Source: Octopus vulgaris (Eukaryota). From it: 64,000 nucleotides of DNA. Position numbers and translations under genes: made by a program. The stretch covers positions 44,082,001 to 44,146,000 of the forward strand of contig OX597838.1 of NCBI GenBank assembly GCA_951406725.2, in the 5' to 3' direction. Of the stretch, positions 1-64,000 are shown one piece after another; position 1 is the first letter of the stretch, and each line of letters starts with the position of its first letter. Under the pieces are notes generated by a model that was given only the letters and a program-made list of their open reading frames with translations, was not told where the DNA came from and ran no database searches.

Positions 1-669
<669 letters not shown>

Positions 670-965
670 GGTTGTCCGCCTGTCTGTCTATCTATCTATC
701 AATATATCCACCTATCTATCTATCAATCCGACCTAACTATCCCCCTTGTTTATGCGTAAGTTTGCTTTATGATCTACATATATTTACCTAGCTATATTTA
801 TCTGGGGCTTATACAGATACACCCATCTTTGTCATATATAGAAACGTCTAACTAATTATATGTAGATACGTAGACTGCTATGTATAATAACATCCGTATA
901 TCTACTTTATATGTGCACACATACGTACATATATATCTATATATATATACATACATACATACATG

Positions 966-1016
<51 letters not shown>

Positions 1017-1994
1017 GTATGTGTGTGTGTAAATATATATGTATACACGTGTTTGCATATACAAGTATTCATAAGTTTATTTATTGATCATTGTAGATAT
1101 AAATCATAAATGTACGTGCATACATTTGCTGTATTTGGTATACACATGTATAAGACAATGCTCAAACATAGCTTTAACTGGAATGGCTAAAGCAAACGAA
1201 AGTACAATCATAATGTATAGCCACACTTGGATATTTATGCAAGTCATAGATATATGCATACACTTGTATGTATGTGTTTGAGTGTGTGTATATGCATGCA
1301 TGTATGAATATATGTATGTACCTACGTATATAAGTATGTATGTACGTATGTATGTATAATTTTTCTTTGTGTTTTATTAAAGTTCTTGAGAGTATTCAAG
1401 CCGGTTGCTAACAAAGCAAGAAGGCTATTAGAAGTAAGAGAGTTCTCGGCGTTTCTAATCATGTGCTTGAGTTGGCCTATTGGCTGAACTGTCGACGCAA
1501 GTGTGCGCATATATTCACATAAATATCGCAAATTTTCGGAATGTCTTTCACATCTTCACCATGCCATTAATAGATTGGATATGTAGAATCCGCGTAAGTT
1601 TCTGTTGCATTTTTTCCATAGATTCGAGTATTTCTAGGTTTTTGTGCAAATTTCTTGTACGTATTTATGTAGGTATGTCATTGTTCAGTCTTATTTCAAG
1701 ATTTCTTGCCAATAGAGAAAGAGACGGTTTCTAACCTAGATCCCAAGCCCCTTCATTGGAATTTCTTCATCAGCAACAGGGTATTTTTGTTTGTTTGTAT
1801 GTATGTATACGTGCAGATATGTTTGTTTCGTTTCATGTATGTATTGTCATGCATATAGTTACATATTTGGAAATGATCATATATATTTAAATGATAAACT
1901 TCTGGGAAGTTTTACAGTTTTATGTATGTATGTATGTATGCATGTATATATGTATGTATCGATGCATCTATGTCTATGTAAGTGTATGTATATA

Positions 1995-2690
1995 GGTATG
2001 AGAATGCAGGAAAAACATTCAACAAGCATTGTGGAGTATTAGCAATGAATTATAAACAGTACGGGGGTCAGCTAATAAATAAAATTTAGAAATATCAAAA
2101 CGGTAGTGAGATAATTAAAGGAGTTAAAAGTAAAAATCCACCGTCCCACAATCGCAGATGAACGAAAATTAACAGTCACAATATCTTTAAAATTAAATTA
2201 AAGATTTAAAACATTCAAAACCTTTTTTTAGATTTCAAAATTCAAAAATAAACACACGAGAAGAACCAGCTTGAATAGTAAACGCAAAGGGTGAAACCGA
2301 AATTATCAAACTCTCAAAAACCATTAAAACGCCCATATTAGACAACCTTAATCAAAATGTTTAAACACACATTTATAGTTATGAACACAGAAGAATACCC
2401 TTTCAGCTTTAGAATTTAGTAGCGTTCTTCTAGAAAATAGAATAAAAAATAATGACTCAGGACAAAGAGAGTAGAACCTATTACCAATCCTATAAGCCAG
2501 GGCTGTCCCCAAAATGGGGACATTCAATAAAGTACGTTTTATTATCATCTTTAAGATTCCAGATGAAATTACTAAGACTAGTAGAAGAAGCCCTATTTTG
2601 TATTTTCTTTGTATTAGCAAACTGACTCATGATAATTTTTCTTGAAGTTTCGCATTTATCGCCACATCAGTCCCATGAAGCCAAATGCCA
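1995..2690 (-). mobile_element. Penelope-like element 3' fragment (GIY-YIG C-terminal tail + pLTR-like region)
   Basis: ORF 2348-2620 ends AYRIGNRFYSLCPESLFFILFSRRTLLNSKAERVFFCVHNYK, resembling the Y..C.LC..E..IL..LLN.R.E..C.H tail of PLE endonucleases. The 3' end abuts TA repeats. Confidence 0.6.
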
Positions 2691-2788
2691 TTTTCAGTTA
2701 AATGTCAATATATCTACACAAACATACACATACATACAAGTACGCACGCGCTCACACCCGCACATACACACAAACACGCACACATATA

Positions 2789-2967
2789 TTCTTTTATTCT
2801 TTTACTTGTTTCAGTCATTTGACTGCGGCCATGCTAGAGCACCTTTAGTCGAACAAATCGACCCAGGAATTATTCTATCAGTCACTTATGCCGAACCACT
2901 AAATTGCGGGGATATAAGCACATCAAGGTCGGTTGTCAAGTGATGGTGTGGGGCAAACACATACACC

Positions 2968-3018
<51 letters not shown>

Positions 3019-3021
3019 ACA

Positions 3022-3068
<47 letters not shown>

Positions 3069-3221
3069 CGGATGTCTTTCAGTTTCCGTCTACCAAATCC
3101 ACGTGCAAGACTTTGGTCGGCCCGAGGCTATAGTAGAAGACACTTGCCCAAGGTGGCACGCAGTGGGACTGAACCTGGAACCATGCGGTCGGGAAGCCAG
3201 CTTCTTACCACAGAGCTGATC

Positions 3222-3223
<2 letters not shown>
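2789..3223 (-). mobile_element. tRNA-derived SINE, family A (internal microsatellite)
   Basis: Reverse complement of 3309-3714, with an internal (CA)n. Confidence 0.9.
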
Positions 3224-3308
<85 letters not shown>

Positions 3309-3310
<2 letters not shown>

Positions 3311-3714
3311 CGCAGGAGTGGCTGTGTGGTAAGTAGCTTGTTTACCAACCACATGGTTCCGGGTTCAGTCCCACTGCGTGCCACCTTGGGCAAGTGTCTT
3401 CTACTATAGCCTCAGGCCGACCAAAGCCTTGTGAGTGGATTTGGTAGACGGAAACTGAAAGAAGCCCGTCGTATATATGTACATATATATATGCGTGTGT
3501 GTATTTGTGTGTGTCCCCCTAGCATTGCTTGACAACCGATGCTGGTGTGTTTATGTCCCCGTTACTTAGCGGTTCGGCAAAAGAGACCGATAGACTAAGT
3601 ACTGGGCTTACAAAAGAATAAGTCCCGGGGTCGAGTTGCTCGATTAAAGGCGGTGCTCCAGCATGGCCGCAGTCAAATGACTGAAACAAGTAAAAGAATA
3701 AAAGAAAGAAAGAA
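3309..3714 (+). mobile_element. tRNA-derived SINE, family A, full length
   Basis: A box (tggctgtgtggt) and B box (ggttcagtcc), body ggcaagtgtcttctactatagcc...ggaaactgaaagaagcccgtcg, tail gactgaaacaagtaaaagaat. Repeated many times in the window. Confidence 0.9.
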
Positions 3715-3787
3715 TATATAGGTAGATAGATAGATAGATAGGTAGATAGATGGATGGATGGATGGATGGATAGATAGATAGACAGAC

Positions 3788-3853
<66 letters not shown>

Positions 3854-3877
3854 AATAGATAGATGGATAGATAGATG

Positions 3878-3946
<69 letters not shown>

Positions 3947-3974
3947 ATAGATAGACACATACATACATAATTAC

Positions 3975-4585
3975 CACAAGGAGTTAGCTTAATACGCTGC
4001 TAGTAAAAGACATTAAATTGTTTTTTACTTCTTTAAAATCTCCGATAATAACCCTTATCGTAGGCAAGTAAAAGAAAGATTGGTTAATCGTAGACGTGTT
4101 TCGAACTCAAAGTGAAAATAATTTTACTTACATACTCTCATCAGTGCGGTACTGCTTAAAGCTTAAATTCGTGAGCATTTCAAAAACATGCACCTGGTCA
4201 TGCAACATCTTCACTCCATGATTGGAACGGCATTTACTGCGGTCTTAGATCTGAACAAACACATGGGTATAAAACTGAGATTTCAATCAGACGCGGCATC
4301 ACGTTTGTGCGAGAGTGGATGGATATAGGACACTTGATGTTGCATGATCAGGAGCATATGTTTGAAATACTTGCGAATTTGTGCTTTAAGGAGTACCGCA
4401 TTGATGTGTGATTTTAAAGTAGTAAAAAAAGACATTAACGTCTATTTCTAGCACCGTTTGGTGATGCATAAATCTGACCCCTTGTTAAATTTTGTTTTTA
4501 ATTATAGAAAATTTGTACAATTTAACTAAAAGGTTTTTATTTTCCGCACAGGTTACCTGGTAAAATCCTTATTAATTTTACCCTT

Positions 4586-4590
<5 letters not shown>
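3975..4590. mobile_element. Foldback element with nested imperfect inverted repeats and a hammerhead motif
   Basis: About 3995-4040 pairs with about 4410-4456, and about 4141-4210 pairs with about 4336-4404. Shares cgtaggcaa...ggtta...gacgYgtttcg with the 47181-47787 element. Ends in (TA)n. Confidence 0.7.
4087..4150 (-). ncRNA. Type I hammerhead ribozyme motif (helix I decayed)
   Basis: Minus strand: accgca CTGATGA gagt...gttc GAAAC ac GTC tacgat. Canonical G10.1-C11.1 pair; helix I pairs 4 of 6. Confidence 0.65.
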
Positions 4591-4669
<79 letters not shown>

Positions 4670-4847
4670 CATATCCCCCCTCACATACTCACAAATAGAC
4701 CACACACACACATATATGTATACATATTCCTTCAGATAGTAAACTTGTTTTGTGTTTCCTTTATGATTTGTCGTTTTGGAGCATTCAAAATCCTGGAGAT
4801 AATTTTCATAAGTCATGAATTTACTTGTACATGTATTCATCTACGTA

Positions 4848-4898
<51 letters not shown>

Positions 4899-4972
4899 GT
4901 ATATGTATGTGTTTGTATATAAATACGTATACATCATGTATATATATATATAATTATATACCTATCTATTTA

Positions 4973-5008
<36 letters not shown>

Positions 5009-5084
5009 GATAGATAGATATATATATACAGACACAAAAACACACACATACTTACATACATAATATATAATATATATATATATA

Positions 5085-5266
5085 GGGAGAGTTCACGGAA
5101 AAAACAAAAGACGAAGACAGGTGGTGTACAAAACAAACAGATGTATTAGTATAACGTTCAGGAATAGAAAAAGTCTGTTATGTTTCGAGCCTACGCTCTT
5201 CTACAGAAAGGGACACAGAAAAAAACAAGGAGATAAAAAATATGTGTAGTGGCTACCGATCTATCA
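5085..5266 (-). mobile_element. Short PLE-like 3' terminal element with a minimal HHR-like hairpin
   Basis: Minus strand cttt CTGTAGA a GAGC gtag GCTC GAAAC ata. Homologous to 29597-29775 (+) and related to 46839-47135 (-). Flanked by (TA)n on both sides. Confidence 0.55.
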
Positions 5267-5276
5267 TATATATATA

Positions 5277-6053
5277 CAGGGTGCAATCTGTAGATGGTCG
5301 CCATTCCAAATTTTTATTTCGCGCATGCGCATTGTTTGTTTTTGATTTTGTCGACTCCATAGTATAGTAGGGTACCGGCTGTGAGAAAAACGGCACCATG
5401 ACGCAATTCACTCTGCCAGAAATTTGGATACGACATGCTCTACTGCTTGGCATTCGCACTGGAAGTTGCTATACAAACATTTCAGAGTCAATCTGGGGAC
5501 AGTTCAATGGTGTTTGGAGTGATTACTAATCATGTCAACATTACGCCTCCATCCATCTTCGCACACAAGAATCCAATCACACAATTTCTGCGACCACATC
5601 ACCCTGAACATTTGGCCCCCTAACTCCCCAGACAGCCACCTCCTTGATTATTATGTGTGGGGCGCAGTTGAGTGAGAGACCAACAAAACTCCTTGTAGCA
5701 CCAAAGATGAACTGAAGGCAAGGATTATGGTAGCATTTACCATCTTACTCAAGGAGACCATCCAGAAGAGTTGCAGGAGATTCCAAAGTCGTCTGGGGGC
5801 CGTGGTTGAAGCTAATGACGATTTTATATAACTTAGAAAGGTTTTGGCCAGTGTTGGCCCAGGTCATGTCTAACTTAATAGCACCACCTGGCGGCATCCA
5901 GTGAGTTCCGCCACTGATTGGTTAGCAGGAAATTTACTCTTTAGTATTTCAAGATATTTTAATGTAATTTTGGTAAATATATCTTTTTAAATAACATGTC
6001 AGCGTAACTTCATTTTTGCGTAATTTAGACGACAATATATTCACCGCACCCTG
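5277..6053 (+). mobile_element. Internally deleted Tc1/mariner-superfamily DNA transposon (maT/DD37D-like motif)
   Basis: TA-cagggtgc ... gcaccctg-TA termini. Degenerate transposase motif WPPNSPD...LDYYVWG at about 5613-5663. Confidence 0.8.
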
Positions 6054-6109
6054 TATGTGTATATATGTATGTGTGTATACACACACACACACATGCACAC
6101 ACACACACG

Positions 6110-6146
<37 letters not shown>

Positions 6147-6771
6147 GTATGTATATACATATACATGTGTGTATGTATGCTTAGAAAGAAAGGGAGAAAG
6201 AGAATAATGCAGTACACAAACAAAATTTTACAGTCTTCTCACACATTGTACGTACGTAGAATGTAACGGATATGTTGTTGATTAGAGAATGTGTTGTTAT
6301 ATTTTCTATTATGAAACAAAGACAGACAACTTATTTAAACATTAAAAAAATTATAACTTTTCTCATTTCCTTATGAAGCTGCTTTTACTAAAGACTCTAT
6401 TTATTTTTGTTGACAGCCATTGGAATGATAAACTAGAAATATTCTACACCATCAGAAATATAATCTGTGTTGTTGATGTTTATTCGCAAATCAACACTAT
6501 TCTACCGAGTAGCGATCCAACCACGACCATCCCAACCGTCGCATAACGATCTATTGTTGGCGATGCTATAGGAACGACTTTTTCTTTTTTTTAATAAAAT
6601 ATGGCTTTGTCCTTTGATGTCGATTTCGCCGCCATTTCTCAGAGGTCAGTTGACCCCTTAGGTCAAGGTTTCCAAATCCCTTTATCCTATGTGTGTTGTC
6701 AAAGAAAGTTCCAAATGATATATATCTACACACATTTGGCATTGAGATATATTTAAGATCTGTCACGTAGA

Positions 6772-6956
6772 CGCGCGCACGTTGCTGTGTGTTAAGAGGA
6801 TTGCTTACCAAGCACATGGTTCCGAGTTCAAACCTGACTGCGTGGCACCTTGGGCAAGTGTCTTTAACTATAGCCTCGGGCCGACCAAAGCCTTATGAGT
6901 GGATTTGGTAGTCGAAAACTGAAAGAATCCCGTCATATATATATATATACATATGT

Positions 6957-7027
<71 letters not shown>

Positions 7028-7225
7028 CGTGTATGTGTGTGTGTGTTTTTGTATCTTTTCCCCCCACCCCGCCGCTTGGCAACTGGTGTTAGTGTGTTTA
7101 TACCACCGTAACTTTGCGGGTCGGCAGAAGGAAACCGACAGAATGAATAGTAGGCTTGCAAAATAAGTGCTGGAGTCGATTTCTTCGACTAAAACCCTTG
7201 AAGGTGATGCCCCAGCATGGCCGCC
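6772..7225 (+). mobile_element. SINE family A copy
   Basis: Homology to 3309-3714, with internal (TA)/(GT)n. Confidence 0.85.
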
Positions 7226-8201
7226 GATATCCTTAAACCTGAGAAGAAAAGGTTTGTTATTCATGGTCGAAGGGTTTTGTTCTGTTTATCGCGGATCTTG
7301 ATCAGAATCGTATTGAAGCTTATGAACAACATCAACAATAACAAAAATTCATTCTGATGAAGGACGGATAATCACAAATTTAACTTTTCTGATGTCTGCC
7401 TGAAATCTTTTACCTTCAATTTCTGTTTTGATCGTAGAGACACCGTCACAAAATATGGTGCGTCTAAGGCATTTTACGGCAGGTAAATACCGTCTCTTGA
7501 TTAGGTTTCAACGCAGGTGATTTACCCTTGGGAGTGAGAAAAAGACAAAGAAGAATCACTTGTAATACTCCAGTGATACTTTATCGGCTCTGGATTTATG
7601 CAAAGCAAAGCTCATTATGGCGTAATAACCCGCTTCACATTGTCTGCTGAAGCATGAAAATATTTGTAAAACACTCATACCTGACAAAGTAATATTAGTG
7701 GAAAGTATATCAGATGCTATAATGATACTAATATTTCAGTTTAATTTTAACGCTTTGAGTTCAAAAATCCGTCGAGGCCGACTTAGCCTTTTAGTCTTTT
7801 GTAGTTGATAAAATAAGTCCCAGGTGAAGACTGGAATTGATAGAATCGAGTTGCCAATTCCCAGAATCGATTATCGTTCCACCAAAGTTAAATAGAAATA
7901 CTGGTTTCAAATTTTGGCACAAGGCCAGCAGTTTTTGTGGGAGACGCTCATCGATTACATTGACCACTGTACATTTCATATTTTATCCAACCAAAATCAA
8001 CGGGAACCATAGTTGACCTCGGACGAAATTGAACTCAAAAAGTAAAGAGACAAAAGAAATGCCACTAACCATTCTATCTGACATGCTAACGATTCTGTTA
8101 ATCCAGCGTTCTTGCAAGCACATCGAACCCATAATCTTCCTATTCGGCATTTAAAAAATTTAACCTTTCATTTTTATGCCCCTTTTCATTGACAACTTAA
8201 A

Positions 8202-8464
8202 AAATAAAAATAAATGCGCCCTTTTTTAAAGCCTAACCAGGCTCACGGGCCCGGTTTCCCGGTTTGAATGGCGTATGTGTCCCCCAGCTGGATGGGACGC
8301 GAGTCCATCGCAGCGTTACTCATTTTTGCCAGTTGAGTGGACTGGAGCAACGTGAAATGAAGTGTTTTTCTCAAGGACACAACGCGTCGCCCGGTCCAGG
8401 AATCGAAATCACAATCTTACGATCATGCTACTGATACCCTAACCACTAATCCACGCACCTCCGC
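8202..8464 (-). mobile_element. tRNA-derived SINE, family C (V-domain-like core)
   Basis: tRNA-like head, core gcgatggactcgcgtcccatccag, and a 15-bp TSD cattgacaacttaaa at 8187-8201 and 8465-8479. A + strand copy lies at about 42995-43210. Confidence 0.85.
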
Positions 8465-8890
8465 CATTGACAACTTAAATCATAAATTAATTCCTGTCCT
8501 GCAGTTTAATACGAGCATTTGCTGACGACAGAATGGCTATTGAGGGAGATTCGACCATTATGACAAGCAGATTAGGTACCACTTACAGGCATTTAATTGG
8601 CTTTTTAATTGATGTTATATTTCTTCACTTTGATTCCCACAGTTTTCTCAATGAGGATACAAGTCAACGATTCTTGTTCGAGTCGTAACTGTCTTACTTT
8701 TATCCTGATATAGTGGACTCTTTCGTCCAATGTGTTCTTCTATTTTCAAGGTAGCAGGGTAGGATTTAATTGAAGATGTGATCAGTTTCTAGCAGTTCAC
8801 GCAACCACTTACATGGGTTTTCGTAATAAGGCAGCATCGAATCGTCAATTCTGCATATAAATTTTGCCAACCCAACGCAACCACCGGAGT

Positions 8891-8926
<36 letters not shown>

Positions 8927-10325
8927 ACACACATGTATATATATATATATATACAGCAAGCACACATACATACACAATACATACACACACACACACGCAT
9001 ATATATATACATATATACATAATATACACACACACACACATAGTTATGCACATGTTCACCACCATAATAAAAAGGAATTATTTTATAATTTAATGCAGTT
9101 TCAAATAAAGTAACGAAATTTTTCTCGATATTCTATTGAAGTAGAGAGAAGAGTGTGAAACGTGATATCAATTATGTTGATATTTTATTTTATAGGCAAT
9201 CAAATTATGATTGTGTGTCGTTGTAACATGAGAATATTGGTCGCAACTACGGAAGTGAATAGGCTTTACACGGGGAACCGAAAGGACACACGCGTGCCCT
9301 CATCCTGAAAGGGATTACTTAATACATTCTGAGGTAAACGTGAGTGTAGCACAAAATTCCCCTAGGACAAAAGCTCAACGGACAAAAGCCCCAAGGTTAT
9401 ATTATTCGATTATTTTTTCGTTTTTTCATCTTTTACTCGTTAAAGTCATTAGACTGCGGCCAAGCTGAGGCACCGCCTTGAAGAAATTTCAGTTGAACAT
9501 ATCAACCCCAGAATTTCTTTTTCCTTTTCCCTTGTTACAGTTATTAGACTTCGGCCATGCTGGGGCACCACCTTGAAGAATTTATAGCCAAACATATCCA
9601 CGCAAATTTAAAAAAAGCAAATTTAATTGTTGCAGTTATGAGACTCAGACCGATTCCGATTTCTTGTGTTCCTCACGGTTAAAGAAGACTCCTTTTTGGA
9701 TTAATCCAGAAATGAGAACCGATTCGAAATAACTATATTATTGTGAGCTTCTATTCGCTTGCTTTCCTCGTTTTGGCACGTGGTGTAATAATACAAGTGA
9801 AAATATTTGTGTGGTTAGATGGTTTGGTGAGGAATTCTTTTTCTTTTTACCCTTATTTATAATTGTATCATTTTCACCGTAAAAGGTATTTTTCATATGC
9901 TGGCCACTGATAAAAATTTTATTAATTCTCATTCATTTGGGGACTGGTTAATCACTTGTTTGCGATTCCTGACCAACTACACTTGTGCTGAGGCTTGCTA
10001 TAGAATTTCAGTTTGGATATATTTGGTGTACTTAAGTGTATACATGACTTTGCATCTGCTTTTCCGTGGGTATGTCTAAGTATTTCATTTGGACCGACAG
10101 ATTTAAAAAATATTTTTTTGTAACTAAACTTCGTGTACTGGTAGAACATCTTTTATTCTTGGCGTTGTTGAGAAAATTCTGTATTTTGGAAGTAATTTTT
10201 CGTTAAAGTTGTCGTATTTCGGTTATTTCAACCAATCAATCACATGTATTCAGCTGAATAAAATAACTGCTGTTGTTTGTCAACAACAACTATCGGCAGT
10301 GTATTTTTCGTTTGTCACTGTTATT

Positions 10326-10412
10326 TATGACATCGTTCGTGCGTTTATACTGGTTTTAGCTTTAACCCTAAAACCTTAAAGCTGAAACCAGTACAAACGC
10401 ACGAGCGATGTC

Positions 10413-10415
<3 letters not shown>
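10326..10415. repeat. 40-bp-arm hairpin with a telomere-like (taaccct) loop, probable MITE centre
   Basis: tatgacatcgttcgtgcgtttatactggttttagctttaa pairs with ttaaagctgaaaccagtacaaacgcacgagcgatgtcata. Confidence 0.8.
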
Positions 10416-10449
<34 letters not shown>

Positions 10450-10519
10450 TGTGGTTAGAAGATTTAGCGTCTATCTTTCAGCATATTGACAAAGAAAATG
10501 TTTTTGTACTTATTTATAA

Positions 10520-10565
<46 letters not shown>

Positions 10566-10634
10566 GACGGGCTTCCTTTTCAGTTTGCGTCTACCAAATA
10601 CACTCACAAGGCTTTGGTCGGCCAAAGACCAATA

Positions 10635-10701
<67 letters not shown>

Positions 10702-10762
10702 TATATATATATATGCGTGTGTGTAAGCATGTTTACCAAACACACACACACATACAAGCACA

Positions 10763-11304
10763 TCATCATCATCATTGTTCGACCGTGGTCGAGACAATGG
10801 AATTTACCATGCTACGCCTGACTTCACGGTCCATCATGGCATTACGGAGGTCCTGTTGCTGGATGCCTGTATCCCTGGAGATTACATCAGGGTAGGAGAG
10901 TGTGCGCCCTCTGGTATTGCGACTAGATGGCTTCCAGAGGAGAAGAGTAGAAATTAACTCGTTTTCAGCTCTACAACAATGTCCAGCAAACTGGACTCTC
11001 CTACCTTTCACAAGAGATGATACAGGTGGTAGTTTCCCATATATTTGCATTTTGGTTGGATGGCGCTTCCACGAGAGATTTTGAGCTCTCATACGGAGGC
11101 GAGTGTAGGTTCCATCCAACCGCCTCTCCAGCTTCTTTGATAACGTCCAGGTTTCTGAGCCATTTAGTAGAATTGGTTCGACTGTGGCTTTGAAGATTTC
11201 AAGTTTGAAGTCTCTACTTAGATTTGATGACCAGATCTTATGCATGTCATTACAGGCTGACCAGGCCATACCCTTTCTAGTTAGAAAATCTTTTGCAGAT
11301 GATG
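10763..11304 (-). mobile_element. 5'-truncated RTE-clade LINE (C-terminal coding part, open frame)
   Basis: ORF 10772-11560 contains KIWSS...ILLNGSETWTL..LERRLDGTYTR and RRVQFAGHC.R, typical of the RTE C-terminus. (TGA)n tail; 11-bp TSD atacaagcaca at 10752-10762 and 11305-11315. Confidence 0.9.
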
Positions 11305-12387
11305 ATACAAGCACACACATCGGTATGTAGTTGAATGTATCGAAATGTTCGTTAAACAAAGCTGTCAGTTCAGCTACCATGGAAAATAAAATCAAAATGT
11401 ATTGTTCCCTATATGTATTTTTGTCATTTCTTGAGGTCCCCTTTCCATACAGGATTTGAATGAGATTTTGGTCTCGTGTCGAATTATTACGATAGTAACA
11501 GCAATATAATATGATAAACGCTGGTTCAACATGTATCTTGATGAAGACAGAAAGGGGCAAAATGACATCGCAGCACTTTCTAAAGAAATACGAACTCTAT
11601 TCAATATCTGCATGCCAACCCAATAAAGCAATGATATATATTCGAAGTTGACATCGCATTAATTCTTGTTGCTGAAGAACAATTTTAAAATATTTCCTTA
11701 GCTTATTTCTTTACACGTAGAAGATGGTCATTCGTAAATACCCAGTATAATTCAACGTTTAATCCCGATCTTATAAATTATGCCTTATGATTTAATTGTA
11801 AAAATAAATAAGCCATTGATATTATAATTCGCGATCTTTGAAGTGGAGAAACAAGTTATATTTTTCCATATTTTGTAGGGACGTTCAAACTTTAACGCTC
11901 ATGAACGAGAGCGCATTAGCAGAAAGCATGAACAAACATCAACGGTATTTACCGCTCAACATAATCATATTTAATGCACACAGCAAAGTATGGAGACGCA
12001 AAGAAAGGAGAGAAAGTAACAACGAAAATAACTAAATATATAACACAGGCAGTATTTCACACGACCAAGATTAGAAGTATTAAAATTTATTATCAATTTT
12101 ATTATCTTGTAACTTATAATTTCAGTTGAGAAATATACTCACGTGAAAGATAAAGGTGCTGCCTTAGAATTTTTATGTTCTTTATTGTTATTATTCTTCT
12201 TCCTATTCTTATTCTTAACTCTTCTTCTTATTTGAGCTACGTTGGGATTTCAGATAATTCTTGTTTATTTAACTTTGGTTTTTCGTTTTTTTTACAAAAA
12301 ATATTAATGTATTCAGATAATATATAATGTGCGTGTGTGTGTTTGTATAAATTATACGTGGATATATATATATATATGTACATACGC

Positions 12388-12430
<43 letters not shown>

Positions 12431-12696
12431 GAGGCACACATACACTCGCATATACTCTATATATACACATATATACTCTGTGGAATATTAGAATACAGAG
12501 TTTTCAATATCATAATTTAAGAGTAATGGAATACCATAAATATTTCAGTCTTTTTGTGCTTTATACAAACACACACACACACATACATACACACACACAT
12601 ACACACATACACATATATATACTACATATATTTATATATATATCACCAATGTATCACATATCCGAAAAAGAAGCGCATTCTCTCTTTCTCTTCCTC

Positions 12697-12750
<54 letters not shown>

Positions 12751-12847
12751 TTATTTCAATCTGGGAAGCTTATTGAATATCTTATTGAATAAGAAAGTCG
12801 CGAGAAATAAAAAAATATAACGAAATGAATTCTTCAAAACAAAACCC

Positions 12848-13012
<165 letters not shown>

Positions 13013-13423
13013 TGACAGCCATATCAATAATGACGCAAGATTTTGTTTTCTGTTTCATTTGTAAGAAGAAAATAATTTATTGAATGAGTGAACTGCAATA
13101 TTGAAGTTGTGTATAAAAGCAGAATTCAGATCCTGAAGCGCAATGTCATAGAGACAGCGTACCCTTGCGTTTACGTATCTTTCCTGTTGGGGACACAAAC
13201 TCAATGAACGAATCTATGACAAAACAAAGTAAGTGTAAGACTTACTATTCTCCTTCAATGACATGTTACAATTGCCTTTTTTTCTTTTCATTTTCTGACG
13301 TCGACATTACTGTTTTAAAGTCTCCAATGAGATTCAGGCGAATCGAACTGGTACTACTGCGCCATGAACACCGCAATTGTTCGTTTAGCTGAAAGATAGA
13401 ACAAGATGAACACAAATTCAATT

Positions 13424-13768
13424 TGTATGTATGTATGTGTGTATGTATGTATGTATGTATGTATGTATGTATGTGTGTATGTATGTATGTATGTATGTAT
13501 GTATGTATGTATGTATGTATGTATGTATGTATGTATGTATTGTATGTATGTATGTATATATGTATGTATGTATGTATTATGTATGTATGTATAGATGGAT
13601 AGATGGATGGATGTATATATGTATGTGTGTATGTATGTATGTATGTATTATGTATGTATGTATGTATGTATTGTATGTATGTATTGTATGTATGTATTGT
13701 ATGTATGTATGTATTGTATGTATGTATGTATAGATGGATAGATGGATGGATCTATATATGCATGTATG

Positions 13769-13802
<34 letters not shown>

Positions 13803-16035
13803 TGTATGCATACATGTATGCATGCATGTATGTATTATGTATGTATGTATGTATGTATGTATGCATGTATGTATGTATTGTGTATGTATGTATGTATTAT
13901 GTATTATGTATGTATGTATGTATGCATGTATGTATGTATGTATATATGTATGTATGTATGTATGTATGCATGCATGCATGTATGTATGTATGTATGTATG
14001 TATGTGTGTATGTATGTATGTATGTATGTATGCATGCATGCATGTATGTATGTATGTATGTATGTATGTATGTATGTATGTATGTATGTATGTATGTATG
14101 TATGTATGTATGTATGTATGCATGCATGTATGTATGTATGTATGTTTGTATGTATGTATGTATGTTTGTATGTATGTATGTAAGTATGTATGTATGTATG
14201 TATGTATGTATGTATGTTTGTATGTATGTATGTATGTATGTATGTATGTATGTATGTATGTATGTATGTATGTATGTATGTATGTATGTATGTATGTATG
14301 TATGTATGTATGTATGTTTGTATGTATGTATGTATGTATGTATGTATGTATGTATGTATGTATGTTTGTATGTATGTATGTATGTATGTATGTATGTATG
14401 TATGTATGTATGTATGTATGTATGTATGTATGTATGTATGTATGTATGTATGTATGTATGTATGTATGTATGTATGTATGTATGTATGTATGTATGTATG
14501 TATGTATGTATGTATGTATGTATGTATGTATGTATGTATGTATGTATGTATGTATGTATGTATGTATGTATGTATGTATGTATGTATGTATGTATGTATG
14601 TATGTATGTATGTATGTATGTATGTATGTATGTATGTATGTATGTATGTATGTATGTATGTATGTATGTATGTATGTATGTATGTATGTTTGTATGTATG
14701 TATGTTTGTATGTATGTATGTATGTATGTATGTATGTATGTATGTATGTATGTATGTATGTATGTATGTATGTATGTATGTATGTATGTATGTATGTATG
14801 TATGTATGTATGTATGTATGTATGTATGTATGTATGTATGTATGTATGTATGTATGTATGTATGTATGTATGTATGTATGTATGTATGTATGTATGTATG
14901 TATGTATGTATGTATGTATGTATGTATGTATGTATGTATGTATGTATGTATGTATGTATGTATGTATGTATGTATGTATGTATGTATGTATGTATGTATG
15001 TATGTATGTATGTATGTATGTATGTATGTATGTATGTATGTATGTATGTATGTATGTATGTATGTATGTATGTATGTATGTATGTATGTATGTATGTATG
15101 TATGTATGTATGTATGTATGTATGTATGTATGTATGTATGTATGTATGTATGTATGTATTGTATGTATGTATGTATTGTATGTATGTATGTATGTATGTA
15201 TGTATGTATGTATGTATGTATGTATGTATGTATGTATGTATGTATGTATGTATGTATGTATGTATGTATGTATGTATGTATGTATGTATGTATGTATGTA
15301 TGTATGTATGTATGTATGTATGTATGTATGTATGTATGTATGTATGTATGTATGTATGTATGTATGTATGTATGTATGTATGTATGTATGTATGTATGTA
15401 TGTATGTATGTATGTATGTATGTATGTATGTATGTATGTATGTATGTATGTATGTATGTATGTATGTATGTATGTATGTATGTATGTATGTATGTATGTA
15501 TGTATGTATGTATGTATGTATGTATGTATGTATGTATGTATGTATGTATGTATGTATGTATGTATGTATGTATGTATGTATGTATGTATGTATGTATGTA
15601 TGTATGTATGTATGTATGTATGTATGTATGTATGTATGTATGTATGTATGTATGTATGTATGTATGTATGTATGTATGTATGTATGTATGTATGTATGTA
15701 TGTATGTATGTATGTATGTATGTATGTATGTATGTATGTATGTATGTATGTATGTATGTATGTATGTATGTATGTATGTATGTATGTATGTATGTATGTA
15801 TGTATGTATGTATGTATGTATGTATGTATGTATGTATGTATGTATGTATGTATGTATGTATGTATGTATGTATGTATGTATGTATGTATGTATGTATGTA
15901 TGTATGTATGTATGTATGTATGTATGTTTGTATGTATGTATGTATGTATGTATGTATGTTTGTATGTATGTATGTATGTATGTATGTATGTATGTATGTA
16001 TGTATGTATGTATGCATGCATGCATGTGTGTATAT
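13424..16035. repeat. About 2.6-kb (TATG)n microsatellite array
   Basis: Direct reading. The left about 750 bp is degenerate and the core is nearly pure. It explains the 600-800 aa MYVC/HTYI pseudo-ORFs. Confidence 0.98.
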
Positions 16036-16395
16036 GTGTAGATTTGTATGTTTTGCTTCGTTCATGTATTCCCATGCATTATATAGTGGCATATCGAGCT
16101 ATGCTCCGATAAACATCTGGAAAAACTTCTACAGATTTCTGCAGTTCCGGTGATGGATTGGATCTGAGGTCTTCGAATTAGCTTTGCCTAATTTCTCAAG
16201 ATTGGTATTTAGGTAGTGTGTTACTCATCCCAGAACCCCAATAATTACAGGTATAAACCTGAGAGAGTAACTGCAGATTTCTCAATAGTTCAGCGTACTG
16301 CTTGATATCTTGGGGAAGTGTCTTCTACTATAGTCTCGGTCAGACCAAAGCCTTCTGAGTGGATTTGGCTGATGGAAACTGAAAGAAGCCCGTTG

Positions 16396-16613
<218 letters not shown>

Positions 16614-17079
16614 TTGACGGATGTGATGTCAGTTCAGCTCCGAAGGTAATCATTTATTTTGACTATTTATAGGCCAATTTTTGTGTAGATTTTTGCAAAT
16701 AAGGTGTGTAAGGCAACCAACTTTCGTTTGAGTGCTTTTCCAAGGGAGGAATTCGCCCCTAGGGGCAGTTTCAACCCCATTTCATTTCTGTAATTTTCTT
16801 CTCGACATTAGAAAATGTCTAGAAATTTTATTGTTGAACGCTGGTCGTGTTCTTTTATGGAACAACATTTTCCTAGTCTGGAAACGATAGAGAAAAAAAA
16901 GAACGTTCGCACGGAAAATGTAAACGTAAAATTCGGTGAAATGAACGCTGCAACCACGTGCGTTAACAGCCCTGTCACCACCGCCACCACCACCACTAAC
17001 AACAGCAACCACGAGACAACAACTGCTACCACCACCACCTCCACCACCACCACCACCACCACTACCACGACCAACATAA

Positions 17080-18711
17080 ATGATAAAAATAAAACTGAAA
17101 CGAAAACTATTGACAAAAAACAACAGCAACAACAAGGACAACAATAAAAATGAACTATCTAATAGTGAAGATGTTAATACGAAAAAATCAACAACATCAG
17201 TAAATTTCGCAGACATTCTTCACCAAAAGAAGGAAATTGTTACATTCACAAATGAAGAGCTCATAGAGACAAGAGCTCTCTTTACAACCCGTGGACAAGA
17301 TTTAGTCTTGCATACACCTCAACATATAAAACAAGAAATAGAAAATAAGACAATTGTATATAAAATTATTAGAAAAACCAAAAAACCAAATGAACAGATT
17401 ACAAAAACTGATGTGGAGAAATGTTTAAAAAACATAATGAAAGAAAAAGAGTATATAAACTGGGGTCCCCAGTTTAACACAGTAGTGGTCCGCTTCCCTA
17501 ACCAGGAAGTGGCAAAAGCTCACTCTACTGAGTCTCTGGGAAATGATGAAATCATCATGGTCCCTTATTATAAAAACCAGAGGGTGAGTAGAATTACTAT
17601 CAGAAATGTACCCCCCGATATGCCGAACAAATGGATAACAGGGGCAATCTGTTACCACTTGAAAAAGATCAATATTTTAGAAACAGCCGTGTACCTAAAC
17701 GACAATTGGGGTGGAAAAACAGTAGTAGTGACCATCCAGATTGAGGGGGCCTCTATCGAGAGCCTACCCGACAAGATATACTTTGAGAATGGGCAATGCC
17801 TATATGTTATGGCAGAAGGCAAAAAGCCTAGATGCTACAAATGTGGCAGCCCCGAACATTTGATTGCCAAGTGCGATCTGGTACAGAAAAAACAAGAAAG
17901 AACAATTCAGAAAACAAATAAAATCCCTTTGTTGCCAACACCAACACCAACACCAACACACTCAATTATGGAACAATGCCAAGAAAAACAACAAACCAGC
18001 AAACAAGCCCCAACAACATCACCAAGAAAAACAGTACCAACACAATCACCGTTGACTTCACAACCAATTAAACCTGTTGAATTAACAAGAAATAGACCCA
18101 CGCCCACACCCAGGACGACAATTAAAAAGACAGAAAACACTGACGAGAAGACAAATGCTACCCCTAACACCACAACAACACAAACACCGCACAAAACATC
18201 AACAATTTATACAAGCATACATAGTAATGCAAATGTTTTGCCTCTACCCCATACTGATACGTCGGACGACGAAAGTTCGACGGAATGGCATATAGCCACA
18301 GGGGGTAAAAGAAAAAGATTCAAAAAATCCACCAAACAAGGAAGTAAAGCAGGGCGATATCTAACTCAGGACAACATCCCCCTAGACAATCAAAAAAGTA
18401 ATGAACCCGTAAAACCACACACACAACTAACTGCAATAGACACAGACAATAAAGAATTAATGGACTACATCAAATCTAACATGGTCGTCTGTGAAGATGA
18501 CTTTAAGACAAACAATCATCCGCACACCACACCACCGAAACACATCAGAATTTTACACATAACACAAGCACAACACCACATACTGAAAACAATATTTCCG
18601 AATGCGGTAGGCGGGTATCAACGATACCTGTCGAAAAAACTATACAAACACCTCATCAAAAACGATACAAAAGAAGAAGAAAAAAATGAAACTTTTAAAA
18701 TGAGTAAGTGA
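17080..18711 (+). CDS. LINE ORF1 nucleic-acid-binding protein (true start probably 16815, with a frameshift near 17115-17120)
   Basis: RRM-like region (ITIRNVPPDM), zinc knuckle CYKCGSPEHLIAKC, low-complexity P/T/K tail. The upstream overlapping ORF 16815-17147 joins it if one A is removed from the A-run. Confidence 0.85.
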   Translation: MIKIKLKRKLLTKNNSNNKDNNKNELSNSEDVNTKKSTTSVNFADILHQKKEIVTFTNEELIETRALFTTRGQDLVLHTPQHIKQEIENKTIVYKIIRKTKKPNEQITKTDVEKCLKNIMKEKEYINWGPQFNTVVVRFPNQEVAKAHSTESLGNDEIIMVPYYKNQRVSRITIRNVPPDMPNKWITGAICYHLKKINILETAVYLNDNWGGKTVVVTIQIEGASIESLPDKIYFENGQCLYVMAEGKKPRCYKCGSPEHLIAKCDLVQKKQERTIQKTNKIPLLPTPTPTPTHSIMEQCQEKQQTSKQAPTTSPRKTVPTQSPLTSQPIKPVELTRNRPTPTPRTTIKKTENTDEKTNATPNTTTTQTPHKTSTIYTSIHSNANVLPLPHTDTSDDESSTEWHIATGGKRKRFKKSTKQGSKAGRYLTQDNIPLDNQKSNEPVKPHTQLTAIDTDNKELMDYIKSNMVVCEDDFKTNNHPHTTPPKHIRILHITQAQHHILKTIFPNAVGGYQRYLSKKLYKHLIKNDTKEEEKNETFKMSK

Positions 18712-18768
18712 CCTCACTTCTTGCCTCTTGTCTCTTCTAATATAGTGTGTAAAACACAATTTTCGTAA

Positions 18769-19704
18769 ATGTCAAGTATGCTTAAATTAGGTTGTGTGAA
18801 TGCGCGTGGCTTGGCGTCGGCTTGGAAGCAAGATTACCTTCTAAACGACATCAAGTCACTGAACGTGGATATAGTAGCTATCAGTGAAACCAGACTCAGT
18901 AAGCTGCGGGCCCTCGAGTCCATGTTTGGCAATCAATTTGACATTTATTTTTTTCCCTGTCTGCCGAACATGGGTGGTGGAGGTACTGCGGTGCTTTTTC
19001 GAAAGAGTCTAAAGGTAAAAGTAAGAGCAATATTCCTAGACCCGGAGGGTAGGCTGGTTGTCTTGGACGTGGATGGCAGAAATGGGTGTGCATTCCGTCT
19101 GATGGCAGTTTATGCACCGTCCTTAACGGGTCGGGCGGATTTCTTCAGACGTCTAGAGGTTTTCCTGGGTACGTCTAGACCTTTACTGTTAGTAGGGGAT
19201 TGGAACGCTACCTTGGACACGCATCTAGATTATGTGGGAAGGGATAGGAATAGAAGGGGGTGTAAGAGCCTCAAAGACCTGCTCAGACGTTTCCATTTGT
19301 CTGACAGGTTCCGACTTGACCATCCGAATGTGCAAACGTGGACTTGGACAAACCGCGTCGGATCGTCGAGATCTTATCTAGATAGAATTCTATGCAGGAC
19401 AGCGGATAGTGTAGGATGTCCACAATTTAAAATAGTCAGCTACACAGATCACAAATTTGTTACGTGTACGCTCGACTTAGATAAAACACATAGGCAGGGT
19501 CCCGGTTACTGGAAACTGAACACGTCGCTGTTAGCGGGACAGGTTTACAGGAACCGGATTAGCGAGTTAATTAAGAGGGCGCTGACGGGAGCGGTCGTTA
19601 ACAACCGCTGGTGGTACGCCCTGAAAATGGCAATAAAATCGGAATCAATTAGGTTTAGCCAGGAATTAGCGATAGAACGAAATAGAGTAGAGGGAGACTT
19701 TTAA
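18769..19704 (+). CDS. LINE ORF2 N-terminal AP endonuclease domain (frameshifted from the RT part)
   Basis: Motifs NARGL, ISET, VYAP, VGDWN, SYLDRI, TDH and WKLN. Confidence 0.93.
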   Translation: MSSMLKLGCVNARGLASAWKQDYLLNDIKSLNVDIVAISETRLSKLRALESMFGNQFDIYFFPCLPNMGGGGTAVLFRKSLKVKVRAIFLDPEGRLVVLDVDGRNGCAFRLMAVYAPSLTGRADFFRRLEVFLGTSRPLLLVGDWNATLDTHLDYVGRDRNRRGCKSLKDLLRRFHLSDRFRLDHPNVQTWTWTNRVGSSRSYLDRILCRTADSVGCPQFKIVSYTDHKFVTCTLDLDKTHRQGPGYWKLNTSLLAGQVYRNRISELIKRALTGAVVNNRWWYALKMAIKSESIRFSQELAIERNRVEGDF

Positions 19705-19744
19705 GAAACTAGAAGAGGCACTTACCACTGGCAGCGCAACCAAC

Positions 19745-22210
19745 GTGCTGGCTGCGAGGATGGCCCTCGACCAACACCTCAACGCCAAGCACGAAGGTTG
19801 CGTCGTCAGAGCTAAAATGCGTGCCTTAAGGAACGAAGGGATTGAAGCTGCGCGAGAGGCCCGGGTAGCGGAGGCGCAGCGTGGCAACAGATCAACCATT
19901 CGGTCTCTAATAGATCAACAGGGATGCAGTTTACTCGAACCCGAAAGGATGTGTGAGGCCTTTCAACAGCACTTTGCTCGACTGTTTGGTGCGAGTGGTG
20001 GGTCGGAACGAGGGATGGATTTCAGTGCCTACCTGACCGACCTGCCGCGGCTCTCGGCAAGAGAAGCGGAGTGTTGTGAAAGTCCCATCGCAGCCGCTGA
20101 CGTGTGGGATGCGATGGCAAGCTGCGCGAGGGATAAGTCGCCCGGATTGGATGGTTTACCCTACGAGCTGTATTGTCGAATGCCAGACTTGTTTGGCGAC
20201 CTCTTGGCATCAGTCTACTGCAACTGGCAACAAAACGGGAGAATCCCCGGTCTCGTGAGCCGAGGTGCAGTGACGTTGCTGAAGAAAGACTCAAACAAGG
20301 GGAATTTTATAGATTATTTCAGGCCCATCACTCTGCTCAACGCAGATTTGAAAATTTTGGCCAAAGTAATAGCCGAGAGGTTGGCGCTTGTCATTGGTAA
20401 ACTGGTCGACAGGGCGCAAACATGCGCCGTGCCGGGCAGAACCATACATGACAACCTCCATCTGATGCGCTACATTGTGGACAGGGTAGTTAAGGATCCT
20501 GGCATGGGTGGGGCGCTGATCAATTTGGATCAGTCTAAAGCCTTCGATAGGGTCGACCATCGGTACTTGGCGGCCGTCCTCAGGGCGTTTGGCTTCGGTC
20601 CCGTCTTCCGCGGTTGGATCGCTGCCTTGTATAGCGGCATCCGATCGGTGATTCGGGTGAACGGTCACCTGTCGAAACCGTTTGACATCACGCGTTCGGT
20701 CCGTCAGGGGTGTCCCCTGTCGGCGCTTCTGTATGTATTGACTCTCGAGCCGCTACTGCGGAAGCTGGCGACACTGAGGGGCATCCCACGGGAACTGGGT
20801 TGCGGGACGAGCGTGTCGGCATATGCGGACGATGTCACCGTCATAGTGTCGAGCGACAAACACATCAAGATGATAGGCGAGACACTAAGAAAATACGAAA
20901 CGGTGACGGGGGCGAAGATTAACCCGGAAAAGTCAGTGGGTTTGCTACTCGGCACCTGGAGAACCAAGCCCATGCCTTCCGACTACGGCTCAGTAGTGGG
21001 ACGCTGGACGGACGGACCGGTTAAATTGCTCGGGGTCTGGTTCAGTCCGGACCTCCAAATGGAGAAGAACTGGGACGAGATCACGAGTAGAGTGGTCGCT
21101 CTCAGCCAAACATGGGCCGAGAGAAAGCTGTCTCTAAAAGGCCGGGCGGAGGTGGCGAACGCGTACATCGCATCCGTCATCGATTACCGCCTGACCGTCG
21201 TGCCTTGTCCCGACGCCACCATCACCAAACTGGAACGCATACTCTTCCGCTTCCTGTGGAAGGGTGGCGTTCCGATGGTGAGGAAGTCCATTTGCTGTCA
21301 ACATCCGTTGAATGGAGGACTGGGCATGCCGTGGTTGATGATGCGCAGGCATGCGCTGAGACTGCGACATCTCTGGAAATTCATCGACGACGGTGAACAG
21401 GTGTGGGCGCCGTTTGTGAGGCGCGCCTTCCCGCAGCTCGTCTCACTGACCGAACTGCAAACGTGGATCAAAAAGAGACCGAAACTGGGCGATTGGCACC
21501 GAGAGTGTCGCCAAGCTCTACAGCAGCTCTGCCGACCCGGGTCAAACTTGTGCAACTTCCAAACGACTAAAGCGTTCTATAGAGGACTAGTGGAGGGGAG
21601 GTCCGACGACACACTCGGGGCAAACCTGGGCGTCGACGAGGAATTCCTAAGCCGCCTGTTCAGAACGACGTTCGGGCTGGGGCCTATGGATAACTTCCAG
21701 AAATCCCTGGCTTGGCAGTGCTATCGAGACGCACTACCTGTTCGAGAGAAGAGCTACAGACACGGTTCGAAAACCATCACCGGACCGACCTGCCCGAGAT
21801 GCGGTCAGAGCGACGAAACCGTTCTGCACGCACTCGTGCAGTGTCCAGATATTTCAGAGCTGTGGTCCTTCGTCGAACAGCTGTTGTCACGTGTAGGTCA
21901 GGCTCGCCTATCGGCCGAGTCTATCGTGAGTATTGTTCCACCACCTTCCTTTAAACGGGAAGGGAAAACGGTTTTCGTTACGCTGATGGCTATGGCGAAA
22001 GAATGTGTGTGGTGGACGCGTTTGAAAGGACTGCAAACAAACACCTTCCTCTCTGGTCAGTCTCTCGTCAACTTTTTCAAGTACCACTTGAAAAGGAGGA
22101 TGAGAATAGAGAGGAAGGCTTTGTCGAACGAATGTTTTAATAAAAAGTGGGTAAAAGTGGCAAAAATGGTCAGTATGAAAGACGACACTATTTTAAGCAT
22201 AAATCTGTAA
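19745..22210 (+). CDS. LINE ORF2 reverse transcriptase + C-terminal CCHC (continuation after a frameshift at about 19700)
   Basis: KSPGLDG, FRPITLLN, DQSKAFDRVDH, VRQGCPLS, YADD, GGLG and CPRCGQSDETVLHALVQC. Confidence 0.96.
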   Translation: MLAARMALDQHLNAKHEGCVVRAKMRALRNEGIEAAREARVAEAQRGNRSTIRSLIDQQGCSLLEPERMCEAFQQHFARLFGASGGSERGMDFSAYLTDLPRLSAREAECCESPIAAADVWDAMASCARDKSPGLDGLPYELYCRMPDLFGDLLASVYCNWQQNGRIPGLVSRGAVTLLKKDSNKGNFIDYFRPITLLNADLKILAKVIAERLALVIGKLVDRAQTCAVPGRTIHDNLHLMRYIVDRVVKDPGMGGALINLDQSKAFDRVDHRYLAAVLRAFGFGPVFRGWIAALYSGIRSVIRVNGHLSKPFDITRSVRQGCPLSALLYVLTLEPLLRKLATLRGIPRELGCGTSVSAYADDVTVIVSSDKHIKMIGETLRKYETVTGAKINPEKSVGLLLGTWRTKPMPSDYGSVVGRWTDGPVKLLGVWFSPDLQMEKNWDEITSRVVALSQTWAERKLSLKGRAEVANAYIASVIDYRLTVVPCPDATITKLERILFRFLWKGGVPMVRKSICCQHPLNGGLGMPWLMMRRHALRLRHLWKFIDDGEQVWAPFVRRAFPQLVSLTELQTWIKKRPKLGDWHRECRQALQQLCRPGSNLCNFQTTKAFYRGLVEGRSDDTLGANLGVDEEFLSRLFRTTFGLGPMDNFQKSLAWQCYRDALPVREKSYRHGSKTITGPTCPRCGQSDETVLHALVQCPDISELWSFVEQLLSRVGQARLSAESIVSIVPPPSFKREGKTVFVTLMAMAKECVWWTRLKGLQTNTFLSGQSLVNFFKYHLKRRMRIERKALSNECFNKKWVKVAKMVSMKDDTILSINL

Positions 22211-22687
22211 CCAAAAGAGACAACGAGAAGTAAGGCGACTTACTCATGTGTTCTTTTTCGAATTGTCTAAGGTGACCTCGGTCTTTTTTGTAGGTTTTTC
22301 TTTCCAAGACTACACCTAAACTGTGAACCTTATATATATATATATATATTGCTTTTTATACACCACACAACCCACAGATCCCTATTGATCAAACGTTTTT
22401 TTTTTTTTTTTTTTTTTGCCCCACGCATCCCACCTCGAAAAGAAAAAAATCTACATTGTATTTCGTCCATTTTTATTCTGTGTTTAGCCCTGTGTGGCTA
22501 CAATAAAAAGTTATCTATCTATCCATCTGTCTGTCTGTCTATCAGACTTTCTGTCCGTCTGTCTGCATGTCTGTAAATTCCTGGAACATTCAGCGCTAGA
22601 ATAACTAATTTGATACAAGAACGATTAGGAGACGATTATAATTAGAATCTTAAACAGTAAAGTGGCATGCATATATGTATGTGTGTG

Positions 22688-22741
<54 letters not shown>

Positions 22742-22745
<4 letters not shown>

Positions 22746-23840
22746 GAACTTAAAACAAATAATATAGGATACAAACTAAAATGGGATATAGTTAGGAGGG
22801 CAAAACCTTATAGAAATAGTGGAGTAGGCTGTCAACTTTGTTCTATGGAAACCTATGAAATTTTAAGTATCGAAGTAACAAAAATCTACTGAATAATCGT
22901 CTAGAGTTAGGATGATCTTGCATACATTCCACAACTAGAACATTTAAATACTTTAAATAGAAATTTAAGTTTTCCTACATGTTCAAACTTTAACTTTTTA
23001 ATATAATAATAATATCAGATATACTATACTAACATTTAATTTACTTTCATAGTCGACTAGAATAACTTCACTGTATTCTTGAATTTTGATCTTTCCCCAA
23101 ATCTATTCTAATTTTAACATTTAACACTATTCCCCCAGTTATAAAACACGATACCTACTATAAATTAGATGTTAGGTTTGTTCCCCTACCATTTGTAAAG
23201 GAATTTAAATTGACCTCTCGACATTGACCTAGATTTTCTTCTCACCACATAAAAAAACTGGCTTTTTGTTCTAGGGACAATTCCCTTTATGTATTCTAAA
23301 TTCTTTCTTTCTTCTGCAACTAACTTAGATCCCTTTTACAGTATTCTATCACATCCCCTTACCCAAATTCCTATTACTAAAAAAATTCTGATGGCTCTTA
23401 GTTGTAAGTAGGGTTTTGGTCAGTTAGTATCTGACCTAAAACCCCATATGTTCCTAAGAATGCAATGATCCTTCTACACTGACCCAATTTTTCTTGTCAC
23501 CACATAGTTAAATTGACCTTTTGTTCTAGTGACAATCTGTTCTTCTTTTACTTATCCTGAATTTCCTCCTCCTTTCTTCAACTGACTTGAATTCTTTACC
23601 TACCATTACCCCAATCCTTATAACTAAGGAAATTTTCTTACAGCAGTCAGTTGTAACCGAGGTTTTGGTCAGTTGACATCTGAACTACACGACCTCATGT
23701 TCCTAAGATTCACATCTACATCTTTATCTGTATATTTACCTTCCCTAAGATGTTATTAATTGATTGGAAAACTTTATATTATTGGAAAACCTATATAAAA
23801 TTTAGCTGAAGATTACTCAGCATTTTAAATCTGCTGTAAT
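22742..23840 (+). mobile_element. Penelope-like element 3' fragment with an internal duplication and truncated HHR
   Basis: WELKTNNIGYKLKWDIVRRAKPY....CQLCSMETYEIL matches the PLE GIY-YIG tail. About 255-bp tandem duplication (23222 and 23477). CTGAAGA at 23806 followed by a helix-II-like hairpin. Confidence 0.7.
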
Positions 23841-23919
23841 ATTATTATTATATATACATTTTTATATTATATATACATAATTTTAATCTTATTATTATTA
23901 TTATGAATACCCTGATATA

Positions 23920-24470
23920 GTACCAGCCAGTCACTCTCATGGCTTCTGATCTTAGCTGATTGGAATGTTACCATGTACGTTTATCTTGGTATAAAAGATG
24001 GGCTACAGCAAACATTCTACTCAATACTAGAAATTTGCTTGTCAGTTGCTTTACCTTAACCAGTTGAGCATGCCCCTTAGTGGCTGACGATATGTGCATC
24101 TGTGATCATGAGCAAAAGTGGTGAAGGAGCATCATAGCCATGTGTTGAGAGGAATTCTTTGGAGTTCGAACAATTCACCACTTGAAACATAGGTGTTTTG
24201 TTCATCATCCTTAAACAACCCTTATTCAAGAACCTTTTGAGCGGGATGGGCTACCCAACCTCAAGACAATTCTAATTAGGGTCCACCTGCTAGGTCATGC
24301 GCTGTTTATCTTGATATCAGATCACCATGTTACGCACATATGGTTGTGATGCATGTGCCTTGTGATGCATAAACGGGTTGCCATGATTGGCATATTGTTC
24401 TTCGTATATTTGTACCCCAGTGTCACTTTGATGACATGCGCTGATCCCTCACTCAATAAAATAATAATAA
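23920..24470 (+). mobile_element. Interspersed repeat ending in (TAA)n, probable LINE 3' region, unclassified
   Basis: Higher-complexity block ending cactcaataaaataataat. No motif was identified. Confidence 0.35.
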
Positions 24471-24623
24471 TAACAATAATGATGATGATGATGATGATAA
24501 TAATAAAGGTCAAATCAATAGTGTGTTTTATTGTTGAAAGATGGCCATCGCCATATATATAACTACTTGTTTCAACACACAATTTCATATCAAGAAAATT
24601 ATAAATCACATACATAAACGTAT

Positions 24624-24667
<44 letters not shown>

Positions 24668-25461
24668 ACACACACACACACACATAAATATATATATATA
24701 TATATACACACATATAAAACTATAGAGCGAAAAACCGCTTGAAAAAGACACACAGATTGAAAATGCTATCTCAACTATTCCTTGCGAAATACAGCAAAAA
24801 ATGATTAAAAATGTCATAAGAAATGTCACATGATCATGTTCATTTTAATTAGAAAAGGAAAAAAAACACAGAAACAAAACAAATAACAATACAGTTCCTT
24901 TCCTGACTTCTATTATTCTTTAATTAGCTTGGTCAGTAAATGAATAGCTTTGAGGTTCAGATTCACTTAACGTTAACACACAAAGCTAATTAATAACTAA
25001 TCAATATGGTATTTTTAAATTTAATCATCAATATTATATTTTTTATTCATCAATAATATACTTTCAATTTTTGTCTTTTTTTGTTATTTTTTTTTATTTG
25101 CCAAGTTAAATTAGTATTGAATTCACATCATTAGTGATATAAATTTATAAATTTTATTGTTTGCAATATTTTTGTCTGTATCATTTTCCTTTTGGTTGTA
25201 AGTTGGTTTATTTTTTGTTTAAGGTATCATTATGTTTTCATGTGTCATGTGTACTGTCCTCTCATATTTCAACGGATTTTAAGTATGCAAATATATATAT
25301 ACACATATATACATATTTTATCTATATGTTTGAATGTGTGCATGCGTTTGTGTGTGTGTGTATTTGTTAGTTTATATGCACATAACTTTTTCGTATAAAC
25401 TATTACCAATTTATACATTTATATTTATACAAGTGCACTTATATATACAAGTACATATATT

Positions 25462-25743
25462 ACGTGATCACGTGACCGACCAGGCTATCAGATGTTGCTA
25501 CACATCGCTGGTCACAATGCGCTTCGCATTGTTTCAGTCTTCAAATGACGCCACTCCGCTGGCTAAGCGAGCAGGCCAACAGAAGAAAGAGTGAAAGAAA
25601 GTTGCGGCGAAAGAGTACAGCAGGAATCGCCACCATCCCCTGCCGGAGCCGCGTGGAGCTTTGGGTGTTTTCGCTCGATAAGTACTCACAATCAAAACCG
25701 CGATCCTACGACCGCGAGTCCGCTGCCCTAACCACTGGGCCAT
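25462..25743 (-). mobile_element. tRNA-derived SINE, family D
   Basis: tRNA-like head ggcccagtggttagggcagcggactcgcggtc. Homologous to 62037-62316 (+). Confidence 0.88.
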
Positions 25744-25800
25744 TATACTATATATATATGTATAAGTGTATATATATATAGTATGTATAATATATATATA

Positions 25801-26175
25801 TGAGTTCAGCAAAATTTAGATTCAGATGAATATGGTACTTAAGTCAAAGGCACCAGAATTTGGTGTGGTATTATCCATATAAATCAAATGGGGTGATTAT
25901 AATCAAAATAGGCAACAAGGATATCCAAGTTAGTGTAGTACAATTGTTTCATGCTACTTCATTTTATTAAACACTGTAAGTATTACATCAGTTTTAAAAT
26001 GTCGAGCAATCTTCAGCCACATATAGAATTTTTTAATTAAATGGAGAATGTACATTTTTTATACTTATTTCATTTGCCAACATTACAAAGAGTGTTGATA
26101 CAGTGTTTAATAAAATGAAGTAGCATGAAACAATTGTACTACACTACCTTGGATATCCTTGTTGCTTATTTTGAT
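25801..26175 (-). mobile_element. Foldback PLE-like element between TA tracts
   Basis: Near-perfect inverted arms at 25902-25978 and 26099-26175. Contains an HHR. Confidence 0.8.
25934..26021 (-). ncRNA. Type I hammerhead ribozyme motif
   Basis: tgtgg CTGAAGA ttgct...agcat GAAAC aatt GTA ctaca. 5-bp helix I; palindromic helix III acaattgt. Confidence 0.75.
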
Positions 26176-26194
26176 ATATATTTATATATATATA

Positions 26195-27326
<1,132 letters not shown>

Positions 27327-27540
27327 AAAGAATTTGACTAAGCGTCGTATATATCACCTAGCCATTCACTGTCTCGATTGACAACTCATTGAACTTCATT
27401 TAACTCAGTTAAACCTACCTTCTAAGACATTTATCTTTAGCTATTTTATGAACTGAAGGAGCTTCTAAAAAGCTGTCCATTAAACAAACGCTATATTTTA
27501 TATTAGTGTGTAAACGTGTGTGTGTGTGTGTGTGTATGTA

Positions 27541-28780
27541 TAGGTGTTGGACAAAATAATGAAACACCTTAAAATTTGAAACAAATTAATTTTAATATGG
27601 GGTAGATGGGGTAGGACCGCCTTTGGCAGTAATTGCAGCTTGAATTCTACGAGGTATGGACAGTAACAAAGTTTAAATCGTTTCCAAAGGAATTTTTGTC
27701 CATCCTTCAGCTAAAACAGTCTCCAGTTCTTGTGGTGATGATGGTCGAGGATATCGACTCCTTACTTGTTTCTCTAAAATGCACCATAAATGTTGAATAA
27801 TATTGAGATCTGGGGACTGTGGTGGTCAGATAAGATATTCAACTTCAGTAGAACCTTCCTTTAGCTGTGTGAATTGGTGCATTATCATCCTGAAATATTG
27901 TGTTTCCCTCCGGAAACAGTTCCGCAACCGTAGGATGAATTAGAACTGAAAAAAATGCTTAACTAGTCTTGACTATTTATTCTGCCATGAAAGGAAAACA
28001 TTGGGCCTGTGGATTTCCAAGATATAGCCCCCCCGCCCCAGATAACCACAGATCCTCCTCCATGTTTAACTGTTGGAAGAAGTAAGTTCTGGGTCAAATG
28101 CTTCTGTTGGCTGCCTCCACACGTATTCGCGGCCGGTGGTTGGAAATAAGGTAAAGGATGACACGTCCGAGAAAATAACATTCTTCCACTTCACTAGGGA
28201 TCAATTCTGTAGGTTTTTACTCCACTAAAAATCCTTTGCAACGTTTGTTTTTGAATGTAGTGGATTTCAGATTGCAGCCGTCTCGTGAAATCCGGCTTTG
28301 TGTAGCTCCCGGCGAAGTTTTAGTAGAAATTGGTTTCTCGAGGTGGTCATTTAAGTTCTGCAGTAATTATTGGAGCTGTACTTTTGTGATCCTTTCTAAC
28401 AATTCGTGAAAGAGACCGACGGTCCCTATCTGAAAATTTTCGTTTTCTTCCGGAGTTTTGTTTCGACGAATAAGTTTTACCCTCTTTCTCAAAAGCTGTC
28501 AATACTTTCGAGACAGTACATCTTCATACCCCAAACATTTCGGCTGTTTTCGTTACGCTAGCACCTGTCATGTGAACACCAATTTGACCTCTTTGAAAGA
28601 CCAATAGATCTGCCCTTTTAATGAATTTTAATTACGTTTATCTGATGGTAACTAAAAAAAAAACAGCAGCAACAGTAATAAGAAATAAAAAAAAACATAA
28701 AAATAAACATGCTTTTGACAGTTTTATAGATATTTCAAAATTATGATACTAGGTGTTTCTATTATTTTGTCCAACCCCTG
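27541..28780 (-). mobile_element. Degenerate Tc1 (DD34E-type) transposon
   Basis: About 29-bp TIRs (ttggacaaaataat.gaaacacct). Transposase remnants TVKHGGGSVVIWG, FQDDNAPIHTA and PPQSPDLNIIQHLW, with stops and frameshifts. Confidence 0.92.
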
Positions 28781-28805
28781 CATATATATACATACACACA
28801 CACAC

Positions 28806-28853
<48 letters not shown>

Positions 28854-29366
28854 GCATTCTTTTATTCTTTTACGCTTCCAATCATTTGACTGCGGTCATG
28901 CTGGAGTACTTGCCCAAGGTGGAACGGAGTGGGGCTAAACGCGAAACGGGGTAAGCAAATTTCTTACTACACCTCCATTTCTCTCTCTTCCATCTTTTCT
29001 CTTGTCTAAGAAAATATTACTCCAAACTTCGCTATTTTACCCTCATTCTGGTCTAACGACCCTCCATGTTTGCTTTCGTTCAGCTTCCTTGTATGTCTCT
29101 ACTGTCCTGTTTTTGTTCACAACTTTGACCTTCCCCCATAAATCCCAAATTTTATGGGAGCAACTGTCTTCGAAGTCTTACATTGTCGTTCAATGCTCGA
29201 AATGGGGAGTAGATAGACAGCCGAGAACTGATGAAGATTGGTTTTTTTATTTTACTTATCCTGTTTTCTATTTATTTCTCACGTTGTTTGCCTAAATATA
29301 AAATATTGTTTTCGTATTTCATGTTGTTGGTGATATATTGATATGCATATATATTGATATGCATAT

Positions 29367-29413
<47 letters not shown>

Positions 29414-29596
29414 AGAGTATTGTAGTTCGCTTGAAGCATTGTGTATTGTTTGTAAACAATAATAATAAATAGTAATAATGCATTTTGGATGGCACAAGAT
29501 TGCATCGTTGCGCCATTCAATACACATTATTACTATATGTATATATATATATATATTTGTGTGTGTTTGTGTGTGTGTGTGTGTATATACACACCA

Positions 29597-29775
29597 CGAT
29601 TGACCGCTAGCTCCTAAAGTTTTTTTAAAATTCTATTTCTGTTTATTTCATGCTGAAGAGCGTAGGCTCGAAACGTAAAAAAAATTTCTCCCCTTCTTGA
29701 GCGTCAAACTAATACACCTGTTTGTTGTTTCTACACATGTCTTCGTCTTTTGTTTTTCTGTAAATTTCAACTATA
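29597..29775 (+). mobile_element. Short PLE-like 3' terminal element with a minimal HHR-like hairpin
   Basis: ctgaagagcgtaggctcgaaacgta at 29654. Homologous to 5085-5266. Confidence 0.55.
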
Positions 29776-29791
29776 CACACACACACATACA

Positions 29792-29827
<36 letters not shown>

Positions 29828-29889
29828 TATGTAAATATATATATATTTGTATGTATGTATGTATGTATGTATGTATGTATGTATGTATG

Positions 29890-29933
<44 letters not shown>

Positions 29934-29938
<5 letters not shown>

Positions 29939-32146
29939 AAAAGATCAAGATAGAAAATGCTAAAATAATTTTATAAAAAATCATTTCAGTACCGGTTTCA
30001 TTCATTAGAAAAGTTTTTTTAAAAGAATATTTGTATAGTGTTCAAATACAAGTGGCATTTCCCTTGTTTCTGCCTGTCTCTGTCTCTCTTGTTTACTCTT
30101 GTGGGTTCGAGGTCATTGTGAATTCTTGGTAGGGAAGAAGAAAAAGAAGAAGGAGGAGGAGGAGGAGAAGGGAAGAAGAAAAAGAAGAAGAAGGAGGAGG
30201 AGGGGGAGAAGGAAGAAGAAAAAGAAGAATTTGGGAGTGCCATTTTGATTGGTCAGTGGATGGTAGCAATTGCTGTTCAATTCATGAAAATATTTCTATT
30301 GAATGTTTTGCTTATAGAATTTGCGTAGGTATCATTCTAAAAAGCATTAGTGATAAAGTTAGGAAGGAGAAGGAAGGAGAAGGAAGCAGGGGGAGAAGAA
30401 GAAGAAGAAGAAGAAGAAGAAGAAGAAGAAGAAGAAGAGGAAAGAGAAGGGAGAATAAGAATGAATGTAGGTAGTGTGAAAGTAGTAAGGTGTTAAATGA
30501 CTTAAAATTGGCACCTAATGGATTATAGCAGTGATTTGGATTGTTTTTTAATGAATTCTTGGGAATCTCTTGAGTGTATCATTTTTGATATTTGCGTGTG
30601 TATTTGTGTTATTCTAAGGCCGGGGTGGATATGTCGTTTGTCGTAGACGCGTTCAGAAGGGGCCTGTATTTTGTAATAAAGAGAGTTTATTTACTAATTC
30701 GTTGGCTCCAGGTTGTATCGTTCCTGAATTGGTAGAGGGGAAAAATCCTGAAGCTTGGATTTTTGTTGTTGGCGCAAGTATCTATGTGTTGGCTGCATGC
30801 TATTTTTCTGTTTTGGGAAACTTTTATCTGGGATCTGTGCGGGGCCATTATTTTACGTAAACTATTTTTCGTTTGGCCTATGTATTGCTCTTGACACCTA
30901 GAGCAGGTTAATGTGTATATCAGGTTCTCCGAAGCACACGTGAAGTTGCTTTTCACTGTGAAACGCTGTCCCTGTTTGAAGGAGAACTCTGATCCCTCAA
31001 TTAGATAATCGCATATCCCACAATTGGGTCTTCCACATGTTTTTACAGTCGGCTTCTGTGTTGTTGAGCGTATTCGGGCTTGTGTTATGAGACTTTTCAT
31101 ACATTTGGGCTATCTCTTGCTTTTATGATGGTGTGTGTTTGGAGGATTATGTTCATTCTGTGGTCTTTTTTTAGCAGGGGTCTGTTTTGGAGGATGGTGT
31201 CGAAGGCTTCATTGTTAAGAGGGTTGTGTGTGGAGATGTATGGTAAGGCTTTTGGTAGTAAATCTTTCTTTAATTTGGGATGTCTGTGTTCCTGGATGTT
31301 GAGTTGAATGCATATGTCAATTAGTGATGAGTGTATCTTTTATTTCATGTAGTCGTGTCTCTGCTGTTTGCATAAGAAACTATAGTACATATCCTTTTTA
31401 CTAGGTTGAAGGGGATGTTCATTTTGGTGTGTCTGGGGTGGCATGAATTTAATGGAAGATATTGCTTAGAATCCGTAGGCTTATAGTATATATCTGTTTC
31501 TATTGCGTTATTAGATTTCTTAATGAGGATGTCGAGGAAGGGGAGTTGTTGCTGGCTATATTCCATCGTGAATTGGATGTTTACGTCCAGTCCATTTAAA
31601 ATTGTTTGGAATTCTTTGAGTTTCTCTATATTTTCATGCCAAAGAATGAAACAGTCATCTAGGTATCTCTTCCAGTTGTTTTCTATGTTTAGGGGAAAAG
31701 GGCTGCCATATCTTTCTAGAACCTTACGATACAGACTGATTTCTAGATATCCCATGGCTAGGTCGGCAAAGGAGGGGGGCCATTCGCGTACCCATCGCAG
31801 TCCCCGATTTTTGTCGGTAGAAGTTGTCTTTGAAAGCGAAGTAGTTATTTTCCAGGATGAATTTAACCCCTTCTATCACGAATTCTTTTTTGATGCGATG
31901 TGGGAGTTCGTTGGCGTAATTCTCTAGCCAGAATTGAATTGCCTCTATTCCTAGGATGTTGGAATAGAGGTTGACTACATCGAAGGATACTAGTAGGGTG
32001 TTTTTGTTTATTCTTTTAGGCAGGTGATTGAGCATATCCAGGTCGTCCCTTATATAGCTTTTGACATGTTTGAGGAGTGGTTTTAAGAGGGCATCTAAAA
32101 AGTTACTGACGCGGTGGGTTTCGCATGCGGGACCTGCTATTATAGG

Positions 32147-32147
<1 letters not shown>
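29934..32147 (-). mobile_element. 5'-truncated, frameshifted Neptune-type Penelope-like retroelement (RT + GIY-YIG)
   Basis: RT motifs LVSFDVVNLYSNI, QKSGTAMGTRMAP, WKRYLDD, LPFLDI, TDIYYKPTD and SCHP. Cys linker CGRPNCGIC. GIY-YIG NLIYTLTC..C.EQYIGQT. Flanked by TA/TC tracts. GAAACCGGTA remnant near the 3' end. Confidence 0.93.
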
Positions 32148-32210
<63 letters not shown>

Positions 32211-32661
32211 GGTGTTAATTATCCATTAGGGATGATCTTACCAATCGTTTCACGTGAAATTATATAATGGAGTGTTAGGCAGCAAACCAGTTATATAATA
32301 TACACGTGTCAGTCATGGAAGGGGAAGTGTTGACTGCTCTCCACTCCCTGACTTATGGTCTCTCAGACAACTCAAGCGTGTGCATGTGTGCATGTGTGTG
32401 TGTGTGTGCCTTTTTGTGTCTGTGTCTGTCCCCACCACAACTTCGCAACCATTGTTCATGTATTTACAGCCCCATAACTTAACGGCTCGGTTCCAGACTT
32501 TTAAAATATCACTAGAACGATTTGGTCGACTAAAATGCCCCAATGAGATGCGCCAGTATCATCACAGTCTAATGACTGAAGTAAGAGGTAAAACGTGTAT
32601 GTATGTATGTGTGAGTTTGTCTTTTTGTGTATGTATGTATGTATGTATGTATGTATGTATG

Positions 32662-32714
<53 letters not shown>

Positions 32715-32794
32715 ACCATACTTATATATTCATGTATATTCATATATATGTATATCTCTCGATATATATATATACACACACATATATAAATATA

Positions 32795-32846
<52 letters not shown>

Positions 32847-32849
<3 letters not shown>

Positions 32850-33372
32850 CTAGAAAGGAATGAAAATTAAAAACGTTTACCATCTCAATTATTTCCCAGA
32901 CCATGTTTTCTATTTCCAGCAAAAAAATATTTGCTGAAGGCTGGTCTTCATCAGTGGGAAGCCTTTGGATTTCAAACATACATACACCCAGATCCATATG
33001 TAAAACTAACTGCTTGTATATCCTAACTTTTCAGACCACTGCGCAGACGCAGAATATACCCGGCGACAGAGAGGATGCCGGTAAAAATTTCGAACAAATT
33101 TATCGAAGAATATTTAAACATAATAAATAACAATAGGGTAATAAGAAATTATTATTACCAGTGGCCTAGCACAAAAACGAATTAGTCATTAGACTATATA
33201 TTATTAACATAGAAATACAACAAGAAGCTTTCAAATAGGAAAGCCTTGTGCTAGAAAGAGCAGTAGAAAACTCAAACCACCAATTAACGATAAATTCTCG
33301 AAAGGAATGAAAATTAAAAACGTTTACCATCTCAATTATTTCCCAGACTATGGTTTCTAACTATTTCCAGCA
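32847..33372 (-). mobile_element. 447-nt unit bounded by direct repeats containing HHR halves (retrozyme/pLTR-like)
   Basis: Direct repeats start at 32848 and 33295. Non-coding. The 3' end abuts (TA)n. Confidence 0.75.
32893..32960 (-). ncRNA. Type I hammerhead ribozyme motif
   Basis: ttccca CTGATGA ...ttcagcaaa/tttgctggaa... GAAAAC atg GTC tgggaa, with a perfect 6-bp helix I. The second repeat gives GAAAC cata GTC tgggaa (consensus palindrome accatggt). Confidence 0.75.
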
Positions 33373-34536
33373 TCTATTTCACACCTTTTTCTATAAATAG
33401 AAAAATCTTTCTTGTCTCCTTTCAATTGTTCATTCTTCTCAAAACCTTCTCTCAGTTCAAAACAACTGAATATTCTTCAGTCCGGTTACAGAACTAGATT
33501 CCCTAAGCAACATCAAGAACAACAACAAGAAGAAGAACAACAACAACAACATGAAATCTGATATTCACACTTGTCCAGGAAGCCCGTATACGAAATACCC
33601 ATATCTTGAAAGACATTGTGAATAGCGAGTTAATCTGATATTAAACCGATTTTTAGAAGTCGTGGAAATTATATATTTATCCACGATGTTCAAGAAGAAA
33701 ATGAGATAAGGTTTCATAAAAATTGTTGATGCATCTTCTTAATTTATGTTTACGGTTTGTTAACATTTAAATGAAGTGTTCACGTCTGTTCATGCAACCA
33801 TTTTGTTTTCGCAAACAATCGGGTTCTCGAAACGTTATCCGAGAATCTGTAAGGGACTTCGATTTAGAAGGATAATCAACAAACCATCCAGAATATTCTC
33901 TGATATGGGAGAATATCTTGATCATTGTGCAGGACGGAAGTTATATATTCGTAGTGAGTAAAAACTTACGACATTTTTATGTGTATTGTGTGGTGAAAGA
34001 TAGATGCAGTTTAAAAGTGTGGTGGTTGTGGAGGCATGCGTGATGTGTGTGTGTGTGTGCCTGTGTGTGTGTGTGCCTGTGTGTGTGTGTTGTGTGCCTG
34101 TGTGTGTGTGTCTGCGTGCGTGTGTGAATGATCGTGTATGGTTGTGCGTGCTTTAGTAATTAATATAGTTAAAATATTGTTTTGTATTTCTATTATTCCT
34201 TTATAAATTCCGTCTTGTTACAGCGATGTCAATTTTTTTTTAGGATATTTAATTTAACGAACACGTAGAAAAGAAATTTTCGTTGGATTTAAACGAAACT
34301 TAATAAAGATTAAAATATAAAAATAAAAAAATAAAATAAAACGGACAAACTAATATTGTTAAGCAATTAAAAAGAGACCGAAGAATTGTTTAATTTCATT
34401 TACAATTAATCATTTGAAAAATTTTCAGTTGGCTCTTGTTTGTGAACGGAGAATAGTCTTCCTGCTGCTTGTTCTACGGTGGTTATTGTTGACATTGCTG
34501 TTGTTTTTGTTGCTGTAGTTTTTCCTTTTAATAAAA

Positions 34537-34752
34537 CAATCAATTGATCACCGTCAGTAATATTTTCTTCGGTACCATGATGATGATGATGATGATGATA
34601 ATGATCATCATCATCATGATCATGATCATTAAAACGAGTACAACTACCACCACTACCGCTAAACACGACGACGTCCACCACCAACACTACCACCAATACC
34701 ACCACCACCACCACCACCACTATCACTACCACTAACACTATCGCTGCAACAG

Positions 34753-34848
<96 letters not shown>

Positions 34849-34855
34849 CAACAGC
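34537..34855. repeat. Compound trinucleotide repeats (GAT)(CAC)(CAT)(CAG)
   Basis: Direct reading. Confidence 0.9.
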
Positions 34856-35039
34856 TACGTTCACATTCTATTTTTTTTCGATATTTTTTTAGTTGTTCTT
34901 ATTTCCAATATCTTAAAATATTACTTTAGAAATTAAATTAAAGTTAATAATTTTATTTTCGTCTAATTAAGTTATCATCATTCTGTTTAAGTTTATTTTG
35001 AACCAATAATTTGTTTTTAAATGGTATTTGTTATTATTT

Positions 35040-35209
35040 CTACGATTCCGTCTTGATATTAATTGGTTCGTACCACGAATGCGTACGCTTCAATCTCTCC
35101 CCGCCCACCCACACGAAATACAACGCCATCACACTCTCTATCGATGTCGAGATAATGGCGGCGACCTCACGCTCCGAGGAACTCCATCCCGCAGGAAGAT
35201 CAACCAAGA
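35040..35209 (-). CDS. Candidate terminal coding exon of an unidentified host gene (one hydrophobic segment)
   Basis: GC/CpG-rich non-repetitive island. Acceptor ttttctgttcag. Open frame LVDLPAGWSSSEREVAAIISTSIESVMALYFVWVGGERLKRTHSWYEPINIKTES*. No homology recognised. Confidence 0.35.
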
Positions 35210-35350
35210 CTGAACAGAAAACCAAGTAGGATAGAAAGTGACAACTAATGATCCTTCACTTATATATGTCTTCTTCTTCTTCTTCTTCTTCTTCTTCTTC
35301 TTCTTCTTCTTCTTCTTCTTCTTCTTCTTCTTCTTCTTCTTCTTCTTCTT

Positions 35351-35409
<59 letters not shown>

Positions 35410-35470
35410 GGCGGCGGGCAGAATCGTTAGCACGCCGGGCTAACAGTGTCTGTCTGTCTATCTATCTGTT

Positions 35471-35529
<59 letters not shown>

Positions 35530-35788
35530 ATATATATATCTATCTATCTACCTATCTATCTATTTATCTTTCTATTGTATAATATATACATGCACGAATA
35601 TTATGTAATATATATATATGCATACGTCTGTGTCTATATATGTATGTATATATATATGTATGTATATATATATGTATGTATATATATATGTATGTGTGTA
35701 TATACATATGTGTATATATGTATATATACATACATACATACATATATATATATACATACAAACATATACACACATACATACATAATAC

Positions 35789-35819
<31 letters not shown>

Positions 35820-35884
35820 CATATATATATGTGCGTGTGTGTGCGTGTGTGTGTGTATGTATGTATGTATGTATGTATGTATGT

Positions 35885-36440
35885 TATGTCAGGTCACATT
35901 CGAGTGCTACTGGTAACATGTAACCCAGTACAACCTGTTACATGGTCGGGTCATCGGCGACGAAACTGGCAACGCCACCTAGCTTGCTTGGTGAGGAGGC
36001 TGTTTATTGGAAACCCTGCGGGATGAAAAACAAAACCCATCAAAGGGCGGAGGAACTCTTGAGAGTCAACGGCCATCGAATAAATGCCTTAAGGCCTTAT
36101 CATGTTCGGGGACATAGAAATAATCGGACTGAATACCCGATCGTGCGGTTAAACCATTGTGATTGAAGGACTCCTAGCCTTTGTTAGGGCATCCTTCTAG
36201 GAGAAGGTAACTCAGGTAACTGGGATACCTCCGACATAAAATCTGCGGCTCAGTGGTTACCGATGATGTTGACTTGTTCTTCTTTTCGGATTATGGCTGC
36301 TGTTGCTTAGTGAGTGGGATTGACTCAGTGCACAGCCTTTCCTCACTTTAAAAAAAATCTTCTTGCACAGGCATTGCACGATAACAGCATTGATTAAGCT
36401 TCGTGCAATGGCCATACTCGATAACGAGGGGGCAGCCACC
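35885..36440 (+). mobile_element. Non-autonomous RTE-like element (5' UTR type) inserted in (TATG)n
   Basis: 5' region homologous to 54055-54710. atgt repeats on both flanks. Confidence 0.6.
35918..35969 (+). ncRNA. HDV-like ribozyme candidate
   Basis: P1 atgta/tacat, P2 ccagt/actgg, P3 ac/gt, L3 aacct, GG (P1.1), P4 tcg..cga, J4/2 CGAA. Helices are shorter than canonical. Confidence 0.45.
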
Positions 36441-36522
36441 ATGTATGTATGTATGTATGAGTTCCCAAATCCATGCATTTAGTCGTAAATGCAGATATAA
36501 AATGTAGATGTGTGTGTATATA

Positions 36523-37395
36523 CATGAAGTAGTACCAAAAAGAAACCGGAATTTTGAAATATTTTATTCACTTTGCTTCACATGTTTACACTTTTATTGC
36601 CTTTGAAATTATTCTCCATTTGAAGAAATGCATCGGTCCAGGCGCGTTTCCCACTATTTGAAGAAGTGCTGGAACTCTTGCGAAGTAATGTCTTTAGACG
36701 CCACCGTAGTACTTTTCTTCATGCTTTCCACACCTGCCAATTCCGTAGCACCAACTTTCGTCACCATTGATAACATTCGAAGAAAGGTTCAGATCGATTT
36801 CGAATTGTTCTCTCAGTCCACGACACACATTCTGTCGTGACTGCTTTTGATCTTACGTTAGCAAGGGAGGAATAAATTTTAATGCAATTCTTTTCATTCA
36901 TAATTCGTCGATCAAAATTCGTTGAAAGGATCTCCAGAACATAACAGTCATACCTACGTGTTCGTCAACTGTTCCACGATCAGTTCATGAATTTACGTTT
37001 TCATTTACGCGGAAGGTCGACGATCGTCCTGAACATAGCTGGTCTTCAAGCGACAAGTCACCATTCCTAAAGCGTGGAAACCCCTCCTAAACATGTGTTT
37101 TAATCGTGGTAGTTTCCTTGTAAGCTGTTTGAAGCATGGCAACGGTTTAAGTCGTCGTTTTCCCCAGCAGAAAACAAAATTTCCTTCGTTTCAGCCATCA
37201 CAAAAATCGATCAACAGAGGTGAAGCAGTGCAAAAGAAAGACGCTCAACGTGACAGTACGACTCCTGCCGACGATGCCGGTCGGCATTCTGATGCCTGAG
37301 GGTCGCATCAAGTAGCGTCCAGCGACGAAAGCTTGAAATACAGAGGGCATGCCCGATAGAGAACGTTTCCCATTACTTTTGAGTACCCTTTCGTA
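36523..37395 (-). mobile_element. Internally deleted mariner element
   Basis: Remnants VINGDESW and QEFQHFFK*WETRLDRCISSNGE*FQG. Diverged TIRs (gaagtagtaccaaaaag / cttttgagtaccctttcg-TA). Confidence 0.8.
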
Positions 37396-38292
37396 TACAT
37401 ATCTACATGCATACATTGATACATACATACATAAATATATACATATATATATACATATGTATGTACGTATGTATGTATGTATGTATGTATGTATGTATGT
37501 ATGTATGTATGTATGTATGTATGTATGCGTATGTGTGTTCGCAAATACATATATACACAATATAGACGCAAATTCAGACGTATATATAAATGTACACTAT
37601 CTGCAGTATATCTATCTATCTATTAATCTATATACATATTACAGATAATATATATATATATATATATATATACTCATACACAGGTTGCTAGAGACAAAAT
37701 GAGAATGAGAAAAAGAGTGTGTGTGTGTGCATGCTTGTTTATGCCTAACGATTATATATTTATAGAGCAGTATGTATGTGGACAAATCCGAATCAATTAC
37801 CACAGCAAACGATAATGATGGCAATCGTGAAATGAGGTGTGCTCTGATAATATCAATAAAAGTTCCTGTGACTCTTCATTAAAGCATAATTTGGCCCTTA
37901 GCTGGATGTCTTACACCCTTGTTAGGCGATTCGTTAGTGTTATATAGCTTGAACTAGAAGGCTAATGGTACAGACATAAACTATATTCCACTGACATTTA
38001 CGTCATAAAGCAACATATTTTAGTCCACCTGTCAATTGGTCTGCTTAATTCGCGCCATCCACCTCTAAATTATTCGCTTGATATTTAAGGGATATATTCT
38101 AACTATAACCGTAAGGTAAACTAATTCCGCGGCTTTCTTTACGCATGATTAGCAGAAATCAAATATAAAATGTATAGCAACAGAAAAGAACAGAAAGCCG
38201 ATCAATTAGTTAAAACGTACTAACACACATATGATGTATGTTTACTGACAGCGATTGATAAAACACTGGCACATTTACACACACATACACAT

Positions 38293-38332
<40 letters not shown>

Positions 38333-38439
38333 ACTCAAACAACGCAATCGCGCGCGCGTGGGTGCGTATGTGTGTACCTCACAAAGTAAACATGATTTTA
38401 ATTGAGCCATGCACTTAGCCTGTACCTTCTGAATGCCTG

Positions 38440-38930
38440 CACTGCCTGATCGACTATACTTGTGGACTATACATTCCTATGGCTTATACAGTCTGGGAAC
38501 ATTTTCAGCCTTATGGCCTATACAGCCCGAGAGCTCAACCCAGCCCCATGGCCTATATAATTTGATAACCTATACATTCTTATGGCATATACATTCTAAT
38601 GGCCTATACATTGTAATGGCTTATATAGTCTGAGAACATTTTAATTTTGATGGTCTAGATAGCCTAATGGCCTATACAGACTTTGGCCTATACAGTCCGA
38701 TAGCCTATAGAGCCTAATGGCCTATACGACTTGAAGGCTAATGGGCTATACATTCTGATGGTATATACATTGTAATGGCTTATACTTTCTAATGGCCTGT
38801 ATATCCTAATGACATACACAGCGTTATGCTTAGACAGCCTGATGGCCTACACAGCTTGATGTCCTGTACACTCTGCTGGCCTATGCATTCTGATCGCCCC
38901 TACATTCTGATGGCCCATGCAGCCTCATGC
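38440..38930. repeat. Degenerate minisatellite, about 17-bp unit tggcctatacagcctga / tggcctatacattctaa
   Basis: Roughly 25-30 diverged units, read directly. Confidence 0.85.
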
Positions 38931-39359
38931 AGACGACGAGTGCCATGGAGTGTGAATCAAGAGGAGAATACCAGTTAAAGTGGATCCCCTAACAATAAGC
39001 GGGGAATACTTTTACACCTCAAAAGATTTGATACAACAGGGTATTAAACTCAGCGATAAGGATCTTTCCTGGTTGAGTAGCTTACTTGTCCGCCTGACCG
39101 GTCCTATAGACATGCAATTAGAATGCTGCAGGAGAGAATTGGAGGACAAATTTTTCAAGGCAAGCCAAGAAGCGGGCGACCGAGGTGCAGACCAAAAACG
39201 CGAGGGTTAGATAATATCCATAGCCTTAGTTGGTCGGTAAAGTCTAGTAACAATTGCTGTTGACACTTTCAGAATCGCAGGCAGAGATCAAATTGATGGA
39301 CGGACTCCAAACAACATGATCATTACAACTCATAACCTACAATACACGTTTGTTGTTGT

Positions 39360-39633
39360 TTGTTCCTTCTCGAGGTATGCCTGGTTCATAAGGGCCGGTG
39401 TCCTGGTTTCATTGGCGTATAGGCTCCCCAAGTGAGCTACTAGATGCAGGAGGAAAGAATCAGAGAAAGTTGTGGCGAAGGAGTCAGCAGAAGTCCGCCA
39501 TTACCTTCTGTCGGAGCCGCGTGTCACTTTGGTGTTTCACTCAAAAACATATACATTGCCCCATCTGCGATTCTAAAACCGCGATCCCTCGACCGCAAGT
39601 CCGCTGCTCCAACCACTAAGCCATGTGCCTCCA
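39360..39633 (-). mobile_element. Chimeric SINE (family D-like head, family C-like tail)
   Basis: Homologous to 53713-53993. Confidence 0.8.
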
Positions 39634-41559
39634 CTCTATACACATTTACTCAAATTATATTTACAGTAACTAAATTGTCTGTGGTCATTACAAGAATCTA
39701 ACCCGATAGGTGTAAGAAAGACTTAAACTATTTAAGGTCATTGGAATGCTTTCAAAATCACAAATGTAGAGAAAAGACACGTGATGCCGCACGTCTCTAA
39801 ATAATCAACTGGGAAAAGCGGAGTGAAGGTCAAAAATAGATGTTTGTAGATACTAGTTGTGACAAATGATAATAGCTTGAATTCCAAGAGACTCTTTTTA
39901 TGAATGATAAAAGGCTAAACATGTGAAAAGTTTTTAGTTCTCAGATGTGTCTCAACTTCAAATACTTTTCCTCAAAAGGGCCTATTTTCTGGGTTGCGTC
40001 TGCTTATCCGAGAAAAATGGTATATATCGGTTAAATATTGAGATTTTTGAAAAATTTAAAATATTCTGTAATCGGTATGTTTTGCTATTTCTGAATGAAA
40101 CATAAAAGACCCTCTCAAAGTTTTTACCAAATTAATGGTTTTCAAATGCATCCTCACAACAATGACAGTCTAAACTTCAGACATGTAGCAATATCTTAAG
40201 GGTCCCAGATTGTAAAGCTGAAACCACATCTATAGATGACAACTTGTATCCAGCAATAATGGCTTTTTTTTTTCAAATAAAGAAGCATGGAAATTACACA
40301 TACATGTACACCAAAGTAGTTGAGTAGAAACATGATATAAAACCGATACTAATCCTTTTACAAGGAACTTTAGTAAACGATACCAAATACAAAAGAGACA
40401 AAAGCGTGGAACTCCTGCGGTATAAGCTATACTATAAAACCAGCATGGATGAGCAGTGTGTGACGTCTTTATTTGGAGATTACTTTCATGTAATTCAGGA
40501 GCTGGAAATGGTTATGTATCGTCTGTAGAAAAAAATGCATTATCTAGCAACAAATGTAGAAGATACAACAACTAAAATGAAGACAGTAACCACATCATTG
40601 CCAGCTGTGAGAATAGTTGTTAGAACATGAGAGTCTGTATCATCTTTTTTAACGACATTTTGTTTATCGACATCCAGAAGAACCCGGACTAACGATTCTG
40701 GCAAAAACCGGTGACCGGGTTTATTGAAATCATTACAAAATCGCTATACATTTAATGAGCTAGATTGATTTACCTGCAGATTTCACTTGAAATTTTATCA
40801 CGGCTGCAGCAGAAAGTTCAACGAAATTTTGTAGCCTGAAGAAACTCAGAATCGAGCGAAACAAAGAACTTTTATGTAGAGGCTCTACCTGCTAGAAATA
40901 CCTGTAAAATACTGCTTAAGACATAAAACATAAAACAAGCTGTGTGAAAATCAGAAACATCCATAGTCTTAGATTCATTCTGTCTGAATAAAAGATGAGA
41001 GGTTGTGGTTGCATGGTTCTCATCCTCGATTTGTTTGGGGTTTGATCAGCTGAGTCTAGATAAGAACAACAACAACAATAACAAGAAGACTCACTCTGCC
41101 TTGATGAACCTCGTCAAATTACTGGTACCTGGGTCCTTTCAGGGTAGTTCACTTTGCTACTGCTATTCGAGAGAAGCCTCCGCTTAGAGATGAAATTCCT
41201 TCTTTTCTCCCCACCCCAATATTTTTGAACGACACTGAAGAGAGTTGGGAATGCTGCTCTTCTTTTACGCAACAACAACAACAACAAAAGTAGCAGCAGC
41301 AGCAGTAGTAACAGTAACAGCAACAACAACCGCGATGACAACAGCACACCTTGAGACACACTGTTTCTTTTCAATGCATCAACGACGAAATAGTTTATGG
41401 TGCAAATAAACGATGCAATTTGCCAAACGGAAGGTCCATAAGGAAAACTTTATTGCCGAAAATTAGATTGTAGTGTTATCATCATTCATTTAAGTTATAT
41501 TTTTGTCAATAATGTGTCATAGAAGGAAGAAGACACTCATTGATTTTGACAGCTGTCAT

Positions 41560-42330
41560 GTGTCTTAAGTAACGAGAAAACAATAGCATTACATCAACAG
41601 AGAGAGAACAATATGAAAAAACGATCGATGATGAAGGAATCATGATATTAAGTAGACTGCATCTATTTTCTCTTTATTTTTTCTTGGCAAACTTTTATCA
41701 CAGAATATTCAGAATAATGAATATTAAAGAAATATATGTAAGCTTTGCTTCACACCAGGTCTCTGTTTTCTTATGCATTTCTTCTTCTGTTTAGTGTCGT
41801 TAGATGAGAAGACACCATCGTCAAACGTCTTAACAGCAAACATATTATAAGGTAGCATGAGACTAAGATCATTTGACATCATATAAGAAGACAAAGCCTT
41901 GAACACCTTTTGACAAATGGAATTCTGAATGGAAGAAGAAAACTGAGAGGATGCTCATAGAAAAGATGTCCTTACATGTTGGCTACAAAAAGTACCGATC
42001 CCGTAATTTGATAAATTGTGTGCGGTATTACGACGTAAGAGGAGAAATTCTGGGATCGTTGCAAGACGAACTGCTGCACTGATGCCCAGTGGTGAACATG
42101 TTTTCCTCGATCAAGAGCGAAAGACGGATATTCGACGACAAACAGACAGCGCCGTAGCACTGACCATAAATGAAACCGACTGGTGCTCAGCCGACGTTTG
42201 ACTCGTTGGGATGGAATGTGCCCTGTGTGGGAAACCATAGTCGGTTTCAGGGAGAGTATGGTTGCATAACACAAATTTGTTGTTGGGGTCCACGATCAGC
42301 ATGGATGATCATGGAAGAGGACAGAATGAC
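41560..42330 (+). mobile_element. Old RTE LINE 3' fragment
   Basis: HHIRRQSLEHLLTNGILNGRRKLRGCS resembles the RTE C-terminal GH..R...LE.L...G...G.R.RGR motif. Boundaries are approximate. Confidence 0.55.
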
Positions 42331-45300
42331 AGCAAATGTATTTCTCTTTTCTTCATTTTATATTTTGTTAGTCTTGGCTGAGTAGAATGATGAGTGGCTA
42401 GGACACGTAATAGAGTGTCTGTATACGCTGGGCAAAATGAAGAATCTTGCCTCAAACCAGAATCCTTGTTAGCTCAATATTTTATGGGAATTTCGTCTGT
42501 CTTTTCGTTCTGAGTTCAAATTCCGCGGAAGTCGACTTTGCCTTTCATTCTTTCGTGGTCGATAAATAAATACCAGTTGCGTACTGTAGTAGATTTAATA
42601 GACTGCTCCCCTCTCCAAACATTTCGGGCCTTGTGCCTAGAGTAGAAAAGAATATGTTATGTGAGTTGATTGTAAGGTCATTTATTCTCTAAGATACAAG
42701 GCCTGAAATTTTGGGGACAGGCGCTTGTCGATTTCATCGACTCCAGCACTTGACTGTCACGTAATTTACCGACGTTGAGAAGATGAAATGCAAATTCCAC
42801 TTCGTAATTTCAACTCAGATCGTAAAGCTGCAAGAAATTCTGGTAGGTACGTTGTCCAAAGTGCTGACGATTCTGTCACATCCCCGCTCTGAATTGATTG
42901 TATAATAGCAGAAACTTCGCATGGGAAGTAATTAAAAAAGTTTAACACCAAGACATAAAATTATTCCAGAGTTGGTACCTTCATCATGGTAGCAGAGGCT
43001 CGTGGCTTAGCGCTTATGGTGATGGACTCTACTCATGATCGTAAGATTGTGGTTTCGATTCCTGGATCGCGGAATGCGTTGTGTTATTTCAAGTTGCTCC
43101 AATCCATTCAGTTGGCAAAAATGAGTAATCTGCGATGGAATGGCGTCCCGTCCACACGAGGACGGAAACCGGTAGACCGTCCTTATGAGCCTGTGTGACT
43201 CGAGGAGCCATTGTTTATAATAGGAAAACTTTGTTTTTTTTAAAATCATGTGGTCAGGATGTAAGGTAGTAAATATGATAGGTCACCAAGGTTTTCGAAA
43301 ATAGTAGGAAGGAGCGAGGAAGATATCCTTAAACCAGGCCCTACTCGAAAACGTGCAACAGATCGAACTCCTTTAAAGGTACCCACATTTATTCAGTGGT
43401 GGCGTTCAACCCAGCGATGGATAAATCTGGCACTCATGTAGGGCATGGTAACCGCAAAGACATAGAGCAAATACCACAAGCACTCGGTCCTATGATCCTA
43501 CAATTGCACTAAAATTCTGTCCTGGAATAATACTTCTATTTCGCTGCCCCAAAAGAATGAAAGTCAAGGGTGACCTCGGTGAGATTTTAACTTCACCGTA
43601 GACTGTGAACTTTGTTTATGTTCCACCTAATATCCTTCATTTCATAAAAACTGCAGAATGTGATTTTAGTGAATATTAACTACTGTTTCTAAGTAGAAGA
43701 GCCACGCTCATTGGCTCATATGATATCTTGCTATTTCAATGATAGCATTTCTCCTCTTCGGGCTGTTTAAATATCTGGATAGCATGAATGGAACGAGAGT
43801 TAGATTTGAAAACAAAGAGGTGTTAATGTTCACGTTACACCTCTCGTTCAAATCACATCGAGTCTGATCGTAATTTACCGAGGAAGAGGTACCATATGCT
43901 AAAGCAATATGCGAGCATTTACGGGGCTATTTGAAGCGCTAGAAATAGCAGCCAGATTTCCAGATTTGGTTTCAAATTTTGGAAGAAAGCCAACAAGTTC
44001 GGGGAAGAGTTAAGTATATTACATCGACCCCACTACGCCGCTCGTCGTACTATTTCAGTGACCCTGAAAGAATGAAAGGAAAAGTCGAGCTCGGTAGAAT
44101 TTGAACTCAGAACTTATAGGCGTACGAAACGTTGCTAAGCATTTTTCCTGGCGTACTTCAGTCAGCTCATCGCCTTTCCAGGTTTCCAAAATTAATACCA
44201 CTGTTTTTACTATGTGAAAACAAAGGAAATTGGGTAATATAATCCTAGCCACACTTATGTCTTATGAGGAACAAAGATGGAATGGCCACGGCTGGAACAT
44301 TGGGGCTACACCAGAAGTAAAATTGGGATTGCCTTCGTTACAGATTTGTTGATTTGTTGTTACTGTTCTGGTCATTTAGTGCAAAACAAAATTAGTCGAT
44401 CGGTCGATGTAGGCTAAAATATATTCTCATTCCCGCAATGATTTTTTTAACCTTTTAGTTGGATGTCGTGATACTGCCCCATGAGTCTTTACCAGGTCTC
44501 TGAGAAAAGTGGCGAAGGCAGCAGGAATCAGGTTCGAATACGTGCAAAGGGCTGTGTCCTTTTAGATCATCCAGGGTGCTAGGTGGTGGCTGATAAGTCT
44601 ACCGCCCAAGTGGGCTCGGGTAGGATTTGGAATCAGAAGGCAAAGAACCAAAGCAAATACAGCAAACGGTCCCAATTTTTTTCAGTTCCCAGCACTAACC
44701 TTGAATATACAAAAATGCAGAATTTGACCTGCTCGGGATTTGAACTTGCAGCTTAATGAGTCGGGACAAATATCATGAATTTTAAACAGTGCGTGAACGA
44801 CTCTACTAATTCGGCAGACATCTTGTCAGTTTTACAGATTGTGAGTCCATCAATGCCATATCCAGTGTTACTACTGCTGCTGCTGCTGCTTCCGCCCCCA
44901 CCTTTCCTTCAGGGCTTCCATGACCAACTGACGCAGCCAGTGTTACCTTGCTTTTCCATTTTGAAAGTAGAGTATCATTTTAGAAAAGTAAAAGTAAAAA
45001 AGAAGTGACATGACTGTTGTTTCCAGCAAATAGAAACACCACCTAGTGAGTCATTCATTGGGTCAGATGACTACTTATAGCTATGAATCATCTGGAAATA
45101 GTTTTTGTGAGATTTTTATCTTTATAAAGTTTAATCAGGAAGCTACATTAACATGTGAAACAATAACAATATTATAGAGAGACTGTCGGCGAAACAAAGG
45201 ATTTTTCGTCTTTCATTTTTGGATTTTGCATTTGTATTCCATTTAACATTCTTCCATTATTAATAAATTTCCTTGTAGATCGATTCATGTAAACAAAAGA

Positions 45301-46114
45301 GAGAAAAACATTTAAAAATAATCTGATCGCAACTATTAACATGTTTCGTTGTCTTTTATTGGGCACGACATTAGAAGAGAATTGATGTTACCATTCGATG
45401 GATTTCACTAAAAGAATGCTACTTCCTTTTTCATTTCTTGAAATACAGAATAGACATAATTGTCTGAATCCCATGATAATATTTCTGGAGAGTATTTCTG
45501 CCTCTAAGGAGCTTTTAAAATGTATAAAACAAAAGAAATCCCCAACAAATCACCGGAATTAATTTGGAATTTACTCTCCCCTAAAAGAAATAGGAAATTT
45601 TTTTGTTTCACGAAATATTCATAAAATTGTATTTCCGGTTCTGAAGGAACAATATTGATGTGAGTATATTCATTGAATTTCAGCATAACCATAGCCGTGT
45701 CGTCGTTGGAAATGGTGAAAACTAAACACAGTTACTGTTAATGGATTTCAGTTCTAGATCATGCCTTATCAACGGGACCTGTAAACAAAGATATTCCGGT
45801 CGGGACCGTTCCTACATTTGGGAAGATGGTGCAGAGAGTAAAGACTAAAGTTATGAAGATAAAGACAGGTAATAGCAGTTAATTATTGGACGTTCGCACC
45901 TCTTCATGCTTGCAGTCTTTCAGGGTACACTACCGGTTTCTCCAAGCTGTCAAACTGACATGGCGCTAACCATGCGGTCAGGTTCAATACTCATTTTGAC
46001 CTGTTATTAAGGTTCTCTCTCTAGATTTTCTATACAAATTATAGCCAACACTGATTGTGCTCGACGTTTGGTATTATCAGGGGTCTCGGATACGAGACGT
46101 TGTAACAAAATATG

Positions 46115-46193
<79 letters not shown>

Positions 46194-46201
46194 GTATGTA
46201 C

Positions 46202-46239
<38 letters not shown>

Positions 46240-46420
46240 TCATTTATTTATCTATCTATCTGTCTATATACATATACGATCGTTCGAAGGTTTCGATGAA
46301 ATTTATGTTGCATGAAGTTGCATGGTCATCAATTATATTTGTTCCAGCTACTTTTGAAACGATCCTAACCGAAAGATACATGCAATACAAATAACATCAT
46401 TCCTATGTTTGTGATTTATA

Positions 46421-46458
<38 letters not shown>

Positions 46459-46632
46459 TAAATTAGAGATAAAACCACTATTAGGCAAATCAAACAGTGA
46501 AAAACATAAGCCAATACATAAAATTAATTTAAAAATATAAAAGTTAATTTAATATAATATAATATTTATACTATAAAATTGGATTTAATCCTAAATCTAA
46601 TTTTTCGCTGTAAGTTCGGATTTATTCCCTAA

Positions 46633-46732
<100 letters not shown>

Positions 46733-46739
46733 CTCTATC

Positions 46740-47172
<433 letters not shown>

Positions 47173-47180
47173 TATATAAT

Positions 47181-47787
47181 TAGGGTTCAGCAACGATTAG
47201 CTTCACCACACACCGAACTTTAGAAATAGCAGTCAAAATCTTAGCTATTCTTTCTACTTTAAAGGGAGTTCCCAGAAAAACCAAAGCACTTGAAAACAAA
47301 CCACGTAGGCAAAAGGGTAAAAAATGACGAAAAGCATTCTATAATAGGTTACCTACGGACGCGCGTTTCGGAATTAAGCCAGTATAAAGCATAAATAATA
47401 AATAATCATACCTTACCCGACTATTTTCGTTTCTTCAGCGTAGGATTCCACAATCATAAATAATTGTATATTAAATTTGAAGGCACTGGAAAACATCACT
47501 TCACCTAACGTTATCAGAGAGATCATATTCCGTGTTAGTGCCGCCAAATTCAAAAAATGAATGAGAGTAAGTCATCCTCCCTCGCCCACCAGCGTGTTGC
47601 CAAAGTAAGATGGCAGCCATTATGTCTTTCACGGTTCACTTACTTGCTTGAAAATTAAATTCCCCTTTTGCCTACGTGGTTTGTTTTCAAGTGCTTTGGT
47701 TTTTCTGGGAACTCCCTTTAAAGTAGAAGGAATAGCTAAGATTTTGACTGCTATTTCTAAACTTTGGTGTGTGGTGAAGCTAATCGT
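47181..47787 (-). mobile_element. Foldback element with an HHR in the loop
   Basis: Near-perfect 125-bp inverted arms at 47193-47317 and 47663-47787. Confidence 0.85.
47352..47444 (-). ncRNA. Type I hammerhead ribozyme motif with long G-U-rich helix II
   Basis: cctacg CTGAAGA ...agtcgggtaaggtat/atgctttatactggct... GAAAC gcgc GTC cgtagg. Perfect 6-bp helix I; palindromic helix III. Confidence 0.82.
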
Positions 47788-48477
47788 ACATTTTCTAACG
47801 TAGTAATTTGTTATTTGAGAGAAATTTAGTTGTTAATTTTAGCAAAATAAATTATTTTCTTCAACAAAGTGGTAGATAACTCTTAAGAGTATGACAGATA
47901 TATTTTACGATGGAAAAATCGTTTGTGCAATGTTTCGATTACAAACACATACAAATGTAGATTTGTGCGTGTGTGCATATGTGTGTTTGTGTGTGCATAT
48001 ATAGATAAATGTATGCTTGTGTGTATGTGTATATTTGTGTGTGCGTACATGTCTGCGTGTGTCTCATGCATACCACCATTATATTGTTATTAATTAGTTC
48101 AAACCAGCATTAATCAAACAGATAAATGATCAAGTTGTTCCAAATGTGACCATTCTGTCCTAATTTTCCTTTTTAAGCGTTGTATATCAATGACTATATC
48201 ATCTGTATGCTTTTTTTTGTTTCTAGTTTATCAAATCAGCAAGGGAGGATAAATGGGACAATGAATTTCTCCCCGTTTCAAAGAATTCCGAGATAAATCA
48301 TAGATTTCCACCGTAAAGTATACTAGCCATCCGAATATGGCTAACCACAAAGGGTGGGTGTTACTGTAGCTTTTAGCCCCAGGAGATCATCGTCTCCAGC
48401 TGGCTTTAGACACACTTTCTGTGCCTTTAGGATATTTTCAAAGGGAGGTCATCCCTCTCTCGTAAACCTAAGTGATA

Positions 48478-48523
48478 CGCACGGACTGCAGTTTCGAGGT
48501 AATTTGCCTCTTGTCAACGTACG
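48478..48523 (-). ncRNA. Type I hammerhead motif, U3-A8 variant (left-arm copy)
   Basis: Exact reverse complement of 48839-48884. Confidence 0.75.
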
Positions 48524-48590
48524 GTAATCACCGGTTTTCGATATAGATATTCGCAAACAGGTCTCTCTTCATCGAAAACCGGTGATTACC

Positions 48591-48822
48591 TATTTCTTTA
48601 TTACCCACAAGGGGCTAAACACAGAGGGGACAAACAAGGACAGACATAGGTATTAAGTCGATTACATCGACCCCAGTGCGTAACTGGTACTTAATTTATC
48701 GACCCCGAAAGGATGAAAGGTAAAGTCGACCTCGGCGGAATTTGAACTCACAACGTAACGCAGACGAAATACCGCTAAGCATTTCGCCCGGCGTGCTAAC
48801 GTTTCTGCCAGCTCGCCGCCCT
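48591..48822 (-). mobile_element. tRNA-derived SINE, family B (Meta-domain-like core, Tx1-like tail)
   Basis: Core ctttcatcctttcggggtcgataaattaagtacc. 16-bp TSD aaaaccggtgattacc at 48575-48590 and 48824-48839. Confidence 0.92.
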
Positions 48823-48838
48823 AAAAACCGGTGATTAC

Positions 48839-48884
48839 CGTACGTTGACAAGAGGCAAATTACCTCGAAACTGCAGTCCGTGCG
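48839..48884 (+). ncRNA. Type I hammerhead motif, U3-A8 variant
   Basis: cgtacg TTGACAA gagg caaatta cctc GAAAC tgca GTC cgtgcg. 6-bp helix I, 4-bp helix II with G10.1-C11.1, palindromic helix III. Confidence 0.78.
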
Positions 48885-49912
48885 TATCACTTAGGCTTAC
48901 GAGAGAGGGATGACCTCCCTTTGCAAATATCCTAAGAGCACAGAAAGTGTGTCTAAAGCCAGCTGGAGACAATGATCTCCTGGGGTTAAAAGCTACAGCA
49001 ACACCCACCCTTTGTGGTTAGCCATATTCAGATGGCTAGTATACTTTACGTTGTCGAGCAGTTACTGTTTACATCTCGAGCAGAGATTTATTATTGCTCA
49101 TAGATTTCCATTTCTCTTTTATTTTCCCAAAGCAATCTTCCGTGTGTCACCTGTATTTTCTTTTTCTTTTCTACAAATATGTACCGGCTTTTTCCTTCTT
49201 CAGCTTTGTTTATTCGTTTGACAGATCCTAATTAAATATTGTTGTGACTGACATTCAAGGGTTTCTTTCGGCATGGCAGTCCAGGAAGTACCTATTTCCT
49301 ATCCAGCATATGGAAAATGTGTTGAACTCAGACAGCTCCTCTGCTTTTGATAGAGTTCGTTTTTCACTCATGGTGAGTATCCATGAATTATCTTCATTCT
49401 GCAAACTCGATACGCTTACTGTTTATTCACCGACCAGTCGACTGTGGACAAATAGCACTAAATGATTTCATGGTTTGTAGCAGCAGATCTCCATTAGCAA
49501 GTCGATTATTAGGTTATGAAAGCAATTCATTGTTTATATTTATTTTTATCTTTATTTATCATGAACGATTTGAACAAATCAATCGCTACTATATTCGTCT
49601 TCATTGTCCACGACTTCTTGCAAACGTTCCACTCAGTTGTCAATGCTTTAACCGTAGAAAGCAGAGAGCTTTGCCTCGAGGAGTTCAACGCTGCACATTT
49701 TTAATTCCACGTCGTTACTGAAGCATATCACAGAAAGTTGGAGAGCAACAATAAAAAGCAATCACGTGAAGGGGAAGAATACAATAGGAACTGCGGAACT
49801 CCGAAGCTGTGCTTTTGAATAGCATTTTTGGTCAAATTAGCGACGTTGGGATTGGAGTTTGTCTCTATTATACAGAGCATGTAGCACCCACTCACCGAGT
49901 TTTTGGACTTAC

Positions 49913-50110
49913 CCATCGAATAGACTCGACGGGTTATGCTTTGAAAAAATCCTGTCTGTTGGGTCAATTCTTTTGTGAAGTGGCGCGGCTCCACGTGGTT
50001 TAGCTTGTCCATTCGATTGTCAATGAATTGAACAGGTCAAGCGCATGGTGGAGAGACTGTGTCGTCAAATTGTTCAACATTCTGCATAATCTGTCATCGG
50101 CCATCATCAC
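49913..50110 (-). other. Candidate host exon (possible start codon at 50012)
   Basis: Acceptor tgtttgcag and donor atgg/gtaagt. Frame MDKLNHVEPRHFTKELTQQTGFFQSITRRVYSM ends in phase 1. Confidence 0.3.
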
Positions 50111-50744
50111 CTGCAAACACATCACGAGTTCTACAACATAAACATTCGACGAAAGCAGAATTAGGGTCAAAATTTTCCAGTCGTCACCGATCTTCTTGTT
50201 TATGACTGTGATTGTCTAGAAATCATTATACTATCGAAATGATTTCTCTTACTAAATTTGAGGATGGTTTGACTGCTATGTCCGACAGGTGTGCCAAGGA
50301 TGCTGCCTTCATGGCGAGTATATGATGATTTATTTTGAACTGAACAAAAAAAAAAGACTTCTTTGGTAATTTTTGCAACGAAACCAATATAATACCTTAT
50401 TTATCTATTTCTTTATTTTCTTATTTTCAGTGTGAAAAGAAGCAGTTTTTTAGATTAACTTGGATGGAACCACAGAACAAAATTTCTTGTCACGATTTCT
50501 TTCAGGAAAACCTTTTTGAATTGTACTAACACCATTTTCAGGTTTGAAAACATTTTCCTCTCCTTCTTTTCTCGCTTAAGAAGCAGCAATCCCAGATTTC
50601 CAAATATCTTGTCCGAAAGATTTGGAAAATAATGAAAAGACTCGATAAGGAAACATTATTAGAATAACGATGATGACGACGACGACGATGATGATGATAA
50701 CAACAACAGCAACAACAAAAGCAACAAGTATCAGAATTTTCTAA

Positions 50745-51798
50745 TTGAAGCACAAGGTTAGCAATCTTAAGAAGTGTCAGTCGATGATATCGATCTCAGT
50801 ATTTACTAAGTGTGTGTAAGAGGCTATCAATAGCTGAGCGATGCCAGTGATGACATTTTCTGCACCTATTTCACAGAGAGACAACAAGAATTGGACAGAA
50901 GAACTGAAGAGCTACCCTCATAATGAAACACAACTTTCAAAGTAATGTCGATTGTAGGTTTTGGCACAAGGCCAGTACTCAACTGGTACTTATTTTCTCG
51001 ATCTTGAAAGAGATGAATGGCAAACTCGAACCCAGCAGAATTTAGAATTTGTACTTAATGACGTAGGAAATGGCGTTAAGCATTTTTTCCGGCGTGCTAA
51101 CGATTCTGCTAGCTCACCGCCTTAACCCTAAAAGAAATACTGATTTCAAATTATGGCACAAGTCCAGCACTTTTGGGGTCGACTTACCTCGACTCCAGTG
51201 CTCAGCTGATACATATTTTATCGATCTCAAGAGGATGAAAGGCAAAGTCAGGCAAATCGACCTCAGCGGAATTTGAACTCAGAACGTAAAGACGCAGCAT
51301 TTTGACCGGCGTTTCTGCTAGCTTCACCGTTTTAAAACTAAAAGTAATATTCTTTTAGGCTTTATTGACCAAGAAATGAAAGAAGTAGACGTTTGTTAAT
51401 TTCAGAAGACAAAATCTGTGATCCGAATTAGGATTATGAAAAACTATGCTATATATAGAAACGAAAAATTATTATCTGAGGTTAGAAATATTAAGTCCAA
51501 ATTTTGGCACGAGGCCAGCAAATTTATGGGAGGGCCGAAGTCGTTAACATCGACTACACTACACAACTGGTACTTATTTTATCGATCTCGAATGGATGAA
51601 AGGCAAAGTCTTCCACGGTGGTATTTGAACACATAATGTAAAGACGGATGAAATACCGTTAAGTATTTTGCTCGGTGCCTCTGGGGTTAGAGATGTCAAT
51701 TTTAAATTTTGGTACAAGGCCAGCAATTCCGGGGTAGGGGTAAGTCGATTACATCGTCTTTTTCTTTTCCAAGAGTCTAATCTGTTGTGTGCATGTGA

Positions 51799-51848
<50 letters not shown>

Positions 51849-52097
51849 ATAATAATAATAATAATAATGATAATAATAAAATAATAATAATGATAATGAT
51901 AGCGAGTTCAAATTTTGGCACAAAGCGAACAAGTCCGTGGGAGGGGAAAAGTTGATTGCATCGATCTAAAGTGTTTAATTGGTACTTATTTAATCGACCC
52001 ATCGACCTCGGTGGAATTTGAACTCAAAACGTGAAGACAAACGAAATGCCGTAAAGCATTTTACCTTTACATGTTATCGAATCTGCTAGCTCGCCAG

Positions 52098-52143
<46 letters not shown>

Positions 52144-52520
52144 ATAATAATAATAATAATAATAATGATAATAATAATTCCATTTATAGTCATAGGGGTA
52201 GTAATATTTGTGTTCCAGCGATAGCCGATCATATCGATTCAGTGTACTTTATTTTATTGATATCGAAAGAATAAGAGGCGAATTGACTGTAACGAGATTT
52301 GAAATCAAAATGTGAAGGGTTGGAACAGAGACCACAGGCCTGTTCGTTTAACGCTCGGAGGATTCTACTAATCCACGGTTTTCTAATTTAGGTACAATGC
52401 TAGCAATTTTGAGGAAGAGAAAGATTTAAATTGATTACACCAACTTTAGCGCTTGGCTGGTGCTTTATTTTATCGTTCCAGAAGGGACGAAACGCAAAGC
52501 TGTCCCCTGAATAAATATCC
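50745..52520 (-). repeat. Cluster of about 6-7 co-oriented degenerate family-B-related SINE units
   Basis: Recurring ttttggcacaaggccagca ... ctggtacttattt ... gatgaaaggcaaagtc ... ggaatttgaactca. Confidence 0.75.
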
Positions 52521-53712
52521 TACGATATTTTAGACCGGCGTAGGTAGTTGAGCGTTGGAGAAAATTTCGATGATGTTTATCAGCAATTAATCAATTAATT
52601 AATCAATTAAGAGACCCATCATTTAGATAACACAATTTAATTTTAATATTTTTGAAATATAAAGTAAAGAATTTTATATAAACTGAAGAATTTTGATAAA
52701 AAAATATCGTTTTTGATGATAAATTAAAAACTGTCTCGAACATGTATTTTCTTCCAACAGTCTGTTATATTTTTCCTTTGAATAGTCTTAATAAATGCAA
52801 GAGGATTAACATAACGTGTGTTCATTAGTGCCATATAAAAAACATTAATGACAGAAAATGTAAACATATGCAGAAATGACAGAACTCTATAATTAATACT
52901 GAATGTTGCCGAAAATTAGGAAAATAATTTGTAAAGATTAAGTACTTTTCCATGTAATAATATCTCGTTTTTAGTTTTGTTTCTTGTTTTACAGTTATTA
53001 TTTGTTCTTTGTTTATTTGTGTGTATTGTGTATTTGTGTTATTCTAATTCATCTTCCACACACAAAAAAAAAAAAAACCGACAGATATTAACGATATGTT
53101 CGGAGACGTACACTTATTCCATTTTTTACCTCTCTCAGATAAATATTGCAGCATATTTCGATGTGAGTGAAAAAGCTTCCTTTTATTTAATCTTTTTTTT
53201 ATATTTCAGTTTCTATTTCTTCATTGAAAAGAAATGAATGGTAAAGTGTTGCATAACACAGAATATCATAACAATTCAATGTAAACACTACTTGAAAGAA
53301 ACACACAAAAAACCCACCAAACTTGGTTGATGTGGAGAACTTCATAAAGAGATAATGATACATTTTATTAAATATTTCGTTTCGGGTGAGAAATATAAAG
53401 TGTCTTGTTTTCTAAGCACTTATTAGGAATATCTATTTATATATTCATTTTACTGCAGCGCATGATATGAAGAATGTGCAAAGACAAATGAATCCGTCTG
53501 CATGAAATATGGAAATATAAATACAAAACAAACGGTCACGCTTATTAAATGTTTCACCGATGTTAGTACTAGGTATCCATGGTGACGGGTGGTCAAATCT
53601 GCTGAGCGGTTTACTAATTAACCTTGTTGTAATTAGTTAAGACCCTTTAATTCAACTTTTATCAACCAAATGCCCGAGGTTGCTAGTGTTAATCATATAT
53701 TGTGGTTTTGAT

Positions 53713-53993
53713 TTTCCTTCTCGAGCCATGCCTGGCTCATAAGGGCCGGTTTCCCGGTTTCTTCCCCACCTGGACGGGACGCGCGTCCATCGCAGGTGAG
53801 CTGCAAGATGCAGGAGGAAAGAGTGAATGTTGTGGCGAAAGAGTCAGCAGAAGTTCGCCATTACCTTCTGCCGGAGCCGCGTGGAGCTTAGGTGTTTCGC
53901 TCATAAACACACACATCGTCCGGTCTGAGATTCGAACCCGCGATCCTTTGACCGCGAGTCCGCTGCTCTAACCACTAGGCCATGTGCCGCCAC
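53713..53993 (-). mobile_element. Chimeric SINE (family D-like head, family C-like tail)
   Basis: tRNA-like head ggcctagtggttagagcagcggactcgcggtc, tail gaaaccgggaaaccggcccttatgagcc, approximate TSD catat.ttgtggtt. Confidence 0.85.
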
Positions 53994-54054
53994 ATATTTT
54001 GTGGTTGAATTAACTATTCAAAGTTGCAGCCCTAGTTGGAGCCTGTATATATAC

Positions 54055-54707
54055 GTCAGATCCCATGTGAGGTCTCCTCATGATTGCCAGTGGCAACATG
54101 GAATCCAGTACAACCTGTTGCATGGTCGGGTGGTCGGTGACTTAATTGGCATAACCAAGAGGCTTACCTGGTGAGGCGGGTTGATGATAACCCAGTAGGA
54201 CTAAATACTAGACCTGTCAAAACGACGGATGAACCTGGTGGACGTTCAACGACTATCTATTCCAGTTGGGTGTTCGGCGTGCTGGAAGACCACTGGGAGT
54301 AAGATCCCCTTAGGTCTTGTTAAAGCATATCTCTTGGAGGTCACTCTGATATAAAGTCGAATATGCTGGAGATGACTTTGAAATTCTGGGGATCATGGCA
54401 CTCCTACGTTCCTGAGTCTGTGATCCATACTGGTACTGGATCTTGCTCTGGCTTGTCTCCGGATCATGTGGGGTGTCTGGGAGGTAATGTATAAGCTTTA
54501 TTGAACCTCAAATTTTAGGTTGTGCAATAACCAGCAAGACGACTATCCGACACCCAGGCTATTCGAAAGGCGCCGTTGCAAGTATGAAAGTTGCGGACGC
54601 GAACCCAGGTGTAGACGCCTTCTGGTGCAATCGCTTCATCTACGGGCATTGCAATCATTTTGTGCGGGCAATACTCAGAGATGGTCTTCCTTGGACACGA
54701 GTGAACA

Positions 54708-54710
<3 letters not shown>
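54055..54710 (+). mobile_element. Non-autonomous RTE-like element, relative of 35885-36440, with an HDV-like motif at 54098-54149
   Basis: ccagtacaacctgttgcatggtcggg is shared with the 35918 motif. Ends at (TA)n. Confidence 0.55.
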
Positions 54711-54759
<49 letters not shown>

Positions 54760-54976
54760 TGTCTTTGTGTATGTGTCTATGTGGGTGTGTTTGTGTGTGC
54801 GTATGCTTTTTGTTTATTTAAGAGTTGACTTTGAGCGCCTACCTGTCTGGTAGCAAGGTCGCTAACCAAAGCAAATTCCCTTCATCATCTTTTACACCTC
54901 GTAGAGTTACAGATATTTTTTACTCCAGATATCGTATAATGTGTTATGAATGTAGGTTTGTATGTATTTATGTGTG

Positions 54977-55008
<32 letters not shown>

Positions 55009-55077
55009 TGTATGTATGTATGTGTGTGTATGTATGTATTTTAGAAAAGCGTTAACTGTGATCAAGAACTATATATG

Positions 55078-55378
55078 TAGGAGTGGCTGTGTGGTAAGAA
55101 GCTTCCTTACGAACTACATGGTTCCGGTTTCAGTCTTACTGCGTGGCACCTCGGGCAAGTGTCTTCTACTATAGCCTCGGGCCAAACAAAGCCTTGTGAG
55201 TAGATTTGGTAGACGGAAACTGAAAGACATCCGTCGTATATATGTATATGTATATATACAAAGAGCCCGATAGAATAAGTACTAGGCTTACAAAGAATAA
55301 GTCCTGGGTTCGATGTGCTCGACTAAAGGCGGTGCTCCAGCATGGCCACAGTCAAATGACTGAAACAAGTAAAAGAGT
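55078..55378 (+). mobile_element. SINE family A copy (internal deletion)
   Basis: Homology to 3309-3714. Confidence 0.88.
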
Positions 55379-55434
55379 ATGTAACGACATTGCTTCTATG
55401 AATACACGCACAGGCACATTCATACATAAACACA

Positions 55435-55666
55435 GGGCGGCGAGCTGGCAGAGTGGTTAGCACGCCGGGCGAAATACTTAGCGTTATTTCGTCTGCCGTT
55501 ACGTTCTGAGTTCAAATTCTGCCGAGGTCGACTTTGCCTTTCATCCTTTCGGGGTCGATTAAATAAGTACCAGTTACGCACTGGGGTCGATATAATCGAC
55601 TTAATCCGTTTGTCTGTCCTTGTTTGTCCTCTCTATTTTTAGCCCCTTGTGGGCAATAAAGAAATA
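55435..55666 (+). mobile_element. SINE family B copy
   Basis: Homologous to the reverse complement of 48591-48822. Confidence 0.9.
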
Positions 55667-57594
55667 ACAAATACACACACTTATCTGTATTAAGGAAATG
55701 GTGCAGTATCTTTTATTGCCCGGGGTTACAAATATTTTAGTTTCAAATTTTGGCGCAAGGCCAGCTAGTGTAGGTAAGGGAATGACATTGACCCCAGTAT
55801 TCAACTGGTACTTATTTTATTGAACCTGAAAGGATGAAAGGAGGAGTCAACCACGGTGGAATTTCGGTTTTGTTAATATATTAATAACTGGAATAAATAC
55901 AACCATACGATCACACTATAGCCGAGATAAATAACTTTTTAAACAAGATGGTGACAATCTTTTTTCTGCTTGGAATTATTGATTTAGTCAAATTTGTTGC
56001 AAGCAGCTTATTATTCAGAACATGATGTGGAGTTCGCTTCCATAAGAATGCAAAAATTTTAAACAATTATTTTATCTAAAATGTATTTCATTCTTGCACA
56101 TTTTGTATTTTCTGGGAAAACGTACTATAAAAAAAATATGCTGTACTAATTTGCTTAATTACTCTAATTGAATTATTTTCCTAATCAGCAATTTTTCCAT
56201 TGTTGTAGTGCTTCTGGTATAGGATAATTTTAGTCCCTGCTTCTGACGCTAAAACGAATACATCTCTGCAGTTTCTTACTGTAACTGTAGTAACGTTACA
56301 TTGACCTTGGGATAAGACTTGTGATTCTCTGTTGATTTCAGCATCGCTGAAATGTTGTTTTTCTTTGTTTATGTTCATTACATAAACAACCGCATCAACT
56401 CCGAAAGCAGTCAAAAATTTAAGATTCATATGTATTTCTTACCTTTTTTAAAACTTTTTAATCAAGCTCTAGTACTCATAAGTTCCGTTACCTGGTTTCT
56501 GTAACGTATACATGACCAAGGTAACAAACATCCCCACCCGCTGAACAGTCCGTTGCAGATTTCAAGGCCAGCAATTTTGAAGAGAGAGGGGCAAGATAAT
56601 TACAACGACCCCGGTACTTGAATGGTATTTTATTTTATCGCCCCCCCCCCCATGAATGAAAGTTAAAGTTGGCCTCAGCACGATTTGAACTCAGAACGTG
56701 AAAGAGTCAGAAGATATGCCGTTAAGCATTTCTCAAGTTCGCTGCCTTCTTCTTACCTTAGAAAAGAAGTAAGTTACTTTAGCTGTTCTTCTTTTCAGCA
56801 ATTCATTAAGGGGTTCTAAAGACTGAAATTAGCTATAATTATCCCCGTCCCATGTAAAAATACTTACGAGCAATTCCCGCTTTCTGCATATTTGATCCAT
56901 GATGCACAGTTTTTAGAAATATTCTACCAATCAGGGCAATTTGATCAGATTTTTACATTTGTTACAATACTCAAACACTGCTCTTTCTGTAACTTCCAAG
57001 TTTTCCCTTACATTATTTGATATTTTTTTAGTCCTCTGTCTCTTTCACGTTCATTTAGCCTTCTTGGATTACTTACTCAAATGGTTCTCTTTTCCTTTGG
57101 TATTCGAATTCATATCCCTTAGATATTGAGTTCTTTTTGCGATTCATTGCTAAACTTTTCAAACGGCCTTCAGAAACCTTCTTAGCATTTACCGCTTAGG
57201 TTTTCGAATAAGAACCACCAAATGTTTGTTTTACTTTCGGTCCTATATTAAGGTCAACAGTTTTAGATATTTGGGCACAGACATTCTATTTTAATAAGTA
57301 GGGAGAAGGAAATATAATTATATATAAATAGGCAAATCTTGAAACCAAACCATTTAATTATGCAAAAGTTTTGTACAACATCACAACACTGTCGAGTGAC
57401 AAAGTTACTGAGTTATTTTTGATATTCATTGCTAAACTTTCCAACCAGAAAATCCTCTTAGCTTTTACTGTTCAGGTATTCGAGCAACAACTATCAAAGG
57501 CACGCTTTATTTTCGGCCATACGTTAAAATTCCTTTGTCCGTGACGAACAAGTCTCCTCCTGTATTATTCGAACCTCGTCTACAGAATTCATAC

Positions 57595-57990
57595 CATGGC
57601 TGTGCGGTAAAATGCTTGCTTCCCAACCACATGGTTCTAGGCTCAACTTCACTGCGTGGCACCTTTGGCAGGTGTTTTCTCCTATAGTCACGGGCCGACA
57701 AAGGCCTTGTTAGAGGATTTGGTAGATGGAAACTGAAAGAAGCCCGTTATATATAGATATATGTAAGTATATCTATGTGTGTGTATCTTAGGTTGTATGT
57801 TTGTTCCCCTCCACCGATTGAAAACGGGTGTTGGTGTGTTTATGTCCGTAATTTAGCGATTCGGTAAAGGGGGCGGAGATAGAATAAATACCAGGCTTAA
57901 AAAGTAAGTCCTGGGATCAATTCATTTGACTAAAATTTCAAAGTGGTGCACCAGCATGGCCGCAATCTAATGACTGAAACGATAAAAGAA
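57595..57990 (+). mobile_element. SINE family A copy (diverged)
   Basis: Homology to 3309-3714. Confidence 0.85.
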
Positions 57991-59117
57991 AATATAGTAT
58001 CTGCAGATGGTTGAGCGAAGCAATAAAGGTTCTTTGCTTTGAATTATATTCGAAGAACACTTAGAAAATTAAACTCATTTTGAACAGAGTTTCCAGTGTT
58101 TCAATTTCCACTTTTGTCTTTGAGATTCTGTGAGAAAACGAGAGTTTATTCATGCAGGGGATAAGAAAATAAGAAACGTACAAATACCTAATTTACAGAA
58201 TGTCAAGATTCAACTGGTGTCATGTCATAGGGTATAAAATTAAAATTGCGAATAAATGAAATAGTATTGTTTATGAATTGTAATTGAATAGCGAACTTGG
58301 TTTTCTTTTCCTGTAACAAAATAGTTTTCAGAATAGTCGAAATTTGCACCAGTTTGCAGCATATTAAAAAAAAAACGTCTAAATAACTTTAACCAAGTCT
58401 TTAATTTTATTTAAAACTCACGTTTGAACAAACTAGCTGCGTTGAACTATAAGCCATGTGACGTAAAATAAATTATGGGAGCGATAATATCAACTAATAA
58501 TAGTGTTATCTCACAAACCTGATTAGTCTGTAATAACAGATTTTAAACGTAAAATAACTGGTTTTTACTGATTTTCTTCTTTAATACTATTAACTATTAA
58601 CGCCAATAAAATATACTTATATTCTAATAAAATAGACTTTAAAAGAATTTGAAAGTCATCTCATTTATTTGTTATCTAACTATTTTGTGCGTCTCAAAAG
58701 CGCATTATCTAACATTATTTAATCCGCGAACATTCATATTATGCCATTTTAAAGTTTAAGAAGCGTCTTTAGTTTGAAGTAAATGTTTATTACAACGTAA
58801 AATTAAATAATTTATCGCACACATTAATAAAAAACCGGCAAGATCATTCATATCGAAGTAGACTTGAGTAAATTTATTTCCGTTGATAAAAAGACATCGT
58901 CACCTGACAACAGATTTTTCTGATCTAAAATCGTTATCATCGAATTCTCCCACTAGCAGCAGAGTTCATCATTACCCTCTGTGCGTATGTATGTATGTAT
59001 GTATGTATGTATGTATGTATATATGTATGTATGTATGTATGTATGTGTGTATGAATGTATGTATGTATGAATGTATGTATGTATGTATAAATGTATGTAT
59101 GTATGTATGTGGGTATG

Positions 59118-59149
<32 letters not shown>

Positions 59150-59400
59150 CATGTATGCATGCATGCATGTATGTATGTATGTATGTATGTATGCATGCAT
59201 GCATGTATGTATGTATTTATGTATGTATATATGTATGTATGTTCTCCCCTGCTTTTAATGATTTAAATTCTTCCTCTGAGGAAAGAGCTGGTTTATAACA
59301 CTGATAAAAAGCTCCATCGTTACATTTTAAACTTCAGAAAAAACTTGCACGTTCTCACTAATTCGCTTTCGAATTGCATTTCTTTCTCTTTCTCTCTCCC

Positions 59401-59482
<82 letters not shown>

Positions 59483-59486
<4 letters not shown>

Positions 59487-60621
59487 ACGAGGGGACCTCC
59501 GATTCGAACTGTTACGGAATCCCTCACACCCAGGCCCGTTCGATGCAGCGAATGTTTTCACCACGGAAACTCGGAGAGGAGAGATACAACAACAACAACA
59601 GCAGCAGCAGCACAGAGGCAATCGAGAGAGACACAAAGAGGCAAGGCACAACTGGCTTACATTTAACAACTAGTTTATATGACAATCAATTGTTACAACA
59701 TCAAATACATTTCAGATACATTTAAAAGAGGACATGCAAGTAACAACTCAATACATCATACAGGTATACCACAGATCAAAGCATTTAACAACATGCAGAT
59801 ACAATATAACCGTCCGGTAACAACACATCAAGTTCAATACATCAGCATTTCAAGAGTACACGTCCGAAGACACAGTTCTATTTCAAAACACATTAAAGGC
59901 CTATACAGTTCGTAGGACATTAAAGGCCTAACAGTTTAATGTTCATTATACAATGTTCATATCACAACACTGTACACAATGTCCTTACACATTTCACATT
60001 GTTCATTAAATCCCTTTTTACTGTCTCATTTCTTTTCACTGTTCAATACATCGATTCCTTGTCCTTTTTTTTCTTCACATATCAATACACAATTCACGTA
60101 CCTTACATTAGCCAACGCCTCATATTGCACCTCATCTCTCTCAGTACTGCTAGCTCCAACTTGCCAAACTCTTGCCCCGAATTCCCAAATCCTCGCTCCT
60201 AAAATTCCAACTGCTCGCTTTGACGACCGAATACCGACTGTCCAAACGTCTTGCTCTCTCACCACCCCTCAATCTGTCTTAGCACTGCTAATATTCTCTC
60301 TATCTGCTCTCAGATTCCTTAATCTGCCTATCTTCATCGACGCTGCTGCTGTCACTCTCTCATGACAGCTCTCAGATCCCTTACTCTGTCTTTCTCACTA
60401 CTTTCTTCTTCCTCTTCTTCACTGTCACTAGATTCTTCCTTACTCTATCTTCCTCGGCCCTACCATCTCTCTGACCCCTAATCGACCGGCACAAGGCCAA
60501 AGGTCCCTCCAAAAGCCATTAGTCTTCCGTAAAGAAAGGGCTGTAACTTTTTATTCCAGAGTTTCCGGCTCCAATCTCAACAAAGTTGGTCAAGAAATAC
60601 TGTACCAGCCGAACCACAACA
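59483..60621. mobile_element. Probable solo LTR
   Basis: TGTT...AACA termini with ATAT on both flanks inside a (TA)n tract. About 1.14 kb, no coding homology. Confidence 0.65.
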
Positions 60622-60682
<61 letters not shown>

Positions 60683-61356
60683 TATGTATATATAGATATA
60701 TACATATACATACATACATATGTATATATATATATGTGTGTGTGTATACACACACACATATCCAAAACAAAACAGGAGATCATGACTATACGCATGTTTT
60801 ATAAACGAAAAATGTTTGTTACATAAATTACGTAATCAAATTACATTTTCAAATTATCAGAAACTGGTAACATTCATATATAATATTGTAATATAGGCAA
60901 CTGATAGTGTTGCCGTGATAGGAAGGGCAATCAGTTTTTAAAAGTTAATTGGAAAAGTAGTGCATATTTGATATTAAGTGGAAGAAAGTCTCGTAGAATA
61001 TAAGAGAAATGATATTAGCATATGCAAGTGAGTTGTTGACGAGAGAAAGTATTCTACCGAATAGAGCAGGTTACAAACGTTGCCTTCAGATTTATAGATA
61101 CATTCTTATTTGGGCTTATTTATCGTCAACGTCAAGGGATGTAATTTGTATGCGTACATGCAAAAATTTACCAATCCCTATATATTGCTCACTTCTCCAT
61201 ACCCCACCCCATATATATATAAATATATATACATACATACATATATACATATATATATATACATACATATACATAATTGCTTTTCAATGCACATATATAT
61301 GTATATATATGCGTGTATCACTCTCACCACCGTCTAAGGGTGAATGGATACATTGA

Positions 61357-61391
<35 letters not shown>

Positions 61392-61395
<4 letters not shown>

Positions 61396-62035
61396 ATTTT
61401 ATTTGTTAGGGAATAAAAATTCCAGCATAAAAGGGGTTCAAATTATTCTCAATGAAGAAATATATATTTTCATTTAGAGATAGTAGGCCCCTTCATCTCA
61501 CCATATAAAAAAGAATTTTTATTTTAAATACCTACTATTTTATAACTTGGCTACACGTGTTTCATGTGGTACATTTCCCGGTTCCTAAACCACTCCGTGT
61601 TTTGCTGGAACCATTCTTAAAATGTAACCCCAACCATCATTTTTTATTTGAATTTTTATTTGAATTATGCCTTGTACTGTAGGGCCAAGCAAACCTATTT
61701 TACACATACTTATGGGTTTAAAAAAATTAAAATACAGTTTATAGTATTGAACGATGAGAAAGTGATATAGGGCCTGATGATTGGGGTTACATTTTAAGAA
61801 TAATTCCAGCAAAACACGGAGTGGTGTAGGAACCGGGAAATGTACCACATGAAACACGTGTAGTCAAGATATAAAGTAGTAGGTATTTAAAATAAAAATT
61901 CTTTTTATATGGTGAGATGAAGGGGCCTACTATCTCTAAATGAATATATATATATTTTCATTTAGAGATAGTAGGCCCCTTCATCTCACCATATAAAAAA
62001 GAATTTTTATTTTAAATACCTACTATTTTATAACT
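61392..62035. mobile_element. Foldback PLE-like element with three arms (A>, <A, partial A>)
   Basis: About 61461-61633 is inverted relative to about 61781-61952, and about 61946-62035 is a direct copy of 61461-61546. Truncated by a SINE at 62037. Confidence 0.85.
61771..61865 (+). ncRNA. Type I hammerhead ribozyme motif with long helix II
   Basis: ggc CTGATGA ttggggttacattt...aaatgtaccacat GAAAC acgt GTA gtc. Palindrome acacgtgt; short helix I. Confidence 0.65.
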
Positions 62036-62036
62036 A

Positions 62037-62312
62037 CGGACTCGCGGTCGTAGGATCGCGGTTTCGTTTCCCAGACCGGGCGATGTAAGTGTTTATTGAG
62101 CGAAAACACCTAAAGCTCCACGAGGCTATGGCAGAGGGTGGTGGCGGTCCCTGCTGTACTCTTTCGCCACAACTTCCTCTCACTATTTCTTCTGTTGGCC
62201 TGCTCGCTTAGCCAGCGAGGTGGCGTCATTTGAAGGATAAAACAATGCGAAGTGCATTGTGACCAGCGATGTGTAGCAACGTCTGATAGCCTGGTCGGTC
62301 ACGGTGATCACG

Positions 62313-62316
<4 letters not shown>
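62037..62316 (+). mobile_element. SINE family D copy (5' truncated)
   Basis: Homology to 25462-25743. Confidence 0.88.
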
Positions 62317-62377
<61 letters not shown>

Positions 62378-62380
62378 TAG

Positions 62381-62937
62381 CAAGATATAAGTTAGAGGTA
62401 TACAACCATTTAAGGAATAGATGTATCCATAGGCACTCCTGACGTATTACCTCGCCATGTATAGGCTAGCCATAAGGTATAAGGTAGTGGGTAATCTAAA
62501 GGTAAAAGCGCGGTTTAATATTTATAGTAAAGAAAGGAAATGGAGCAATAATTAACAATGAGAAGTTGATCATTGGTGTTAAAAAGTCCTTATTTAATTG
62601 TAGTTCGGAATTATTTACAGTTGTTTCTGTTTATCAAATCGGAGTAAATTTACTTTTACCTCGTTACATTTAACACATATCTTCAGAATGGTTTTAGAGG
62701 AAAAAGAAAGGCAAAGAAAAAGAAAGGCAAAGAAAAAGAAGAAAAAGAAAAAGAAGAAAAAGTTCGTTAAGTCTTAGGGTTACATTTTAGTGACTTATTT
62801 GGTTCCACGTATTCGTAGTTTCCTTCATTAGATGCATGGGGCAGTCAGTAGGGATAATGACTGCAAATGAATCCGAACAACAATTAACCTATGATCTATT
62901 AATACCAATGATCCACTTCTCCATTTCCTTTCTTTAC
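62381..62937 (-). mobile_element. Foldback element with an HHR at the loop edge
   Basis: Imperfect inverted arms at about 62527-62616 and 62865-62937. Confidence 0.7.
62609..62693 (-). ncRNA. Type I hammerhead ribozyme motif
   Basis: aaccatt CTGAAGA tatgtgttaaat..cgaggtaaa/tttactccg..atttgataaaca GAAAC aact GTA aataatt. Confidence 0.65.
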
Positions 62938-63483
62938 CATATCTGTGTTTGTGTGTACGTGTGTGTGTATACAGCCTTCGACAGAGTAACAGTCATGTAT
63001 ACAACTTGAACAGACACACATATCAGTACACAAGCATAGGTTCACATGTACATGCACACATACACACATACAGACACGTCTACATACTTACATACGTAAT
63101 TACTCACATACATACATAATACATACATACATACATACATACATACATACATACATACATACATACATACATACATACATACATACATACATACATAAGT
63201 ACATACATACATACATACAAACATACATTATACATACATAAATACGTACATATATATCATGAACTAACAGTTAATTTCTCAGATGCAGCACGGAAATTTG
63301 TCAGTGAACAGGTCGCGGTCTTAAAGCGCAAAAATATTTTGGAAAATTAAATTTAAATGTTGAAGTGAATCTAACGGTTTTTGTGTGTTTTAAAATGGGT
63401 TATAAGTACCTTCCACGATGCAATTGTTTTTGTTTCAGCACACGATCTCATATCAGGTCACATGCTATGCAAGTAATTCTCCG

Positions 63484-63525
<42 letters not shown>

Positions 63526-63655
63526 ACACCCCCCCCACACACACACGCTCTTTCTTACCATAAGTAATGCAGCATCTTACACTAGCAGACAGACAGTAAA
63601 ATTCTCATACTCTGCAACATCAAAACTCTCATCTATCTATCTATCTATCTAAAAC

Positions 63656-63731
<76 letters not shown>

Positions 63732-64000
63732 ATTATTATTATTATTACTATCCCATAATTTTACATATGACATATGAAAAATTTATAATCTATGTATGCA
63801 TTTAAAAAACATTCACTCGTGTTCAATCAATTGGCTCTCCTTAATACAATTGTACTATGATTTTCATAGTCAGAATTGTGTGCAGTTAAAGAAACCAGCG
63901 AAATAGCTTGTTTACGAACAATCCTTAATAATAGCGGTTAAAACGTAGGGTGGTTGATAAGATATTTGAAATTTCTAGATTCATTGTTTCTGTGATGGAA

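Follow-up and report, generated by a model that had tools for sequence, protein, structure and literature searches.

Metazoan non-LTR retrozymes consist of tandem non-coding units of a few hundred nucleotides, with one type I hammerhead ribozyme in each. They are low in GC, carry target-site duplications (TSDs) of more than 4 bp and co-occur with Penelope-like elements (PLEs) (PMC7229834; bioRxiv 10.64898/2026.07.22.740005). It has been proposed that retrozymes derive from PLEs and are non-autonomous, and one of nine predicted retrozyme dimers from Xenopus was found to cleave (bioRxiv 10.64898/2026.07.22.740005). A self-complementary stem III is the expected feature of dimer-type cleavage (PMC4209133, PMC6765202). 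Insertions of EN+ Penelope-like elements are described as an inverted, 5′-truncated copy with a tail of 30–40 nt at one end and two fixed ends, with a bias towards AT-rich microsatellites (PMC8557442, PMC11167929). Studies in vitro have placed the tail between two internal reverse-transcription starts, with both DNA strands being cut and extended. Insertion in vitro was independent of hammerhead cleavage and was not reduced with hammerhead mutants (PMC11167929).

The pair formed by core positions 3 and 8 is known to vary. Natural covariation to U3-A8 was reported in 2011, the variant being reported as active in vitro (PMC3088659), and about 1,300 U3-A8 hits were described in 2014 in the Cercyon PLEs of Schistosoma mansoni (PMC4209133). 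The U3-A8 core is already published, including in PLEs, and is not new. A pairwise mutational scan found that only G3-C8 rescued in the 3-8 region and that core mutants were low, and it suggests low activity for U3·G8 (PMC9901934). A search of the literature by title turned up no account of natural U3·G8 cores that have been amplified; earlier rates or examples may exist. The main text of the 2026 octopus repeat annotation (PMC13282606) does not contain the terms hammerhead, retrozyme or ribozyme.

The element studied here lies in a 64-kb stretch of Octopus vulgaris DNA, referred to as the window. It is an ordinary retrozyme copy carrying the published core variant. The whole is probably best read as a head-to-head insertion of a non-coding repeat of approximately 355 nt, with a predicted dimer-type hammerhead in each unit, likely copied by the reverse transcriptase of a Penelope-like element; the U3-A8 core of this copy is an inherited subfamily state, and across the clade the 3-8 pair likely varies by drift between C-G, U·G and U-A. 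Its features, in window coordinates, are as follows:

48298..48310, no strand: left 13-bp TSD, TCATAGATTTCCA, repeated exactly at 49098-49110
48311..48542, minus strand: inverted arm of the retrozyme unit, ending at the "short" end of the family (unit position about 219-227)
48478..48523, minus strand: type I hammerhead motif with a U3-A8 core from the descriptor scan; U3 at 48517, A8 at 48512, predicted cut after C17 at 48484
48543..48590, plus strand: 5′ part of the forward arm, starting at the inversion junction; unit positions about 321-357 and on, by blastn against a natural unit
48575..48590, no strand: left 16-bp TSD of the SINE-like insert, with its right copy at 48824-48839
48591..48823, presumed minus strand: 233-bp repeat that we take to be SINE-like, a later insertion outside the retrozyme; 92% identical copy at 55434-55666 and eight weaker matches in the window
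48824..49050, plus strand: forward arm of the retrozyme unit, from the arm comparison
48839..48884, plus strand: type I hammerhead motif with a U3-A8 core, its stem III being the palindrome ACUGCAGU; U3 at 48845, A8 at 48850, predicted cut after C17 at 48878
49051..49097, plus strand: 47-nt "tail" on this arm only, ending at the second fixed end of the family (unit position about 264-272)
49098..49110, no strand: right 13-bp TSD, a perfect match to 48298-48310

Without the SINE-like insert, the inverted arm (48311-48542) is joined to the forward arm (48543-49097), which extends 47 nt further on the outer side. The original prediction was of a young foldback insertion at 48311..49097. Its two arms are real, but the 233 bp in the middle are a separate repeat with its own 16-bp TSD, and the copy is only moderately young because the arms differ at 8 of 227 positions. 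The claims of a 13-bp TSD and of a non-coding, retro-mobilised element stand: the duplication is perfect and exceeds 4 bp, there is no LTR, and no open reading frame (ORF) of at least 150 aa was found at the locus. Six departures from the subfamily majority are common to both arms. This indicates one template lineage, so the two identical hammerhead motifs amount to one piece of evidence. Just upstream of the element there is a further inverted pair (47193-47320 and 47660-47787) of 128 nt and 97% complementarity.

The motif reads CGTACG-TTGACAA-GAGG/CCTC-GAAAC-TGCA-GTC-CGTGCG and, as had been noted, has the same letters in both arms, at 48839-48884 on the plus strand and 48523-48478 on the minus strand. 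A relaxed type I hammerhead descriptor run on both strands of the 64-kb window gave no match beyond these two. Stem I is CGUACG/CGUGCG, stem II is GAGG/CCUC, and stem III has 2 bp with the palindrome. The three stems surround a core with G12-A13-A14, A15.1-U16.1 and H17, which bears out the predicted hammerhead fold, and the departures from CUGANGA are confined, as claimed, to positions 3 and 8. On this basis a self-cleaving hammerhead RNA is predicted to be encoded by the repeat. The expectation that standard searches would miss the variant also proved correct. The Rfam model Hammerhead_1 (RF00163), which has C3-G8 as its consensus, gave no match to the window copy at E<=10 and no hammerhead match to one U3·G8 sister copy, but it finds a C3-G8 sister unit at E 5.5e-6 and 32.2 bits, slightly below the gathering score of 34. 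Both U3 copies tried were thus missed, the canonical models failing through the U3-A8 core, or U3·G8 in the sisters, and it is in this core that the family differs from the retrozymes described to date. It shares the swap, in PLE-associated sequence, with Cercyon and the earlier U3-A8 covariants. Here, however, the swap sits in a retrozyme hammerhead of canonical size, beside amplified U3·G8 and C3-G8 sisters, and U3·G8 is not mentioned in the relevant parts of those reports (PMC4209133, PMC3088659). Among the best 150 of 306 rows of an Rfam scan of the whole window, there was only microsatellite or miRNA noise and a decayed piece of eukaryotic SSU rRNA (41722-42314, plus strand, 63.9 bits).

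The window arm belongs to a family dispersed in the 2.8-Gb genome. Its unit is 353–358 nt long, within the 150–450 bp of tandem non-LTR retrozyme units, with one type I hammerhead motif each, and tandem arrays hold up to 10 motifs. The low GC content, TSDs above 4 bp and co-occurring PLEs of the described retrozymes are likewise found. Among the loci examined, 85 of 185 distinct insertions are head-to-head, and in 65 of these 85 one arm has a short end (unit position 210–235) and the other a tail end (255–285), giving two fixed insertion ends about 45–50 nt apart. Where they can be read, the TSDs are mainly 12–13 bp long; this length is present in 22 of the 85, some of them in (TA)n, and 19 gave no TSD. 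Many of the targets are (TA)n. The inverted copy, the one-sided tail and the two fixed ends match the signature of PLE insertions (PMC8557442, PMC11167929) and hence support insertion of the Penelope type. The AT-rich microsatellite bias is also shared, whereas the window family is without an ORF and has a tail of about 45–50 nt in place of 30–40 nt. One insertion (L111, G000:C29:13362000-13365500) has a U3-A8 unit of subfamily A in tandem with a U3·G8 unit of subfamily B, a combination suggestive of template switching or of mixed multimers.

The mobilisation scheme that this would imply begins with tandem transcripts that may self-cleave as dimers via the palindromic stem III, yielding monomers or circles. 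A PLE protein would then nick both DNA strands and start reverse transcription at two internal sites, and these two starts could produce the foldback with its one-sided tail. Intact ORFs of 781 aa with reverse transcriptase (RT) and GIY-YIG domains are present in the genome. Of 148 GIY-YIG matches, 42 loci were checked, and no PLE terminal repeat homologous to the unit was found at them; the search scored 150 of 6136 candidates. Retrozyme pieces occur at three of the 42 PLE loci; as parts of the PLE they were rejected for the two inspected (L268 and L273), where they are separate insertions. An abundant autonomous PLE, present in many near-identical copies with the 781-aa RT and GIY-YIG ORF, has a hammerhead-like motif with U3-A8 close to its 3′ end, and shows no DNA homology to the retrozyme unit (L239-L246, L250, L254-L256, L258, L260, L267, L262).

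The state of the 3-8 pair depends on the subfamily. Among the closest relatives of the window copy (the 30 best BLAST loci), all 32 distinct copies are U3-A8 and read TTGAYAA. These copies are used in place of a figure of 75 of 78 for subfamily A, which is biased because many of its copies were fetched with patterns containing the core. U3-A8 is therefore the inherited state of this subfamily, as the original prediction held, rather than the decay of a single copy, and the consensus here is not CTGACGA. The further claim that T3 and A8 are fixed together holds in this subfamily but fails across the clade. One wider exact pattern matched C3-G8 502 times, U3·G8 422 times, U3-A8 306 times and C3·A8 four times, these being counts of exact-match motifs rather than insertions, in which older copies are under-counted and a U3-A8 lineage with a 2-nt loop III is left out. 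U3 accounts for 728 of these 1,234 clade matches, and C3·A8 for 4 of the 506 with C3. Most numerous of all is the C3-G8 subfamily. When the flanks of the window copy served as the pattern, there were 95 matches with U3-A8, 40 with U3·G8, one each with U3-U8 and A3-G8, and none with C3. By eye, the TGCA loop of the window subfamily was absent from the first 100 of the 422 U3·G8 matches listed. A separate, older hammerhead family with GUGC/GCAC as its stem II also has U3-A8, U3·G8 and C3-G8 copies (L173, L175, L177, L180, L182, L186, L198).

The history of the pair was followed in a FastTree phylogeny with positions 3 and 8 masked and in 30-row IQ-TREE trees of segments. The masked tree forms a ladder running from C (C3-G8) through A (U3-A8, the window subfamily), then B, B2 and E (U3·G8), then G and H (U3-A8), to D (U3·G8). 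On this ladder there is one change at position 3, and at position 8 there are at least three while U3 stays fixed; three or more changes are also seen in 11 of 163 background columns. Position 8 is the G of a CpG, so that A8 represents a transition from CpG to CpA, and toggling is as frequent at the neighbouring CpG (11.1/12), where C11.1 changes four times. The tree is mosaic and fixes neither its root nor the order and direction of the changes at position 8: segment 151-222 groups A with C, against an A+B clade (AU p=0.0007), whereas segment 1-150, which holds the hammerhead, gives p=0.23 for that clade. Median divergence from the subfamily majority is 0.9% in C1 (n=25), 0.5% in D1 (n=7) and 0.9% in E1 (n=8), in comparison with 2.7% in A (n=78), 3.6% in B (n=49) and 4.5% in H (n=4). 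The low values for D1 and E1 indicate that U3·G8 lineages were mobile recently; these lineages have TSDs and dimers of their own. In the amplified subfamilies B2, E, D0 and C2, the G10.1-C11.1 pair, as a rule conserved, is found as G·U, mostly alongside U3·G8.

The comparison of sequences supports selection on the entire hammerhead, and the fold is likely maintained in the clade. Over 11 subfamily majorities, 10 of 10 core bases outside positions 3 and 8 show no change, whereas among background positions 66 of 163 are invariant (Fisher p=2e-4; p=0.004 in an index-corrected version with 12 bases). G5, A6, A9, G12, A13, A14, the 15.1-16.1 pair and C17 are unchanged despite subfamily divergence of up to 39%. 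When each subfamily is represented by a single natural copy, pairing is seen in 98.2% of 219 cells, and seven pairs have changed on both sides. None of 500 shuffles equals this; as the subfamilies are related, the counts and shuffles are not independent and kin can beat shuffles without structure, yet controls slid along the sequence drop to 24–53%. Both parts of stem I have such double changes, as does the palindrome of loop III. By duplex energies, the stem III palindrome is self-complementary in six sequence forms besides that of the window. The 3-8 pair is pairable in all 11 subfamily examples (six U·G, three U-A and two C-G). A lower core mutation rate inside subfamilies was rejected as evidence of selection, many copies having been retrieved by patterns that contain the core.

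The original prediction attributed the swap to selection on ribozyme function rather than decay. Selection on the structure is upheld, by other positions; the part concerning A8 is not, since U3·G8 outnumbers U3-A8 and has amplified recently, and a compensatory pair is no proof by itself. The A8 swap is likely not specially selected, given that sister lineages with the looser U-G pair have spread more widely. A version of the earlier claim in which U3·G8 is a handicapped intermediate and A8 is selected as it restores fast cleavage appears unlikely to us. Two or more separate amplified lineages (A and G/H) have A8 fixed, C3·A8 never amplifies, and U3-A8, with its reported activity in vitro (PMC3088659), is also found in the abundant autonomous PLE and in the older, unrelated-looking family, all of which fit such a restoration. 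It conflicts with the numbers and youth of the U3·G8 subfamilies (D1 and E1 against A), with the place of the U3·G8 lineage D beyond the U3-A8 lineages in the tree, and with the change of G8 to A being a CpG transition of the kind by which C11.1 toggles. Still less probable is that U3 cores are slow or dead and spread from uncut tandem transcripts, with protein binding or some other cause, or else recent inheritance, accounting for the preserved fold. The invariance of the catalytic bases and of the 15.1-16.1 pair at such divergence speaks against it, as does the rebuilding of the dimer palindrome by double changes inside U3 lineages. It draws on the indifference of PLE insertion in vitro to hammerhead mutants (PMC11167929), on the single cleaving dimer among the nine from Xenopus (bioRxiv 10.64898/2026.07.22.740005) and on the low core mutants of the mutational scan (PMC9901934). 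The weakening of stem II to G10.1·U11.1 in several U3·G8 subfamilies and the predominance of the C3-G8 subfamily point the same way. As for a foldback or MITE-type DNA transposon in which the hammerhead is incidental, long inverted arms flanked by a TSD are what it would leave; the variable arm lengths and inner junctions, the head-to-tail arrays and the extra tail on one arm make it highly improbable.

The preferred reading is that of an inherited core whose 3-8 pair would need only to be pairable, with U3 arising once and G8 and A8 then alternating by CpG transitions. We advance more tentatively, as a serious possibility, that the clade records a catalytic-core pair crossing a fitness valley via a G·U wobble. 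U3·G8 would then be a working core in hundreds of recently mobilised copies; with U3 staying constant, position 8 would flip between G and A again and again, C3·A8 being excluded. If this is true, the hammerhead consensus becomes Y3-R8 without C-A, and searches now miss a large class of genomic ribozymes. The U3·G8 sisters are the more interesting lead in comparison with the flagged U3-A8 core, itself a further example of a published variant. The matched natural sisters with C3-G8, U3·G8 and U3-A8 share nearly the same sequence frame and would allow a direct test of how much cleavage a retrozyme requires for its spread; they also bear on whether hammerhead activity matters for mobilisation of the Penelope type.

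Four sequencing runs, guessed to be RNA, gave contigs with pieces of the family, which show neither ends nor strand and were set aside as evidence of expression; among the datasets containing the family, none is recorded as RNA. Runs bearing the labels organism A, C, D and E, four in all, gave contigs that span the hammerhead and have no variant row at position 3 or 8; as contigs drop variants, they speak for presence only.

Within the window there are also fragments resembling a PLE endonuclease and RT (26440-26916 and 31345-31872, minus strand), which by eye are similar to regions of L262, and a nearly intact LINE (17080-22210, plus strand) with an ORF1 of 543 aa and an ORF2 split into 311 and 839 aa. 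By eye, this LINE resembles those beside retrozymes in L072 and L078. In several subfamilies, a LINE with endonuclease and RT domains, which we infer to be Tx1-like, enters at a single fixed site that lies upstream of the hammerhead core by about 30 nt. Eight 3′ junctions in seven loci, with a duplication of ~14 bp, fall at this site, a specificity that applies to loci picked for holding a retrozyme. The loci with a LINE near the hammerhead are L072 (G000:C9:20044500-20054499), which has a nested second insertion, L002, L033, L041, L067, L096, L117 and L126. The SINE-like insert of the window (48575-48839, with its TSDs) lies within a few bases of the site used by this LINE, immediately next to stem I of the hammerhead on the 5′ side.
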